Source: Alkalispirochaeta sp. (GTDB lineage Bacteria > Spirochaetota > Spirochaetia > DSM-27196 > Alkalispirochaetaceae). Taken from it: 64,000 nt of DNA. The stretch covers positions 352,001 to 416,000 of the forward strand of contig OZ271854.1 of assembly GCA_965601925.1 (NCBI GenBank). The letters are read 5' to 3'. Of the stretch, positions 1 to 64,000 are shown piece by piece (position 1 is the first letter of the stretch; each line of letters begins with the position of its first letter). The notes under the pieces are model-generated. The model worked only from the letters and a program-made list of their open reading frames with translations. It was not told the origin of the DNA and did not search any database. The position numbers and the translations under genes are program-made.

Positions 1-617
1 TTTATACTCGTTCGTCCTCATTGTACGTATCGCCGTCGGGAAGCGTATCATCGTCGTCTCATCGGGACTCGCCCTTTAATGACGATTCTATCTTCCGCGA
101 GCAGCGTGTGCGCGTGTTCGATCATTGCAATGAGTTGTAGATCAATCCGTTCCGCGATACTTCCGGGGTAACTGCGAACGATTCTTCGACCGGCACTCGC
201 GGCATGGCAAGAATGACGATCGTCGACAAATCCCGTATTGTCGGGTTACACCATAGCCGGCTCTCCTCACCCGGTTTGAGCGCCTTGCGAGATAAACAGA
301 TGATACTCGAACCGGAACCCTATGGATGGTTGCCCCGCAACCTCAATGAACAGCGGTTGGTCCGTGGGAATCTCGCGTAGATTCAAGAGCTGTTCCGCGG
401 TCTCTATCCGGACGATTCAACGTCTTAAGACGCGATTGGATATGCAACCGGCGAGGCGTACTGCCAAGACGGGACACGACAACGTTTATCGAAGTATTTT
501 TTACAACGAGGCCCCCAAATTGATAATCCGTTTATTGCCTATCATGAGATTTTCCGATTGGTACCCGGAGTTCGATCAACGTCGATACGGTATCGGTGGC
601 CTCTCTGTAAACAATAC

Positions 618-648
618 TTGACAACTGGGCGTTCTCGTATGATCATAC
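618..648 (+). promoter_or_regulatory. Putative sigma70-type promoter with overlapping 12-bp palindrome upstream of the peptide gene
   Basis: Perfect TTGACA at 618-623 in an AT-rich intergenic region. Perfect palindrome GTATGATCATAC at 637-648 covers the expected -10 position (GATCAT at 17-nt spacing, TATGAT at 14-nt spacing). Confidence 0.45.
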
Positions 649-722
649 CATCGATACGAAAAAGTTAAGGTATATACTAAAAATATTCGGTAATATCTAT
701 GTATCAATGCAGGAGGTTTCAG

Positions 723-869
723 ATGAAGTGGCAAGGTTACAATGAGAAAGCGGCCGAGCGGATGAATGGATTTGTCGTCAGGATTATAAACAGTCGATCG
801 ATCCTCGTCCTGATCGCATTGGCGGCGATGGTGGTGGTCGCTGCGGCAACCAACAAGTGGGGCGGTTAA
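723..869 (+). CDS. Small 48-aa hydrophobic peptide, putative signalling-peptide precursor (MKWQGYNEKAAERMNGFVVRIINSRSILVLIALAAMVVVAAATNKWGG)
   Basis: Hand-translated; below the ORF-track size cutoff. AGGAGG at 711-716, 6 nt before ATG 723; TAA at 867-869. One 16-residue hydrophobic stretch (I27-A42) followed by a short polar Trp-containing tail. Same strand as, and directly upstream of, the HD-GYP and DUF5317 genes. Alternative start at M14 (762). Confidence 0.8.
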   Translation: MKWQGYNEKAAERMNGFVVRIINSRSILVLIALAAMVVVAAATNKWGG

Positions 870-1049
870 TCATCCGATTCCGGATTCGTTAGTTCGTTCA
901 CGACCAATAATCAATCTCGTTGCGTGATATACGTATCCCGTGGGTGTTGTTCGGCGTGTTTTTGGTGTTCGCTTAGCCCATAGGCGCAGGACCGTCGACC
1001 AGCCACCTCATTCTGTTCGTCGCGGAGGAATGCGTGTTATTATCCCGCA

Positions 1050-2333
1050 ATGAGCAGATGGGCGCGCATCTATATCGCCGCCGTGTGTTTCGGCAGCCTT
1101 GTAATACTCACTACCGGATCGATCGATCTCGATCTGAGACAAAATCTCGTGCCGATCATGCTTCTTACGGCGGCTTCGTTCCTCACTCAGGTTTACGAGC
1201 TTGAGATACTGCCCAAGTATCTATTCTCAACTCATATTGCGATAGCGACGACGGCGGCGTTCATCGGTGGAATGCCTCTTGCGATATGGGTCGTGGTTTT
1301 GTCCACGCTACCGGCGGAGATCCTCTTACGGTGGGACCATATCAATAGCAGCTTCGGCCGGTTTACCGCACCGGTCTTGTTCAACACCGGACAGGTGATC
1401 TTGAGCGTCGCCGCTGCAGCTACCGTTTTCGATGCGATGATCGATCTCATCCCGGCCGTAAATCATTCCTATTATGCGATGATTGCGTCCTTTCTGGCTT
1501 ACTTCTTCGCCAACAACTTCCTGGTTGCCGGTGTCATCGCATTGACCTCAGACGAACGATTTTTCAAGATCCTTCATTCCGGATTCAAGAATCTTTATTT
1601 GCAATTCCTCAACCTGGGAGTCTTGTCAATCCTTATGACTACCCTCTACAAGGTCTCTCCGGTAAACCTCGCGTTGGCCCTTGCTCCCCTCGCACTCGTA
1701 CACCACTCGACCCGCAACTACCTTCGGCTACGCCGTGAATCGCACCAAGCGTTCAAACGGATCACCGAGCTGTTGGCCGAACGGGATGAGTACACCGGTG
1801 CGCATTCCGACGAGGTGGAGGAGTTGGCGGTCAAGCTCGCGGGGGCGGCAGGGCTCACCGACGACGCGATCGAGGCTGTGCGAGCCGGCGCCGCCATTCA
1901 CGATATCGGTAAGATCGCGATACCCGACGCAATACTGAAAAAACAGGGTCCCCTCGATACTGAGGAGTTTGAGACGATGAAGCGACACACGATCATCGGC
2001 GCCGAAATCATCAAGGATCTCGATATCTACCGGAGCGTCGTGCCGATCGTTCGGCACGAACACGAACACTGGGACGGATCGGGCTATCCGGACGGGTTGG
2101 TTCGGGAGGCTATTCCGATCGGGGCGCGCATCGTCGCGGTTGCCGATGTGTACAGCGCGCTAAGGACCGAGCGAGCGTACCGACCTCCGCAAGGCAAACC
2201 GTTGAAGTACACACACAAAGAGGCGTGTCGCATACTGTCTGAGATGGCCGGAACGGTATTGGATCCACACTTCGTCGAGGTATTCCTTCGCGTCGTCGGT
2301 AACATGGTTCACGAAGAGACGGCGGGGGACTGA
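1050..2333 (+). CDS. Membrane-sensor (MASE9-like, about 7 TM) HD-GYP cyclic-dinucleotide phosphodiesterase
   Basis: N-terminal ~220 aa are multiple hydrophobic helices with FNxxQ and YFxxN motifs. C-terminal HD-GYP domain has RDEYTGAHS, HDIGK, H313, EHEHWDGSGYPDGL, ARIVAVADVY and RAYR. TG-t-TATTAT at 1035-1043 lies 6 nt before the ATG (leaderless-type start). Confidence 0.9.
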   Translation: MSRWARIYIAAVCFGSLVILTTGSIDLDLRQNLVPIMLLTAASFLTQVYELEILPKYLFSTHIAIATTAAFIGGMPLAIWVVVLSTLPAEILLRWDHINSSFGRFTAPVLFNTGQVILSVAAAATVFDAMIDLIPAVNHSYYAMIASFLAYFFANNFLVAGVIALTSDERFFKILHSGFKNLYLQFLNLGVLSILMTTLYKVSPVNLALALAPLALVHHSTRNYLRLRRESHQAFKRITELLAERDEYTGAHSDEVEELAVKLAGAAGLTDDAIEAVRAGAAIHDIGKIAIPDAILKKQGPLDTEEFETMKRHTIIGAEIIKDLDIYRSVVPIVRHEHEHWDGSGYPDGLVREAIPIGARIVAVADVYSALRTERAYRPPQGKPLKYTHKEACRILSEMAGTVLDPHFVEVFLRVVGNMVHEETAGD

Positions 2334-2335
2334 TA

Positions 2336-2914
2336 GTGATCGCATTGTGGGGAATTGTTTTCGGGCTGTTGATCGGATTCATTCGCGGGGGAAAACTCAA
2401 TAATCTCGGAGCTACTCGGTTACGGGGACTCTCTATCGTCTTCGTGGCCCTTGCCGTTCAGCTCCTCATCTTCCCTACGCCGTGGTGGCCCGAACCACCG
2501 GTGTCGCGGGCGACGGGTGCATTGCACCTTGGTTCCTACGCTCTGATGGTGACGTTCCTCATATTGAACCGTCGGTATACTCCCTTCTGGGGTGTTGCCC
2601 TCGGTATGGCGATGAATCTTACCGTGATAGCGGTAAACGGCGGTTACATGCCCGCGGATTTAGACGCTTTGAGAGCCACCGGACAGTTGGGGACGGTTCG
2701 CAAGATTCTGGCGTCCGTCGATCAGACCTACGGTAACGTGGTCGCGATGAGCGAAGCGACGCGTTTGAATTTTCTCGGCGATTGGTTGGTGGTTCCCCCC
2801 TGGGTGCCATTTGCCGCGAGCTTCAGCCTGGGAGACGCAGTGTTGATGGTTAGCGCTGCTTGGCTCGTCCAAGCACTTATGTCTGATCGAGAACGACGGA
2901 ACGACGACGGTTGA
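2336..2914 (+). CDS. DUF5317-family membrane protein; candidate LspA-like aspartic peptidase
   Basis: Family-typical motifs RGGxLxxL, N..NGGYMP, LxFLGDW and FSLGD; several TM helices. GTG start 2 nt after the HD-GYP stop, implying co-translation. Confidence 0.85.
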   Translation: MIALWGIVFGLLIGFIRGGKLNNLGATRLRGLSIVFVALAVQLLIFPTPWWPEPPVSRATGALHLGSYALMVTFLILNRRYTPFWGVALGMAMNLTVIAVNGGYMPADLDALRATGQLGTVRKILASVDQTYGNVVAMSEATRLNFLGDWLVVPPWVPFAASFSLGDAVLMVSAAWLVQALMSDRERRNDDG

Positions 2915-3254
2915 TGATGGGCCTTGTCCGCACGCATCAATAGATAATCACGTCACGGCGATTGACTCTTCCGTAGCGGGGTCCCACAGCGTTCGTATCG
3001 AGTTCCGTTTTCTCGATGCTCGGGCAGCGGCGCCGCAGCGTATCCAGGTTCACTACCGAGAGTACCAGGCCCTGGCGGTCTCCGACGTGTCTCGCCGCTT
3101 CGCCATAATCCGCGACGGTGAATAGCGCGTCTTCCCCCGTCCAAAGACGCCCTCGATCGGGTTTCGCGCATGCTGATCGTTACGAGCCTGATAGCGTTCG
3201 GCCCGCGTCGGATAACTTCTTCGGCCCGCCCCCAAAGGCGGTCCGCCAAGCCGT

Positions 3255-3549
3255 GTGCCGCGTGTTGTGCAATACCGTGCCGTCACGGTCGGTGATACGC
3301 CGCGACGTATTTGGAAACACATGCGGGGAAAGGATCGCGAAAGCCACGTCTACACCGTCGACTACCTGGATCAATCGACGAATGCGCGCCGAAGCGACTC
3401 GCGAGCAGCGAGCCCAACTTCGCGGGATCAACGTGGAGCTGACGACGATCAAGGACAACCTCGTGCGAGCCCGTAAAAAGGCGCATCAGTACGTCGCCAA
3501 GTCCGAGGAGATCGCACAACTCAAGAAACTGGGCATCACCGGGACGTAG
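3255..3549 (+). pseudogene. Probable frameshifted or 5'-truncated remnant of an unknown gene
   Basis: Protein-like text (WKHMRGKDRESHVYTVDYLDQS) in one frame continues in another frame as a helical C-terminus (AEATREQRAQLRGINVELTTIKDNLVRARKKAHQYVAKSEEIAQLKKLG) with host-like GC-ending codons. No convincing start. Confidence 0.3.
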
Positions 3550-3563
3550 CGGGCACGGCTCCC

Positions 3564-4382
3564 TTAGTGCGTCGCCAAGTCGATCCGTCGTCGCTCGGCA
3601 AGGCGATATGTCGTGAACACCTCGGCAAAGTGTCGCCGCAGAAGACGATCCATCGTTCCGTCCGCCGCGACCGCATGCAAGCCCCGTTCTATGGCTTGAA
3701 TGACGCAGGGCGAAACCTGGGGAGAAAAGTAGAACCGGAAATCGCGCGCGTATACCAAAAGCAGATTCGGCTCCACCTCGAGGTGGGGATAGTGCGGTGC
3801 CTCGGAAATCACCTCGGCGATGCCGCGCGGAAAATAGTCGATTCCGCGACCGCGATTGGCAACCATACCGAAGATATTGCGCGAGTCGGCCACCTCTACC
3901 ACGGAGAGACCGTTGACGTTCCATACCTGGGCGTCGTACCAGCCTTCACCTACGCCGGCCACAGCGTCGAGCGCTACGAGGTCGGCCACGGAACGGACGT
4001 CGCGATACCGCGCCGACTCGCCGCGCGGTATCAAAAACACGCGATGTCCGATCAAATTGTTGGTGACCGGCGCGTTAGCGACGCGATACGTACCGTTTCG
4101 CTCGACCGTCTCGACGTACCAATCGACGTCGATCAGATGGCCGGCTTCGAGTGCCGCCTGGCGCCGTAGCTGCGGAATATCGGGGATCGATTCGATCTCC
4201 AGACGAAGTCCCGCACGATCGGCCGCCGCGATGAGCAGTTCGTGATAATACCGATGGCCTTGATCCTCCGCACTCGGTACGCGCAGGGAGATCTGCGACT
4301 GAGCGTCCGTAACGGTGGCGAACAACATTAGTATAGCCCCCAATAGCGTGAGCCGATTGGGGACGACTCGAGATGCATGCAT
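3564..4382 (-). CDS. Periplasmic solute-binding-like protein (SBP family 3 / PBP2 fold), likely a sensory partner
   Basis: Signal peptide after ATG 4382 (GGGGGA RBS). Motifs GxRVFLI, GxGWYDAQVW, MVAxxGRGIDYFPRG and YFS are typical of orphan PBP2 proteins encoded beside GGDEF/EAL genes. Confidence 0.75.
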   Translation of the reverse strand: MHASRVVPNRLTLLGAILMLFATVTDAQSQISLRVPSAEDQGHRYYHELLIAAADRAGLRLEIESIPDIPQLRRQAALEAGHLIDVDWYVETVERNGTYRVANAPVTNNLIGHRVFLIPRGESARYRDVRSVADLVALDAVAGVGEGWYDAQVWNVNGLSVVEVADSRNIFGMVANRGRGIDYFPRGIAEVISEAPHYPHLEVEPNLLLVYARDFRFYFSPQVSPCVIQAIERGLHAVAADGTMDRLLRRHFAEVFTTYRLAERRRIDLATH

Positions 4383-4509
4383 AAAGACGAATCCCCCATG
4401 AGAAGTGGTGACACTATCCTGTGTCGGATGGGCACGGGCCCGTAGTGTGCTCGCGCGCCGTTCGGACCGGATTGACGCCGCCGCACGGAATGGTACCACC
4501 GGCGGGACG

Positions 4510-6486
4510 TCATGGGCAGCCCACCGTCTGGTCGCGCGCCAACGCATCCAAGCAACGATCGAGCGTGTCGGGGCGATGGAGGTGATAGCCCTGGCCGAGC
4601 TCAAAACCGGCCTCCAGAACGAGCTGAACGTGTTCGCGCGATTCGATTCCCTCGGCGAGGGCGGGTATACGCAACGCGCGCGCCAAGCCGGCGATCGACT
4701 TCAACACATGCTTGGACGCCCAGTTGTCGGCGGCGCCGGACACGAAGTGGCGGTCGATTTTGATCATACCGAAGCGATAATCATTGAGCCTCCGGAGCGT
4801 CGAAGAGCCGGCCCCGAAGTCGTCTATAACGATAAGAAAGCCGAGTTCCTGTAACGCCCGTACGGCGGCGACGTAGGCGGTGGAGTCGTTCCCGACCGAT
4901 GTCTCGGTCAGTTCGAACCGCAAGCGCCGCGGTAACTCGGGTCGCTCCGCGATAAGCGCACGAATGTCGTCGACGAGACGCTCGCTCAACAACTGGACGG
5001 GACTGAGATTGACGTTGACGAAGACACCGCCGTCGGTTCGTGCCGCGTCGATTCGCGTGATCGCATCCGCCGCCTGCCGTACCGCCCACCACCCGAGGTT
5101 TAGGATCTCACCGTTCTCCTCAGCAATGGGGATAAACACCGACGGCGGAATCATTCCCAACTCGGGGTGGGACCAGCGCACCAACAATTCATATCCCACG
5201 ACGCGCCTGACGCGCAGATCGACGATCGCTTGATAGTGCGCCGACAGCTGGCTTCGATAATCCGTTCCGGACATCGCCTGCTCCAGCGCGGTCCGCAGGG
5301 AGTGCTCGTGCCGCGCGGCGTCGTCATACTCCGCTACGGCCGAGCCGTGGGGCATCCGTACGGTGGCGCGAAGCCCGGCGTCGGCCCGTTTGCGCGCCTC
5401 GTTAACCTCCATGTCGATCGGAAACGAGGCGACGGCGGCGCGAACCCGAATACGAAACGCGCCGGTACGAAGATGGATCGGTCGCTCCATCACTTCGATA
5501 AGTCGCGCCGCTCGGGCCCGCGCAGCCGTGAGACCATCCAACTGGGCGACGGCGAAGAACTTAAAACCGTATCCGCGTACCAAAACGGCGCACGAGGAGC
5601 CGAGATTGGTGCGCGCGCGGGCCGCGAGCACACGCAACAACTCGTCGATCAAGTGTGTGTCGAGGAGCGAAACGAGTTCCGCCACGTGTTCGACCGACAG
5701 GGCGATCATGAATCTCGAGTGCCGGGGATGAGCCTTGCTCTCCGCCGCCGGTACCGGAACCTCCTCGTTCAGCGCTCGCAACAGCGGCAATCCGGTCGCA
5801 TAGTCATAGTATGCTTGATACCGCAGTCGACTCTGATCGAGCTGGAGGGAGCGCAACTCGCGCATGAGCCGTACACGATTGCCGCGACGATCAACCCCGT
5901 TCATGATCTCCATGAGTACCGCCAGCAACCCGACGATCAGAACCAACTGGCCGACGTAGAGCAATACGCTACCGACGATCGCTCGACCTACCGCGTCTTC
6001 AATGGAGGAACGATTCAACAGCACCGTGGCGTGTCCTATCGTCCGGTCCTGCCAATAGATCGGGGCGCGATACACGAACTGAGCCAGCCGCCGATCGGCT
6101 ATCCAACTCGGGCGAGCGATCGGGTTGCCGCCGGACGAAAAGAATATCCGCACCCCCTCGGAGTCGTAGGTCGCGGTAATGCGGCCGTTTTCGGACACCA
6201 CGGCACGCTCGATCTCACGGAGATTCTCCATGGCCGCCACCGCCCGCCGCATACCCTCATCGGACAGCGTCCAGAGAGGCTCGGCGACCGCAGCGGCCAG
6301 TGCACGCGCGAGCCGATCTCCGGCTGCGTGCAACTCCGCCCGCTGCCGCCGAACGGAGATGATGCCGAACAACACGATCGCGACCAATGCCCCCAACGCT
6401 ACAACGATGACGTGCGGCCGCATCGTCGACAACGCCGAGGTACGCGCCTCAGTCGAAACGTCTATTCGCTTCATCATCGGCTTCAT
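4510..6486 (-). CDS. Two-TM membrane protein with degenerate GGDEF and EAL phosphodiesterase domains
   Basis: EAL motifs HYQ..GYELLVRW, VNVNLS, FELTET, IDDFGAGSS, IKID, AEGIE and GQGY. The GGDEF position reads RGYGFKF. Start uncertain (6486 or 6423). Confidence 0.85.
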   Translation of the reverse strand: MKPMMKRIDVSTEARTSALSTMRPHVIVVALGALVAIVLFGIISVRRQRAELHAAGDRLARALAAAVAEPLWTLSDEGMRRAVAAMENLREIERAVVSENGRITATYDSEGVRIFFSSGGNPIARPSWIADRRLAQFVYRAPIYWQDRTIGHATVLLNRSSIEDAVGRAIVGSVLLYVGQLVLIVGLLAVLMEIMNGVDRRGNRVRLMRELRSLQLDQSRLRYQAYYDYATGLPLLRALNEEVPVPAAESKAHPRHSRFMIALSVEHVAELVSLLDTHLIDELLRVLAARARTNLGSSCAVLVRGYGFKFFAVAQLDGLTAARARAARLIEVMERPIHLRTGAFRIRVRAAVASFPIDMEVNEARKRADAGLRATVRMPHGSAVAEYDDAARHEHSLRTALEQAMSGTDYRSQLSAHYQAIVDLRVRRVVGYELLVRWSHPELGMIPPSVFIPIAEENGEILNLGWWAVRQAADAITRIDAARTDGGVFVNVNLSPVQLLSERLVDDIRALIAERPELPRRLRFELTETSVGNDSTAYVAAVRALQELGFLIVIDDFGAGSSTLRRLNDYRFGMIKIDRHFVSGAADNWASKHVLKSIAGLARALRIPALAEGIESREHVQLVLEAGFELGQGYHLHRPDTLDRCLDALARDQTVGCP

Positions 6487-6721
6487 CGGTGTACCGTAAG
6501 TCGATAGACAACGTCGGCGGCGTCCGACAGTCACTACACCGATCGGCGTGTGATATCAAGCTCACCGGCGTAGTCGGTAGATTTGCTCTTATTTCGATTA
6601 TCGTTTCCCTCGTCATCGCCGCCGTATCCGTGACGATTCGAAGCGCGGCGACATCTGAGAGCGCCCGCTCACGATCGTCTACCGCCCCGCTGCGTAACGA
6701 GGATGTACCGTTGTGTCGCAA
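6449..6721 (-). CDS. Possible small protein upstream of the EAL gene
   Basis: TTG start preceded by GGAGGGG; protein-like segment IIEIRANLPTTPVSLIS. Overlaps the candidate upstream starts of the EAL gene. Confidence 0.25.
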   Translation of the reverse strand: MRHNGTSSLRSGAVDDRERALSDVAALRIVTDTAAMTRETIIEIRANLPTTPVSLISHADRCSDCRTPPTLSIDLRYTDEADDEANRRFD

Positions 6722-7095
6722 TACCTATACCCCTCCGGTCCGGCAATGCGCGGACTACGCTCATAATTCGCCGGTCGGCAGTGCTCCGTCGATCCGTGCA
6801 TCTGCGCCGAAGCATACAATACGAGGGTTCCGTACGATCGCCTGTAACTGTCTTGCCGGAAATTTGTCGGTACTTGCTCCGGCGCGTGCGTAGCAAAGCT
6901 CCGTATTGCACTGCGTAGGTATCGCGACGGTTTGCTCGTCGGTTCCGGTTGCGATACTATTACAGAAGGTCGGGCCGCGGTCTTCTCCTCCGATGACGGC
7001 AATATTAGAGCAGGGAGACACGAGAGGGTCTCGCTCGACACACTGCGTATCGGCACACGCCGATCTTTTTCGGGGTGCGCCGGCAGGGAGTAGCG

Positions 7096-8070
7096 ATGAC
7101 CAGCGGGAGCACCGACATACACACGCTCACCACCCTACCGGCCGATCGACACGCCGAAACGCGCAGCAACTTCGCATTCTTCGACCGTAGTGGACGTCGC
7201 GTCGATGTCGGTAAAGTCGCCGCGTACTCGAGCGTCGGGCTGGACATTCCGCACGTCATTGCCGAATCGGGACACAACGACCATTGTATCCTGGAACAGG
7301 GGCACTCTCGCACGTTCATGCTTTTCATGCATCTGGAGCGTTCGACACCGATCGAGTTGTCGGCCGCGGGAATACATCGATCCTACGATATGCGCTACGG
7401 CCAGATCATATGGATACCTCCGAACGTCGAGTACAGCGTATACGGCGTGAATCCGTCGAGTTATATCGGGCTTGCGTTCGAGAGACGCTTCTTCGACGAG
7501 TTACCGATCGAGACGCGGCACTTCCGGTTCTCACAGCATGTACCGGACTACGAGATAGAGGACGCGCGGCTACGGCATGTGATGGGTGCGGTGCGCTCCG
7601 AGCTGGAGCACGAGTCGCCGCTTTCGACGATGATCCTACAGAGCCTTTTTACAACAGCCGCCGCGCTGCTGTTGGAACCCCAGGGTTTCGGGCCTGCAGA
7701 CCGACCGAAGCGGCACTTCGCACCGGACAGACGGCTTCAGAGGGTGGTCGATTACATCGACGCCAACCTCGGGTCGGAGCTGTCGATCGATGAGCTATCC
7801 GCCGTTGCGGGTATGAGCCGGTTCTACTTTGCACGAATGTTTCGCGAACAGACCGGCGACACGCCGAGGACATTCGTCATGAGTCGACGTATCGCCCGAG
7901 CGACGACGCTGTTGGCGTCGACCGACCTTTCGATCGGGGAGATCGCGTTGGGACTCGGGTTCGCCGACCATTCCCATTTCACCCGGGCGTTTCGCGCCCG
8001 ACTCGGTGTATCGCCCAGCGAGTACCGGGACGAACGGACCGGGAGATCGTTCGCGATGGCGGCGGGATAG
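7096..8070 (+). CDS. AraC-family transcriptional regulator
   Basis: C-terminal double HTH (LSIDELSAVAGMSRFYFARMFR...IALGLGFADHSHFTRAFR). GGGAG RBS before ATG 7096. Confidence 0.9.
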   Translation: MTSGSTDIHTLTTLPADRHAETRSNFAFFDRSGRRVDVGKVAAYSSVGLDIPHVIAESGHNDHCILEQGHSRTFMLFMHLERSTPIELSAAGIHRSYDMRYGQIIWIPPNVEYSVYGVNPSSYIGLAFERRFFDELPIETRHFRFSQHVPDYEIEDARLRHVMGAVRSELEHESPLSTMILQSLFTTAAALLLEPQGFGPADRPKRHFAPDRRLQRVVDYIDANLGSELSIDELSAVAGMSRFYFARMFREQTGDTPRTFVMSRRIARATTLLASTDLSIGEIALGLGFADHSHFTRAFRARLGVSPSEYRDERTGRSFAMAAG

Positions 8071-8200
8071 ATCGGAAACTCGCCCTCCGGCGTGACCGTC
8101 CGTACGGCGACGCTTTCGGTCCGCGGCTCGGTGGTGCCGCGTTTTTCTCTCGGACTCCTCGGCGGTCGGGCGACGTTACGCAGAGTCGCTCAACGGGCGA

Positions 8201-10138
8201 TCACGAACGATCGGGCCGACGCGAGCTACGAAACATTCCCAAGAGGCGTAGATTGCGGGTCTCAGCCTCGAGGGCGCGATACGCCTCGTCAAACTTGGCG
8301 TGCTCACCGGGTAACTCGACGTCGAGATAGAACATGTAACGCCACGGCTCGCCGAGAATCGGACGCGACTCGAGCTTCTTCAGGTTGAGATTGCGCTCCG
8401 CGACGACGCGCATACAGTCGTATAACGCACCGGGCTTGTCGGGTGTCGAGAAAACCAGCGTCGCCATATCAGGGTCACGCGCTCCGGAATGTTCCTCTCG
8501 AGCCAGGATGGCAAAACGCGTGTAATTACGCGCGTTCGTCTCGATGCTCTCCCGCAGCACCTTCATGCCGTAGTAGGTCGCCGTGCGCTTGTGGGCGATC
8601 GCCGCGACGGAGGGGTCCGCCGTCTCGGCAACGTGCGCCACCGCGCCGGCAGTGTCATAAAAGGGCACGACCGACCATTCGGGATAACGGTTGAGAAAGT
8701 CCCTGCATTGCTCGATACCCGGCGCCTGCGAGACGACGGTGCGCACCGTATCCAACGTCGCATCGGGAGTCCCGATCAAACTGTGCTGGATCCGAATGTG
8801 CGTCTCGCCGATGATACGGATATCGGGATACTGGAGCAGAAGGTCGTAGTTCTCGTGGATCGACCCCATGAGTGAGTTCTCCAAGGGAACGATCCCGAAC
8901 TCCACCTCTCCTGTGAGCACCGATTCAAACACATCACGAAAATGCGACCGGCTAACCGGCTGCAACTCGCGTTCCGGCTGGTCGAAGTAGCGCAGGAGCG
9001 CGATTTCGCTGTAAGCGCCGCGAGCCCCTTGAAACGCAACGCGAATCTCCGAGGAGGCCGATTCGGGTGCCGGCCGGTCCGCATCGGCGACAACTGAGCA
9101 ATCGATGCGGTGGCGTTGAGGAAGTCTGGCGACCTCGCGTCCCACGACCGGCGAAAGCGCCTCGATGTCGCGCATCAACTTCTCGAACTGCTCGGGGTAG
9201 AGCGTTTGCGGTCCGTCGGATAGAGCGCGATCGGGCTCGGGATGCACCTCGACGATCAATCCGTCGGCACCGGCCGCGATGGCGCCGAGACCGACGGGAG
9301 AAACTTGTTCGCGCAACCCCGTAGCGTGGCTCGGATCGACCAGCACGGGAAGATGGCTCAGCTTCTTCACGACCGGAATCGATGAGATGTCGAGGCTATT
9401 TCGGGTGTACGTCTCGAAGGTGCGGATACCCCGTTCGCAGAGGATCACGTCTTCGGCCCCGTGGGCCAACAGATACTCGGCGGCCATGAGCCACTCCTCG
9501 ATCGTTGCGGCGAGACCTCGCTTGAGCATAACCGGGCGCGCCTGCGCACCGACGGTCTTGAGGAGTTCGAAGTTCTGCATGTTGCGCGCGCCGATCTGAA
9601 AAACATCGACGTACTCACGCATGTGCTCGACGTGGGTGGGAGAGACGATCTCCGAGACGACCGGAAGACCATAGCGCTCTCCCGCCTCCTTGAGGTATCG
9701 GAGCCCCTCCTCGCCCAACCCTTGAAAGGAATACGGAGAGGTACGCGGCTTGTAGGCACCCCCGCGAAGCATCACTCCGCCCGAGGAAGCGACGATATCG
9801 GCGGTCTCGATAATGAGCTCGCGACTCTCGACCGCGCACGGACCGGCGATCACCACGAGACGGTTTCCGCCGACCTTTATCGGTCCAATGGGGAAGACCG
9901 AGTCCTCCCGCTTGAACTCACGCGAGGCGAGTTTGTACGGCTTGGTAATCGGCACGACCTTCGCCACACCGGGAAGAAGCTCTACCTCGCGAACATCGAT
10001 GGGGCCGCTGCCGACGGCGCCGAGAATCGTTTCGGTCTCTCCTACCACTTCGCGGACGCGAAACCCGCGTCCTTCGAGAAACGCGCGCAAGGAGGTCTTA
10101 TCGCGCTCGGTAATATCGTGTTCCAGTACGACGACCAT
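8201..10138 (-). CDS. aroF-pheA: Bifunctional DAHP synthase (type I-beta) / prephenate dehydratase with ACT domain
   Basis: N-terminal ferredoxin-like regulatory domain, then IAGPCAVES, RGGAYKPRTSPYSFQG, QIGARNMQN, LCERGIRTF and DPSHA. C-terminal AFQGARGAYSE, VPLENS, NYTRF and the ACT-domain ESRP motif. Confidence 0.93.
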   Translation of the reverse strand: MVVVLEHDITERDKTSLRAFLEGRGFRVREVVGETETILGAVGSGPIDVREVELLPGVAKVVPITKPYKLASREFKREDSVFPIGPIKVGGNRLVVIAGPCAVESRELIIETADIVASSGGVMLRGGAYKPRTSPYSFQGLGEEGLRYLKEAGERYGLPVVSEIVSPTHVEHMREYVDVFQIGARNMQNFELLKTVGAQARPVMLKRGLAATIEEWLMAAEYLLAHGAEDVILCERGIRTFETYTRNSLDISSIPVVKKLSHLPVLVDPSHATGLREQVSPVGLGAIAAGADGLIVEVHPEPDRALSDGPQTLYPEQFEKLMRDIEALSPVVGREVARLPQRHRIDCSVVADADRPAPESASSEIRVAFQGARGAYSEIALLRYFDQPERELQPVSRSHFRDVFESVLTGEVEFGIVPLENSLMGSIHENYDLLLQYPDIRIIGETHIRIQHSLIGTPDATLDTVRTVVSQAPGIEQCRDFLNRYPEWSVVPFYDTAGAVAHVAETADPSVAAIAHKRTATYYGMKVLRESIETNARNYTRFAILAREEHSGARDPDMATLVFSTPDKPGALYDCMRVVAERNLNLKKLESRPILGEPWRYMFYLDVELPGEHAKFDEAYRALEAETRNLRLLGMFRSSRRPDRS

Positions 10139-10154
10139 ACGCGTTACTGTACCA

Positions 10155-10850
10155 CTACGTCATGTCGGTGGGAAAGCGACTGAGCATGTACGCGCGGAAC
10201 CGTCGCTCCAAACTCGCTCGAAATCGGGTGGCGCGATCGATATAGACGACCGTCGTCGGCGGAGTGTATCCCGACCTGACCCTGGAGAGGCCGGCGTTAT
10301 AACACGTCAGCGCCTGGATGTCGGTCTCGGTATGCTCTCTACACCACGAGAGATACTCGATGCCGTGATAGGTATTTACGTCGGGGTTGAAGAAATCCTC
10401 CTCGGTAAGGTCGGTAAAGGTTCTCGAGTTGAGCTGAAAGAGTCCTCGATCGACCGACGTCGCGTTCCGGTTGACGTTGACCGCCACCGGCGAGTACCGA
10501 CTCTCGACCCACGCGATGGAAAAGACGAGAGATAAGGGCATGTCGGCCCGTTCGGCGTGGTAGAGAATCGGCATAGTAATGGTTGGCGAACCGGTGACCT
10601 CCAGGAAAAAATCGGTGACCGCTTCATGGGTAAGATCCTCGCGATAGAGGGCGAGCATCGGCTTGTCGCCGTCCAACAGATTGAGGACGTTGGTATAGTC
10701 CTCCGGCACAACGGCACGAACCGGTTCGGAGTCCCAACTGAAAGCAAACTGTGCCTCTTCGTCCGACGCGCCCGAGTGGGCCGTGGGGAGTGTCGTGCTG
10801 CATCCCAAAATCGCCGCAGCGGTTAGGAGCACGAGAATTCGATTAATCAT
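10155..10850 (-). CDS. Lytic transglycosylase (SLT domain) lipoprotein
   Basis: Lipobox-like ILGC; SLT motifs VES, GLFQLN and YNAG. Confidence 0.85.
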   Translation of the reverse strand: MINRILVLLTAAAILGCSTTLPTAHSGASDEEAQFAFSWDSEPVRAVVPEDYTNVLNLLDGDKPMLALYREDLTHEAVTDFFLEVTGSPTITMPILYHAERADMPLSLVFSIAWVESRYSPVAVNVNRNATSVDRGLFQLNSRTFTDLTEEDFFNPDVNTYHGIEYLSWCREHTETDIQALTCYNAGLSRVRSGYTPPTTVVYIDRATRFRASLERRFRAYMLSRFPTDMT

Positions 10851-10867
10851 GACTGTGATCGCCTCAC

Positions 10868-11563
10868 TTACGTCTTGACGACCACGGCGTGGCCATTGAG
10901 ATTACCGACAACGGTCAGTCCGTCGTGAGATCTCAACTCGTGAACGAGATAGGTTACGCCCTCGCATCCATAAAAACCGTAATCGTCAAACACAACGATC
11001 CCTCCGGGAGGAAGGAGAGGCAAAACCCAATCGAAGACGCCCTTGGCGGACTCGTATACATCGACGTCTATGTGGCACAGGGCGATTCGATCGGCACGCA
11101 CGTGGTGCGCAGACTCATCGGGAAATATCCCGGCAACAATATTAAGATTTCGTAAGGCCAGATTATCGAGAAACGACTCCACAATGTCAAGCTGCGTATC
11201 ACCGTGCTCCCCTCCGCGGTAGTAGGGGTCACGCACTCCCGCCTTAGCGACGCCCTCGAAGGTGTCGGCAACAATAAGCTTACGGTCTTCGCGAAGGAGA
11301 TGCTTCAGCCGAAGTCCGATCAGGGCGGCGCTTCCGCCGCGCCACGTCCCGACCTCAAGAACGTCGCCGGGAACTTTGACGGCTTGCTCTACGAGTTCCC
11401 ACAGCTCGTAGAGACGCGCCTGATCGAGGAGCGTCTTATCCCGCACGAGACGCCACGCCTCCAGGAAGGCGAAATCCGCCTCCCATGGGCGATAGTCGGA
11501 GTCGAAAGGGGTGTGACCGTAGCCCGGTGGATACACTCGGACCGGTTCCGACGCGCTTGCCAC
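10868..11563 (-). CDS. TylF/MycF-family SAM-dependent O-methyltransferase
   Basis: PGDVLEVGTWRGGS, DTFEG, HIDVDVYES and GGIVVFDDYG. Confidence 0.88.
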   Translation of the reverse strand: MASASEPVRVYPPGYGHTPFDSDYRPWEADFAFLEAWRLVRDKTLLDQARLYELWELVEQAVKVPGDVLEVGTWRGGSAALIGLRLKHLLREDRKLIVADTFEGVAKAGVRDPYYRGGEHGDTQLDIVESFLDNLALRNLNIVAGIFPDESAHHVRADRIALCHIDVDVYESAKGVFDWVLPLLPPGGIVVFDDYGFYGCEGVTYLVHELRSHDGLTVVGNLNGHAVVVKT

Positions 11564-11630
11564 GTCTCTATCGTACTATGACGCGGCGCTATATGACTAC
11601 ACGCGTCCGCCGCGAATCGTCGTAGTGCGA

Positions 11631-13058
11631 CTACGGCAGTGTTCTGACTTCCAAATCACGAAACTCGCCGCGGCCGAGGGACCGCAACGCAAGCTCGACA
11701 CTCGAACCACGGACGAGATCCATCCGATATCGAAGGTACTCCGTGCCGTCGACCGCCACCGTCAGCATGTTGGCACCGGGATCGAAGAGCGTCTCCACCG
11801 CATTGGGATCGCCTAAATCGGTATCGATGCGCGCCTGGGCGACTCTGTTCATATTGACGTCGTCGTGCGACACGTACACTTCGAGGAACGTCTCGTCGGT
11901 ACCGTAGGTCGCCTCGTCGCGCGTCAACCAGATCAGGACGCTCCGTCCGTGTCCGTAGCCGGCCGGCTGCACTACTCCCTCCACCGAGAGATGCAGCCCG
12001 ACGCCGGCCCACCCCGGATCCAGGGAGCGCATGATCAACCGGTAGAGCCGCGGACGGCTGTCCTGGTCGTACGACAACGTAAACTTTGCAAAATACGCCT
12101 CCGGATCGGCCTGTACGACCCGCGTCGGACCGTCGACATTCCAGAGTCCACCCGTTGCATCGCCCTCATCGAGTCCGACCCTCGTTAACGAAGACATGGT
12201 GGCGCGTGCGAGACTGAGTGCCATAGTCGGTGCATAGTCCCGAACGTCGTGAGCGGTGGACGGTACCAACGACGGGGAGCCCGCCGGCGCGGCCGCAACG
12301 GCGTCCATCAGATCGGTAACACGGCGATCCATGGCGGCGGCCTCGTCTCGCAGCCGTCCGTCGACCGCGGCGACGCGGTCGACGAGTTCCTCGATCCGCG
12401 CTTCGATCGCCGCAAGACGCGCGTCGTGATCGGTCGCATTCCCCTCAATGAGCGCTGCGATACGGTCGAGGCGCTCGATGAGTGCCGCGTACTCCGGCGT
12501 CACATCCTCATCGGGCGACACCTCAGTGTCGTCGAGCGGCGACGCCACGATTTCGGTGGTCTCGGTCGGTTCCGCGGAAGTCGACGCGTACCTCTGAAGC
12601 AGTAACTCGACCAGTTCATTCCGTTCCAGATCGACCGGCTCCGACGGGACGAATCGATACGTCTCGACGCGTTCGAGTCGATCGTCGAACGCAATCGTCC
12701 CGGAGTAAAACGCGCCGTCGAGAAACACATTGTCGACGATGAGTCGGCCCTCGTCGTCGACCGACAGACGGGCCAGATCAAACAGGATGTTCTCGGGAAT
12801 CGGTCCATCGGCGTAGCGCAACACGACGTCGGCGACGCGCCACGACCCGCCCTCGTCGACGGTAAGACGGACCGCATACGGACGTCCGTCTATCCGTAGG
12901 GCGTCGAGTACCACGGAGTCGGGCCCGGCGACGCGGATCCGCGCCGAGTCGGCTTCAATGACGGGTTCCGCAACGGCTGCAAAAAGTGTATTGAACAGGA
13001 GCAACAACCAGAGCAAAAAAGGAACACCATTTTTCTTTGCACATTTGTAGATAAGCAT
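11631..13058 (-). CDS. Exported hypothetical protein with tandem beta-repeat, coiled coil and C-terminal lectin/ConA-like beta domain
   Basis: Signal peptide; two similar ~50-aa beta segments; heptad region; beta-rich C-terminus. Host-like codon usage. Confidence 0.7.
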   Translation of the reverse strand: MLIYKCAKKNGVPFLLWLLLLFNTLFAAVAEPVIEADSARIRVAGPDSVVLDALRIDGRPYAVRLTVDEGGSWRVADVVLRYADGPIPENILFDLARLSVDDEGRLIVDNVFLDGAFYSGTIAFDDRLERVETYRFVPSEPVDLERNELVELLLQRYASTSAEPTETTEIVASPLDDTEVSPDEDVTPEYAALIERLDRIAALIEGNATDHDARLAAIEARIEELVDRVAAVDGRLRDEAAAMDRRVTDLMDAVAAAPAGSPSLVPSTAHDVRDYAPTMALSLARATMSSLTRVGLDEGDATGGLWNVDGPTRVVQADPEAYFAKFTLSYDQDSRPRLYRLIMRSLDPGWAGVGLHLSVEGVVQPAGYGHGRSVLIWLTRDEATYGTDETFLEVYVSHDDVNMNRVAQARIDTDLGDPNAVETLFDPGANMLTVAVDGTEYLRYRMDLVRGSSVELALRSLGRGEFRDLEVRTLP

Positions 13059-13122
13059 AGTCCACTTTTTCCCTTTATAATATCGGCATCATTGCACGTT
13101 TTCTTTAGTACAATCGAGTGAG

Positions 13123-14172
13123 ATGCTCATGAATAACGGCCCGTGTACTGTAACCGAGCTACTGCGAGGCCCGCAATCGCTGCCGATCGGATTCGGCACG
13201 TGGGCGATCGGCGAGCGCGACTGGGGTCCCATGACGAGTGCGGAGGCCAAAACGCTCCTCGTCGCCGCATGGGAGGTCGGGTTTCGTCACTTCGACACCG
13301 CCGAAGCGTATGGAAACGGTCGGTCGGAGCTCCTTATCGGGCAGGCTCTGAAGAGTCATATCCGTCGGTCGCGCGAATCGGTTTCCATCGCGACAAAGAC
13401 CGTCGTTCGCCCCCCGGCGGCGATGGAAGCGCACATAGAGCGCTCGCTTCGGCGTTGCAACTGCGAATACTTCGACATCTTCTACATTCATTGGCCTCGC
13501 GAGGGTATCGATCTCGTCCGTGCCGCCGAAGCGATTGATCGACAGCGCCGCCGCGGTCTGGTACGCGGGATCGGGTTGTGCAACGTATCGATCGAGGAGG
13601 CTCGACGAGTAGCGCGCGTCGTGCCGGTGGCGGCGATTCAATTCGGCTACAACGTGATCTGGCGCCGAGCCGAACGGGATGGGCTCGCGAATCCCGACGC
13701 CGTCGCGCGATCGCCGGAAGAGCGTGTACGTCCCGTGCGCATCGCGTACAGTCCCCTCGCGCAAGGGTTACTGGCTCGTTCGTTTTCTCGCGCTCCGGTG
13801 TGGCACGCGGAGGATCATCGCCCGCGGACGCCTCTTTTTGCCGCCGACCAATGGGGTGCCGTTGCACGGTTCAACGAGTCCTACCTGGCCGTCTGCGCGG
13901 AGGCGGCCGTTCACCCCGTCGCAGCCGCGCTCTTGTGGCTCGTCTCCGGCCCCGGGCCGCGCAGAGTCGACGGAGCGGTCGTCGGTGGGCGCACCGTTGA
14001 GCAATTGCGGGCGCTGGCGGCGGGACTCGAGTCGGCGCTGGACCGGCCCGATACGCTCGCTGAGGTACTGAGCCGTGTACAGACGCTCTCGGACGAGGTG
14101 CAACACTCGTTACCGAACTTACCCAATATGTTCGGCTACACCCCGACGCCTTGTCGGAGTCGCGGAATGTGA
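13123..14172 (+). CDS. Aldo/keto reductase
   Basis: GFGTWAIG, FDTAEAYGNGRSE, IATK, IHWP and AYSPLAQGLL. Confidence 0.9.
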   Translation: MLMNNGPCTVTELLRGPQSLPIGFGTWAIGERDWGPMTSAEAKTLLVAAWEVGFRHFDTAEAYGNGRSELLIGQALKSHIRRSRESVSIATKTVVRPPAAMEAHIERSLRRCNCEYFDIFYIHWPREGIDLVRAAEAIDRQRRRGLVRGIGLCNVSIEEARRVARVVPVAAIQFGYNVIWRRAERDGLANPDAVARSPEERVRPVRIAYSPLAQGLLARSFSRAPVWHAEDHRPRTPLFAADQWGAVARFNESYLAVCAEAAVHPVAAALLWLVSGPGPRRVDGAVVGGRTVEQLRALAAGLESALDRPDTLAEVLSRVQTLSDEVQHSLPNLPNMFGYTPTPCRSRGM

Positions 14173-14186
14173 GTATATCCAAAGGT

Positions 14187-15812
14187 ATGAAGCGTCGAAT
14201 TGTATGCGTCGCCCTGGTGACGTTGACGATAGTCGCGACTCACGCGACGCAATCGATTTGGAGACCGGTTCAGGATACCGACGAGGGGGGCGAGTTCGTG
14301 ATCTCGTTTCCTCGCGGCATCGTCCAACTCAATCCGATCTATAGTCTCACAGCCAGCGAGGCTCAGATATATACCGGAATCTACGAGGGACTCGTCGGCT
14401 ATCATCCCCTTACGATGGAGCCGGTGCCGGCGGTTTCCGAGGGGTGGGAGATCAGTGAGGACGGGTTGACCTACACGTTTCGCCTGAGAGAGGACGCACG
14501 GTATTGGAACGGGGACCGCGTCGTCGCCGCGCACTTTCGCGACACGTGGTTCATGCTCATCGATCCCGAAACCGATGCGGCGTACAACTTTCTCTTCGAT
14601 GTCATAGACGGCGTGCGTGAGTATCGCAGTGGAGAGATACGTAATCGCCGGCGCGTCGGGATTCGTGCGGTCAACAACTCAACCCTGGAGGTACGCCTGA
14701 GAAAGCCGGCCACGCATTTTCTACAGACCCTCGCCCACCACGCCTTCGTGCCGGTCCATCCGTCGGTGAGGGATCAGCGCGACTGGTCCGATCTGGAAAC
14801 CATCCCCGGAAACGGACCGTATCGCGTGAGCGAGCGTTCCGACAGGGAACTCGTTCTGGAACGCAACGAACGCTATTGGGACGCCGACGAGGTGGCGATC
14901 CCTCGTATGCGAATCATCTTCACCGATGACGACGACGAGACGGTAACGCCGCGCTTCAATCGTGGCGAGATCGATTGGGTGACGGCCGGAATAGACTTCT
15001 TGGAAGTGCAATTTCCGGAGAATATCGTCATCAATCCGCTGTTTGCCACGACCTACTACTTTATGCGATCCGATGTGGAACCCTTCTCCGATTCGCGAGT
15101 GCGACGGGCGTTGGCGCTGCTTCTGCCGTGGGATCAGATCCGCGACCCGGAGATTCAGTTCATCCCCACCGATCGGCTCGTTCCCAGTATTCCGCGCTAT
15201 CCGACCGTCGCCGGGATCACGGAGCCGAATATCGAAGAGGCGTTGGCATTGCTGGAGGAGGCGGGCTACCAGCGGGGTGTACGCCTGCCTACCATCACCA
15301 TTCACATCCACGACGGCGTCGAAACGATGCGCGTCGCCTCACTGATGCGCGAGGCGTGGGAAGAGGCGCTGGAGGTCGACGTAGACATCGTGTCGACACC
15401 GTACCAGACTTATTTCGACGCGTTGGATACGAGTGATTTCACCGTCGGTACGGTGAGCTGGATCGGGGACTTCGCCGATCCTCTCACCTTTCTGCAAATG
15501 TGGATAACCGACAGTAACGTCAATGACGCGGGCTTCTCAGACGAAACGTACGATACCCTCATCGATCAATCGATGTTCGAACGTGGGTCGGCACGATTCG
15601 AGATCCTCGGCGAGGCCGAGGAGATACTGCTGCAAACCGGAACGGTGCTGCCGGTCAGTCACGCCCCGTCGGTCAATCTGATCAATCTCGAAGCGGTAGA
15701 CGGCTGGTTTCCCAACCCGCTGGACATTCACCCTCTGCGATACCTCCGCTTCTCCGAGCGGTCGTTGGCTCCCGGTGTTATCCGTTTCGACGTTCCCGAT
15801 CCTCGGCAGTAG
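14187..15812 (+). CDS. oppA: Peptide ABC transporter substrate-binding protein (OppA-like, SBP family 5), orphan
   Basis: IYEGLV, WEISEDGLTYTFRLR, NGPY, RVRRALAL and WIGDFADP; signal peptide MKRRIVCVALV. No permease or ATPase adjacent. Confidence 0.88.
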   Translation: MKRRIVCVALVTLTIVATHATQSIWRPVQDTDEGGEFVISFPRGIVQLNPIYSLTASEAQIYTGIYEGLVGYHPLTMEPVPAVSEGWEISEDGLTYTFRLREDARYWNGDRVVAAHFRDTWFMLIDPETDAAYNFLFDVIDGVREYRSGEIRNRRRVGIRAVNNSTLEVRLRKPATHFLQTLAHHAFVPVHPSVRDQRDWSDLETIPGNGPYRVSERSDRELVLERNERYWDADEVAIPRMRIIFTDDDDETVTPRFNRGEIDWVTAGIDFLEVQFPENIVINPLFATTYYFMRSDVEPFSDSRVRRALALLLPWDQIRDPEIQFIPTDRLVPSIPRYPTVAGITEPNIEEALALLEEAGYQRGVRLPTITIHIHDGVETMRVASLMREAWEEALEVDVDIVSTPYQTYFDALDTSDFTVGTVSWIGDFADPLTFLQMWITDSNVNDAGFSDETYDTLIDQSMFERGSARFEILGEAEEILLQTGTVLPVSHAPSVNLINLEAVDGWFPNPLDIHPLRYLRFSERSLAPGVIRFDVPDPRQ

Positions 15813-16512
15813 CGGCGGCATCACCGGCTCCGTTTCGACGTGCCAGGACGCGAGCCGCCGCCGCCTCGATGCGTCGTCGATGTTTTATACCGAGGATAAG
15901 CGCAACCACGGCCAGGACGAACAGCGTGATCGCAACCGTCGTGTGCCCCGCCGCCGCAGAGGCGCCGATAGCGGCGCTGCCCGCGATACCCGGTACGCGG
16001 CCGATCATGGAAAAGAGCAAAAAGGTCTTCACGCTCATGGAATGTCCGGCGGCACCCGCGACGTACCCCAGGATGTCCTTCGGAAGGCCCGGTATGACGA
16101 AGAGCAGAAAGAACCCGATCTTCGTTCCGCGGCGCTCCACGATATTGTCGATGCGTCGTCGCGATTCGGCGCTTGTAATCGCCTCTACGAATCGTCGTCC
16201 GAGGAGGCGGCCCACCGTATAGTTGATGAGACTGCCGACGGCGATGCCGACGATCGATAGTGTCGCACCGCGCACTACGCCGAACAGAAATCCCGCTCCG
16301 ATTTGTACGACCTCCCCAGGAATGACGAACACCACGACCTGGAGGATCTGCAGCGCGACGATAACAAGGGGCGAGCGAATCCTCTCCGCCCCCTCGCTCT
16401 GTACCAGAGCGATCACGGCGGAAATCTCGTCTCGATAGACGACGGCCGCGGTAACAACGACGGCGAGAAAGAGTGGAAACGCGATCAGATCGCGGAGCTT
16501 TGACCTCGACAT
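15778..16512 (-). CDS. TVP38/TMEM64 (DedA/SNARE-associated) membrane protein
   Basis: LQVVVFVIPGE..GAGFLFG, GR.LGR and LFVIPGLPKDILGY.AG. Start reassigned to MSRSKL (16512) because the longer ORF overlaps carD. Confidence 0.88.
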   Translation of the reverse strand: MSRSKLRDLIAFPLFLAVVVTAAVVYRDEISAVIALVQSEGAERIRSPLVIVALQILQVVVFVIPGEVVQIGAGFLFGVVRGATLSIVGIAVGSLINYTVGRLLGRRFVEAITSAESRRRIDNIVERRGTKIGFFLLFVIPGLPKDILGYVAGAAGHSMSVKTFLLFSMIGRVPGIAGSAAIGASAAAGHTTVAITLFVLAVVALILGIKHRRRIEAAAARVLARRNGAGDAAATAEDRERRNG

Positions 16513-16529
16513 GCCTCTATGAGTATACT
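16500..16529. promoter_or_regulatory. Bidirectional promoter between the DedA gene and carD
   Basis: Plus strand: TTGACC(16500-05)-N18-TATACT(16524-29), 7 nt before the carD ATG. AGTATACT (16522-29) is palindromic, so it also gives TATACT on the minus strand 9 nt before the DedA ATG. The intergenic gap is only 24 bp. Confidence 0.6.
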
Positions 16530-16536
16530 GCTCTGA

Positions 16537-17130
16537 ATGAGTGCCAAGGCCAAGAGTCAGTCCACGACATTTAAAGAGAAGCAGCGTGTAGTCTATCCGC
16601 TGCAAGGTGTGGGCCAGGTCCAAAAGATAATCGAGATGGAGTTTAAAGGGGAGAAGGTTCTTTACTACGTAATCTATCTTCCCGTTTCCGACATGACGGT
16701 GAAGATCCCGGTCGACAGAGCCGAGGAACACGGCATCCGCGCCATCGTGCCCAAAAAAGAGGCCAATGCTGCATTGGACATGTTCTCCGAAGAGATCGAT
16801 CCGGTCCCGCAAGACTGGAAAATGCGGTATCAAATGAATCTGGAGCTTCTAAAAAAAGGCTCGATACGGGACATCGCGTCGGTTGTTCGCACCCTCTATG
16901 CCCGCAAAAAGGTGAAAGAGCTGCCTATCATGGAGCGCAAGCTCTACGATAGCGCATTACAGCTTCTGGTGGACGAGGTCTCATTCTCGCTTAACATCTC
17001 GACCGACGAGGTCGAAGAGCTCGTATTCAGCAAGCTCGAAGTCGACAACGACCCCAAGGGCGACGACCTGGAAGATATCATCCCCGAAGACGAGATCGAC
17101 GAGGATGGGAACGACAAAGACGGGAGTTAA
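16537..17130 (+). CDS. carD: CarD-family RNA polymerase-binding regulator
   Basis: F...VVYP..GVG.V..I, IPV, DWKMRY (Trp wedge) and ERKLYDSA..LL..E; acidic tail. Confidence 0.92.
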   Translation: MSAKAKSQSTTFKEKQRVVYPLQGVGQVQKIIEMEFKGEKVLYYVIYLPVSDMTVKIPVDRAEEHGIRAIVPKKEANAALDMFSEEIDPVPQDWKMRYQMNLELLKKGSIRDIASVVRTLYARKKVKELPIMERKLYDSALQLLVDEVSFSLNISTDEVEELVFSKLEVDNDPKGDDLEDIIPEDEIDEDGNDKDGS

Positions 17131-17824
17131 TCTCGCCGACGGCGCCGGTCGCGGCAACACGTACTCCGACGCCGAATGGCGGTCGCTATTCACGCGTATC
17201 GCGTCCGCCATCGGGTCCGATTACGGCGCAAGCGTCAACCGTATCGCGGAGGGCGATCCGTCGCGCGCTCCCTTCCGGGTATTAGTCTCCACCCTTATAA
17301 GCCTCCGCACGAGAGACGAGGTCACCTTCGAGGCGAGTGAACGGCTCCTGGCCGAGGCCTCCACGCCGAGGGAGCTCGCTACGCTCTCGCGCGAACGTAT
17401 CGAGACGCTTATCTACCCCGCAGGATTCTACCGCAACAAGGCGAAAACGCTGCTCTCGATCGCCTCGATTCTTGAGGAGGCGCATGACGGCTGCGTGCCG
17501 GACACGCTGGACGCGCTTCTTGCTCTTCCGGGAGTCGGCCGAAAAACGGCAAACCTCGTGTTGGGGATCGGATTCGGTATTCCCGCAATATGCGTAGACA
17601 CCCACGTTCACCGCATACCCAACCGGCTCGGCCTGATCGCTACCAAGACTCCCGAGGAGTCCGAACGAGCGCTCACGGCGATTCTACCGAAACGGTACTG
17701 GATCCCCATCAATGAATGGCTGGTCGGCTTTGGGCAGCGCGTGTGTACACCCCAAAGTCCGTGGTGCAGTCGCTGTCCGCTCGCCGGTGAGTGTCGGCAA
17801 GTGGGCGTTACGCGCATGCGATAG
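17105..17824 (+). CDS. nth: Endonuclease III (HhH-GPD glycosylase with 4Fe-4S cluster)
   Basis: LPGVGRKTANLV, VDTHVHRI and C-x6-C-x2-C-x5-C. Confidence 0.93.
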   Translation: MGTTKTGVNLADGAGRGNTYSDAEWRSLFTRIASAIGSDYGASVNRIAEGDPSRAPFRVLVSTLISLRTRDEVTFEASERLLAEASTPRELATLSRERIETLIYPAGFYRNKAKTLLSIASILEEAHDGCVPDTLDALLALPGVGRKTANLVLGIGFGIPAICVDTHVHRIPNRLGLIATKTPEESERALTAILPKRYWIPINEWLVGFGQRVCTPQSPWCSRCPLAGECRQVGVTRMR

Positions 17825-17911
17825 GCCCCGACCACCGCCGGGGTATGACGTCCACGCAACCGGCGAGCAGTGCATCCATACTCCTCGAGGTCGGTATCGC
17901 GATGCCGGCGC

Positions 17912-17945
17912 AAAAAAAGACCTTCGTACAAACGAAGGTCTCTTT
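17912..17945 (-). terminator. Intrinsic terminator for the fusA operon (possibly bidirectional)
   Basis: 10-bp stem AGACCTTCGT/ACGAAGGTCT with a 4-nt loop; the A-tract at 17912-17918 gives a U-tract on the minus strand. Lies between convergent genes. Confidence 0.8.
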
Positions 17946-18021
17946 CCGGCGCTATGCCGCTCGCCGGTTAAGTAATCGCCACCGCCGACACTCTCCGAAG
18001 GGGCGGTATCGACGTCGCGCC

Positions 18022-18726
18022 CTACTGCTCTTTGATGAGAAGCGTCTTGCTATCCAACTCGAGGTGTAAATCCTCGGTGCGATATTGATCGTGGTCTTTT
18101 ATGAGACGGAGCTTGAGATGGTCGTCCTCGGGTGAGAGCGTGATGATCACCGCGACTTCTTCCTCGAACGGGCTCAGTATCGCGGGGATTCCGTGTTCAT
18201 CGACGGAAGGATCGTCACGGTGTGTCGAGGCGGTAAACCATACGGCAAGTCCATGTTTGACGGCAAACTCACGAATCGCCGTGAGCGTCTCCAACTGCCC
18301 CTTTTCAAAATCGTATCCGTCTATGACCACCACGTCGGCTCGAAAGTTGCCGTCGTCGATAAGCGCGCTGATGCTCCGCAGCAGCTGTTCTCGCGACACG
18401 CCGTCCTGGTTAAAGTTGAGAATAACGCGATTCTTAATGAGTTCGTCGTGAACCTCCATCGCATTCTCGAGGTGTCGCCGCTTGGCGATTTCACCGAAGA
18501 TATCCTCGTACCAGCTGATGATATGGTCGGTACGTCCGGAAAACGAAACGTGGATGACGTGCTTGTCCTGAAAGAGTTGATCGGTTGCGATGTGTACGAG
18601 ACACGCGGTCTTACCGGTGCCTTTGCGAGCCGCAATAATACCGACGCGACCCTTGCCGACGCCCCCGTGGATCGATTTCTCAAGCAGCCGGAGTGGGCTG
18701 CGCTTGATAAGCTCCTCTTTTACCAT
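18022..18726 (-). CDS. RecA/KaiC-like P-loop protein of unknown function
   Basis: SPLRLLEKSIHGG.GKG, Walker A-like ARKGTGKT and Walker B-like VVVIDG. Starts 11 nt after the fusA stop. Confidence 0.75.
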   Translation of the reverse strand: MVKEELIKRSPLRLLEKSIHGGVGKGRVGIIAARKGTGKTACLVHIATDQLFQDKHVIHVSFSGRTDHIISWYEDIFGEIAKRRHLENAMEVHDELIKNRVILNFNQDGVSREQLLRSISALIDDGNFRADVVVIDGYDFEKGQLETLTAIREFAVKHGLAVWFTASTHRDDPSVDEHGIPAILSPFEEEVAVIITLSPEDDHLKLRLIKDHDQYRTEDLHLELDSKTLLIKEQ

Positions 18727-18737
18727 ACTGCGACTCC

Positions 18738-20825
<2,088 letters not shown>

Positions 20826-20986
20826 ATGTCTTCGTCCTTGTTATAAGAAACCGGTGCGTTATTGCCCGTATGCGTCGGGCAACTATATAGAGAGTAACGA
20901 TTTCCTTCAATACCCGACATTACAAGCCGGGGTCGACCGCCGACTACGCGTAGCCGAGTACGCGCATCGGGTCCGGTGGGCGCGTT

Positions 20987-21913
20987 CTATTCATAGTCGT
21001 TGAAATAGAACGCATAGATAGCCTGCACGTGGCGCCTGCTCAGTCGCGCCGCATCGCTCGGGAGTTCGTCATTGACGCGGCTTAAGGCCTCGGAGGCCGG
21101 GAGGTTCGGTTCGGCAATGCGCAACTCCACGACCCTGACGACCGTCTCGGGATCGACTTCGCTGATGCCGCCGAATGCGCCGCGCGAGGCGAGTACAACC
21201 GCACCCTGGCGCATCGTCTCGAACTGTTCTGTCAGGGCGACCACCTCGGCGATCAATCGATTTTCGAGGTCGGCCATGGCGTCCGCGTTGCGAGATACTT
21301 CGAGATTCAACTGGCCCTGTAGGTCGTCGATGAGACTCTGTTGCTCGTCCAGACGAACGGCGAGAAACTGCGGGTCCTGACTGAGGATGTACGCCGCCGG
21401 ATTATCTACGGCGCGTACGATTCGCTCGAAGAACTGCTCATTGGTAAAAAATTGTCCGTTGATCCTCACCGCAAGGTTGTCTATCAACATGCGAAAATCG
21501 TAGGCAACGCCGTCCTGAAACAAGAACTGCATTCCCGACGGCATGTAGGCCACGTAGTCGTCCCCTTCGATAACGAACTCGGAGGGTATGACGACCGCAT
21601 TTGCACGATCGCGATCGAACACGATTCGTAGGCGCTGTATCGTAAGGCCGTCGAGGGCGTAGATCACACTCCGTAACTCACCGATCGCCCGCACACGCGC
21701 CTGGGAGAGAGAACCGATCAGACTGATCGAGAAAGGTCTGCCCTGGTCGTCGACGACGTCCCACGTGGGGAGACCCGACTCGGTTCTGGACTCTACGACT
21801 CGGTATCCCGCATCTTCGAGGGTGGAAGCGGTGGCGTCGTCGGCTTGACCGAAGACCAATGAACTTGCACCTATCAACAACAAAAGGGTTCCGAAAAACA
21901 TTTTGCGATGCAT
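20987..21913 (-). CDS. Exported hypothetical protein (third gene of the cyclase operon)
   Basis: Signal peptide, GCAGGAG RBS, host codon usage and a short coiled coil. Confidence 0.75.
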   Translation of the reverse strand: MHRKMFFGTLLLLIGASSLVFGQADDATASTLEDAGYRVVESRTESGLPTWDVVDDQGRPFSISLIGSLSQARVRAIGELRSVIYALDGLTIQRLRIVFDRDRANAVVIPSEFVIEGDDYVAYMPSGMQFLFQDGVAYDFRMLIDNLAVRINGQFFTNEQFFERIVRAVDNPAAYILSQDPQFLAVRLDEQQSLIDDLQGQLNLEVSRNADAMADLENRLIAEVVALTEQFETMRQGAVVLASRGAFGGISEVDPETVVRVVELRIAEPNLPASEALSRVNDELPSDAARLSRRHVQAIYAFYFNDYE

Positions 21914-21929
21914 CTTTTTCTCCTGCTTC

Positions 21930-23372
21930 CTACTCCGCCTCGATCAACACACGGTCAAAAGCGTGCACCTGCATATCCTCTACCGTCTCCTCGACGCGGG
22001 CGATTAATCGTCCGTCCTCACCGGCAAAGAAGCGGATCGTGCCGATATATTCGTCGTCGCGGCGAAAGACGTACCCGATCGATCCGTCGATGACGGTGTG
22101 AATTCGATTGATGTACACGACAACCCGTTCCGGGTCCCGCGGATCGAGAATATATCCGATATCGCCGTTGATCTGGCTGAACTCGTCCAGTGCGTAGATA
22201 AACTCGGCTATGTGCGTCTCTTGCTCGTCGATCGTTCGGTTGCGCTCCACGACGACGCCCTCCAAACCGGTTCGTACTTCATCAAAGCCGGCGGCGATAT
22301 CACGCGTACGGCGATCGAGCTGCTCCAAGGCGGCGGGAATCGAGTTTTCGAAGGGTATGCGCTGAAGGCGCTCGAGAATCGCCTCGACGCCCTGATACTG
22401 ATCCACGAGCGCGGCGTAGCGCGTCGGCCCCATGAGCCCCTCCTGCTCGAGGAGCTCCGAGTAGGGAGAGAGGCCGGCGAAGCGGGCGGCGTTCTCGGTC
22501 TCGGGCCGTCCCAACAGGGGGCCTACCGCCTCTTCTTCGAGTTGCGGATTGAAGCGGAGGATGAGTCCGGCTATTTCTCCGGCGTGACGCTGCCTGATCG
22601 TACGTTCGAACTCGCGTTGATGGGACTCCAGTTGCGTGATCTCGGACTCGTACGAGGCGGTGAGGCGCGCGATCTGATCTTCGTACTGCCGGCGCACCCC
22701 ATCGATTTCGAGCTCGAACACTTGCCGCTCGCTATTGAGTCTCTCTTCCTGCTGCCGCGCTAACTCGAGTTGGCGGCTGTCATACTCGGCGATCTCGGCT
22801 TCGAGCGTCGCAATACGCGCTTCGATCTCCGCGATCCTCGGTTCGTACTCGCCGTTGAGACTTGCGATCTCGCTATCGGCTTGGGAGCGCAACACGGACG
22901 CCCGGTTGTTCCGCTCGGCGACGCTCAGGTTCTGGTCGGCGAGAAGCCCGATGTTGCGATCACGAGCCCGTTCTACCTGACCGATCCTGGTGGCGAGCTC
23001 CTGCCGCACTTGCTCCAGCTCGCGCTCGGCGGCCTCCAATTGATTTTGAAGACGCTGCGCTTCATCGAGGATGTCGCGCAGGTTCACGTCGGCAAAGTCC
23101 TGAATGTTGATCTGGATCGCGCGACTTGAGCTCTGAATGTAGCGCGTTATACCGACGAGCAGAACCGAGAAAACGGCGACCAAAACGACGATGACCGCCG
23201 GCACCAGTATACTTCTGTTGCGTTTTGTCTTGGCGAACTCCGCCGGGAGATCGTACTGCTGTTGTTTCCGCTTGAACTCATTGATGACCTCCCTGAGGAA
23301 GACCATCTTACTGCGCTCGACGAGATCGGTTACCGGCGGAGCCTGTTGATCTATTTCTCTTTCATTGTCCAT
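21930..23372 (-). CDS. Single-TM long coiled-coil hypothetical protein
   Basis: One TM (ILVPAVIVVLVAVFSVLLVGI), an extended E/Q/R/L heptad region and a beta-rich C-terminus. Start overlaps the cyclase stop. Confidence 0.78.
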   Translation of the reverse strand: MDNEREIDQQAPPVTDLVERSKMVFLREVINEFKRKQQQYDLPAEFAKTKRNRSILVPAVIVVLVAVFSVLLVGITRYIQSSSRAIQINIQDFADVNLRDILDEAQRLQNQLEAAERELEQVRQELATRIGQVERARDRNIGLLADQNLSVAERNNRASVLRSQADSEIASLNGEYEPRIAEIEARIATLEAEIAEYDSRQLELARQQEERLNSERQVFELEIDGVRRQYEDQIARLTASYESEITQLESHQREFERTIRQRHAGEIAGLILRFNPQLEEEAVGPLLGRPETENAARFAGLSPYSELLEQEGLMGPTRYAALVDQYQGVEAILERLQRIPFENSIPAALEQLDRRTRDIAAGFDEVRTGLEGVVVERNRTIDEQETHIAEFIYALDEFSQINGDIGYILDPRDPERVVVYINRIHTVIDGSIGYVFRRDDEYIGTIRFFAGEDGRLIARVEETVEDMQVHAFDRVLIEAE

Positions 23373-25075
23373 ACGCCGTTCCAATCTGCCGGTGCTTCTC
23401 TATCTTTGATGCGATTTCGGAACAACCCGGCGGCGGCGAGAGAGCACCGCTCAAAGTGAGGAAGTGCCTCGGGCCACTCCCCGCGATAGTAGAGGTGGAG
23501 CCCCTGCTTGTACTCCTCTACATCGGACTTCAGTTGGTCGTCGACTTGATCCTTCGGAATCGGCCAAAAGATCTTTTTACCCTTCGTTTTGCCCTTCACC
23601 TGCACCAAGTCGAGCTCCATGAACTCGAACTCCCCGCTATGGGCGGCGACCTCGTCTTTGACGTACTCGGAACAGATCACCGGCGAACGATAGAACCGCG
23701 TCAGCCCCTCCAGACGGGAGGCGCTGTTGACATTGTCGCCGATGACGGTGTTGACCATACGCTCGTAACTTCCGATATTGCCGTAAAATACCTGGCCGCC
23801 GTCGATACCGACACCGACCTCCAGGAGCACCGCCTTGTAGACGTTCTCCTCCTCGTCGGTGAGGCTCCCTCGCTGTTTAATGATCTGCTCGCGCCTGTCG
23901 TGCATCTCCGAGCGCAGGTTCGCCGCGACGTCGTGAATTCGGTAGGCTGCGCGCACCGACTGGACGCTCTTGTTCACCCCGTCGTCCTCGACGGTACCGA
24001 ATACCGCGAGCAGCGCGTCGCCGATGATGGAACCGATATCGCCGTTGTGGGTGTGAATGTGGCTGATAGCCTGATCGTAGTGGAGGTTGAGCAACTTGAT
24101 GATATCGGTACCCAACGTCTCGGTCATGAAGGTAAAGCTCTTAATATCGGTGAAGAGGATCGTCAGATCGCGTTTCGCGCCCTCGAGCCGTATTTCGCGC
24201 TCTTGATACGCCTTGGCGGCGACATCTCGAGCGACGAACTTCTTGAAGATATTGAGCAGGTTGTCGATCGTATTGGCGAGGGAGTTGAACGCAAAGCCGA
24301 GATAGGTCACGTCGTCGTTGGGCGCGCCCTTGAGATCGAGGAGCGACAACGACTGATCGCCCTGCATGCGCATGATGTTGTCGGTGATCTGTCTGACGAA
24401 CCGGAGAATAAACCGGAGTAACAGAATACCGACGACGGCAAAAATGATGGTAATGCCGATAATGATCAGGGATACATTGCGAAAGATGGCAACGGAGTCG
24501 GAGTAAAACTCCTCGAGCTCCTCGGCGCGAATCTGAAAGACCTCCCAGTTTCGGTTGTATTTGTAGACCCCGAAGTAGTCGAACCCTTGAAACTCGAAGT
24601 TGATCGTTCCCTCTTCCACGCCGTCGTCGACGAGGGCGGTGCGCATCTGTTCGAGCGCGTCGGTGTCGGGGAACGACGTCGCCCGCGTCATGTCGCCGGC
24701 CTGCAACATCATCGAGCCGTCCTGATAGACGCCCATCGTTACCGCGCGGTTGCCCCGGTGGTTACGGGCCGCCGCCTGCTCGATGTTCGAGACGGCCGAC
24801 TCCATATCGGCGTTGAAATTGAAGATTTCGTGTTGGTTGTTCGCAAAGACGTGCATCTCCCGCAGATCCTTGACGAGGATTTGGTTGAGAAGCTGGATCT
24901 GTTCTCCCTGGTTCAACATGAGATTGATGTAATTGGTCATGAAGTTAGAGACCAGGAGGAAGATGGAGAAAATGATGACGATCTTCAAGATTAATGGCAC
25001 GACGCGCGTGCCATTCACTTTTTGCCCCAATACTCGGGATAATGGATCTGCCATAGACTCGTCTAATATACCCAA
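23351..25075 (-). CDS. Membrane-bound class III nucleotidyl cyclase (2 TM, periplasmic sensor, HAMP)
   Basis: TILFTDIKSFT, IIGDALLAVFG, GNIGS..R...TVIGDNVNSASRLE, VKGK and C-terminal DWNGVW. Start 25075 (TTG) or 25054. Confidence 0.92.
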   Translation of the reverse strand: MGILDESMADPLSRVLGQKVNGTRVVPLILKIVIIFSIFLLVSNFMTNYINLMLNQGEQIQLLNQILVKDLREMHVFANNQHEIFNFNADMESAVSNIEQAAARNHRGNRAVTMGVYQDGSMMLQAGDMTRATSFPDTDALEQMRTALVDDGVEEGTINFEFQGFDYFGVYKYNRNWEVFQIRAEELEEFYSDSVAIFRNVSLIIIGITIIFAVVGILLLRFILRFVRQITDNIMRMQGDQSLSLLDLKGAPNDDVTYLGFAFNSLANTIDNLLNIFKKFVARDVAAKAYQEREIRLEGAKRDLTILFTDIKSFTFMTETLGTDIIKLLNLHYDQAISHIHTHNGDIGSIIGDALLAVFGTVEDDGVNKSVQSVRAAYRIHDVAANLRSEMHDRREQIIKQRGSLTDEEENVYKAVLLEVGVGIDGGQVFYGNIGSYERMVNTVIGDNVNSASRLEGLTRFYRSPVICSEYVKDEVAAHSGEFEFMELDLVQVKGKTKGKKIFWPIPKDQVDDQLKSDVEEYKQGLHLYYRGEWPEALPHFERCSLAAAGLFRNRIKDREAPADWNGVWTMKEK

Positions 25076-25172
25076 TATTCCTTCATAGCGAAAGGAAAGA
25101 CGAAATATTTTCGTCGATCTTTCTCACGTATGTGAGTAGGGCACACCGATCACACGGGGGCTTCTCCCCGCT

Positions 25173-25823
25173 TTACGTCTCCCGGATGTCGATGACTTCG
25201 ACGATATGCTTCTTAACCGATGAAAGGAACGTTTCCCGATCCATATCCGTGACCTTCATGATGCACACGGCGTTGGTCGGCTTGTCCCCGGGCCAGGTGC
25301 CGATCGATACGATGTTGCCCCCGTGGTCGGCTACGTCCTGCCCGAGCTTTGCGATCTCGCCACGCTCCTCCGGTATACGGAGGGTAGCTCGCAAGCCCTT
25401 CTCGCGCGTACCGAATAGATCGATAAAGAGGCGAAATATGTCCGACTCGGTCACGATTCCCACCGGATAGCCCTCGTCGTCGACGACCGGCAGACATCCG
25501 ATATCGTTGTCGACCATTTTACGCGCCGCGTCCTCTACGAGTTCGTCCGTCTTCGCGGTAAGGACGTCTTTGGTCATTACCTTTTTGATCGTGAGCTTTG
25601 CCAGAAGCCGCGTCATTTCATACACATCGAGTGTCGATGCGGGCGACGGTGAGGCGTAGATGAGATCTTTCTCGCTCGCAATACCGACGAGTTTCTTCGT
25701 GTGCTCGTCCACGACCGGAAGGTGGTGTATACGCTCACGTCTCATTGTGTCCTGGGCATCGGTAACGGGAGTACCGGGATGGACCGTGTAGAGGTTGGCG
25801 CTCATTATTTTGTGTACCAGCAT
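25173..25823 (-). CDS. Tandem CBS plus ACT domain protein (AcuB-like)
   Basis: Two CBS motifs (HHLPVVD, GCLPVVD, GIVTESD) and a C-terminal ACT domain (GGNIVSIG). Confidence 0.88.
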   Translation of the reverse strand: MLVHKIMSANLYTVHPGTPVTDAQDTMRRERIHHLPVVDEHTKKLVGIASEKDLIYASPSPASTLDVYEMTRLLAKLTIKKVMTKDVLTAKTDELVEDAARKMVDNDIGCLPVVDDEGYPVGIVTESDIFRLFIDLFGTREKGLRATLRIPEERGEIAKLGQDVADHGGNIVSIGTWPGDKPTNAVCIMKVTDMDRETFLSSVKKHIVEVIDIRET

Positions 25824-25846
25824 AGTTGTACCTCCTTATGACGCGA

Positions 25847-26554
25847 TTATACGCCGAGATACGCCTTCTTGACCTCCTCGTCGTTAAGGAGGTTTGCCGC
25901 GGTATCGGCAAGGGTAATGCGCCCGTTCTCCATGACGTAGCCGCGGTGGGCGACTTTGAGCGCTTGATTGGCGTTTTGCTCGACGAGAAAGATCGTCGTT
26001 CCGTTTTCGCTGTTGATCTGCGAGATGATCTCGAATATTCGTTGGACGATGAGCGGCGCGAGACCGAGGCTCGGTTCGTCGAGGAGCAGGAGCGTCGGTC
26101 TGGCCATGAGCGCGCGCGATATGGCGAGCATCTGTTGTTCGCCGCCGGAGAGCGTCCCACCGGCCTGGCCGCGCCGTTCGGCGAGAATCGGAAAGAGTTC
26201 GTACACGTACTCCAGATCGCGCTTGATTCCCTCTCTGTCGCGTCTGAGAAGCGCTCCCATGTCGAGATTTTCGCGGACCGTTAGGTGAGGAAATATCCTC
26301 CGCCCCTCCGGCACCTGGGAGATGCCGCGTCCGACGATGCGATCCGGATCCATACCGGTGATGGAGTCGCCCTCAAAGACGATATCCCCCTCCTTGGGCG
26401 GTACGACGCCGCAAATCGACATGAGGGTCGTCGACTTACCGGCGCCGTTTGCACCGATAAGGGTGATAATCTCGCCGCGATTGATGAGGAGATCGATCCC
26501 TTTGAGCGCCTGAATGTTGCCGTAGTAGGTGCGCACGGATTTGAGTTCAAGCAT
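25847..26554 (-). CDS. livF: Branched-chain amino acid ABC transporter ATPase
   Basis: GANGAGKST, VPEGRRIF, LSGGEQQMLA and LLDEPSLGLAP. Confidence 0.93.
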   Translation of the reverse strand: MLELKSVRTYYGNIQALKGIDLLINRGEIITLIGANGAGKSTTLMSICGVVPPKEGDIVFEGDSITGMDPDRIVGRGISQVPEGRRIFPHLTVRENLDMGALLRRDREGIKRDLEYVYELFPILAERRGQAGGTLSGGEQQMLAISRALMARPTLLLLDEPSLGLAPLIVQRIFEIISQINSENGTTIFLVEQNANQALKVAHRGYVMENGRITLADTAANLLNDEEVKKAYLGV

Positions 26555-27338
26555 CGACTTCTTCTCCCAGATACGCTTTGATCACCTCGGGATTGTTCTT
26601 GACCTCGTACGGCTCACCCGTTGCGATCAACTTCCCGTAGTCCATCACGTAGATGCGCTCGGACAACGACATGACCAAGCTCATATCGTGCTCGATAAGA
26701 AAGATCGAGACCCGCTCGGTGTCGCGGATCTGTTTGATCAGCTGCTCGAGCTCCTTCGTCTCCTGAGGATTCATCCCCGCCGCCGGCTCGTCGAGGAGCA
26801 GGAGAAAGGGCTCGGTGGCCAACGCGCGCGCGATCTCGAGGCGCCGTTGCGCTCCGTAGGGAAGATTGCGCGCCAACTCATTCACGAACGCCTCCAAGCC
26901 CAACCGTTTAAGGATCGCGTAGCTGTCGTGAATGACGCGCTCTTCTTCCTCGCGGGTACGACGATCCCGTAGGACCGCGCCGAGAATGCCCGACTTGAGG
27001 CGCCCGTGGCGACCGATCATCACATTCTCCAAAACGGTCATGGCGCCGAACAGGCGAATGTTCTGAAACGTCCGGGCGAGCCCTTTGTGGGTGATCGAGC
27101 TCGGCCGAAGTCCCTTTATCGACTCCTGGATACCGTCGGCGGGCATGATGAACACGTCGCCGCCGGTGGGTGTGTAGACGCCGGTCACACAGTTGAAGAA
27201 CGTCGTCTTTCCCGCGCCGTTGGGACCGATGAGGGCGATGATCTCATTCTCCTCCATCGTCACCGTCACGTTATTGACCGCCCGCAAGCCGCCGAAATCC
27301 ATCGTCATCTCGCGGACGCTGAGAATCTGACGGCTCAT
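26547..27338 (-). CDS. livG: Branched-chain amino acid ABC transporter ATPase
   Basis: FGGLRAV, GPNGAGKTT, ARTFQNIRLF, LPYGAQRRLEIARAL and IEHDM. Real start is MSRQIL at 27338 (ATGA overlap with livM). Confidence 0.93.
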   Translation of the reverse strand: MSRQILSVREMTMDFGGLRAVNNVTVTMEENEIIALIGPNGAGKTTFFNCVTGVYTPTGGDVFIMPADGIQESIKGLRPSSITHKGLARTFQNIRLFGAMTVLENVMIGRHGRLKSGILGAVLRDRRTREEEERVIHDSYAILKRLGLEAFVNELARNLPYGAQRRLEIARALATEPFLLLLDEPAAGMNPQETKELEQLIKQIRDTERVSIFLIEHDMSLVMSLSERIYVMDYGKLIATGEPYEVKNNPEVIKAYLGEEVDA

Positions 27339-28606
27339 GAGACCACCTCTTTCTCTACGGGAAAGGTGTACGCTTTGCGTTTTTTGCGAATCAAGCCTTC
27401 GGGGCGAAAGACCATCATGAGGATCAGGATCGCTCCGAACATGAGCATACGATAGTCGGAAAAGGCGCGCAGATACTCGGGGATGAGAATCAATCCCAGG
27501 GCTCCGATAATCGAGCCGGGGATGGAACCCATGCCGCCGAGCACGACGCAACACAGCACGATGACCGACTGCCACACGGTGAAACTGGCGGGGTTGATGA
27601 AGGTGGTGCGCGAAGCGAAGATGACACCGCCCATACCGGCCCAGAACGACCCCATGGCAAAGGCGATCACCTTGAGACGCGTAATATTGATGCCCATCGC
27701 CTCGGCCGCGATGTCGTCCTCGCCCATCGCTACCAGGGCGCGCCCCAGCCTCGAGTGCTCGAATCGCCACACGACGAAGATCGTCAGGATCACCGCGACA
27801 ACGATGATGTAGTAGGTATAGGTCGTCGCGGTCGACAGGTTCATACTCAGGCCGAAGAAGGTCGGACGCGGAATACCGCCGATACCTTGGGGACCGCCGG
27901 TAATATCGGTCATGTTGTTGAAGACGATACGGACGATCTCGCCGAATCCCAGCGTCACGATCGCCAGATAGTCGCCTCGCAACCGTAACACCGGCAACGC
28001 CAACAGGATGCCGGCCACCGTAGCCAGAATCGTGCCGATCGGCAGGGCGACCCAGAATCCGACGCCGAAGAAGCGGTTCAGGATACCGTAGGTGTAGGCG
28101 CCGACGGCGTAGAAGGCGATATATCCGAGATGCAACATCCCGCCCAAGCCGATAACAATATTGAGGCCCAGGGCGAGCATCACGTAGATCAGGGCGGTAA
28201 TCATGATGTTGGTCTGATAGAGCGAGGAGACCAGCGGAAAGACGATGGCGATAACCAACAGCAAACCGTAAACAACAGAGCGATACCGCGGCTGCATGGC
28301 GAGTTCGCGCCACGCACCGATGCGCGCCCCGAGCGCTCTTACCGTCGCGGTGACCGCGACGCCGCTCCCTCCGTCACCGGTGCTCGTCCCGCCCTTTGCG
28401 CGGCGCACTTTTGCCGAACGTCTGGACTCGATTAGATGGTGCAACACGACACCGACGGCGGCGGCGGCGGCGACGTAGAGCATATTGTGCCAGCGCCATA
28501 TCACCGTGTTATCGACCGTATTGATTCGGATTACCATGATCGGAAAGGTGAGAAAGACGAGCCACAACGACATAAAGACGGACCGTTTCAACAGTTGTAT
28601 GGTCAT
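27335..28606 (-). CDS. livM: Branched-chain amino acid ABC transporter permease
   Basis: ALGLNIV.G..G.L.LGY.AFYAVGAY, LRLRGDYLAIVTLGFGEI and VVLGGMGS. Confidence 0.93.
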   Translation of the reverse strand: MTIQLLKRSVFMSLWLVFLTFPIMVIRINTVDNTVIWRWHNMLYVAAAAAVGVVLHHLIESRRSAKVRRAKGGTSTGDGGSGVAVTATVRALGARIGAWRELAMQPRYRSVVYGLLLVIAIVFPLVSSLYQTNIMITALIYVMLALGLNIVIGLGGMLHLGYIAFYAVGAYTYGILNRFFGVGFWVALPIGTILATVAGILLALPVLRLRGDYLAIVTLGFGEIVRIVFNNMTDITGGPQGIGGIPRPTFFGLSMNLSTATTYTYYIIVVAVILTIFVVWRFEHSRLGRALVAMGEDDIAAEAMGINITRLKVIAFAMGSFWAGMGGVIFASRTTFINPASFTVWQSVIVLCCVVLGGMGSIPGSIIGALGLILIPEYLRAFSDYRMLMFGAILILMMVFRPEGLIRKKRKAYTFPVEKEVVS

Positions 28607-28612
28607 GGCGAT

Positions 28613-29521
28613 CTACACTTTCTGCACTTCCGGCTTACCGAGTAGACCGGACGGTTTGAAGATGAGAATGAACACGAGAATCAAAAAGGCAAACACGTCC
28701 TCGTACACGCTGGAAATGTAGCCGGCGGCGTACGCCTCGGCCATGCCGAGCACCAGACTGCCGAGGACCGCGCCGGGTATGCTACCGATACCGCCGAGCA
28801 CCGCCGCGACGAACGCTTTGATCCCGGCGACAAACCCGATATAGAAATTGATCTGGCCGATGAAGGAGCTGATAAGAATACCACCTAGCGCAGCGGTGAA
28901 ACTCCCGATGACGAAGGTCCAGCTGATGACGCGATTGACGTTGATTCCCACGAGGGTCGCCATCGTGCGGTCCTGACTGGTGGCACGCATCGACTTCCCC
29001 ATGCGGGTGAACTTGATCAATACCGTTAATACGATCATCACGACCGCCGTCGTCATGAAGATGAAGATCTGCGGTGCGGTAACGATGCCCTGGAGCCCTC
29101 TCGGGATGGGTACATCGGGCAGCAGGGCCGGAAAGGGGAGAAAGTTGGGTGTCTGCGCCAACAGAACGTAGTTCTGAAGAAAGAGCGACATTCCGATGGC
29201 GCCGATCAGTACCGAGAGACGCGGTGCGCGACGCAAAGGCTTATAGGCCAGTTTTTCTACCGTGTATCCGTACGCGGACGAGTAGACCAGGGCGACGAGG
29301 CTCGCTAAAACGAGAATAGCGAGAATCGGCATCCCCATGATCGAAAAGAGGCCCGACATAATAAGGGCGATAAAGGCCCCGATCATGTAGATCTCGCCGT
29401 GGGCGAAGTTGATCAGCTTGATGATTCCGTAGACCATCGTATAGCCGAGGGCGAGGAGCGCGTAAATACTGCCCCTCGTGAGCCCGCTGAAAAAGAGGCG
29501 AAAGAAATATTCAAAGTCCAT
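28613..29521 (-). CDS. livH: Branched-chain amino acid ABC transporter permease
   Basis: GSIYALLALGYTMVYGIIKLINFAHGE and KAFVAAVLGGIGSIPGA. Confidence 0.94.
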   Translation of the reverse strand: MDFEYFFRLFFSGLTRGSIYALLALGYTMVYGIIKLINFAHGEIYMIGAFIALIMSGLFSIMGMPILAILVLASLVALVYSSAYGYTVEKLAYKPLRRAPRLSVLIGAIGMSLFLQNYVLLAQTPNFLPFPALLPDVPIPRGLQGIVTAPQIFIFMTTAVVMIVLTVLIKFTRMGKSMRATSQDRTMATLVGINVNRVISWTFVIGSFTAALGGILISSFIGQINFYIGFVAGIKAFVAAVLGGIGSIPGAVLGSLVLGMAEAYAAGYISSVYEDVFAFLILVFILIFKPSGLLGKPEVQKV

Positions 29522-29552
29522 GATGGTTGGTGTGCATGTAGTAGGAAGATGG

Positions 29553-29573
29553 GGCGGGCCCTCGGGGCCCGCC
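29553..29573. terminator. GC-rich hairpin between livK and livH (mRNA stabiliser or partial terminator)
   Basis: GGCGGGCCC-TCG-GGGCCCGCC, a 9-bp stem with only a weak U-tract. Confidence 0.55.
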
Positions 29574-29592
29574 TACAATCCATTTTTGAATG

Positions 29593-30717
29593 TCAGAGCT
29601 CGACGTACACGCCGCTCTGGACTTGGAACACGGCAAAACCGACGCCCGTGGCGTCTCCTCTGCCGTCGAAGCTGATCGAACCGAGAGGGGTATCGACCGA
29701 CTCGGAGCGCAGCGCGTTCATGATCGCATCGGGATCGGTTGAGCCGGCGGCTTCAATCGCGTGTACGATGGCGAGCATGGCGGCGTACGCATTCATGAAG
29801 AAGGGGCCGGGCTCCTCGCCGTACGCGTCGATGTGCGCCTGTCGCGCCTCGTCGGCGATGGGGTTGCCGGCCGTATCCATGGGACCGGTGGCGTAGACGC
29901 CCTCGGCGTCGTCTCCGGCAACTCCGATAAACGCGTCGTCCTTAACGCCGTCACCGGAGAGGAAGGGCAGCTCGATTCCCTGGGTGCGCATCTGGCTTAC
30001 GAGTCGGGAGGCCTCGGGGTGGTATCCGCCGAAGATCACCGCCTCGGCGCCGGAAGCGGCTACACGGTTGATGATCGCGCTGTAATCCACTGCATTGACG
30101 GTAACGCCCTCGTACAGGAGCACCTCGACGCCGGGGTAGTTCGCCTCTAAGGAAGCACGCGCAAAGTCCGCGAGTCCGCGACCGTAGTCGCCGCCGTCGT
30201 GCAGGATCGCGACCGACGCTACACCGAGCCCTTCGGCGGCAAATTGCGCCTGCAACTCGCCCTGGGCGTCGTCCGGCGCGATCGTGCGGAAGAAGGAGGG
30301 AAACTCGCCGCTTTGCGTCAACGTCGGGCTGGTTGCGGACGGAGAGACGGCGATGATGTTCTCGCCGGTATAGATACCCAATGCGGATCGCGTAGCGCCC
30401 GAGCAGATATGTCCGAGTACGGCGGCGACGCCGTCACCGACCAGTTTCGCAGCAGTGTTCGTCGCGATGTCGGCCTGGCACTGATCGTCCTCGACGATGA
30501 GCTCTATCTGACGACCGAGTAGGCCCCCCTCGGCATTGACGCGCTCGGCGATAATCTCGGCGGCGTTTACCGTGGGCAGTCCGAAGGACGCCAAGTCTCC
30601 GCTATGCGCCCCGGCGACACCGATACGTATCGCTTCACTCTCGCCTTGTCCTCCCGCCGTAGCGACCGAAGCCACCAACGCCAGGGCAACGAATACCGTT
30701 ACCAATTTGTTTCCCAT
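29593..30717 (-). CDS. livK: Branched-chain amino acid ABC transporter substrate-binding protein
   Basis: EDDQCQ, GHICSGAT, FFRTIAPDDAQG, YGRGLA and FGGYHPEA. AAGGAGG RBS before ATG 30717. Confidence 0.92.
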   Translation of the reverse strand: MGNKLVTVFVALALVASVATAGGQGESEAIRIGVAGAHSGDLASFGLPTVNAAEIIAERVNAEGGLLGRQIELIVEDDQCQADIATNTAAKLVGDGVAAVLGHICSGATRSALGIYTGENIIAVSPSATSPTLTQSGEFPSFFRTIAPDDAQGELQAQFAAEGLGVASVAILHDGGDYGRGLADFARASLEANYPGVEVLLYEGVTVNAVDYSAIINRVAASGAEAVIFGGYHPEASRLVSQMRTQGIELPFLSGDGVKDDAFIGVAGDDAEGVYATGPMDTAGNPIADEARQAHIDAYGEEPGPFFMNAYAAMLAIVHAIEAAGSTDPDAIMNALRSESVDTPLGSISFDGRGDATGVGFAVFQVQSGVYVEL

Positions 30718-30744
30718 GCCATTCCTCCTTAGAAAATATCCGGC

Positions 30745-30780
30745 ATTATGCTGCAGAGCTCGGTCCTTATGCAAGGACCG
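30745..30780 (-). promoter_or_regulatory. Putative livK promoter with a palindromic operator over the -35
   Basis: Minus strand TTGCAT(30774-69)-N18-CATAAT(30750-45); inverted repeat CGGTCCTT-N4-AAGGACCG at 30761-30780. Confidence 0.5.
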
Positions 30781-30833
30781 GCCCTTTTTCATGAATAAAT
30801 ATACGTGCCCAAAAAAGCAATCGAGAAGATGCA

Positions 30834-31625
30834 TTAATTCAATCGCGCCTCGTCACTCTCCAGATCGCGATGGCGAATCTGGTGGAACCGATCTACGAGC
30901 CCGTCGACGGTGAGTTTTCGCTTCTCGTCGCCGGATACATCGAGAATAATCTCGCCGCCGTCCATCATAAGCAGTCGATTCCCGTAGTCGATCGCGTGTT
31001 GCATGTTGTGCGTGATCATCATGGTGGTCAGATCGTACTCGTCGACGTACCTCCGCGTAAGCTCCAGCACGAGCGCAGCGTTTTTCGGGTCGAGAGCGGC
31101 GGTATGCTCGTCCAAAAGAACGAGGGCGGGACGAGAGAGAACGGTCATCAGGAGCGTGAGCGCCTGGCGTTGCCCTCCCGAAAGAAGGCGCACGTTGTCT
31201 TTGAGACGATACTCCAGGCCCATCTGAAGATCGGCAAGTTGTTCGCGAAAAAAATCGCGTAGCTCCCGATTGAGACTGATCTTGAGGCCCTTGAATCCCT
31301 TTCGCCGGCAAATCGTCATATTGTCTTCCAGGGTCATGTTTCCGGCAGTTCCGAGCATGGGATTCTGGAAGATTCGTCCGATGGACTCGGCGCGCCGGTA
31401 CTCGCTCAAACGCGTCACATCTTCCTCCTGAAAGAGGATACGTCCGGCACTGGGTGGATAGGTGCCGGCCACTAGGTTGAACAATGTGCTCTTCCCGGCG
31501 CCGTTGCTCCCGATTACGGTGATGAAATCTCCCTCGGCGACGTCGAGGTCGGCGGGCCTAAGCGCGACGACCTCATTGACCGTCCCGGGATGAAACGTCT
31601 TTCCGACTCCGCGGAGGCGTATCAC
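30834..31625 (-). CDS. ABC transporter ATPase, TrpXYZ/DUF534-type (putative aromatic amino acid uptake)
   Basis: KTFHPGTVNE, GSNGAGKST, LSGGQRQALTL and LLDEHTAALDPK. Confidence 0.88.
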   Translation of the reverse strand: MIRLRGVGKTFHPGTVNEVVALRPADLDVAEGDFITVIGSNGAGKSTLFNLVAGTYPPSAGRILFQEEDVTRLSEYRRAESIGRIFQNPMLGTAGNMTLEDNMTICRRKGFKGLKISLNRELRDFFREQLADLQMGLEYRLKDNVRLLSGGQRQALTLLMTVLSRPALVLLDEHTAALDPKNAALVLELTRRYVDEYDLTTMMITHNMQHAIDYGNRLLMMDGGEIILDVSGDEKRKLTVDGLVDRFHQIRHRDLESDEARLN

Positions 31626-32569
31626 GATGACTCCCCCTCGCCGAGTTTGGGTCGCGACGCATCGCGGAGGCTGCGTTTGAGGCGTGAGACCTCATTCCTT
31701 TGAGTGCGATATCGGCTCACGACGAGGGAGACGATGATGAGCAGTCCGGTAACGAGGCGCAGATCGTTGGGAGTGAGATCGATATAGTACCCGTAGTAGC
31801 GTCCCAGAAACATGATGCCCCGATAGACGATCGAGCCGAGAAGGACGCGGAGCGTCAGCACGCCGATTCGGTTGGAGCGCAGGAGAAACTCGCCGATCAT
31901 CACCGACGCGAGGCCGGCAATGATGATACTCTGTCCCATATTGACGTCTGCGAACCCCTGAAACTGGGCGGCGAAGGCACCGGAGACGGCGACAATGCCG
32001 TTCGAAAGGCTGACACCGATCAGTTTCATCAACTCCGGGTTGACCCCCTGACTGATCACCATTTGTTGATTATCTCCCATTGCACCGAGCGTCAGCCCCA
32101 TATCGGTATGGAAGAAGGCGTCGAGCAACACCTTGACGGTGAGGCTTACGACCACAAAGAATATCAACACCGACCACGGCTCCGCGATCGCCGGCGCGAG
32201 GGTATCGACCACCAGACTGAGAATCGTGCGCTGCCGCAACAGCGGTAAGTTGGCACGATTTCCGAGGACTCTGATGTTGATCGACCAGAGCATCGTCATC
32301 GTAAGGATACCGGCGAGAAGGTTGGGAACCTTGAGTTTGTTGTGGATTGTCGCGGTCACGGCGCCTGCGGCGAGCCCGCCGCCGAAGGCGAGGAGCAACG
32401 CGAGGGCGAGCGGCACACCGTTGACGACGGATATCCCCATGATCGCGGCGCCGAGGGGAAAGGTTCCGTCGACGGACAGATCGGGGAAGTTGAGAATGCG
32501 AAACGTGATAAAAACGCCGAGGGCCATGATGCCGTACAGGAGGCCCTCGACGAGAATTCCTTCAATCAC
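31622..32569 (-). CDS. ABC transporter permease, TrpXYZ/DUF534-type
   Basis: ALGVFITFRILNFPDLSVDGTFPLG, LLAGILTMT.L.SIN and GLASVMIGE. Confidence 0.88.
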   Translation of the reverse strand: MIEGILVEGLLYGIMALGVFITFRILNFPDLSVDGTFPLGAAIMGISVVNGVPLALALLLAFGGGLAAGAVTATIHNKLKVPNLLAGILTMTMLWSINIRVLGNRANLPLLRQRTILSLVVDTLAPAIAEPWSVLIFFVVVSLTVKVLLDAFFHTDMGLTLGAMGDNQQMVISQGVNPELMKLIGVSLSNGIVAVSGAFAAQFQGFADVNMGQSIIIAGLASVMIGEFLLRSNRIGVLTLRVLLGSIVYRGIMFLGRYYGYYIDLTPNDLRLVTGLLIIVSLVVSRYRTQRNEVSRLKRSLRDASRPKLGEGESS

Positions 32570-32590
32570 GGAGAGGACGTGCCGGCGAGC

Positions 32591-33604
32591 CTAACGAAGC
32601 TCGCCGTTCTCGATGACCATCGAAGCGTCGGCCATGACGCTACCGGGAATCGCTATACCGAGCTCGCTCGCGACGTCGAGATTGACGAGCAGATTGAGAT
32701 CCGACGGATCGGTGAGAAAGAGCGTCGGGATCTCCTCGGGGTCGGTGCCGTTCAGCACATCGGCGACCAATCGCCCGGTAGCGCGGCCGAACTTATAGTA
32801 GTCGAATCCCAACGCGGCAAGCACCCCACCCGGCTCCGCCGAGGTCGTGTCGGCGCTGATAACGGGAACACCGGCTGAGGAAGCGACATCGACCAACGCG
32901 GAGAGGGCGCTGACGACGGTATTGTCGTTACTGACGTAAATCGCGTCGACGCGGCCGACGATCGACTGCGTCGCGGCACGCACCTCGCTGGAGTTCACGA
33001 CGGTGGCCTCAACGAACGCGAGCCCCGCCTGTTCGGCGGCTTCGCGAGCCATGGCGGCAAGGGCGACCGCGTTGGCCTCCCCGCTCGCGTACACGTGTCC
33101 CACCGTCTCGACATCCACGAGTTGCGTCATCAACTCCAACTGAGCCGCCACGGGTGCCATGTCCGACGAGCCGGTGACGTTACCCTCTCCGGCCTCGAAA
33201 CTCGGTACGAGCCCGGCGCTCACGGGGTCCGAGACCGCAGCGTATACTACAGGTATATCGTCGATGGCATTTACGAGGGCTTGCGATGTCGGAGTTGCAA
33301 TACCGATAGCCAGACGCACGGAATCGTTTTCGAACTTCGTCGCAATGCTTGCCGCGGTCGAGATATCGCCGTTGGCGTTCTGTAGGTCGTATTCAAGGTT
33401 GGTAAAGCCGATCTCGGTGAGCTCGTCGATAATTCCCTGCTCGACCGCATCGAGGGCCGGGTGCGCCACGATCTTGGAGATGCCGATAACGTTACTATCG
33501 GGAGCTTCGATCTCTTCGGCGGAACCGCCGGCAAAGGCCGATCCGAGAGCAATCGTCATGAGTACGACGGCAACCGTCGGTATCATCTTACGTCGGTACT
33601 GCAT
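32591..33604 (-). CDS. ABC transporter substrate-binding protein, TrpX/DUF534-type
   Basis: IVAHPALDA, QNANGD, IATPTSQA, AVSDPV.AGLV and NVTGSSD. AAGGAGGG RBS before ATG 33604. Confidence 0.88.
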   Translation of the reverse strand: MQYRRKMIPTVAVVLMTIALGSAFAGGSAEEIEAPDSNVIGISKIVAHPALDAVEQGIIDELTEIGFTNLEYDLQNANGDISTAASIATKFENDSVRLAIGIATPTSQALVNAIDDIPVVYAAVSDPVSAGLVPSFEAGEGNVTGSSDMAPVAAQLELMTQLVDVETVGHVYASGEANAVALAAMAREAAEQAGLAFVEATVVNSSEVRAATQSIVGRVDAIYVSNDNTVVSALSALVDVASSAGVPVISADTTSAEPGGVLAALGFDYYKFGRATGRLVADVLNGTDPEEIPTLFLTDPSDLNLLVNLDVASELGIAIPGSVMADASMVIENGELR

Positions 33605-33773
33605 ATTCTTACACCCTCCTTGTAGGCGCGTCAGAGTACTGCAAAGGGAGGGATCTGTCCATCGCGGGGGTGGTTCGGTACGAAGTCGTGGCGGAGCGCC
33701 CGATACGAGAAGACGCGGCGTCCGCAACGCACGGGGGAGAGACGCACGCCGGCGGCCTCTCCACGCCTACGAT

Positions 33774-33807
33774 CCGTCGATCCATCGCGAGTACGACGGA
33801 TCGACGG
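33774..33807. repeat. Intergenic inverted repeat / hairpin
   Basis: 10-bp arms CCGTCGATCC and GGATCGACGG, extendable inward, just downstream of the beta-propeller gene. Confidence 0.55.
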
Positions 33808-33820
33808 GGAGCGATACGGC

Positions 33821-35155
33821 CTACGGCACGAGGGCTACCGTGTGTGCGCCGCGGGGCACAAAGATGCGGTAGTCGGTCGCTTCCAAGGCGACGTTGGACT
33901 CTCCATCGCGGACCAAGCGCCAGAAATCGACCCGACCGACCCCGGCATCATCACCAAACTGGTCGAACACGGCCACCGCGACGTAGTTTCCCGTCGTATC
34001 GAAGACGATACCCTCCGGCAAGACGCCGTCGATCTCATAGTCCGATAGCCACGCGAGACGTCCCCGCTCGGCGTCGAACGTCATGAGCGACAACGATGCG
34101 GCCGACGGATTTTCCGGCAGATGGCTGCGCTCCAAGTTCACGGTAACGACGAGGTCGCCTCCGGGACTGATCGCCAGACCCTCGGGATTCGCCGGAACGG
34201 CCGGCCCGGGCACGACCCGGTGAAACACACCGTCGGCTCCGTCGAGATCGGGCCGAACGATGGAGAGAGAACCGGCGCTGTTATTGAAGTCCGTGATGCC
34301 GAGCGCGAGATTCCAGTTCATGTCGGCGGTGATGAATGCGGAGCCGTCGCGGGACCACAGGGCGGTGAAGGGAAACAGTCCGACCGGTGTCGGTTCACCG
34401 ACGGGACGAACGACGAACGTCCCATCGGCCTGGGCGGCGAGGGAATAGAATGCGACCAGATTCAGCGGCCCGACGACTACGCCGAGCGTAGTATCGTCAC
34501 GCCACTCAACGGTGTTCGGAAAGGCGAAATCGTTTTCGATACCTAAGGAAAATCGTTGCGGCTCACCCACGTCGACACCGTCGACGGGAAGGAGGATGAG
34601 CTGTGCGTCGGGCGCCCAGTTGGTAATGGCGAGTGTGTCGCCCGCGCCGTTTATGTCGATGTAGTGACCGGCAAATCCCCCGAGATCGACAACCTCGACG
34701 AGCTCCGGTCGCCGCGGGTCGGAGAGATCGATAATACTCATACGCGTAGAGAATGCGAGGTCCTCCTCGAACGTCACGTCCCCGGCCTCGCGGGGCTCGC
34801 GGATCTCCAGCACATAGGCAACCGTACCGTCGGGAGAAAGCGCCATAGTCGGCGGCGCCCACACCGAGTTACTTACCGGCAGCGTCGCGGTGAACGGCGA
34901 GCGTCCCAACCCGAGGACGGTAAGCGTGTCGCGTTCTTCGATAGGCTCGCCGATACGATCATCGACATACGCGCTGGCCAACGTGTCGGTGTCCGACAAC
35001 ACCACGAGGTAGCGCCCTCCGAAATCCGGCGGAACGCCGAGCGTACCACCGACTTCCGGCGACGCATTCCCTCCGGGCTCACGTTCCGGCGTGACACAGC
35101 TCGTAAGAAATACCAACAGCAGCGCAACCGCGCCTGCGGAACCAAACGTTTTCAT
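33821..35155 (-). CDS. Beta-propeller lipoprotein (lactonase/YncE-like)
   Basis: Lipobox LTSC; repeated blades (MALSPDG, PEGLAISPGG, PEGIVFDTTG); C-terminal PRGAH. Confidence 0.78.
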   Translation of the reverse strand: MKTFGSAGAVALLLVFLTSCVTPEREPGGNASPEVGGTLGVPPDFGGRYLVVLSDTDTLASAYVDDRIGEPIEERDTLTVLGLGRSPFTATLPVSNSVWAPPTMALSPDGTVAYVLEIREPREAGDVTFEEDLAFSTRMSIIDLSDPRRPELVEVVDLGGFAGHYIDINGAGDTLAITNWAPDAQLILLPVDGVDVGEPQRFSLGIENDFAFPNTVEWRDDTTLGVVVGPLNLVAFYSLAAQADGTFVVRPVGEPTPVGLFPFTALWSRDGSAFITADMNWNLALGITDFNNSAGSLSIVRPDLDGADGVFHRVVPGPAVPANPEGLAISPGGDLVVTVNLERSHLPENPSAASLSLMTFDAERGRLAWLSDYEIDGVLPEGIVFDTTGNYVAVAVFDQFGDDAGVGRVDFWRLVRDGESNVALEATDYRIFVPRGAHTVALVP

Positions 35156-35340
35156 GAAGACCTCCTAAAACATCGCCGTGGTCGGCGTAGCTTCAAGAAA
35201 CCCACATCATCGCCGCCGGACCATGCGTATTTCTCAGGGTTACCGGCCAATTTCAAAGAGCGGAGCGGGGTGAGGGCGCCGCGTCTGCGAAACGGCCGCG
35301 CGGCTGCGATGTACGGTACGGTACCGCCGATCGGATGTGT

Positions 35341-35802
35341 CTACCGGTTGGGATCGTACCGTCTCATACGTCTCTCCAACTCGGCCGCCGGAACGTCTTC
35401 CATGTGCGTCGCGATCGTCCATCGATAGTGAAAGGGATCTTCCACGATACCGTGTATGTCGCCGAAAAACTGTTCTTGCACGGCCATGATCGAGGTCGCG
35501 CCGGCGGCAACCGCTCGATTGAATGCGACCACCGCGTCCTCGACGTACAAGTGGACGGCGGCCGGCGATCGTCCGAGCGTTTCCGCACTTACGAATCCTT
35601 CGTCCGGAAACTCGTCCGCCAACATGATCTTGCCGTTCCCGATCGTGATATGCGTATGCATGACCACTCCCCCCGCCTGCATGCGGTACCCTTCGATCGC
35701 CCCGAAGGCGCGGCCGTAGAACTCGACGGCCGCGGGAACGCTTTTCACGATTAAGTACGGCGTAATGGAACCGAATCCGTCCGGTATTGCATGTGTCTTC
35801 AT
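35341..35802 (-). CDS. VOC/glyoxalase family protein (PhnB-like)
   Basis: ITPYLIV..AVEFY..AFGA, IMLADEFP and QFFGD..G.VEDPF...WTIATH. Confidence 0.9.
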   Translation of the reverse strand: MKTHAIPDGFGSITPYLIVKSVPAAVEFYGRAFGAIEGYRMQAGGVVMHTHITIGNGKIMLADEFPDEGFVSAETLGRSPAAVHLYVEDAVVAFNRAVAAGATSIMAVQEQFFGDIHGIVEDPFHYRWTIATHMEDVPAAELERRMRRYDPNR

Positions 35803-35828
35803 GGTGTAGCGAAGGTATCAGGCCCCCT

Positions 35829-36659
35829 TCACGGTGTATTGGAAATTTTTTGAAACGGTCCGGGCAGGTGATAAGGATCGTAACTCGCCGTAAGACGATA
35901 CTGTGTCGGCGTTACGCCGGAGAAATCCATGAAATCGTTGTGAAAATGCGCTTGGTCGTAGTACCCGCTCTCAAGTGCTATCTCGACGAGGCTGCGCGAC
36001 GAACGACTCAATGCGCGCACCGACCGCTCGAACCGTCGCACGCGAAGAAACTGCTTCGGCGTAAATCCCAACCGGTCTGAGGATGAGCGGTGGAGCTTGT
36101 AGTAACTGAAGTGAAGCGACTCCATGAGATCGCCGATCGACCGACCCGCCGAATCGGCGGCTGTCAAACACTGCGCGATCGTGTCCATGTGGGACAATCG
36201 ATTTCGGAAGAGCGCAACGAGCGTGTCTACCGCGTGCCGAATCGCAAACGGCGGATACAAATCGTCGGGGGCGCCGCGTACATCCACCACGTCGGCGAGA
36301 CCGATAAATCTGTTTTTGAGATGAGACGCGGGAACTCCCGTGAGCGCGAAGAGGGCTCCGGGTTTGAGATGGGCACCGACAATCCGCTCGTGCGGTTCGT
36401 GATAGATCGCGAACGGCCGATCCCGCGGTGCAACGACCAGCGCACCGCGGTACTCCACGGCTTCGCCGTCTGCTCCGCGAATACGCACCGCGCCGGACGT
36501 TCGATTGACGATGATTTCCGCCGATACCGAGGGCAGAATCCGCTCCGGCGCAGGAGACGGCGCGCCATCGAAATCGAGCGTCCAAAACGTCTCGACGAAA
36601 TCGCGCACATGGTCCGGTGGTTTTATGAGGACGAGGTTCGGTGACGCCGCGTTACCCAT
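35829..36659 (-). CDS. AraC-family regulator (DUF6597-type N-terminus)
   Basis: ERILP, GFTPKQFLRVRRF and GYYDQAHF..DF..FSGVTP. Confidence 0.88.
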   Translation of the reverse strand: MGNAASPNLVLIKPPDHVRDFVETFWTLDFDGAPSPAPERILPSVSAEIIVNRTSGAVRIRGADGEAVEYRGALVVAPRDRPFAIYHEPHERIVGAHLKPGALFALTGVPASHLKNRFIGLADVVDVRGAPDDLYPPFAIRHAVDTLVALFRNRLSHMDTIAQCLTAADSAGRSIGDLMESLHFSYYKLHRSSSDRLGFTPKQFLRVRRFERSVRALSRSSRSLVEIALESGYYDQAHFHNDFMDFSGVTPTQYRLTASYDPYHLPGPFQKISNTP

Positions 36660-36695
36660 CCGCTACCCCGTCGACGCTCCGGCCGGTGCGAGACA

Positions 36696-36926
36696 TCATT
36701 CCTCCGAAACTGCCGCCACGATGCGTCGTATAATCGGCGCTACGATCACCGCCGTCGGTATACTGACCACGAGACTCACGAGAAACGCGTGCATCCAGCG
36801 GCCCCAGAATCCCGAGTCGAAAAACTCGGTGTTGATCCCGGTGAGCGTAAAGCTCATCAGCAGCGCCATCGTCGAGCCCATGAGAGCGCTGAACAACGCT
36901 CCCCGATATCGTTTCGGTATTTTCAC
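36696..36926 (-). CDS. DUF2798-family small membrane protein
   Basis: KIPKRY..LFSALM..MA.LMS and F..RW..AF. GTG at 36926 follows an AAGGAG RBS. Confidence 0.8.
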   Translation of the reverse strand: MKIPKRYRGALFSALMGSTMALLMSFTLTGINTEFFDSGFWGRWMHAFLVSLVVSIPTAVIVAPIIRRIVAAVSEE

Positions 36927-37038
36927 GCATTCATCTCCTTGATGCGAACGGTATTGTATTACATCGAAGAGTTGCGGGATATGCCAGGTACATATCGCAG
37001 GAAACCTTGTCGATTTCAACGGCGGCGGTCGGCCGGCG

Positions 37039-37956
37039 CTACGCGTCGCGAAACCGTCGCCTGAATGCCGAAGGACTCAATCCGGTCCTATGTTTGAAAA
37101 AGCGCGAAAAATGCGCCGCATCGGAGAACCCCAAACGAAAGGCGACGCGCTGAATCGGTGCGTGCGAGCGCGCCAGCTGCGCCTGCGCCTCGGTGATCGT
37201 CTTTTCCGCGATCCACACTTTGACCGATTTACCCGTTTTGCGCTTGATCACGGTGCTGAAATAGTTCGGGTGGAGATACTGCGCGGCGGCATAATCCTGA
37301 ACCTGATACAAATCGGTTGCCGTCTCGGTCGCCAGGGCGCGGTAATGCGCCTCGAGCTGTTGCTTAAAGGCCCGTACGATGCGCGTCTCGCCGTCCGATT
37401 CGGTGAGCGGGTCATAGTTCGCCCAAAATCGTTCCTTGATTTTGACGAGCAGTATCGTCATGAGACTGCCGAGGATGGTCAGGCGGTGCCGTGAGGCGCT
37501 CTCGAACTCATCGTACATACGAGAGCCCAACTCGTCGAAGACACGAAGCGTTTCACCGGCGACCGAATGCGGCGGGACGACCTCCGCTATCAAAAACGCG
37601 CACTCGTCCAGGATCGTCTCTTGGACGTAGCGCTTCAAAAAGGCCTCGGAGAACGCAATGACGAAGCCCGACACTAGATCGTAGGTACCGTATCCCTTGA
37701 TGTGGCCGGGGTTGGAAAAAAAGAGCGCCCCGGGGCGAATAGGGTACCGATTACTATCGATGACGTAGAATCCGTTCCCCTCTCGTACGAGGACGATCGA
37801 ATAGTAGTTGACGCGAAACAACGGCGACGTGTACGGCCAAGCGGGCTGCAGTTGCTCGAGACGATGTATCGCGAAGTCGCCGCCTCCCCGGATGGGTGCG
37901 CCTATAGCGTCATAGTGCTCGGCCAAGGAGTCGTGTATGAGAAAGTCCTGTTGCAT
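37039..37956 (-). CDS. AraC-family transcriptional regulator
   Basis: FRVNYY, PGALFF.NPGH, VQDYAA...LHPNYFSTVIK..TGKS and LGFSDAAHFSRFFK. Confidence 0.9.
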   Translation of the reverse strand: MQQDFLIHDSLAEHYDAIGAPIRGGGDFAIHRLEQLQPAWPYTSPLFRVNYYSIVLVREGNGFYVIDSNRYPIRPGALFFSNPGHIKGYGTYDLVSGFVIAFSEAFLKRYVQETILDECAFLIAEVVPPHSVAGETLRVFDELGSRMYDEFESASRHRLTILGSLMTILLVKIKERFWANYDPLTESDGETRIVRAFKQQLEAHYRALATETATDLYQVQDYAAAQYLHPNYFSTVIKRKTGKSVKVWIAEKTITEAQAQLARSHAPIQRVAFRLGFSDAAHFSRFFKHRTGLSPSAFRRRFRDA

Positions 37957-38297
37957 GGAGGTGCCGATTGACGACTTCACAACCGAGGAACGGCGGGGAA
38001 ACGGTGCAAGGGTCGCAGCCATCCCGGCATCACACAACGCATATCCGAGACCGCCGTCAACAGGCCACATCGAATATCGACGTTCACCTCCCCGATATGA
38101 AGGACGCGATCGTTATCGGTCATATTCCTCCCTCGCCTAGGGCGACCCGAACACAGTGTGCATCTCATTCTCACCATCGGGAGATAGCCCGACGGTGCAC
38201 CGGACGTCGATCCGTTGAACGCGTCTACGTTCGCCGGGCGACGTACAATGAAGACGCTTCAACACACCACGCAATAGGTAAAGTATCGTCTTTGGAC

Positions 38298-38330
38298 AAA
38301 AAAGTCCGCCCCGGAGTATCCGAGGCGGAC
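38298..38330 (-). terminator. Intrinsic terminator of the opuA operon
   Basis: Minus strand GTCCGCCTCGGA-TAC-TCCGGGGCGGAC followed by TTTTTT. Confidence 0.85.
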
Positions 38331-38377
38331 CGTTCTACCGTCGAAGCGCCCGCTATCAAGAGTGGGCGCTTCTTCGA

Positions 38378-39280
38378 CTACTCAATCGATACGCCGGCGG
38401 GGAGGGCCGCGTTTACCGCCGCCAGATTTTCATCGACGAACAATCGCGCCGACTCGAAGTAGTCCATTCCCTCCGCTTCGTTGTTCACCATCACGGAACC
38501 GAAATCGAGAGACTGCCAATCGGTTTGTGCGAGAAAGGCGTACACCTCGGGCATATCTTCCTCGAGACCGACACGCGCCATGGTATGGATATTCTCGGAC
38601 GCTCCGAAAATTCCGTCGGGATCATCGAGCAACTTCAGGTCCCAACGGCCGAACGCCCAATGGGGCGCCCACAGTGTGACGACGATCGGCGTCTCGTTCT
38701 GGTAGGCGTCGTCCAGGGCGGCCAGCATCGTGGCGCCGCTTCCCTCCAAGAGGGTAAACTCGCCGAGGCCGCTTAAATTGTCGGCGATTGCGCCTTCGGT
38801 CTGCTGCATCATACCGGCTCCGGGATCGATACCGGTAATCTCGAAGTCGACGAGTTCGCCGGCGGCCGCCAACTCCGGAATACTATCGACCGGTACGTAG
38901 GTAGGCACGATCAAACCGAGGGCGGCGCCGGTGAAGTTGGGACCCAGATCGACGATCCGGTCGGTGTACTCTCCCTCGTCACCGAAGAAGGAGCCGTGCG
39001 TCACCGGCAGCCACGCGGTCAGTTGCGCATCGACATCGCCCTCGGCGAGGGCGGCCCACATGGCGGCGTTGGAAACCGGGGTCGCTTCGACCTCGTATCC
39101 CATGCGAGTCATAATTTCCGCCGCAACGTGGGTAATCGCGACGCCGCGGGCCCATCCGTCGACGTATGCAAGCTCAACGGATCGCGCCTCCCCCGTCTCC
39201 GTTTGTCCGGACGCAAAGGAAAACGCGGGGGCCACGGTGAGCAATACGAGGCCGACGATAAATCTTTTGAATGTAACCAT
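38378..39280 (-). CDS. opuAC: Glycine betaine/proline ABC transporter substrate-binding protein
   Basis: AWLPVTH, GLIVPTY, GIDPGAG and LWAPHWAF aromatic-box motifs. Confidence 0.9.
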   Translation of the reverse strand: MVTFKRFIVGLVLLTVAPAFSFASGQTETGEARSVELAYVDGWARGVAITHVAAEIMTRMGYEVEATPVSNAAMWAALAEGDVDAQLTAWLPVTHGSFFGDEGEYTDRIVDLGPNFTGAALGLIVPTYVPVDSIPELAAAGELVDFEITGIDPGAGMMQQTEGAIADNLSGLGEFTLLEGSGATMLAALDDAYQNETPIVVTLWAPHWAFGRWDLKLLDDPDGIFGASENIHTMARVGLEEDMPEVYAFLAQTDWQSLDFGSVMVNNEAEGMDYFESARLFVDENLAAVNAALPAGVSIE

Positions 39281-39363
39281 GATACTCCTCCTTACAGAGT
39301 TTCATAACCACCCGAGCCAACCCCGGGCGGTATCGGTGCGTAATTGATATGAACGACCGACGT

Positions 39364-40200
39364 CTACCGCCGGCCGTTTTTTGTAATGCTTTGGGTGATG
39401 CGGTCGAGCACCATTGCGACGATCACCACGGCGATACCCGCCTCGAACCCTCGTCCCGGTTGGAGGCGCTGGATGGCGCGCCACACCTCGCCGCCGAGTC
39501 CGCCGGCGCCGATCATCGCGGAGATTACCACCATCGATAGGGCAAGCATAATCGTCTGGTTGACGCCCGCCATAATCGTCGGCATTGCCAACGGCATCTG
39601 CACCTTAAAGAGCTTTTGCCGCGTCGTGGTACCGAAGGCGTCTGACGCTTCGATCAACTCGCGGTCGATCTGCCGTATACCCAGAGAGGTGAGGCGGATC
39701 GACGGCGGTACCGAAAAGATAACCGTCGCAAAGACCGCCGAGACGGGCCCCAATCCGAAGAATGGGATCGCCGGGATGAGGTACACGAAGGCCGGCATCG
39801 TCTGCATGAAGTCCAAAATCGGCTTCACGGCGACGTAGAACCGGTCGTTCAGCCCCGCGGCAATTCCCAGGGGAAGACCGACAATGACGGCAAGGATCGT
39901 CGAGATGAGCACCAAAGCGATCGTAGATACGGTTGCGTCCCACAGTTCGAGGTTCCAGACGAACAGCAGCCCGACAAGGCCGAAGATCGCCACACCGCGT
40001 CCGGCGATACGCCACGCGATCGCCGCGACGATGAGAATCAGCAGCCACGGCGGCGGCACCAACAGGACATCGACGAGGCCGTCGATACCCGCCTCAACGA
40101 CGGCAGATATCCCGCGGGTCAACCACGAGAGCGCTTCGGTCAATACGTCGAGGAGCGCCTCGACCCCTTCGCCGAGCGGTATCTTGGGTATGCTACGCAT
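39364..40200 (-). CDS. opuAB: Glycine betaine/proline ABC transporter permease
   Basis: PILDFMQTMPAFVYLIP and MAGVNQTIMLALSMVVI.SMIGAGGLG. Confidence 0.93.
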   Translation of the reverse strand: MRSIPKIPLGEGVEALLDVLTEALSWLTRGISAVVEAGIDGLVDVLLVPPPWLLILIVAAIAWRIAGRGVAIFGLVGLLFVWNLELWDATVSTIALVLISTILAVIVGLPLGIAAGLNDRFYVAVKPILDFMQTMPAFVYLIPAIPFFGLGPVSAVFATVIFSVPPSIRLTSLGIRQIDRELIEASDAFGTTTRQKLFKVQMPLAMPTIMAGVNQTIMLALSMVVISAMIGAGGLGGEVWRAIQRLQPGRGFEAGIAVVIVAMVLDRITQSITKNGRR

Positions 40201-41404
40201 CGTTACCCCCTTGCTCGGCGAGAGCCGCCAGGATGGCGCCGCGCACGATCACGCCCTTCAAAAGACCTTTGTCGTCTACGACCGCGACCGGATTCTTGCT
40301 TTCGGCTACGAGAGGGAAAATCTCCCGAATAGGCTCGTCCGGAGGAACGGTGGCAATCTCGGCGAGATCGGCAACGTGGTCGAGCCACTTTTCCTCTCTC
40401 TTGAGCGCATCGGAGGCGCGCTCCGCGGACACGTGGCCCACGAGTTCGTAGTTCTGCCGGACGACGAAGATTCCCGACAGCCCCGCCTCGCGCATGGTGT
40501 GCAGCGCGGTACGCGGCCCATCCTTTACAAAGGCGACGGGTCGCGGCTTTTTCATGACGTCCCTCGCGGTAAGTACCTTCGTGATGTCGACGTTCTCGAC
40601 AAACCGCTCGACGTAGGTGTCGGCGGGCGAGGAGAGAATCTCCTCTGGCGTACCGATCTGTACGACATTGCCGTCCTTCATCAAGACGATCCGATCGCCC
40701 ATCTTGAGCGCTTCGTCGAGGTCGTGGGTGATAAAGACGATCGTCTTCTTTACCTCGCTCTCAAGGGCCAACAACTCGTCCTGCATGTCGGTGCGTATCA
40801 ACGGATCGAGGGCGCTGAACGCTTCGTCCATCAACAGCACGTCGGGCTCGATTGCCAGTGCACGGGCGAGGCCGACGCGTTGTTTCATGCCGCCCGAGAG
40901 ACTTTCGGGGTAGTAGTCCTCCCACCCGGCGAGGCCAACCTGTGAAAGTGCGGCCAACGCTTTCTCGGCGCGTACGGCCGGCGATACTCCCTGAACCTCC
41001 AAGCCGAACTCGGCGTTCTGACGAACCGTTCGATGGGGCATCAACGCGAAGCTCTGAAACACCATCCCGAACTTGTGACGTCTGAGCTCCCTCAAACGCT
41101 CCTCGTCCATCGCGGTAACCTCTTCGTCGTCGACGAAGATCTGACCGAACGTCGGCTCGTGAATCCGATTGATGCACCTGAGGAGCGTCGACTTTCCGCT
41201 CCCGGAGAGTCCCATGACGACCAACGTTTCTCCCTCGTAGATATCGAAGGTCGCGTCGGAGACGCCCACGGCACATCCCGTTTTGGCGAGTATCTCCTCT
41301 TTCGTGCGTCCCTCCTCGATCATGGCACGCGCGCGTTCGGGGTGACGACCGAAGATCTTGTAGAGTCCCTTGATTCTGATTTTTACGTTTCTATGTTCTT
41401 GCAT
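40193..41404 (-). CDS. opuAA: Glycine betaine/proline ABC transporter ATPase with CBS pair
   Basis: MGLSGSGKST, LSGGMKQRVGLARAL, MDEAFSALDPLIR and C-terminal CBS domains. Confidence 0.94.
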   Translation of the reverse strand: MQEHRNVKIRIKGLYKIFGRHPERARAMIEEGRTKEEILAKTGCAVGVSDATFDIYEGETLVVMGLSGSGKSTLLRCINRIHEPTFGQIFVDDEEVTAMDEERLRELRRHKFGMVFQSFALMPHRTVRQNAEFGLEVQGVSPAVRAEKALAALSQVGLAGWEDYYPESLSGGMKQRVGLARALAIEPDVLLMDEAFSALDPLIRTDMQDELLALESEVKKTIVFITHDLDEALKMGDRIVLMKDGNVVQIGTPEEILSSPADTYVERFVENVDITKVLTARDVMKKPRPVAFVKDGPRTALHTMREAGLSGIFVVRQNYELVGHVSAERASDALKREEKWLDHVADLAEIATVPPDEPIREIFPLVAESKNPVAVVDDKGLLKGVIVRGAILAALAEQGGNDA

Positions 41405-41655
41405 GTAATGAATCTGCGCAGGTTTCGAGCCGATTATTCTTTATAATACGAAAAGAATCAGCCAAAAACAGGGGCTTTTTTTGAAGCGGTCTAAACTTAA
41501 CAAATGATGGCGCCTTCAGTAAACCCTTATGAAATAATAATTAGTATTTCGTTCGGACAGATCGAGACGTGTTTTTTAATTCGATGTAAAACATTTCGTC
41601 TCGTGTATGATTCCATGAATTGTATCGTCGCGGCGTGATGTGGTAAGAATCGTAC

Positions 41656-42249
41656 ATGCGTCTTGTCTGTCTTGATCTCGAAGGTGTTCTCGTTCCGGAA
41701 ATTTGGCAAGGTGTCGCCGAGGAGACCGGCGTCGCCGAACTCAACCTTACCACGCGCGACATACCCGACTACCACGAGCTCATGCGAAAACGGTTGGCAA
41801 TCCTCCGTCGAGAGGGTGTAACACTGCCGCGGATTCAGGCTGTGGCGGAGTCGATGGAACCGTTGGACGGCGCGAAAGCATTTCTCGACGAGCTTCGCTC
41901 ACGCGTACAGGTCGTCATACTGTCGGATACGTATGTCGAGTTCGCCTCCGCGCTCATGCGCCGACTCGGATGGCCGCTGTTGTTGTGCAATACTCTGAAC
42001 GTGGACGGCGCGGGGCGCATCGTCGACTATCATCTGCGGCAGGAAGATGGAAAACTTCACGCCGTGCGCGCCTTCCGCACGCTCAACCTGGAGGTGCTCG
42101 CCGCCGGGGATTCGTACAACGACCTATCTATGATTTTGGAGGCGGACAAGGGAGCGTTCTTCCGTCCCCCGGATTCGATCGTCTCCGAGCATCCCGGTGT
42201 GTCGGTATGCCGAACCTATCAAGAACTTTTTACGTTCCTGACGTCGTAG
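41656..42249 (+). CDS. thrH: Phosphoserine phosphatase / homoserine phosphotransferase (HAD)
   Basis: CLDLEGVLVPEIW, TTRDIPDY, ILSDT and AAGDSYND. Confidence 0.93.
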   Translation: MRLVCLDLEGVLVPEIWQGVAEETGVAELNLTTRDIPDYHELMRKRLAILRREGVTLPRIQAVAESMEPLDGAKAFLDELRSRVQVVILSDTYVEFASALMRRLGWPLLLCNTLNVDGAGRIVDYHLRQEDGKLHAVRAFRTLNLEVLAAGDSYNDLSMILEADKGAFFRPPDSIVSEHPGVSVCRTYQELFTFLTS

Positions 42250-42288
42250 GTAGCGAAGACACGAAAACCTATACTATACTCATCCGCG

Positions 42289-44004
42289 ATGCTTCCCGAT
42301 GATTCCGGAGGCGAGATCCGCAAACGTGCAGAAGAGATCGCCCAACGACAAACGACTCCCGGAGAGTCACCGCAGGATCGGCTCATATACGAGTTGAAGG
42401 TCCACCAGATCGAGCTGGAAATGCAGAACAGCGAACTGCGCAGCTCGCAACAGGAACTGCAGCGCGCACGCAAGCAGTATGAAATTCTCTTCGATTTCGC
42501 CCCCGTAGCATACTTTGTGTTTAACCAGGAGGGGGGCGTGGTTGAGGCCAACCACGCCGGTGCGGCACTACTCAAGACGGAGCGCAAGTTCCTGGACCGC
42601 AAGCCGTTCATCGTCTTTTTGGCCAACGAATACCACACCGTATTCTTCAACCACCTACGCCGCGTATTCGAGTTGGGGCACCGTCAGAGCACGGAGATTC
42701 AGATCAATACGCGCCAAGGCGGGCAGATCTGGGCTCGTCTGGAGAGTCGTCACCAACGAAGTATCAAGGGCGACTCACAGTGCCTCACGGCGGTGCTCGA
42801 TATCACCGATCGCAAACGTATCGAAGACGATCTGATTCTGGCCCGCGAGGACGCGATGAGTGCCAACCGCGCCAAGAGCGTCTTTCTTGCCAACATGAGC
42901 CACGAGATCCGCACTCCCATGAGCGGTATCCTCTCGATGAGCGAGCTGGCACTCCAAATGAAGCTTCCCGCCGAGGCGGGGCGATACGTCACCGCGATCC
43001 ACAGCGCCGCCCGCTCGCTCTTGTCGGTGCTCGACGACGTGTTGGACGTCTCCAAAGTCGAGGCCGACCAGTTGAGCATCGACAAGCAACCGTTTGCCAT
43101 CCGGGAGCTCCTTACGACGCTGCAAGCGATGTTTCAGCCCCACGCGGCGCAGAAACACCTGGATCTCATCGTAGAGGTACCCGATGCGGTCTCGGATACT
43201 CTCGTGGGCGACCGCAACCGAATCCGACAAGTCCTCGTAAGCCTTCTTGCCAACGCACTCACCTTCACCGAGACCGGCACGGTGACGTTGAGTCTCCGCG
43301 AGGATGAGCTGTCGGGTTTCTTGCGCGAAGTGACCTTCGAGGTGGCCGATACGGGGCCGGGCATCACTCCGGCGGAGCAGCGGCGCATCTTCGAGACCTT
43401 CAACCGGTCGTTGGACGACGAGGAGTCGCGGTACGAGGGCAAGGGACTCGGTTTGGCGATATCGCGACGTTTGGCAAAGTTGATGGGCGGTCAACTTTAC
43501 TTTGAGACCGACCCCGGGAAGGGCAGTCGCTTCTTCCTGTCGGTACCTCTTGAACTTCCGGGAGAAGACGAGGATGTCGACGGTCCCGCACCGGCCTCCC
43601 ATAACGCGGAGGAGACCCAACACGGGACGATTCTCGTCGCCGAGGATAGCGCTATCAACCTCCTGGTGATTAGGACGGTACTCGAGAAGGCCGGGTATGA
43701 CGTGGTGACGGTCGGCAACGGCCACGATGTGATCGAAAAACTTGAAAACGGCGCCTTCGATCTCGTTATAATGGATATATCGATGCCGGGATTGGACGGC
43801 CTCAGCGCGACGCGTCAGATTCGCTCGCGCCAAGGCGACGCATCAATTCGGTGGGACATACCGGTAATCGCAATCTCGGCGCACTCCATGAAAGGAGACC
43901 GTGAGCGCTTTCTTGACGCAGGCATGAACGATTACATTAGCAAACCGTTCGTACGCGACACGGTACTTTCGGTGGTCCGCAAGCATCTCAGGAGTACCTC
44001 ATGA
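42289..44004 (+). CDS. PAS-domain hybrid histidine kinase with receiver domain
   Basis: ELKVHQIELEMQN, PAS/PAC, FLANMSHEIRTP, DTGPGI, GLGLAIS; receiver AED..MDISMP..KP. Confidence 0.93.
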   Translation: MLPDDSGGEIRKRAEEIAQRQTTPGESPQDRLIYELKVHQIELEMQNSELRSSQQELQRARKQYEILFDFAPVAYFVFNQEGGVVEANHAGAALLKTERKFLDRKPFIVFLANEYHTVFFNHLRRVFELGHRQSTEIQINTRQGGQIWARLESRHQRSIKGDSQCLTAVLDITDRKRIEDDLILAREDAMSANRAKSVFLANMSHEIRTPMSGILSMSELALQMKLPAEAGRYVTAIHSAARSLLSVLDDVLDVSKVEADQLSIDKQPFAIRELLTTLQAMFQPHAAQKHLDLIVEVPDAVSDTLVGDRNRIRQVLVSLLANALTFTETGTVTLSLREDELSGFLREVTFEVADTGPGITPAEQRRIFETFNRSLDDEESRYEGKGLGLAISRRLAKLMGGQLYFETDPGKGSRFFLSVPLELPGEDEDVDGPAPASHNAEETQHGTILVAEDSAINLLVIRTVLEKAGYDVVTVGNGHDVIEKLENGAFDLVIMDISMPGLDGLSATRQIRSRQGDASIRWDIPVIAISAHSMKGDRERFLDAGMNDYISKPFVRDTVLSVVRKHLRSTS

Positions 44005-46904
44005 GCAAACCCGACGGCAAAGAAAAATCGTTCTACATCGTCGGAGTGGGAGCCTCGGCCGGCGGCCTCGAGGCGTTGGAGTCGTTTTTCGACAACACGC
44101 CGACGTCCGACGACTTTGCATTTGTCGTCATCCAGCACCTCTCGCCCGACTACAAGAGTCTCATGGCTGAGTTACTCGCGAAGCATACCGAGATGGAGAT
44201 TCATCCGGCCGAGGACGGCATGGAGATACGTCCGGGCTCGATCTACCTCATTCCACGCAAGAAGAACATGACCGTGTACAAACGCAAGCTCTTTCTCACC
44301 GAGCAGGAGCACGGTCTCAACCTCCCGATCGATATCTTCATGCAATCCCTGGCCGAGGATGTCGGCGAGCATGCGATCGGCGTTATTCTCTCCGGTACCG
44401 GGAGCGACGGCACGCGAGGCGTCAGGTCGATCAAAGAGGCCGGCGGGTTGGTCATCGCCCAGGACGAGGACGACGCCAAGTTCGACGGGATGCCCCGCAG
44501 CGCAATCTCCACCGGAATCGTCGACTTCGTACTCCCGGCGGATAAAATTCCGCAGGAGCTCAAAGCCTTCGTCAACGGCGACGTCAAGCTCGTTACCGAA
44601 AATGCGCAGATCCGTTTGGGCGATACCAACGCGATTACCAAGATATTCATGCTCATCAAGCGCAAAACCGGGGTCGACCTCTCGTTTTACAAGGAGACGA
44701 CCATTCTTCGCCGACTGGAGCGGCGAATGGGTATCAACCAGATCCACGACGTGAACCGGTATATCGCCTTCCTGGAGGAAAATCCGCAGGAGATCAACAC
44801 ACTCTTCAAAGAGATTCTCATCGGCGTCACGCGATTCTTCCGCGACAGCGAGGCGTTTGACGTGCTGGCGGATGAGGTAATCCCCGAGATTTTCAACGCC
44901 AAGGAGTCGGGCGATCCGATCCGGGTATGGGTCGGCGGATGCTCCACGGGCGAGGAGGCGTACAGCCTGGCGATCTCTTTGGCGGAATATGCCGAAGAGC
45001 ATTTTCTCCAAAATGACATCAAGATATTTGCGACCGATATCGACAAAGATGCGATCGAGTTCGCCTCCTATGGGTTATACCCCGAAAGTATTGCAGCCGA
45101 TGCGTCGCCGGATCGGTTGGCAAAGTACTTCATAAAAAAGGGCGAAAGCTACCAGATCATCCCGGCAATCCGCGAGATGGTGATCTTTGCGTACCACAAC
45201 ATCTTCAAGGATCCGCCGTTCCGCCGCATCGACCTCATCAGCTGTCGTAACCTGCTCATCTACCTGCAGCCGGTACTTCAGAAAAAGGTGCTCTCCAGCT
45301 TTCACTTCTCGCTTAACACGAGCGGATACCTCTTTTTGGGCTCCAGCGAGTCGATCGGCGATCTGAGCAAATACTTTCAATCCGTCGACACGAAGTGGAA
45401 GATCTTCGCCTATAAAGGTGAACACCACCCCCGGGATTTGCGGATCACTCCGCCGGAGCCCAATTGGTACGAGCACAGAATCTCCAACGATCCGCCGCTC
45501 GAAACCCACGTGAGATCTATACAACGTTCGGACTCGATGTACGAGCACCTCATCGAGGACTATCTCCCGCCGACGATCGTCGTCGACGAGAATCGCCAAG
45601 TCATTCACGTCTTCGGCGAGCTCGGCGACTATCTCAAGATTCCGGCGGGAAAGATGGATCTCGATCTCCTCAAGATGGCGCGCAAGGAGGTCGGCATTCC
45701 TCTGGGAACGGCACTTCAAGCGGCGATTCGCGAGCACGCGGTCATCGCCTACGAGGACGTGGTGGTGCCGCTGCAAAACGGTGAAGCGGAGACGATACGA
45801 CTCACGGTACGCCCCCTGGACGGGGGCTCGGGGGGACGCTTTTTCGCCGTGCTCTTCGAGACGCAGGAGGATCAAGACACCCGGAAGCCGGTCGCGGCGA
45901 TGAAGTTCGACCTCGACGAGAGCGTCCGTCGCCGTATCGCCGATTTGGAGAGCGAGCTCCGGTATACCAAAGAGAATCTCCAGGCGACCATCGAGGAGTT
46001 GGAAACCTCCAACGAGGAGCTACAGGCGACCAACGAGGAGCTGCTGTCGTCCAACGAGGAGTTGCAAAGCACCAACGAGGAGCTGCAATCGGTCAATGAG
46101 GAGTTGATCACCGTTAACTCCGAGTACCAGAAGAAGATCGAAGAGCTTTCGGAGCTCAACGACGACATGGACAATCTGTTATCGGGTACGGCGATCGGCA
46201 CGATCTTCCTCGATAGCGAGCTTACGATCCGCAAGTTCACGCCGCCGGTCGCGCGGCAGATCAACATTATCAAGACCGACATCGGGCGCCCCTTCACCGA
46301 CCTGTCCCACAACCTGCACTACGAGAGTCTTCTGGAAGACGTCACGGCGGTGATGAAGTCCGAGGAGCCGCGCGAGGTCGAAGTACAGAATAAGGACGGC
46401 TACTGGTTTCTCGTAAAAATTCAGCCCTACCGGAGCGAGCAGGAGAAGACGAAGGGTATCGTCCTCTCTCTCATCGATATCACCAAGCGCAAGACCGCAG
46501 AGCTTGCACTGTTGAGACAGCACGAGCTCTTGATGCAGGTTCTCGACTCCAATCCGTCGGCGATTACCATGCTCGACCATCGGGGACGGATTATCTACGC
46601 CAACTTGCGCGGTGCGGAGCTGCTCGGGTATCCCAAGGAACAGCTCCTATCCATGAGCCACGAGGATCCGGCCTTCAACCAGACGAAGCGCGACGGCGGC
46701 GCACTATCGGCCGAGGAGCTCCCCTTCTCGGTCATCCAGAGAACACGCCGGTCCGTCACCGATTTCGAGATGGATATCACCACCGGAACGAAGGCGAAAC
46801 GGATCAGCATCCGGATCAACGGCAGCCCGATCTACGACGAACACGGCGAGGTCGAGGGCGCCGTGCTCCACATGCACCAAATCGAAGACGACGCGGCGGA
46901 GTAG
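44001..46904 (+). CDS. CheB methylesterase-CheR methyltransferase fusion with coiled coil and PAS domains
   Basis: GASAGG, QHL and GSDG (Ser-His-Asp triad); [29 protein letters not shown] heptads; PAS domains. ATGA overlap with the kinase. Confidence 0.93.
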
Positions 46905-46917
46905 TAACCGCCGCTCG

Positions 46918-47703
46918 TTACGAGGTGGCGGCGGGAGGGCCCAAGGCTCGAATCCGAACCGCCAGACGGTAGTAGTCAAGGGCGCCGCCGCTGCGCAGAT
47001 CGTGCTGAAAGATCGTCCGACCGCGCCCCGGCGCCTCGGCGAGTGACGCGTTGTGGCGGATCGCCTCAAGCACGACACCGTCCCCGAGACGCGTGCGGAG
47101 TTCAGCAATGATCTCCCGTGAGAACGCGGCACTCTCCTCGAAAAAGGTCGGTATGATACCCCGAACGCTCAACTCCGGGTTGGCGTGTCGCCGCGTCTCG
47201 TCTACCAACTCGATAATCTCGACCATGCCCTCCATCGCGAGAAAGTGCGCCTGCATCGGAATGAAGGCTTCGCGCGAGGCGACCAGCGCGCTCATCGTCA
47301 ATAGGTGTGTCGTCGGCGGTGTGTCGAAGATCGTGTAGTCGAAGCGTTCCATGGTCGCCTCAAGACGTTCCTTGATCCACGATTGCGCCTCGCCATGGGC
47401 GGCGAAGCGCCGCTCAAAATCCTCCAAGCGGCGCGAAGAGGGCATGACTTTGAGTCGCGGCACGTACGTATCCCGGAGCGCCTTCTCGGCGGGAGTGTGC
47501 CCCTGCGCCACCTCACCGAGGTCGGACTCGACTTCTGCGATTGAAACGCCTAGTGACATCGTGGCGTGGGCCTGCGGATCGGCGTCGACGACGAGCACGG
47601 TGTTTCCCATGTGGGCGAGCGCCGCCGCAATGTTGACGCTGGTGGTCGTCTTACCGCATCCTCCCTTGCGGTTGGTAAAGACAAGGCGTCGGCCGATGCT
47701 CAT
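46918..47703 (-). CDS. ParA/Soj-family ATPase (no parB adjacent)
   Basis: NRKGGCGKTTT, DADPQ, FDTPP and LAEAP. Confidence 0.9.
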   Translation of the reverse strand: MSIGRRLVFTNRKGGCGKTTTSVNIAAALAHMGNTVLVVDADPQAHATMSLGVSIAEVESDLGEVAQGHTPAEKALRDTYVPRLKVMPSSRRLEDFERRFAAHGEAQSWIKERLEATMERFDYTIFDTPPTTHLLTMSALVASREAFIPMQAHFLAMEGMVEIIELVDETRRHANPELSVRGIIPTFFEESAAFSREIIAELRTRLGDGVVLEAIRHNASLAEAPGRGRTIFQHDLRSGGALDYYRLAVRIRALGPPAATS

Positions 47704-49721
47704 CGATTGCCTCCGGTGATGATCTGATTCAAAATATGGCGCGTGATGGTATACAACGGCGGCACGCCCTCCTCCGTGGTGAGGGGCGCCGCGAGATTGG
47801 CGCCGGCCTCCAACGGCAAGTCGGATACGTAGTACAACGATCGAATCTCGATGTCGGGGCCGATGACTCCCAGCTGTTGTGACTCAAGTATCTCTCTATA
47901 GTAGTGCATGCCTTCCATTTCAATCCCCACGACATCTCGAATCTGTCGATAAAACTGCAACATCTGACGATTCTGCAGGAGCGTCCCGTCGACGGTGAGC
48001 ATCGGCCCGCGATGAACCGTCACGCCGTGCGGTGCGCTCTGACTCGACAATGGCTGGAGCAGGTCACTATGTTGCGCGATAAATGCCGTCGGCGCAAGAA
48101 TATCGCCGCGCCGCCCGACGAGAGCTCCCGCCTTTCCGAGGAAATTTACGCTTCGGATGTTCTGTCCGTAAAGCATGAGGAGATTTCGGATGACGTACTC
48201 CGCCTGTTCGCCGAAGGCGTAGTCGATATTCACAATGACATCGTCGCAGCTCGGCGAGGCGGCTGCGATAGCCTCGACTCCGGGATCGAACGACGCGTCG
48301 ACGAGCGAGGCGAGGTCTACCAACTGCACGCGAATTCCGGTACTTACCGTCTCTTCCAGACGATGGTGTCCGTACCGACGCGCCATGCGCTGCGATTCCG
48401 TCACGTGATCGGGATGTTCGAGAAAAAAATCGCGGGCGAGGGAATACACAAGATCGTGGGGATTCTCCCACCGCACGTCCAAGGCCGGATGAGAGCGCTC
48501 GACCGCCCAACGCTCGATCGCATCGCGCCGTTCGACAAACCACGGATTGAGACAGTTGGTCACCGAGTGCGTGTTGCTGCTCACGATGTGGACGCCGCGG
48601 TGCGGCGGTAGATCGGAGGGATCGATTCCCGTGAGCTCTCGATTGACCCGCGCTACTTCGGCGATCCACAGCTCGCCGCGACGTGCAATGTGCGTGCGTT
48701 GTCGCCGTCTGACGTCGATATCGAACATTTCGCGATGGCGGGCGATTTCGGAAATGCGCGCCGCGGCATCGTCGGGCCATATGCGAACCAGCGCATCGAC
48801 CTCGCGAGAGCTGAACGAAAGCGTATTGAGAAATGCGCGAACCTCATCGGCGAAGTGCGCGTCGTCCGCAACGAACTCGGCGATGCGGGCGAGGCTCCCG
48901 TCACGCCCGACGCGTTTGCGAATCTTCTGAGCCTCCACCGCGTAAACGCACAAGCACGTGACGAGATCGATTAAATCCGAATCCCCGGTGCGGAGCAGCA
49001 CCAGATCTTTTCCGGGTAGCACCTCCCACACGTCTCGCCGGCGCGCCGAGGTGGGCACCACGGGAAAGAGGCGCTCGGAGCCGGCCAGAGCCGGTGGGAG
49101 CTCGTCGACCAGCAGAAACGCGAAGGTTCGCGTCAGATTGTCCGGTAGGCGACGCACCGCGTAGGTAAGCGCGCCGGTATCGATACGGTATTCGTCATGT
49201 GCCCCCGGGTGCAGCGCCGGCTGCAGCGCCAGATAGAGCGGTACGAGCGACCCGATGCCGATGTGGCCGCGCTGTGCGCCCTGGAGGAGCTCGAACTTAA
49301 AACGATCGAACGCGGAGAAGATTCCCTGATTGTCCCTGAGGATTGTCCCGAACCCCTGAGCCAGACTCGGTGAGGCGTGCAGGAGGCGCCGAAACTCCTC
49401 GCCCGAAATGGAATAACACTCGCACTCCGTCAGCGCTCGTGCGCTGAACAGGCGCGGCTCCTGAAAAATCGCCTCCCATTCGCCGAACACCCGATACGTT
49501 TCGATTACGGTGACGAGATCATCGTCGACACGCCGCGGATCGAACACCTCAACGGTGCCGCGGGCGATGAGAAACACCGATTGATCCACATCGTTCTGAC
49601 GGAATATCGTATCCCCCGGTGTAAAGCGGTGAGGACGGAGGCGGAGGGTAAGGTCTCGTCGTTGTCGATCCCGAAGGAACCGAAACGGATGGATCCGGCG
49701 CAGGAGCTCGATTACATCCAC
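47700..49721 (-). CDS. Cyclic-nucleotide-binding domain fused to a DUF6909 (nucleoside phosphorylase-like) domain
   Basis: cNMP motifs IFRQ.D, G.VEV, FGE..A and PR..SARA. C-terminal IVSSNTHSV.N, IDYAFGEQA, GKAG...GDI..P, TV.GT.LQN, GIEMEG and YYVSD.PL. Confidence 0.8.
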   Translation of the reverse strand: MDVIELLRRIHPFRFLRDRQRRDLTLRLRPHRFTPGDTIFRQNDVDQSVFLIARGTVEVFDPRRVDDDLVTVIETYRVFGEWEAIFQEPRLFSARALTECECYSISGEEFRRLLHASPSLAQGFGTILRDNQGIFSAFDRFKFELLQGAQRGHIGIGSLVPLYLALQPALHPGAHDEYRIDTGALTYAVRRLPDNLTRTFAFLLVDELPPALAGSERLFPVVPTSARRRDVWEVLPGKDLVLLRTGDSDLIDLVTCLCVYAVEAQKIRKRVGRDGSLARIAEFVADDAHFADEVRAFLNTLSFSSREVDALVRIWPDDAAARISEIARHREMFDIDVRRRQRTHIARRGELWIAEVARVNRELTGIDPSDLPPHRGVHIVSSNTHSVTNCLNPWFVERRDAIERWAVERSHPALDVRWENPHDLVYSLARDFFLEHPDHVTESQRMARRYGHHRLEETVSTGIRVQLVDLASLVDASFDPGVEAIAAASPSCDDVIVNIDYAFGEQAEYVIRNLLMLYGQNIRSVNFLGKAGALVGRRGDILAPTAFIAQHSDLLQPLSSQSAPHGVTVHRGPMLTVDGTLLQNRQMLQFYRQIRDVVGIEMEGMHYYREILESQQLGVIGPDIEIRSLYYVSDLPLEAGANLAAPLTTEEGVPPLYTITRHILNQIITGGNR

Positions 49722-49768
49722 CGCGCCATGCTATCATGCCGTCATAGAGTGTCGAAAGGGAGCACGCG

Positions 49769-50356
49769 ATGCACGAGTACGATCCGAACTATCGCGAGCG
49801 CGCATTGGACGACATTTCACGACGATTTGCCGATGATCTCCTTTCCGAGGAGCGATTCGAGACGGCTCTGGCCGAGATCGGCCGCGCAACGACGAATCAG
49901 GACATTGCCGCGATACTGGGCGACCTCCCGACTCGTACGGCCTCTGGGAGCCGTCCGTCCACGCACGACGTCGACGGCGACCACCGGATTGCGGACGCCG
50001 AGGAGGCGTCAACGCGGCTCCCCGCCGATCGCGGAAGTTCGATCGTCGCGATTTTGGGTGAGCGCCGCCTTACCGGGCGTTGGTTGCACCATCGGTACGT
50101 GAGCGTCGTGGCGGTGATGGGTCTCGTCGACTTGGACCTCTCGGCGTGTAAAATCGAAATGCACACCCATATTCATATCGTCAGTGTCATGGCGGAGGTA
50201 CGTCTCCATATCCCGAGCGGTATTACGATCACCAACGACGTGGCGACGCTCATGTCGGGGCACACCGACGAGACGCCCGCCGCGCGTGGCGGCGGCGGGC
50301 ACATACGACTCACGGGAACGGTACTCCTCTCGGAGTTGAAGGTTCGACGAACGTAA
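49769..50356 (+). CDS. DUF1707 (SHOCT-like) plus LiaF/DUF2154-like protein
   Basis: RERA...L......L..E.F..L...A.T..D...I..DLP, then a beta region (G.W, MG...LDL, V...P). Confidence 0.75.
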   Translation: MHEYDPNYRERALDDISRRFADDLLSEERFETALAEIGRATTNQDIAAILGDLPTRTASGSRPSTHDVDGDHRIADAEEASTRLPADRGSSIVAILGERRLTGRWLHHRYVSVVAVMGLVDLDLSACKIEMHTHIHIVSVMAEVRLHIPSGITITNDVATLMSGHTDETPAARGGGGHIRLTGTVLLSELKVRRT

Positions 50357-50393
50357 CCCGACGCACGCCGAAGTCGACCGGCGGCGCGGCGTC

Positions 50394-51365
50394 TTAGTTC
50401 AGCACACCGGGCGCGGCGGGAGGGCGCAGAGTGATGTGTCCTCGCACACGCTGCAGAATGTGCCAACCGTCGGTATAGGTGAATCCCTCACACAGGTCCA
50501 TGAGATGTTGTTCGGACGGCTCGTCGAAACCGAAGTCAAAACTGCAGATCGGGTGTTCGATGAGACCGCGAATGAGGGCGAGATCGAGTCCGCGAGCCAT
50601 CAGAAACTGCGCAAACGAAGAAGCATCGAGTCCGGCGGGGGTACCGTCGGGTGCGAGCAGGTAGTCGCGGGTATCCAGCAACTGCTCGAAGGGGCTCCTG
50701 GAGATGTGCACGGCACGAGCGATCGGCATCCTCTGCAGCAAGAGCCCCCGCTCCACGAGCGCCCGCTTCATCTCCACGGCGACCTCGAAAAAGTGACGGT
50801 AACCCTCACGGGTACGAAAAGTCATAACGGCGATGTCGGTCGCGGCGCTGTTCTTGTGCAGGAGTGCCGGCACGTCGTAGTTCACGATCCAGACATCTTG
50901 GTACCGCTTGACCACCTGCCCGGCGATCCGAAACACCGCCGACTCTTCCACCCATAGATCGAAGAGCTCCTCGGGCGACCACGCAAACCGGCGCAACGCC
51001 TCGAAGGCGCCGATCACGCGGGCGGGTCGGAACTCGGCCCGGTAGAAGTCCTCGAACTGCCGTATCATATCCAGCGTAAACGCCCGACCGCCGTGAACGG
51101 CGAAAAAGAGCCTGAGCGAATAGTGGCGTTCTATGATCTTGCGGCTCACGATGTAGTCGCCGGGCATATTGGCCATATATATCAGCTTTACATGCTGATC
51201 GTTCTTACGGCATTCCTTGATAACCGAGAGAATAGCACTCTCCACGGCGACGCCGTTACTCTCCGGGCGTAAATAGAGGAAAATATCAAGCAGGTCCGGA
51301 TCGGGGTCCGGCCCGACGTACGGGACGAGAATCTTCGGTTTATGAAGCGCCTGCGTCTCCATCAT
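50394..51365 (-). CDS. Hypothetical protein, possibly a divergent nucleoside-diphosphate-kinase-like fold
   Basis: Overlaps the pheT 3' end; motifs IFLYLRPE, IIERHY and AVHISRSPFE. Confidence 0.7.
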   Translation of the reverse strand: MMETQALHKPKILVPYVGPDPDPDLLDIFLYLRPESNGVAVESAILSVIKECRKNDQHVKLIYMANMPGDYIVSRKIIERHYSLRLFFAVHGGRAFTLDMIRQFEDFYRAEFRPARVIGAFEALRRFAWSPEELFDLWVEESAVFRIAGQVVKRYQDVWIVNYDVPALLHKNSAATDIAVMTFRTREGYRHFFEVAVEMKRALVERGLLLQRMPIARAVHISRSPFEQLLDTRDYLLAPDGTPAGLDASSFAQFLMARGLDLALIRGLIEHPICSFDFGFDEPSEQHLMDLCEGFTYTDGWHILQRVRGHITLRPPAAPGVLN

Positions 51366-53106
51366 CGCCGTGGATCAATACCTCCAAGTCGACCTCACCG
51401 CCGGTACAGGGCATCTGAATCCCCCATGCGTCGAGGACTCGGGGATGAACTTCACCGAAGACACCGACGACATTCTCGCTTCCGGCGCGAACGATCTGGG
51501 CCGCTCGCCCGGGAATGAATCGGCTGTCGTGCACCTCCCGGACGGTGTATTCATGCCCTAGATAGTACAGTATAGCCGATATATGGGAGTTTACCAGATT
51601 GAAACCTGCGCCTCGATCGGCGGAGACGAATCCGAGTTTGGTGAGCGTTCGGGTTCCGCTCGCCTCGTTTTCGGCGCGGCAGGCGATCTTGCCGACTTCG
51701 AACACGTGGTGCGGATAGACGGCGTTTCCGCTCACCGACTCGGCGGCGAGGAGCGACGGCAGAATCGATGGACGCACGAACTCATAATTCTCGCTCATCG
51801 GATTGGCGATGCGCACGACGTGAGAGAGCGCCTCGGTCCACTCGTCCTCGGGATACATCCTCTCGACGAAATCCCTTCCCGAACCGAGATAGTTAAAAAT
51901 CATCTCCTGGAATCCCAGACCGACCATTACGGTCTTGGCGCGGCGAGAAAACTCTTCGATCGGCAGTAACCGTCCCACGGTAAAATCGCGCGGCATTTCG
52001 GCGACGAAACTTTCCATCCCACGGCCGATCATCACCTCCTCGACGACGTCGACGGCGTGAAGAAAGTCGTTGCGGTACTCCGGCACCCGAATGGAAACGT
52101 GTTCGACGTCCGACGGCGAGGTCGGCTCCGTCACCTCGATCCCCATACGGCGCAACGCCTCGGTCACCTCGGAACGGCTCAGATCGACGCCGAGCATAGC
52201 GTTAATCTCGCTCATCGCAGCGTCTCGTCCGGTCTGGAAATAGTAGGGCACGGTGATCTCTCGTCCATACGGCGTATCGTACGGATACTCGATACGTACC
52301 GGCTCGATGGCGTATCCCATGTCCGCTGCGTCGCACGCAACGATCGAGGCGGTTAGGAGGAGAGAATCGAGATCGCTTCCGGTTAGCTCCACAAAGAGCG
52401 TCGTATCACCCTCCACGACGGCGCCGATCGTAGCGCTGTTTATTACCGGCGGAAAGCTCAGTATCCCCCCGCGATCGTCGGTCAAAATAGGGAAGCGCGG
52501 GAGCTCGGCGACGATGTGACCGAACTCGACTCCCTTGGGGTGTTCGGTAAGCATCTGGCGCATCGAGAGCTCGCGCTCCATCTGCAGCGGCACGAATCGC
52601 GTCGAATCGGGATCGACCGCCTTGTAGTGTACGGGATACTCGATAAGGTCCGACCGGTAGATTCCCATGGAGATCGAACGCCGTTTTCGCCCGAAGTTCC
52701 ACGTAAGCTTTTCCTGCGTCTGAATCAAGTCCTTGAGCACCACCTCACTCAAGGGAGGGCCGGTCATGACGAATCCGGCGAGATAGGGCCTGATATCCCC
52801 TACCGACCGATCCACCACGACGCGGCGCGATCCCGTCTCGCGTTGCGTCGCGGCGTTGGAAAAGAAATCGTACTGCGGCGGCTCCGCACCGCGATACAGG
52901 CGCAACTGTCGCGCCAGACCGGCGGTCGACCACAGATCGGGCCGGTTGGTGTCGTTCAGCTCGACCTTCATAAACCCGTCGTCGCCGGCCGGCTCGTCGA
53001 GCTCGGCCTTGGCGGCGGGGAAAATGGCCTCCAGTTCGTCGTCGGTGATGGCAGACGCGCCGATCGCCGTAGTCAGCGCCGCGCGCGATATTTCGATTTT
53101 CGGCAT
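51340..53106 (-). CDS. pheT: Phenylalanyl-tRNA synthetase beta subunit (archaeal/eukaryotic short type)
   Basis: MPKIE, ELNDTNRPDLWS, QEKL...GRKR, LSFPPVINS and RNDFLH.VDVVEEV. 588 aa, lacking the bacterial B2 OB and FDX-ACB domains. Confidence 0.95.
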   Translation of the reverse strand: MPKIEISRAALTTAIGASAITDDELEAIFPAAKAELDEPAGDDGFMKVELNDTNRPDLWSTAGLARQLRLYRGAEPPQYDFFSNAATQRETGSRRVVVDRSVGDIRPYLAGFVMTGPPLSEVVLKDLIQTQEKLTWNFGRKRRSISMGIYRSDLIEYPVHYKAVDPDSTRFVPLQMERELSMRQMLTEHPKGVEFGHIVAELPRFPILTDDRGGILSFPPVINSATIGAVVEGDTTLFVELTGSDLDSLLLTASIVACDAADMGYAIEPVRIEYPYDTPYGREITVPYYFQTGRDAAMSEINAMLGVDLSRSEVTEALRRMGIEVTEPTSPSDVEHVSIRVPEYRNDFLHAVDVVEEVMIGRGMESFVAEMPRDFTVGRLLPIEEFSRRAKTVMVGLGFQEMIFNYLGSGRDFVERMYPEDEWTEALSHVVRIANPMSENYEFVRPSILPSLLAAESVSGNAVYPHHVFEVGKIACRAENEASGTRTLTKLGFVSADRGAGFNLVNSHISAILYYLGHEYTVREVHDSRFIPGRAAQIVRAGSENVVGVFGEVHPRVLDAWGIQMPCTGGEVDLEVLIHGDDGDAGAS

Positions 53107-53115
53107 GATTCCCCC

Positions 53116-54678
53116 TTATCCGGCGCGACGCCTGAGCCGAACGTGCTCGATATCGGAACTGAAGAGCTCTCTTAGGTCGTTGAGTCCCAGATGCATCAGC
53201 GCCATCCGATCGATACCGAGCCCCCACGCCAACACGGGAACGTCGATCCCCATAGGACGCGTCACCTCGGGACGGAAGATTCCCGATCCACCGAGCTCAA
53301 ACCATCCGAGGCGCGGATGTTTGATATGCACCTCTACAGACGGCTCGGTGAACGGAAAGTAACCCGGCACGTAGCGCACTTCCGTTGCGCCGGCCAGCTG
53401 TTCCGCGAACATCTTCAAGAGGCCCAGTAAGGTGCGCAGATTGACGTCTTTTCCCAGAACGATTCCCTCGGTCTGGTAGAAATCGGCAAGATGCGTTGCA
53501 TCGACCTGATCGTAGCGAAAACAGCGCAGAATCCCGAAGTACTTGCCGGGAACTTTCGCCGTCGGTAGCGCTTTCGCCGACATGACCGTTCCCTGACTCC
53601 TGAGAATGAGCCGGCGCGTGAAGTCGCGATCGAAGCGATAGTTCCATCCTCGACTGCCGGTTTCCCACCCGTTCTCGTGCGTTGTCGCGACGCGGGAGAG
53701 AAACGGCTCTTCTATTTCGGTGGCGTGGCGCGGATCGTCGACGTAATACACATCGTGAATGTCCCGCGCCGAGTGAAATTGCGGCATAAAGAGCGCGTCG
53801 GAGTTCCAGAACTCGGTCTCGACGATCGGTCCGTCAAACTCCTCGAATCCCAGGGAAACGAGCTTGTCTTTTACCGAGTCGAGATACTCGCAATAGGCGT
53901 TGCGCCGCCCCGGGAGCACGCGCGCGACCGGCGCGGAGAGTGCATACTCGCGAAACCGTTTGCCTCGCCACGTACCGTCGCGGAGCATCTCGGGCGTCAG
54001 TTGCCCCTCTTCGTCTCCGGTTAGCCCCGCGGCCGCCAAGGCGTCGCGCACCTCCGTGCCTTGGACGGACAGTCGATATCGCACCCGCTCGCGCTCGATA
54101 ATCCGAAACATCGCCGACGACGCGCCGCGCTTCTTTGCGTGCCCGGCGATCGCCGCACGCTCCTCCTCGGAGAGCGAGGCGTCTTCGATTCCACCCGCCG
54201 CCGCGCGGTCGAGGAGCCGGCGAAGCACCGCGTCGGGTCGAGGCATGTCCTCATTGGAGTCGATCGCGGAGGCGAGGCGTACGCGCTTCTCGTCGTCCAT
54301 GGCGAGGACGTTCAGTTTGGAGAGGTGGCCGAAGGTCGAACCGACGTCCCTTTTCTCGAGCCCCGTCGCCGCGGCGAGGTGAGGCATCGCCAGAGGTCCC
54401 TTCTCGGCGACGGTCCTGATTATACGCTCCGCCGGCGTTCCGGCGGCGGCAAACTCCGCCCCGAGTTCGGTGCGTTCGTAGGTCACCGAGGGAAGGCGCT
54501 CTACCTCATCGATAAGCGCCTTGGCGGAGAGCCAACTAATCGCCTGGTTGCACTGCCCCAGTACCAGACCGAGATCGATCTGCATGCGGTCGGCGTCGAA
54601 TACGGAGTCAACATCGTACCGGAGAAGGGTCTTGACCTCCAACGGGTGAAGACTCTTGAGAGTTGCATCGGAAACCAT
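53116..54678 (-). CDS. pheS: Phenylalanyl-tRNA synthetase alpha subunit (archaeal/eukaryotic long type)
   Basis: FWNSDALFMPQFHSARD, FRYDQVDATH, YFPFTEPS, GIFRPEV and AWGLGIDR. TATAAT lies 7 nt before ATG 54678. Confidence 0.95.
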   Translation of the reverse strand: MVSDATLKSLHPLEVKTLLRYDVDSVFDADRMQIDLGLVLGQCNQAISWLSAKALIDEVERLPSVTYERTELGAEFAAAGTPAERIIRTVAEKGPLAMPHLAAATGLEKRDVGSTFGHLSKLNVLAMDDEKRVRLASAIDSNEDMPRPDAVLRRLLDRAAAGGIEDASLSEEERAAIAGHAKKRGASSAMFRIIERERVRYRLSVQGTEVRDALAAAGLTGDEEGQLTPEMLRDGTWRGKRFREYALSAPVARVLPGRRNAYCEYLDSVKDKLVSLGFEEFDGPIVETEFWNSDALFMPQFHSARDIHDVYYVDDPRHATEIEEPFLSRVATTHENGWETGSRGWNYRFDRDFTRRLILRSQGTVMSAKALPTAKVPGKYFGILRCFRYDQVDATHLADFYQTEGIVLGKDVNLRTLLGLLKMFAEQLAGATEVRYVPGYFPFTEPSVEVHIKHPRLGWFELGGSGIFRPEVTRPMGIDVPVLAWGLGIDRMALMHLGLNDLRELFSSDIEHVRLRRRAG

Positions 54679-54770
54679 GGCGCGCATTATAGACAAAAGC
54701 ACACGCGACACACCACCCTGTCCCACAGACGAGGATTGCACGCCCCGTGTCGCGCTCGGACCGGACTCGT

Positions 54771-57700
54771 TTACTCGTCGGAGGCGATCTTGTCGCGGAG
54801 CGTACGTACACGCTCGCTTAACTGCTGCCCTATTTCCGGGTCGGGAACATTGCCGCTGAGCGACGCGAGGTACGAGAACGTTCCCGCGAGACCCTTACGA
54901 TCGATGCGTGTGCGGTTCGACGACGAGTCCGGTGCACTCTCGGCACTCTTCGCGCGACGCCCCGCCTTCTCCCGCAGCGTCGTCCGTCCGCTTAGCCGAG
55001 CGTGAAGCCCCGCAAGCTTCAACCGCGCCTCGCTCTGTCGATACTCCTGATCCCTCGTCGGCGGCAAACTGTCGGCCAGGCTCATTAAGTAACGGAAAAG
55101 TCGCGCATGGGGCGCGAGGGGCGTATCTTTGTCGGAGTGAGCGCTGCCTGCGGTCTTCGGCGGCGCGCCGAGGCGATCCTGGATGCCGGCGATCATGTCC
55201 CGCAGCTTGCGTCTGAGGGAAGGATCGGCCGGCGCCTCGTCTGCGTCGTCGTCCATCGCGTCGGACTCCGTCGGTGCGTCCGCTGCGTCGTGTGTCGACG
55301 AAGGAGATGCGGCCTCGCGCGATGCGCCCCCTTCGATCTCACCGGAGGCGCCGGGCTGCACGTACGGCTCGCTCTCGTCGGCGGGTACGGCACGATCATC
55401 TCCGACCGACGCCTCGCCGCCGTCCTCGCCGGTGTCGTACGCGCGTTCCGACGCGGAGTCGTCCAAAGACGGCTCCATCGCTCCGTCGGCCTCTGCATCT
55501 CCCTCACCATCCGACATTTCGAGGTGTCCGACACCCTCTCCCGATAGAGCGTCTTCGGTCGGCTCTTCGCCTTCGAACACCCCGTCGACACCCGCTTCAT
55601 CGTCGCCACCGGTCTCTTCACCATCTCCGACGAAACGGCCGACGCCGCGTCTCGCCTCGTCGGCGGTCTCTCGATCCTCGACCTCACCGTCGCGGCCCGC
55701 CTCGACTCCAACCTGCTCCGGCACGAGTGTACCGTCCGGTGTCGGATCCACCGTTTCACCCCCGGATTCGACGTCGCGCTCACCGATCTCGGCTCCCTCG
55801 ACCGGTATCCCGCGGGTCTCTTCTTCCCCGTTCGCCGGTGGGGCGGCGAGCGGGGCGCCCCCGTTTTCGTCTTCTGCTGCAACCGTCGCCGGGGCGACAG
55901 GCGCCTCTTCGTCGATTCCGGCGTCGACGGCCTCCTGCACCGCTACCGGCTCGCCGTCCGCCGGGGCCTCCTCGGCATCCTTCGTCGGCTTCGCGGGAAC
56001 CGGTCGAGGGCTCACGGCAGCAAGCGGAAACCCTCTGATCGGCTCTTCGGCCCGCTCCTCCTCCGGTTCGTCCGGCGGAGGCTTGCTGAGCGGCTCGTCG
56101 CGTTTCGGAAAGGGCATCTCATCGGTTTCGTCCGGGAGATCGCGCAGATTGGATTCCAACGGATCGTCGAACGCACCGCCTTCTCCCCGTCCCGCGGATG
56201 TGCCGTTTCTGGGAGTCTTTTGTTCGATCTCACCGGTATCGGGCGGCTCGGCGATAGGCGGCGGTTCCGCGCCGACCGGCTCCTCGACGGCTTCCTCTTC
56301 CTCTTCCTCTTCCTCTTCCCGTTCGGAGACCGTGCCGCCGTTGAAGCTCAGAATCGGTATCGATTCCTCGTCGAGGCCTTCGGCCTCACTCGTCTCCATG
56401 TCCACCACCGTTTCGGCGATCCGGCCTTGGTTGGCGAGTCGTCCGAGCTTCTCGAGATTTCGCTGCCACTGCTCGGCGTTCTCCGCCTCCCAATCGTTGA
56501 CCATTTGCTCGTACAGCTCGAGGCTTTCGTTGAGGTTGCTGAGGTCGTCGGCGTTTCCGCGGTGGCCTTGGAGGGATATCAGCTCGTCGGCCGCTGCGAG
56601 CGCCCCCTCGCGGTCTCCGAGAACCCGGTGCACGTTGGCCCGTGAGGTGAGTAGTCGCGGATCGTCCTCGCCCAACCGGGCGGCATGCTGCAGTGTTTGA
56701 CGCGCCTCGGTCTCCTTTCCGAGGTCCGCGAGTATCTCCGCCTTGCGCAACAGACCGCTCACGTCCTGCGGGTTGGACTGTACGGCGCGCTCCGCGAGTT
56801 CCAACGCCTCCTTATGAAAGCCGTCGCCGCGCAGGATACCGGAGAGATCGGCGAGATAGGAGCCGTCCTGGGGCCTACCTTCGGCGTACCGCCGGAGGCT
56901 TTGCTCGCCGGCCTCGCGTTCACCGCTGCGATACTGAGAGAGCCCGAGTTCCCGCATCGCATCCAAATCGGTGGCGTCGCCGGCCACGATCCGCTCCCAC
57001 ATCCGCGCGGCCTGGTCGTGCATTCCCGACCGGGTGTACACGCCGGCGAGGCTTCGCTGGAGACGCACGTTGTCGGGGTCCCGCTCCAGCATCTGGGATA
57101 ACGTCCGCCGGGCGGCCGCGGGATCGCTCCCGCGCTCTACGATCTGTCCAAGGTTGGTCGCGGCCCGCGCGTACTGCGGAGCCTGCTCGAGGGCGGTGCG
57201 AAATGAACGAATCGCCTCGTCGATACGCCCGGAACGAGCCAGGACGGTGCCGAGGTTATTGCGCGCGGTGTAGTTGTCGGGCTCCAACTCGAGTAGCTCG
57301 TTGAAGGCTTCCTCGGCGCCGTCGAGCTCGCCCATACGCTCCAACACGATTCCGAGGTTGTTGACCGCGTCGGTCCAGCCGGGATGAGCCCTACGCGCCG
57401 CCTCATAACTCCGACGCGCATCGTCCAACCGTTCGACCGTCTGATAGGTGTTACCGAGATTATAGTTGAGGGTCGGGTGGTTGGGGTCGTGTTCGAGGCC
57501 GTGCTCGAATGCCGCCATCGCCTCCTCGTGCCGACCCTGGGCGTCATAGAGCGTACCCAGATTGTTGTACGCCGCAGCGAGTGTGGGGTCGGCGGCGATC
57601 GACCGCTCGTACGCATCGATCGCCTCGTCGTGGTCGCCGAGATCCTTGTGGATGTTGCCGAGATTGTAAAACATCTCACCGTTGCTCGGCTCGAGAGCGA

Positions 57701-57992
57701 GTGCACGACGGACCAACTCGATCGCTCGTTGAGCGTCGCCGGTCTGACGATAGATAACCGCTAAATTGTTGAGCGCTTCGGCATTCTTGGGGTCCAGGAC
57801 GATCGCGTGCTCAAAGCGTTCGATGGCCGGAGCGTACCGTTTTTGGCGACCGTAGATCGTTCCGAGCAGAACGTGCGCCGCGGCGATATCGGGAAAATCA
57901 CTCAGAAGCTCCGACGTCAATCGCTCGGCTACTTCGAGATCGTTGACTCGAAATGCGCTTATGGCTCTGCTGAGGCGTTCCTGATGTTTCAT
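54771..57992 (-). CDS. Large TPR protein with a long acidic low-complexity region
   Basis: Many TPRs (AxNNLG) in the first ~480 aa, then a D/E/G/A/P-rich linker and a helical C-terminus. Confidence 0.88.
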   Translation of the reverse strand: MKHQERLSRAISAFRVNDLEVAERLTSELLSDFPDIAAAHVLLGTIYGRQKRYAPAIERFEHAIVLDPKNAEALNNLAVIYRQTGDAQRAIELVRRALALEPSNGEMFYNLGNIHKDLGDHDEAIDAYERSIAADPTLAAAYNNLGTLYDAQGRHEEAMAAFEHGLEHDPNHPTLNYNLGNTYQTVERLDDARRSYEAARRAHPGWTDAVNNLGIVLERMGELDGAEEAFNELLELEPDNYTARNNLGTVLARSGRIDEAIRSFRTALEQAPQYARAATNLGQIVERGSDPAAARRTLSQMLERDPDNVRLQRSLAGVYTRSGMHDQAARMWERIVAGDATDLDAMRELGLSQYRSGEREAGEQSLRRYAEGRPQDGSYLADLSGILRGDGFHKEALELAERAVQSNPQDVSGLLRKAEILADLGKETEARQTLQHAARLGEDDPRLLTSRANVHRVLGDREGALAAADELISLQGHRGNADDLSNLNESLELYEQMVNDWEAENAEQWQRNLEKLGRLANQGRIAETVVDMETSEAEGLDEESIPILSFNGGTVSEREEEEEEEEEAVEEPVGAEPPPIAEPPDTGEIEQKTPRNGTSAGRGEGGAFDDPLESNLRDLPDETDEMPFPKRDEPLSKPPPDEPEEERAEEPIRGFPLAAVSPRPVPAKPTKDAEEAPADGEPVAVQEAVDAGIDEEAPVAPATVAAEDENGGAPLAAPPANGEEETRGIPVEGAEIGERDVESGGETVDPTPDGTLVPEQVGVEAGRDGEVEDRETADEARRGVGRFVGDGEETGGDDEAGVDGVFEGEEPTEDALSGEGVGHLEMSDGEGDAEADGAMEPSLDDSASERAYDTGEDGGEASVGDDRAVPADESEPYVQPGASGEIEGGASREAASPSSTHDAADAPTESDAMDDDADEAPADPSLRRKLRDMIAGIQDRLGAPPKTAGSAHSDKDTPLAPHARLFRYLMSLADSLPPTRDQEYRQSEARLKLAGLHARLSGRTTLREKAGRRAKSAESAPDSSSNRTRIDRKGLAGTFSYLASLSGNVPDPEIGQQLSERVRTLRDKIASDE

Positions 57993-59530
57993 TATTCCCT
58001 TCTTCCCGCACGCACCTGAACCTCATTCGACAATCGACTCTGCCGGCCATGGACGTCGTAACTCTCGACGGCAAACACATACGCTCCGTCGGGTCGAAGT
58101 CCCTCGATGCGGAACGTCGTGTCGAGACCGACGTCAACGGGACTGATACGATCTGCGGTTCCGACGTATCGACGCGGTCGCTCTCCAAAATACACACGAT
58201 ACCCGGCAAGGTCTTCGGTTACGACCGGATCCCACGCAATCTCGACGCCGCCGGGAATACCGATTCCCCTGACGGCTCGTGGAATCGGGGGTGGAAGCTC
58301 AGGGCGATACGCAATCCGCGCGTTTCGGACCCGCGGGCTCTCCCGACGCTCGGCGTCGGCGAGCAGATCGAAGCGCATTTGGATCCACGCGCCGCGCTCG
58401 TCCGGAGAGAGCACACCGTCGTCGGGAAGCTCGCGCCACGGCGCGTCGAGCGCAAAGCGTAGATCGTCGCTCACGATTCCCTCGGCGAGACGATACCACG
58501 TTCGTACCTCGGTACGTCCCGGCTCATGCACATTGACGCGGACCGAGGTGACGCGCGCTCCCCGACCGCCGAGGAACACGGGCGTCGTGAAGGCGCTCCC
58601 CGATTCGCCCGAATAGCGCGTCGGACGCGCCTCACGCGTCGCATCGGCGGCGATGGAAAGCTCATCCAACACGCCGTGGTACCCCTCGCCGACGATAAGG
58701 CCGTCCCCGGTGTCGCTTCCGAACAGAATCGTGTACGCCGAACCGTCCTCCGTGCCGCTCTCGCTTAAATATGCGATTGCCTCCGGTATGCCGTCGACCC
58801 GATAACTCATTTGTCCCGTCGTAGCGTCGAAACGGAGCTCGTGGTGCGACCAGCGTTCGGGAACCAAGCCGCGTCGGGCCGATAACCGTATGCTGGAGAT
58901 CGAGCGACCGCCGTCGGCGTGCGCTTCGCTCACGAGATTGTTAAGCGTCCAGTGGAGTCGACTCTCGTCGATCTCGAAGCGCAGCTCCTGGAGCACCGGC
59001 GCCCCCGCATTCAAGAGGGCGCCCCGCCAGCGCACGACCGATGCGCCTTCATTAACGCGAATCGGATAGAGCCACAGTCGGATGGAAAACGAGCCGGGCT
59101 GCGAGTACGGTGTCAAAAGGGCGCTCCCCCGGGGAACGTAGGAGAGCATCGATTGTCCGTCGAAGGCCGCCGCGCCGGAACCGAATCGACGATGCGTATC
59201 GACCACGCGCGCGCCGCCGGGCACGAGGTCATAGTTCCCGGCCTCGTCGCGGAGTAGGCCGTCGAAGGAGACGAGCAAATCACTCGCCTCGTCTACGCGC
59301 CGTCGCCAGTCGGCGAGTACGATATCCTCGCCGCCCTGCCACCCGTCGGCGAAGGCTGTGTTCTCCAATAGAGCGATCGTGTCCCATCCGGCGCGGCCGC
59401 CGAGATGGATCGTCTCGTCCGGAAGCTGTGCAAATCCCCACGTCGGAATGATGAGCGAGAAGACCCACGGCAGGATCGCGATCGGGAGTCGAGACGGACG
59501 TTTCTTACTTGACATGACGAGCAGGCCCAT
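57992..59530 (-). CDS. Exported LamG/ConA-like jelly-roll protein with C-terminal FN3 domain
   Basis: Signal peptide; FSIRLWLYP, W.H....FD, Y.G.LDE; FN3 W......GYRVY.G...GL.P...Y.FAV..YD..G..S..SNEV. Confidence 0.82.
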   Translation of the reverse strand: MGLLVMSSKKRPSRLPIAILPWVFSLIIPTWGFAQLPDETIHLGGRAGWDTIALLENTAFADGWQGGEDIVLADWRRRVDEASDLLVSFDGLLRDEAGNYDLVPGGARVVDTHRRFGSGAAAFDGQSMLSYVPRGSALLTPYSQPGSFSIRLWLYPIRVNEGASVVRWRGALLNAGAPVLQELRFEIDESRLHWTLNNLVSEAHADGGRSISSIRLSARRGLVPERWSHHELRFDATTGQMSYRVDGIPEAIAYLSESGTEDGSAYTILFGSDTGDGLIVGEGYHGVLDELSIAADATREARPTRYSGESGSAFTTPVFLGGRGARVTSVRVNVHEPGRTEVRTWYRLAEGIVSDDLRFALDAPWRELPDDGVLSPDERGAWIQMRFDLLADAERRESPRVRNARIAYRPELPPPIPRAVRGIGIPGGVEIAWDPVVTEDLAGYRVYFGERPRRYVGTADRISPVDVGLDTTFRIEGLRPDGAYVFAVESYDVHGRQSRLSNEVQVRAGRRE

Positions 59531-59553
59531 AGTTCCGTATTGTTAGCATCGGC

Positions 59554-61356
59554 ATGTCACGGGACGAACTCAAAAACACGATCCAGGATTTTCCTCGTAA
59601 CGCGGGCGTATACATCATGCGCGATGTCGACGATACGATTCTGTACGTCGGCAAGGCGAAGAGCCTGCGCGCCAGGGTGCGGTCGTACTTTGCAAAGGAT
59701 CTGCCGATTAAGACCGCCGTTCTTATGTCGCGGGTGATACGCATAGACTACCTCGTCACCGGCAACGAGTACGAGGCGCTCTTGTTGGAAAACGAGCTTA
59801 TCAAGCAGCACACCCCGCGCTACAACATCAACCTCAAGGACGGTAAAAGCTATCCGGTGATACGCATTACCACCGACAAGTATCCGCGTGTCTTCAAGAC
59901 GCGGCGTATCGTCCAGGACGGTTCAACCTACTTCGGACCCTTTACCAGCGTGTGGCGCCTGGAAGCGTACCTCGACCTGATCGACCGTCTATACCCGCTC
60001 CGGAAGTGTCGCACCACCGAACTCAAGCCGCGCAAGTCACCCTGTCTGTACTGGCACATCGGCCGGTGCGCTGCGGTCTGCGCCGGTAAAACGAGCCACG
60101 AGGACTACACGGCGCGTATCGAGTCGATCAAACGCCTTCTGTCGGGCAGAACCGGGGCGATCCGCAAAGAGCTGTCCGAGCGCATGGATGCCGCGAGCGA
60201 GGCGCTGGAGTTCGAGAAGGCGGCGCAGTATCGCGACGCCCTCACCGGCCTCGACCAAATCGAGAGCGAACAGCGCGTCGTCGATTTCGATCCCGAAATC
60301 CGGGATTACATCGGGTACGCCGCGCGGGACGAGCTGTGCACATTTGTCGTCTTCCAGATGCGCGCCGGCAAACTGGTGGGGAGCAACGTCTTTCACGCCG
60401 AGCTTCCGGGAACGGACGAGGAAAACCTCGTGGAGTTTGTCCTGCAGTTCTACGGGTCGACCAGCAAAGCTCCTCGCGAGCTGTACACCTCGGCCTCTAT
60501 GGGCGACCTTGCGACGTTGCAACGGTTCTTTCGCGAGGAGCTGGGAAGCGAGGTCGAAATCCGCACGCCGGAGACGAGTCGTGACGCTTCGGTCCTGCGT
60601 CTGTGCATAGAAAACGCCCGCCAGGAGTTGGACCGACGCCTACGAGAAAAGGGCGACCTTCCGGCGCTGGAGGAACTCGCCGCGGTTCTCTCCCTACCGA
60701 ATCCGCCGTTGCGGATCGAGGGCTTCGATATCGCCCACGTCGGGGGACGCAACACCGTCGCCAGCCTCGTGAGTTTCTCCAACGGCGTGCCGGACAAGAG
60801 CCAGTACAAGCGTTTTCGTATTAAGAGCCTCAAGGAGGGGCAAATCGACGACTTCGCCTCGATGCGGGAGGTGATCGCGCGGCGCTATACGAGGGTCAAA
60901 AACGAACGCCTGCCGCGCCCCGATCTTATCCTCATCGACGGCGGAAAGGGCCAAGTGGGAGCGGCGCAGGAGATTCTGGACGCCCTGGATCTCGCGATTC
61001 CCATCGTCGGACTTGCGAAGCGCAATGAGGAGCTCTTTCTTCCCGCCCACGGTGAGCCGATCCTCCTCCCCGAAGGATCGCCGCCCTTGAGAGTGCTTCA
61101 GCACGTGCGGGACGAGGCGCATCGCTTTGCGACGACCTATCGCGCGGGGCTCCAGAAAAAAAGCGCCCTGACACCGGTTCTGGAAAAAGTCCCCGGGATC
61201 GGCCCGCGCCGGGCCGCCAAAATCCTGCGCTCCTTCCCGGATGTCGAGGGTCTCGTCGAGACCCCTGTCGACGTCATCGCCAAAAGCACCGGCATCAGCG
61301 AAGAGCAGGCCTACACCGTGCAGGAGTTCGTCAGGCGGGAGCTGTTCGGCCAATGA
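59554..61356 (+). CDS. uvrC: Excinuclease ABC subunit C
   Basis: GVY..YVGKAKSLR.RV.SYF (GIY-YIG), UVR domain, RIEGFDIAH, LIDGGKGQ, RDEAHRFA and HhH. Confidence 0.97.
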   Translation: MSRDELKNTIQDFPRNAGVYIMRDVDDTILYVGKAKSLRARVRSYFAKDLPIKTAVLMSRVIRIDYLVTGNEYEALLLENELIKQHTPRYNINLKDGKSYPVIRITTDKYPRVFKTRRIVQDGSTYFGPFTSVWRLEAYLDLIDRLYPLRKCRTTELKPRKSPCLYWHIGRCAAVCAGKTSHEDYTARIESIKRLLSGRTGAIRKELSERMDAASEALEFEKAAQYRDALTGLDQIESEQRVVDFDPEIRDYIGYAARDELCTFVVFQMRAGKLVGSNVFHAELPGTDEENLVEFVLQFYGSTSKAPRELYTSASMGDLATLQRFFREELGSEVEIRTPETSRDASVLRLCIENARQELDRRLREKGDLPALEELAAVLSLPNPPLRIEGFDIAHVGGRNTVASLVSFSNGVPDKSQYKRFRIKSLKEGQIDDFASMREVIARRYTRVKNERLPRPDLILIDGGKGQVGAAQEILDALDLAIPIVGLAKRNEELFLPAHGEPILLPEGSPPLRVLQHVRDEAHRFATTYRAGLQKKSALTPVLEKVPGIGPRRAAKILRSFPDVEGLVETPVDVIAKSTGISEEQAYTVQEFVRRELFGQ

Positions 61357-61415
61357 TGGGGAGTACGCGATACGTTCCCGCCTCAGCTCCCGTCGACTCA
61401 CGGGACATATCGACC

Positions 61416-61840
61416 ATGAAACACGATCGCGTGCTGTTTTGGGATTTCGACGGAACGCTTGCGCACCGGAACGGCTTTTTCAGCGAGGTGCTCCTGCAGA
61501 TACTCGATGAGCGTGAGCCGAGCCACACGACCCGAATTGACGATATTCGGCCGTTCCTCCGAGACGGCTTTCCCTGGCATTTTCCCGAGCGGACGCACTT
61601 TGAACTATCGGACCCGGCGGCGTGGTGGGCCTTTGTAGAGCGATCGTTCGTGCGCGCTTTCGTAGGCGTCGGTGTCTCGGAGAAAAAGGCGGTCGAATAT
61701 GCCGAACTGTCGCATATGAGGTATATCGACTCCACCGGATTCGAGCTCTACGACGACACAGAAGAGACACTCGACCACTGCGTGAACGGAGGCTGGACAA
61801 ATATCATCCTCTCGAACCACGTGCCCGAACTACCCTCGAT
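61416..61840 (+). pseudogene. 3'-truncated HAD-family hydrolase
   Basis: Motif I (WDFDGTL) and motif II (ILSNH) are present. Similarity ends after VPELPSI and motifs III/IV are absent; the frame then runs antisense into the GH43 gene. Confidence 0.65.
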
Positions 61841-62012
61841 CTACGTCGCGTCGCTGAAGCGGTTGGCGTCGGAGGGAAACGACGTTTTCCGGCTTGGGTG
61901 CAAAGCTCGCGACGACTGCGCTCGCGCGCACCGCAGGCCGCTCCCGGCACGGCATCGCGCGCGCCTCGGCATCGACCGGACACGCATCGACGGCAGGGAT
62001 CGTCGGCGCACC

Positions 62013-63668
62013 TCACTCCTCGCAGTACTCCAGGTAGTCAAAGTCCGCGACAAGCCCACGCCCCGACGCGTCCCAACAACCGATGCCGACGAAGGTGCCG
62101 GTAAATCCCAGCGGCTCGGCCGTATCGTCGGACAAGAGCGATGCATCCAGGGTCGGCCCGACGGCGCTCCACCCCGCTCCTCCCTGACGCCAAAAAAAGT
62201 TGAGATCTTTCCCGGACACCTCGACGGCGAGATCGACGGCGCCGTGCTGCAGGGGGACTTCGTCGTCTCCCAGAGGAGTCGTGACGACCCGTCCGACATA
62301 CCGTACGATTCCCAGACACCGCTCCGCCCGGTCCGCGGCACTTAGGCGGAGTAAATACTGGTTGTCCTCATCGTAGCGTACGATAAGTCCTGCGAGCTGC
62401 TGAAAGTCATCCGGGGCTGCGTCTATGCGCGTCTCGGCGCGCCAATCGAACGCTTGAACGCGCCGCGCCGCGATGGTCTGACGAAATCGGCTCGTCGGTG
62501 AAAGGGCGCCTCTCAGCCGCAACCAACCGGGACGCGCCGAGAGATCGAAGCGGTCGTCGACCGGTTCGCGAAGTGTATTGAGCTCCGCGGCCATAGTAGG
62601 TCCGTCAAAATCGTCGCGCCATACGGGCGTCCGCGGGGGCTCCGAACCGCCGTCGCCGGCCGGTACGTCACGCTCGGCGAACGCGACGCTCCACTGCGGA
62701 GCGCGGCTGGCCGGCCACGGCCACCCGTCGGAGCGCCACTCCAGGACTTGGAGCGCCGTTTCACGACCCAAGGGGCAGTTGAGTGTATCCGCCACCGGGC
62801 GCCCGCACAGATGGGCCAACACCCACTGTCGATCGTCCCACCGCGCCATACTCCCGTGTCCCGCCTTCTGTAAACCCGTCTCCAGATGCGGCCTGATGTC
62901 CCCTTCCTCCGCAACGGCCGCGTCGAAGCCGCACCGATCGGCCACCGAGGTAATGAGGGGCGTTTGAGGATGCAGCTCGTAGGGGCCGTCGATCGTTCTA
63001 CTGCGAGCGAGTACGACCGCGTGGCCGTAGGAGGTGCCGCCTTCGGCGGTCATGAGATAGTACCACCCGGCGCGACGATACAGGTGCGGAGCCTCGGTAT
63101 ATCCGATCTCGGTGCCGGGGAATATCGAACGAATGGGGCCGACCAGTCGCTCGGCACGGGCGTCGTACTCCTGAAGCACGATCCCGCCGAAACTGTTGCG
63201 CCCCGGCCGGTAGTCCCATTTGACGTTCACCAGCCACTTACGCCCGTCTTCGTCGTGAAAGAGCGACGGATCGAATCCACTGGCGTTGAGAAACCGCGGC
63301 TCCGACCACGGCCCCTCGATCGTCGCCGCGGTCACTACATAGTTGAGGCTATCTTTGAACCCGTCGTTGGATCGCGATCCCACCCACTCTTTGACGTCGG
63401 TGTAAATCAACCAAAACCGCTCGTCGGCGTAGCTCAAACACGGCGCCCAGATACCCCCGGACGGCGGATTGCCCGCCATATCGAGTTGCGAGCGACGATC
63501 CAACGGTCGGGCGACCAACCTCCAGTCGCACAAGGTGCGACTGGAATAGATCATCACACCGGGAAACCACTCGAAGGTGCTGGTGGCGATGTAGAAATCG
63601 TCGCCGACCCTACAGATAGACGGGTCGGGATGAAACCCCCGCAAGACGGGATTATGGATTGTCGGCAC
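62013..63668 (-). CDS. xynB: GH43 beta-xylosidase / arabinofuranosidase
   Basis: NPVLRGFHPDPS, STFEWFPG, WAP, GFDPSLF, TEAPHLY, QKAGH, LGRET and the C-terminal beta-sandwich FTG.FVG. Confidence 0.93.
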   Translation of the reverse strand: MPTIHNPVLRGFHPDPSICRVGDDFYIATSTFEWFPGVMIYSSRTLCDWRLVARPLDRRSQLDMAGNPPSGGIWAPCLSYADERFWLIYTDVKEWVGSRSNDGFKDSLNYVVTAATIEGPWSEPRFLNASGFDPSLFHDEDGRKWLVNVKWDYRPGRNSFGGIVLQEYDARAERLVGPIRSIFPGTEIGYTEAPHLYRRAGWYYLMTAEGGTSYGHAVVLARSRTIDGPYELHPQTPLITSVADRCGFDAAVAEEGDIRPHLETGLQKAGHGSMARWDDRQWVLAHLCGRPVADTLNCPLGRETALQVLEWRSDGWPWPASRAPQWSVAFAERDVPAGDGGSEPPRTPVWRDDFDGPTMAAELNTLREPVDDRFDLSARPGWLRLRGALSPTSRFRQTIAARRVQAFDWRAETRIDAAPDDFQQLAGLIVRYDEDNQYLLRLSAADRAERCLGIVRYVGRVVTTPLGDDEVPLQHGAVDLAVEVSGKDLNFFWRQGGAGWSAVGPTLDASLLSDDTAEPLGFTGTFVGIGCWDASGRGLVADFDYLEYCEE

Positions 63669-63768
63669 GGTACTCCCTTTCGTTATCGAAATATGAACGC
63701 AGCGGCATGAACAACGCGATGGATCGCGCCGCGTGTACCCGATACGCTCGCGCGTTCTGGGGCGACAC

Positions 63769-64000
63769 TCATCCCTTTATGGCCCCGACGGTCAGCCCCT
63801 TGATAATCGACTTGGAGAAGAGCACCACGACGACGATGATCGGTACGACCGAAATCGTAACGCCCAGATAAATCGCGCCGAAGTTCGCCTCGTACAATCC
63901 GCGAATGTTTGAGATAACCACGGGCATGGGAAACTTGTCCCCGGAGCTCAGGAGTACCAACGGCGTGATCAGATCGTTCCATTTGAAGACGAAGGTAAAG
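63769..64000 (-). CDS. Carbohydrate ABC transporter permease (partial; 5' end outside the window)
   Basis: FVFKWND.I.P...P.I....SK.II.GLTVGAIKG, a C-terminus typical of MalG/UgpE-like permeases. Confidence 0.88.
   Translation of the reverse strand, partial: FTFVFKWNDLITPLVLLSSGDKFPMPVVISNIRGLYEANFGAIYLGVTISVVPIIVVVVLFSKSIIKGLTVGAIKG

Follow-up and report, generated by a model that had tools for sequence, protein, structure and literature searches.

A conserved 48-residue membrane micro-protein encoded with a divergent MASE9 sensor and a DUF5317 protein: a candidate sensor input

We are practically certain that the genes for a 48-aa micro-protein, a MASE9 sensor and a DUF5317 protein form a real linked module, which offers a first candidate for the signal that MASE9 perceives. 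According to the accessible part of the MASE9 preprint, MASE9 shares the lack of a known signal with many other membrane sensors of c-di-GMP enzymes; its ligand is given there as unknown and proposed to bind inside the membrane (Galperin and Chou, bioRxiv 10.1101/2021.11.05.467447). For HdgA, the one member studied, the accessible part of the report describes no phenotype, for which the authors suggested the lack of an activating signal as the reason (Al-Bassam et al. 2018, PMC6205966).

The module was found in a stretch of 64,000 nucleotides from Alkalispirochaeta sp. (contig OZ271854.1; hereafter the window). Its parts are as follows:

618-678, + strand: two sigma-70-like promoter matches 5' of the micro-protein gene, by consensus match only (TTGACA-17-GATCAT at 618-646; TCGATA-16-TATACT at 651-678)
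711-716, + strand: AGGAGG Shine-Dalgarno sequence, 6 nt before the micro-protein ATG
723-869, + strand, stop included: micro-protein gene, 48 aa, encoding MKWQGYNEKAAERMNGFVVRIINSRSILVLIALAAMVVVAAATNKWGG
1035-1043, + strand: extended -10-like element, TGTTATTAT, with its 3' end 6 nt from the HD-GYP ATG
1050-2333, + strand: membrane HD-GYP sensor gene, with TGA at 2331-2333
1050-1739, + strand: N-terminal polytopic membrane domain of the sensor, probably a divergent MASE9 (aa 1-230)
1764-2270, + strand: HD-GYP phosphodiesterase domain (aa 239-407), motifs HDIGK and HWDGSGYP
2336-2914, + strand: DUF5317 gene, 192 aa, GTG start (PF17248)

An earlier note on this DNA had pointed to a hidden ORF at 723-869 behind an AGGAGG sequence, with K-W-x-G at both ends of its product and a DUF5317 gene starting 2 nt past the HD-GYP stop. 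All of this is found in the sequence: the ATG lies 6 nt downstream of AGGAGG, the two ends read MKWQG and NKWGG, and the GTG at 2336 follows the TGA at 2331-2333. The product consists of a basic N-terminal part (residues 1-25), one membrane helix (approximately residues 26-43) and a tail of the form xKWGG. The hydrophobic helix of the note is therefore present, but it is 18-19 residues long, a membrane-spanning length, and not 16. Based on charge, with a median of six Lys and Arg residues before the helix versus one after it, the micro-proteins are predicted to be oriented with the N terminus in and the C terminus out. Upstream of the gene, the consensus scan found five promoter-like sites compared to a mean of 2.0 in shuffled sequences. 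A search for riboswitch and RNA families between positions 300 and 3300 of the window gave nothing at E ≤ 1 except a chance-level sRNA match (3213-3247); no c-di-GMP riboswitch was found in the locus, and no RNA family reached its gathering score in 20 related loci.

Full-length matches to the 48-aa product (E 2e-8 to 2e-17) were obtained in 9/40 other genomes of the same order, and in each of these the small ORF lies directly 5' of the HD-GYP orthologue, which places it beyond chance. All ten orthologues (window and nine relatives) are exactly 48 aa long and share M1, K2, W3, G5, Y6, R25, K45 and W46, with M1-K2-W3 and K45-W46 retained in 31/31 aligned homologues. The spirochaete form is thus characterised by 48 codons and a conserved, predicted-cytoplasmic MKWxGY..KAAxR part. 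The most variable position of the micro-protein is the residue before K45 (entropy 3.42). A GGAGG- or GGGGG-type Shine-Dalgarno sequence stands at the same distance in front of all ten genes, and a median dN/dS of 0.20, taken over the 63 of 91 pairs with finite dS, indicates purifying selection. Its fixed length, low dN/dS and orthologues in nine relatives establish the hidden ORF as a real gene, as the note had supposed. The window protein matches no Pfam family at E ≤ 0.01, and a word-index protein search returned its own copy only. An exhaustive profile search retrieved 67 stand-alone, unnamed representative clusters of 31-80 aa. The only long proteins in the 69 profile matches (P0091, 1845 aa; P0155, 679 aa), considered as Rosetta-stone fusions, proved to be unrelated repeat proteins, and no fusion of the micro-protein to MASE9 or DUF5317 was present in this set.

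In 7/8 loci of relatives, an intrinsic terminator separates the small gene from the HD-GYP gene, so that the small gene looks like its own transcription unit. The sensor gene is preceded by TGnTAnnnT, 6-7 nt before the start codon, in 9/9 loci listed. No Shine-Dalgarno sequence precedes the HD-GYP ATG in the window, which suggests translation from a leaderless mRNA. A short, hydrophobic ORF upstream of a sensor, tandemly repeated in some loci, might also serve as a leader or uORF in regulation, encode a peptide akin to type I toxins or be open by chance, and some type I toxins do occur as tandem repeats. We regard such a non-functional origin as scarcely credible, given that length and residues are conserved across the order and across phyla, that the dN/dS is low and all ten orthologues have a strong Shine-Dalgarno sequence, that the gene mostly ends in a terminator of its own before the sensor gene, and that its synteny with MASE9 is fixed, unlike that of mobile toxin loci.

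The downstream gene had been described in the note as a sensor with about seven transmembrane segments fused to HD-GYP, and both halves of this description agree with our results. The AlphaFold2 model places N-terminal helices at residues 3-22, 29-53, 62-93, 102-133, 139-167, 171-179 and 183-202, and the C-terminal half matches HD_5 (PF13487, 114.9 bits, cut-off 27.2) and PF01966 (80.2 bits, cut-off 22). The translation contains HDIGK and HEHWDGSGYP; H284, D285, K288, H313, H338, E339, G345, Y346, P347 and D366 are invariant in 20 HD-GYP sequences, and the protein aligns to PDB entry 4mcw (E 3.9e-30), which we take to be an active c-di-GMP phosphodiesterase. The catalytic residues are thus intact, and hydrolysis of c-di-GMP (or cGAMP) is predicted. 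Against MASE9 (PF20972), the window's membrane domain scores 15.8 bits (E 0.014, model positions 62-191 of 203) and so falls short of the cut-off, which is 24.3. Relatives score higher: P0077, P0085 and P0086 carry PF20972 and are 45-54% identical to the window sensor over residues 1-230, and the sensor of locus L085 reaches 48.7 bits against the model. An HMM of the window's membrane domain retrieves such proteins at E 1e-23 to 1e-76 and matches 49/80 DUF5317 loci. By these comparisons, the domain is best described as a divergent MASE9.

The note had proposed a check for recurrent ORFs of less than 60 aa that encode a helix and carry (K/R)W at the C terminus at DUF5317/MASE loci, and its outcome is positive. 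The comparative survey covered 80 metagenomic DUF5317 loci with 39 testable MASE9 sensor genes, and a small ORF was counted when a membrane helix and a patch of small residues were present together with (K/R)W and a stop. Of the testable genes, 38/39 have one to four such ORFs directly upstream, on the same strand and within 1.3 kb, compared to 0/4164 control frames (0/2468 on the minus strand and 0/1696 elsewhere on the plus strand). With a stricter motif, 63 matches were found among 7303 frames, all of them on the DUF5317 strand. The trio is linked across phyla and represents a conserved cassette of the kind that the note had proposed. Whichever output domain the MASE9 gene carries, the micro-protein gene always lies immediately 5' of it: it precedes a MASE9-GAF-histidine kinase in L105 and L106 and a MASE9-SpoIIE phosphatase in L099. 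Tandem arrays of two to four near-identical copies occur in 16/39 loci, which would fit a consumed product. Between paralogous copies, the last 24 codons (helix and tail) differ by 40 non-synonymous and 77 synonymous codon changes, the N-terminal part by 140 and 54, respectively (summed over the pairs listed); in L114 the figures are 0 and 6. Helix and tail are consequently the constrained part, under strong purifying selection, more than a plain signal sequence would be expected to show.

DUF5317 and MASE9 match the same 2/14 control genomes. Among 301 sampled genomes of the phylum, DUF5317 was detected in two and MASE9 above its cut-off in none, and this sample yielded no further loci. In G001, a genome of the same genus (91% complete), the micro-protein and HD-GYP genes are intact on a 430-kb contig, and DUF5317 was not found at E ≤ 1. 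This argues against the earlier proposal that DUF5317 processes the micro-protein.

The DUF5317 protein matches PF17248 over nearly the whole model (94.4 bits, cut-off 25, positions 3-150 of 151), and its structure was predicted with a pLDDT of 93. Five membrane helices are predicted, together with an insert of 62 aa (residues 101-164). Lys and Arg are dense in loops 1 and 3 (0.22-0.24) versus loop 2 and the insert (0.03-0.05), and the insert is accordingly predicted to face outward. Invariant residues are N94, N101, G103, M105, P106, D149, P154, S164, G166 and D167, most of them within the insert. At E ≤ 0.01 Pfam returned DUF5317 only and no peptidase family, Foldseek against the PDB gave nothing at E ≤ 0.001, a PDB profile search gave nothing relevant, and ESM Atlas gave no usable match once PF17248 was left out. 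The best hit of a wide VIA structure search was a designed helical barrel (Z 6.2). An LspA-like aspartic peptidase had been suspected from NGGxMP, LGD and SxGD, but an hhalign comparison of the DUF5317 alignment with nine LspA sequences of the same order matched 28 columns at a probability of 7%, and the idea was given up. The match to 6ryp_A, presumably an LspA structure, ranked 36th (Z 5.2, rmsd 3.7, 95 aligned residues), within the tool's stated noise band. The enzyme proposed in the note to cut a precursor thus resembles no known peptidase in Pfam, Foldseek or the LspA comparison. A DUF5317-MFS fusion is absent from the window.

Tentatively, and at somewhat less than an even chance, we favour a micro-protein that works inside the membrane as ligand or co-sensor of MASE9, while DUF5317 would act on the outer side of that membrane. 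The pairing follows MASE9 and not the output domain, which points to MASE9 as the partner. The three genes would then make up a single module for signalling at the membrane. Its 48-aa component would be a single-pass micro-protein whose N terminus lies in the cytoplasm and whose C terminus reaches the outer surface of the cytoplasmic membrane. It would stay membrane-held and, by way of MASE9, set how active the attached HD-GYP phosphodiesterase is on c-di-GMP. For contact with MASE9 it may rely on its particular helix sequence, on the patch of small residues and on the invariant (K/R)W at the boundary between membrane and water. The invariant Asn and Asp residues of DUF5317 are predicted to face the same boundary as the tail, which DUF5317 may bind, present or modify. 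Its role would be accessory rather than obligatory, since G001 retains the other two genes in its absence. Topology, physical binding, direction of regulation and any DUF5317 chemistry are what we infer. Three-chain co-folds of HD-GYP, DUF5317 and micro-protein scored 0.65, 0.64 and 0.62. Replacement of the micro-protein by unrelated proteins gave 0.00 and 0.00, and the score of 0.66 with the HD-GYP chain replaced indicates that it is not specific to that chain; we count these co-folds neither for nor against a contact.

Several features of the loci do not sit easily with a membrane-held partner. Arrays of two to four copies are unusual for a 1:1 regulatory subunit and better suit a consumed or highly abundant product, the variable residue before K45 could be a specificity position of a released peptide, and an MFS_3 exporter after DUF5317 in one clade hints at export. 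The window sensor itself stays below the Pfam MASE9 cut-off.

The small ORF adjoins DUF5317 without a MASE9 gene in between in L088, L089, L100, L107, L117 and L128, so that DUF5317 may be its primary partner. Both would then belong to a small membrane complex (channel, transporter subunit or envelope-state probe) whose state is read by MASE9. The order DUF5317, small ORF, MASE9 in L094, L099 and L105 is in keeping with such a complex, as are the invariant polar residues of DUF5317, which are turned towards the same side of the membrane as the end of the KW tail. We nevertheless consider this rather unlikely: G001 keeps the other two genes without DUF5317, and at least six DUF5317 loci with at least 1.5 kb upstream have neither MASE9 nor a KW-type small ORF (L113, L116, L125, L127 and L129; L089 with a variant tail only). 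The contigs concerned are mostly short, so that a MASE9 gene could sit past their ends.

The note itself had read the micro-protein as a precursor. In the form considered here, DUF5317 or signal peptidase would cut past the small patch, and a Trp peptide of 3-7 residues would act from outside on MASE9 and switch the phosphodiesterase. Sizes and parts parallel agrD, agrB and agrC, and the tandem arrays in 16/39 loci would suit a precursor, as would the terminator after the small gene in 7/8 loci of relatives, which allows a high precursor-to-receptor ratio. D149 and D167, two invariant Asp residues of DUF5317, each stand in an hGD context on the side predicted to face outward, the invariant KW has variable neighbours, and an MFS_3 exporter is encoded 3' of DUF5317 in the four loci of one clade (L085, L087, L092, L094). 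Of the features of a cleavable Sec signal, a basic n-region is present and so is a small patch, but the h-region of about 18-19 residues has membrane-spanning length where a short one is expected, and only 2-5 residues follow the patch in place of a mature domain. Against a precursor stand the lack of any peptidase family or fold in DUF5317, the genome with peptide and receptor but no DUF5317, and a (K/R)W that is invariant across phyla, unlike known strain-specific pheromones. In L105 and L115, W is the last residue or is followed by one more, so that the product would have just 3-4 residues. In the GAP variants of L114, L099 and L089, Pro directly follows the small patch; by the specificity rules of signal peptidase I, a Pro in this place would prevent cleavage there. 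The helix, furthermore, is more tightly constrained than other parts of the micro-protein. Taken together, we judge a released pheromone of this kind unlikely.

A related proposal, which we hold to be decidedly unlikely, keeps the micro-protein in the membrane as a pro-peptide. With its two invariant outer-face Asp residues, DUF5317 would act as a novel type of juxtamembrane peptidase, and the clipped x-(K/R)-W-x tail would be sensed by MASE9 as a Trp peptide of 3-7 residues. If this were true, a circuit from peptide pheromone to c-di-GMP would be common to spirochaetes, Bipolaricaulota, Chloroflexota, Thermus, Thermotoga and actinomycetes.

As far as the accessible parts of the sources describe them, the MASE9-HD-GYP proteins TM1467 of Thermotoga maritima and HdgA of Streptomyces venezuelae resemble the window sensor in combining a polytopic N-terminal membrane domain with a catalytically complete HD-GYP domain; the window differs from these descriptions in that the sensor is accompanied by a 48-aa micro-protein and DUF5317. 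Neither a small upstream gene nor DUF5317 is mentioned in the accessible parts of the MASE9 preprint (bioRxiv 10.1101/2021.11.05.467447) or PMC6205966, and the supplement (e.g. Figure S5) could bear on gene neighbourhoods. Our literature search found no paper with the term 'DUF5317', for TM1467 only the MASE9 preprint, and, searching by DUF5317, MASE9 and HD-GYP with small membrane protein, no description of the three-gene module.

Among known systems, agrBDCA of Staphylococcus groups the genes for a peptide (about 46-48 aa), a polytopic membrane protein (about 190 aa) and a multi-helix membrane receptor, and the window trio has matching sizes and parts. However, neither the small protein nor the 192-aa protein of the window matches the AgrB or AgrD families in Pfam (E ≤ 0.01), the micro-protein has no Cys for a thiolactone, and the output is HD-GYP instead of a histidine kinase. 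The conserved part of the window peptide is a membrane helix plus 2-4 residues, its KW stays the same from phylum to phylum instead of differing between strains, and the host is a spirochaete and not Gram-positive. A second likeness concerns MgrB and SafA with PhoQ and MzrA with EnvZ, single-copy small membrane proteins that act on histidine kinases. Like these, the micro-protein is single-pass, shorter than 70 aa and proposed to contact a membrane sensor within or beside the membrane. It differs in having no sequence relation to them, in its MASE9 partner, in a gene that is often repeated in tandem and in the presence of DUF5317 as a further conserved membrane protein; to our knowledge, MgrB, SafA and MzrA are not in fixed synteny with their sensors across phyla.

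With this module, MASE9 gains a concrete and testable candidate input in the form of a conserved micro-protein, unannotated for the most part, whose gene stands immediately ahead of the MASE9 gene. DUF5317 is given its first functional context, and a widespread family is added to the small membrane proteins missed by gene callers.

Within window positions 711-2914, the earlier note had described an AGGAGG site, a small ORF, an HD-GYP gene and a DUF5317 gene, all of which are indeed present, together with the following neighbours:

711-716, +: Shine-Dalgarno-type AGGAGG (sequence)
723-869, +: micro-protein gene, ATG at 723, 48 codons (sequence)
1050-2333, +: 427-aa HD-GYP gene (residues 239-407 match Pfam HD_5, 114.9 bits)
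2336-2914, +: 192-aa DUF5317 gene with GTG start (Pfam DUF5317, 94.4 bits)
3564-4604, -: 346-aa ORF without Pfam match, directly downstream of the module on the opposite strand
4510-6534, -: 674-aa EAL-domain membrane protein (EAL 194.8 bits)

Only 2 nt separate the HD-GYP stop from the DUF5317 GTG at 2336. The host is a spirochaete rather than Gram-positive, and in its 5.05-Mb genome both the small gene and DUF5317 are single-copy. The micro-protein consists of a basic N-terminal half, a hydrophobic stretch (about residues 26-43) and the tail NKWGG; the helix noted before is thus present, but spans 18-19 rather than 16 residues. Based on its EAL domain, the protein at 4510-6534 is a predicted second c-di-GMP phosphodiesterase adjoining the module. 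The upstream flank (window 1-700) contains no ORF longer than 99 aa on either strand and may represent a long piece of non-coding or decayed DNA.

A six-frame search within the order, covering 40 further genomes, yielded full-length matches to the small ORF in 9 of them (E 2e-8 to 2e-17). All orthologues have exactly 48 codons and a GGAGG-type site in front, and the HD-GYP orthologue lies directly downstream in all of these relatives. Among the 91 pairs formed by 14 orthologues, synonymous differences had a median proportion of 0.68 and non-synonymous ones of 0.31, with a median dN/dS of 0.20 (63 pairs with unsaturated dS). Fixed length, conserved synteny and this ratio establish the hidden ORF as a real gene. 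A set of 10 sequences shares M1, K2, W3, G5, Y6, R25, K45 and W46 without exception, and the spirochaete form adds a longer and conserved head, predicted to be cytoplasmic.

DUF5317 follows the HD-GYP gene in seven of these orthologous loci, while those of three genomes (G009, G035, G021) are cut by a contig end. A true exception is the same-genus relative G001, in which the small gene lies together with a full-length HD-GYP gene inside a 430-kb contig; DUF5317 was detected neither on this contig (HMM) nor in the rest of the 91%-complete genome at E <= 1, a natural loss. According to the earlier note, DUF5317 cleaves the micro-protein to release a Trp peptide sensed by the HD-GYP membrane domain; that G001 manages without DUF5317 speaks against such a pheromone mechanism. 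Within the genus, the small ORF occurs in 5/16 and DUF5317 in 3/16 other genomes, and in the phylum sample DUF5317 was detected in 2/301 genomes. This patchy presence, even inside the genus, suggests that the module has been gained and lost or transferred laterally.

With an alignment of 32 DUF5317 proteins as query, 80 DUF5317 loci were retrieved from metagenome contigs; their DUF5317 proteins share 30-48% identity with the window protein, and named relatives include Bipolaricaulota and Roseiflexaceae. DUF5317 comes shortly after the end of an HD-GYP gene in 47/80 loci and before one in two more; 22 of the remaining 31 have less than 1.5 kb upstream. The N-terminal domain of the window's sensor, used as an HMM, matched 49/80 loci. 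We then searched for small (K/R)W ORFs on the same strand within 1.3 kb upstream of the sensor, as the earlier note had proposed for MASE-type sensors, and found them in 38 of the 39 testable loci (sensor start plus at least 120 nt upstream on the contig). One of the 38, L098, is a truncated homologue ending in GAPVR without KW, and in the sole miss (L118) the room is only 218 nt. Under the identical test, control frames elsewhere in these loci gave 0/2468 on the minus and 0/1696 on the plus strand; a stricter earlier pattern gave 63 matches among 7303 frames, 63/63 on the DUF5317 strand. The three-gene cassette is real and widespread.

In these small ORFs a membrane helix is followed by a small-residue patch (GAG, SGA, AAS or GAP), a single variable residue, (K/R)W and, before the stop, 0-7 further residues. 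A profile of 31 small proteins, run against 1.84 billion representative proteins (E <= 0.001), returned 69 matches: 67 stand-alone proteins (31-80 aa) and two unrelated repeat proteins. Copies per locus number one (22 loci), two (11), three (4) or four (1), and such tandem arrays favour a consumed or abundant product, as a pheromone mechanism would have it. Within the arrays, the 24 codons at the 3' end, which cover helix and tail, show 40 non-synonymous versus 77 synonymous differences, whereas the N-terminal part shows 140 versus 54, summed over printed pairs that are not independent inside one array. The two copies in L114 differ in helix and tail by six synonymous and no non-synonymous codons. 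This contrast favours a retained protein that acts in the membrane. So do the constancy of KW from phylum to phylum, loci in which W ends the protein (L105, L115) and the occurrence of GAP-x-KW tails. On balance, helix and tail are the functional, specifically read part of the micro-protein.

Six loci of a distant clade (L085, L087, L092, L094, L097, L101) carry two different small ORFs ending ...ASGAGxKW before the sensor; the gene after DUF5317 encodes an MFS_3 'transmembrane secretion effector' transporter in the first four and a PMT-type glycosyltransferase in L097 and L101. DUF5317 genes without MASE9 gene or small ORF occur in L074, L075 and L076; the genes found next to them are a group II intron reverse transcriptase/maturase fragment, in L074, and a tRNA synthetase gene of the Asp/Asn/Lys type. 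In L086 the gene immediately 5' of DUF5317 encodes a GAF-GGDEF diguanylate cyclase, and L128 has a GAF protein on the 3' side, so DUF5317 associates with c-di-GMP or GAF proteins without MASE9 as well.

The sensor's N-terminal membrane domain scores 15.8 bits against Pfam MASE9, below the cut-off of 24.3; MASE9 is carried by homologues 45-54% identical over that domain and by more distant locus partners. In the HD-GYP part, HD motif, GYP motif and metal ligands are all kept, and its alignment to 4mcw, a solved HD-GYP domain protein, has E 3.9e-30. The small ORF tracks MASE9 and not the output domain: in L105 and L106 the sensor that comes after it is a MASE9-GAF-histidine kinase-receiver protein, and L099 has a 27-aa version with DUF5317 on one side and a MASE9-SpoIIE phosphatase on the other. 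Among 14 control genomes, DUF5317 and MASE9 were both found in the same two, Thermus thermophilus and Thermotoga maritima. MASE9 was defined from T. maritima TM1467, with eight predicted membrane segments and a ligand proposed to bind within the membrane (Galperin and Chou, bioRxiv 10.1101/2021.11.05.467447). For hdgA of S. venezuelae, the authors suggest that their conditions did not supply the activating signals (PMC6205966).

Between small gene and sensor gene, a clear GC-rich hairpin with U-run (intrinsic terminator) was found in 7/8 related spirochaete loci (L028, L029, L030, L031, L034, L035, L036), which again favours a consumed or abundant product; L033 showed no clear terminator, and the window spacer (870-1049) only a weak 5-bp hairpin. 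An extended -10-like TGnTAnnnT lies 6-7 nt ahead of the sensor start codon in 9/9 loci (window 1035-1052; L028-L036), with no Shine-Dalgarno sequence before the start. Judged from these motifs, the sensor gene seems to be served by a promoter of its own, which would likewise favour a consumed or abundant product. The combination suggests a leaderless mRNA, from which sensor and DUF5317 genes may be read. No riboswitch accompanies the spirochaete form (window 300-3300; 20 related loci).

In addition to five long helices, the confident AlphaFold2 model of DUF5317 (pLDDT 93) shows a 62-residue insert (101-164). Loops 1 and 3 have a K+R density of 0.22-0.24 and the C-terminal end one of 0.14, against 0.03-0.05 in loop 2 and the insert, so that by the positive-inside rule the insert is predicted to face outward. 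The majority of the invariant residues lie in or beside it (N101, G103, M105, P106, D149, P154, S164, G166, D167). With a median K+R of 6 before and 1 after its helix, the micro-protein should likewise place its KW tail at the outer face. The idea of DUF5317 as an LspA-kind peptidase found no support (hhalign probability 7%); a PDB profile search returned nothing relevant, Foldseek no match at E <= 0.001, and a wide search a best Z of 6.2, while 6ryp_A reached 5.2.

We found no paper naming DUF5317 or linking a small gene to MASE9. A role of the micro-protein as in-membrane partner of MASE9 fits its specifically read helix and tail best, although it may also be processed, and we estimate a membrane-retained co-sensor to be likelier than the unproven pheromone mechanism. 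To this picture the spirochaete form adds the longer, conserved head, tandem arrays, a strand-controlled count, the DUF5317 loss in G001 and the selection contrast between paralogue parts.
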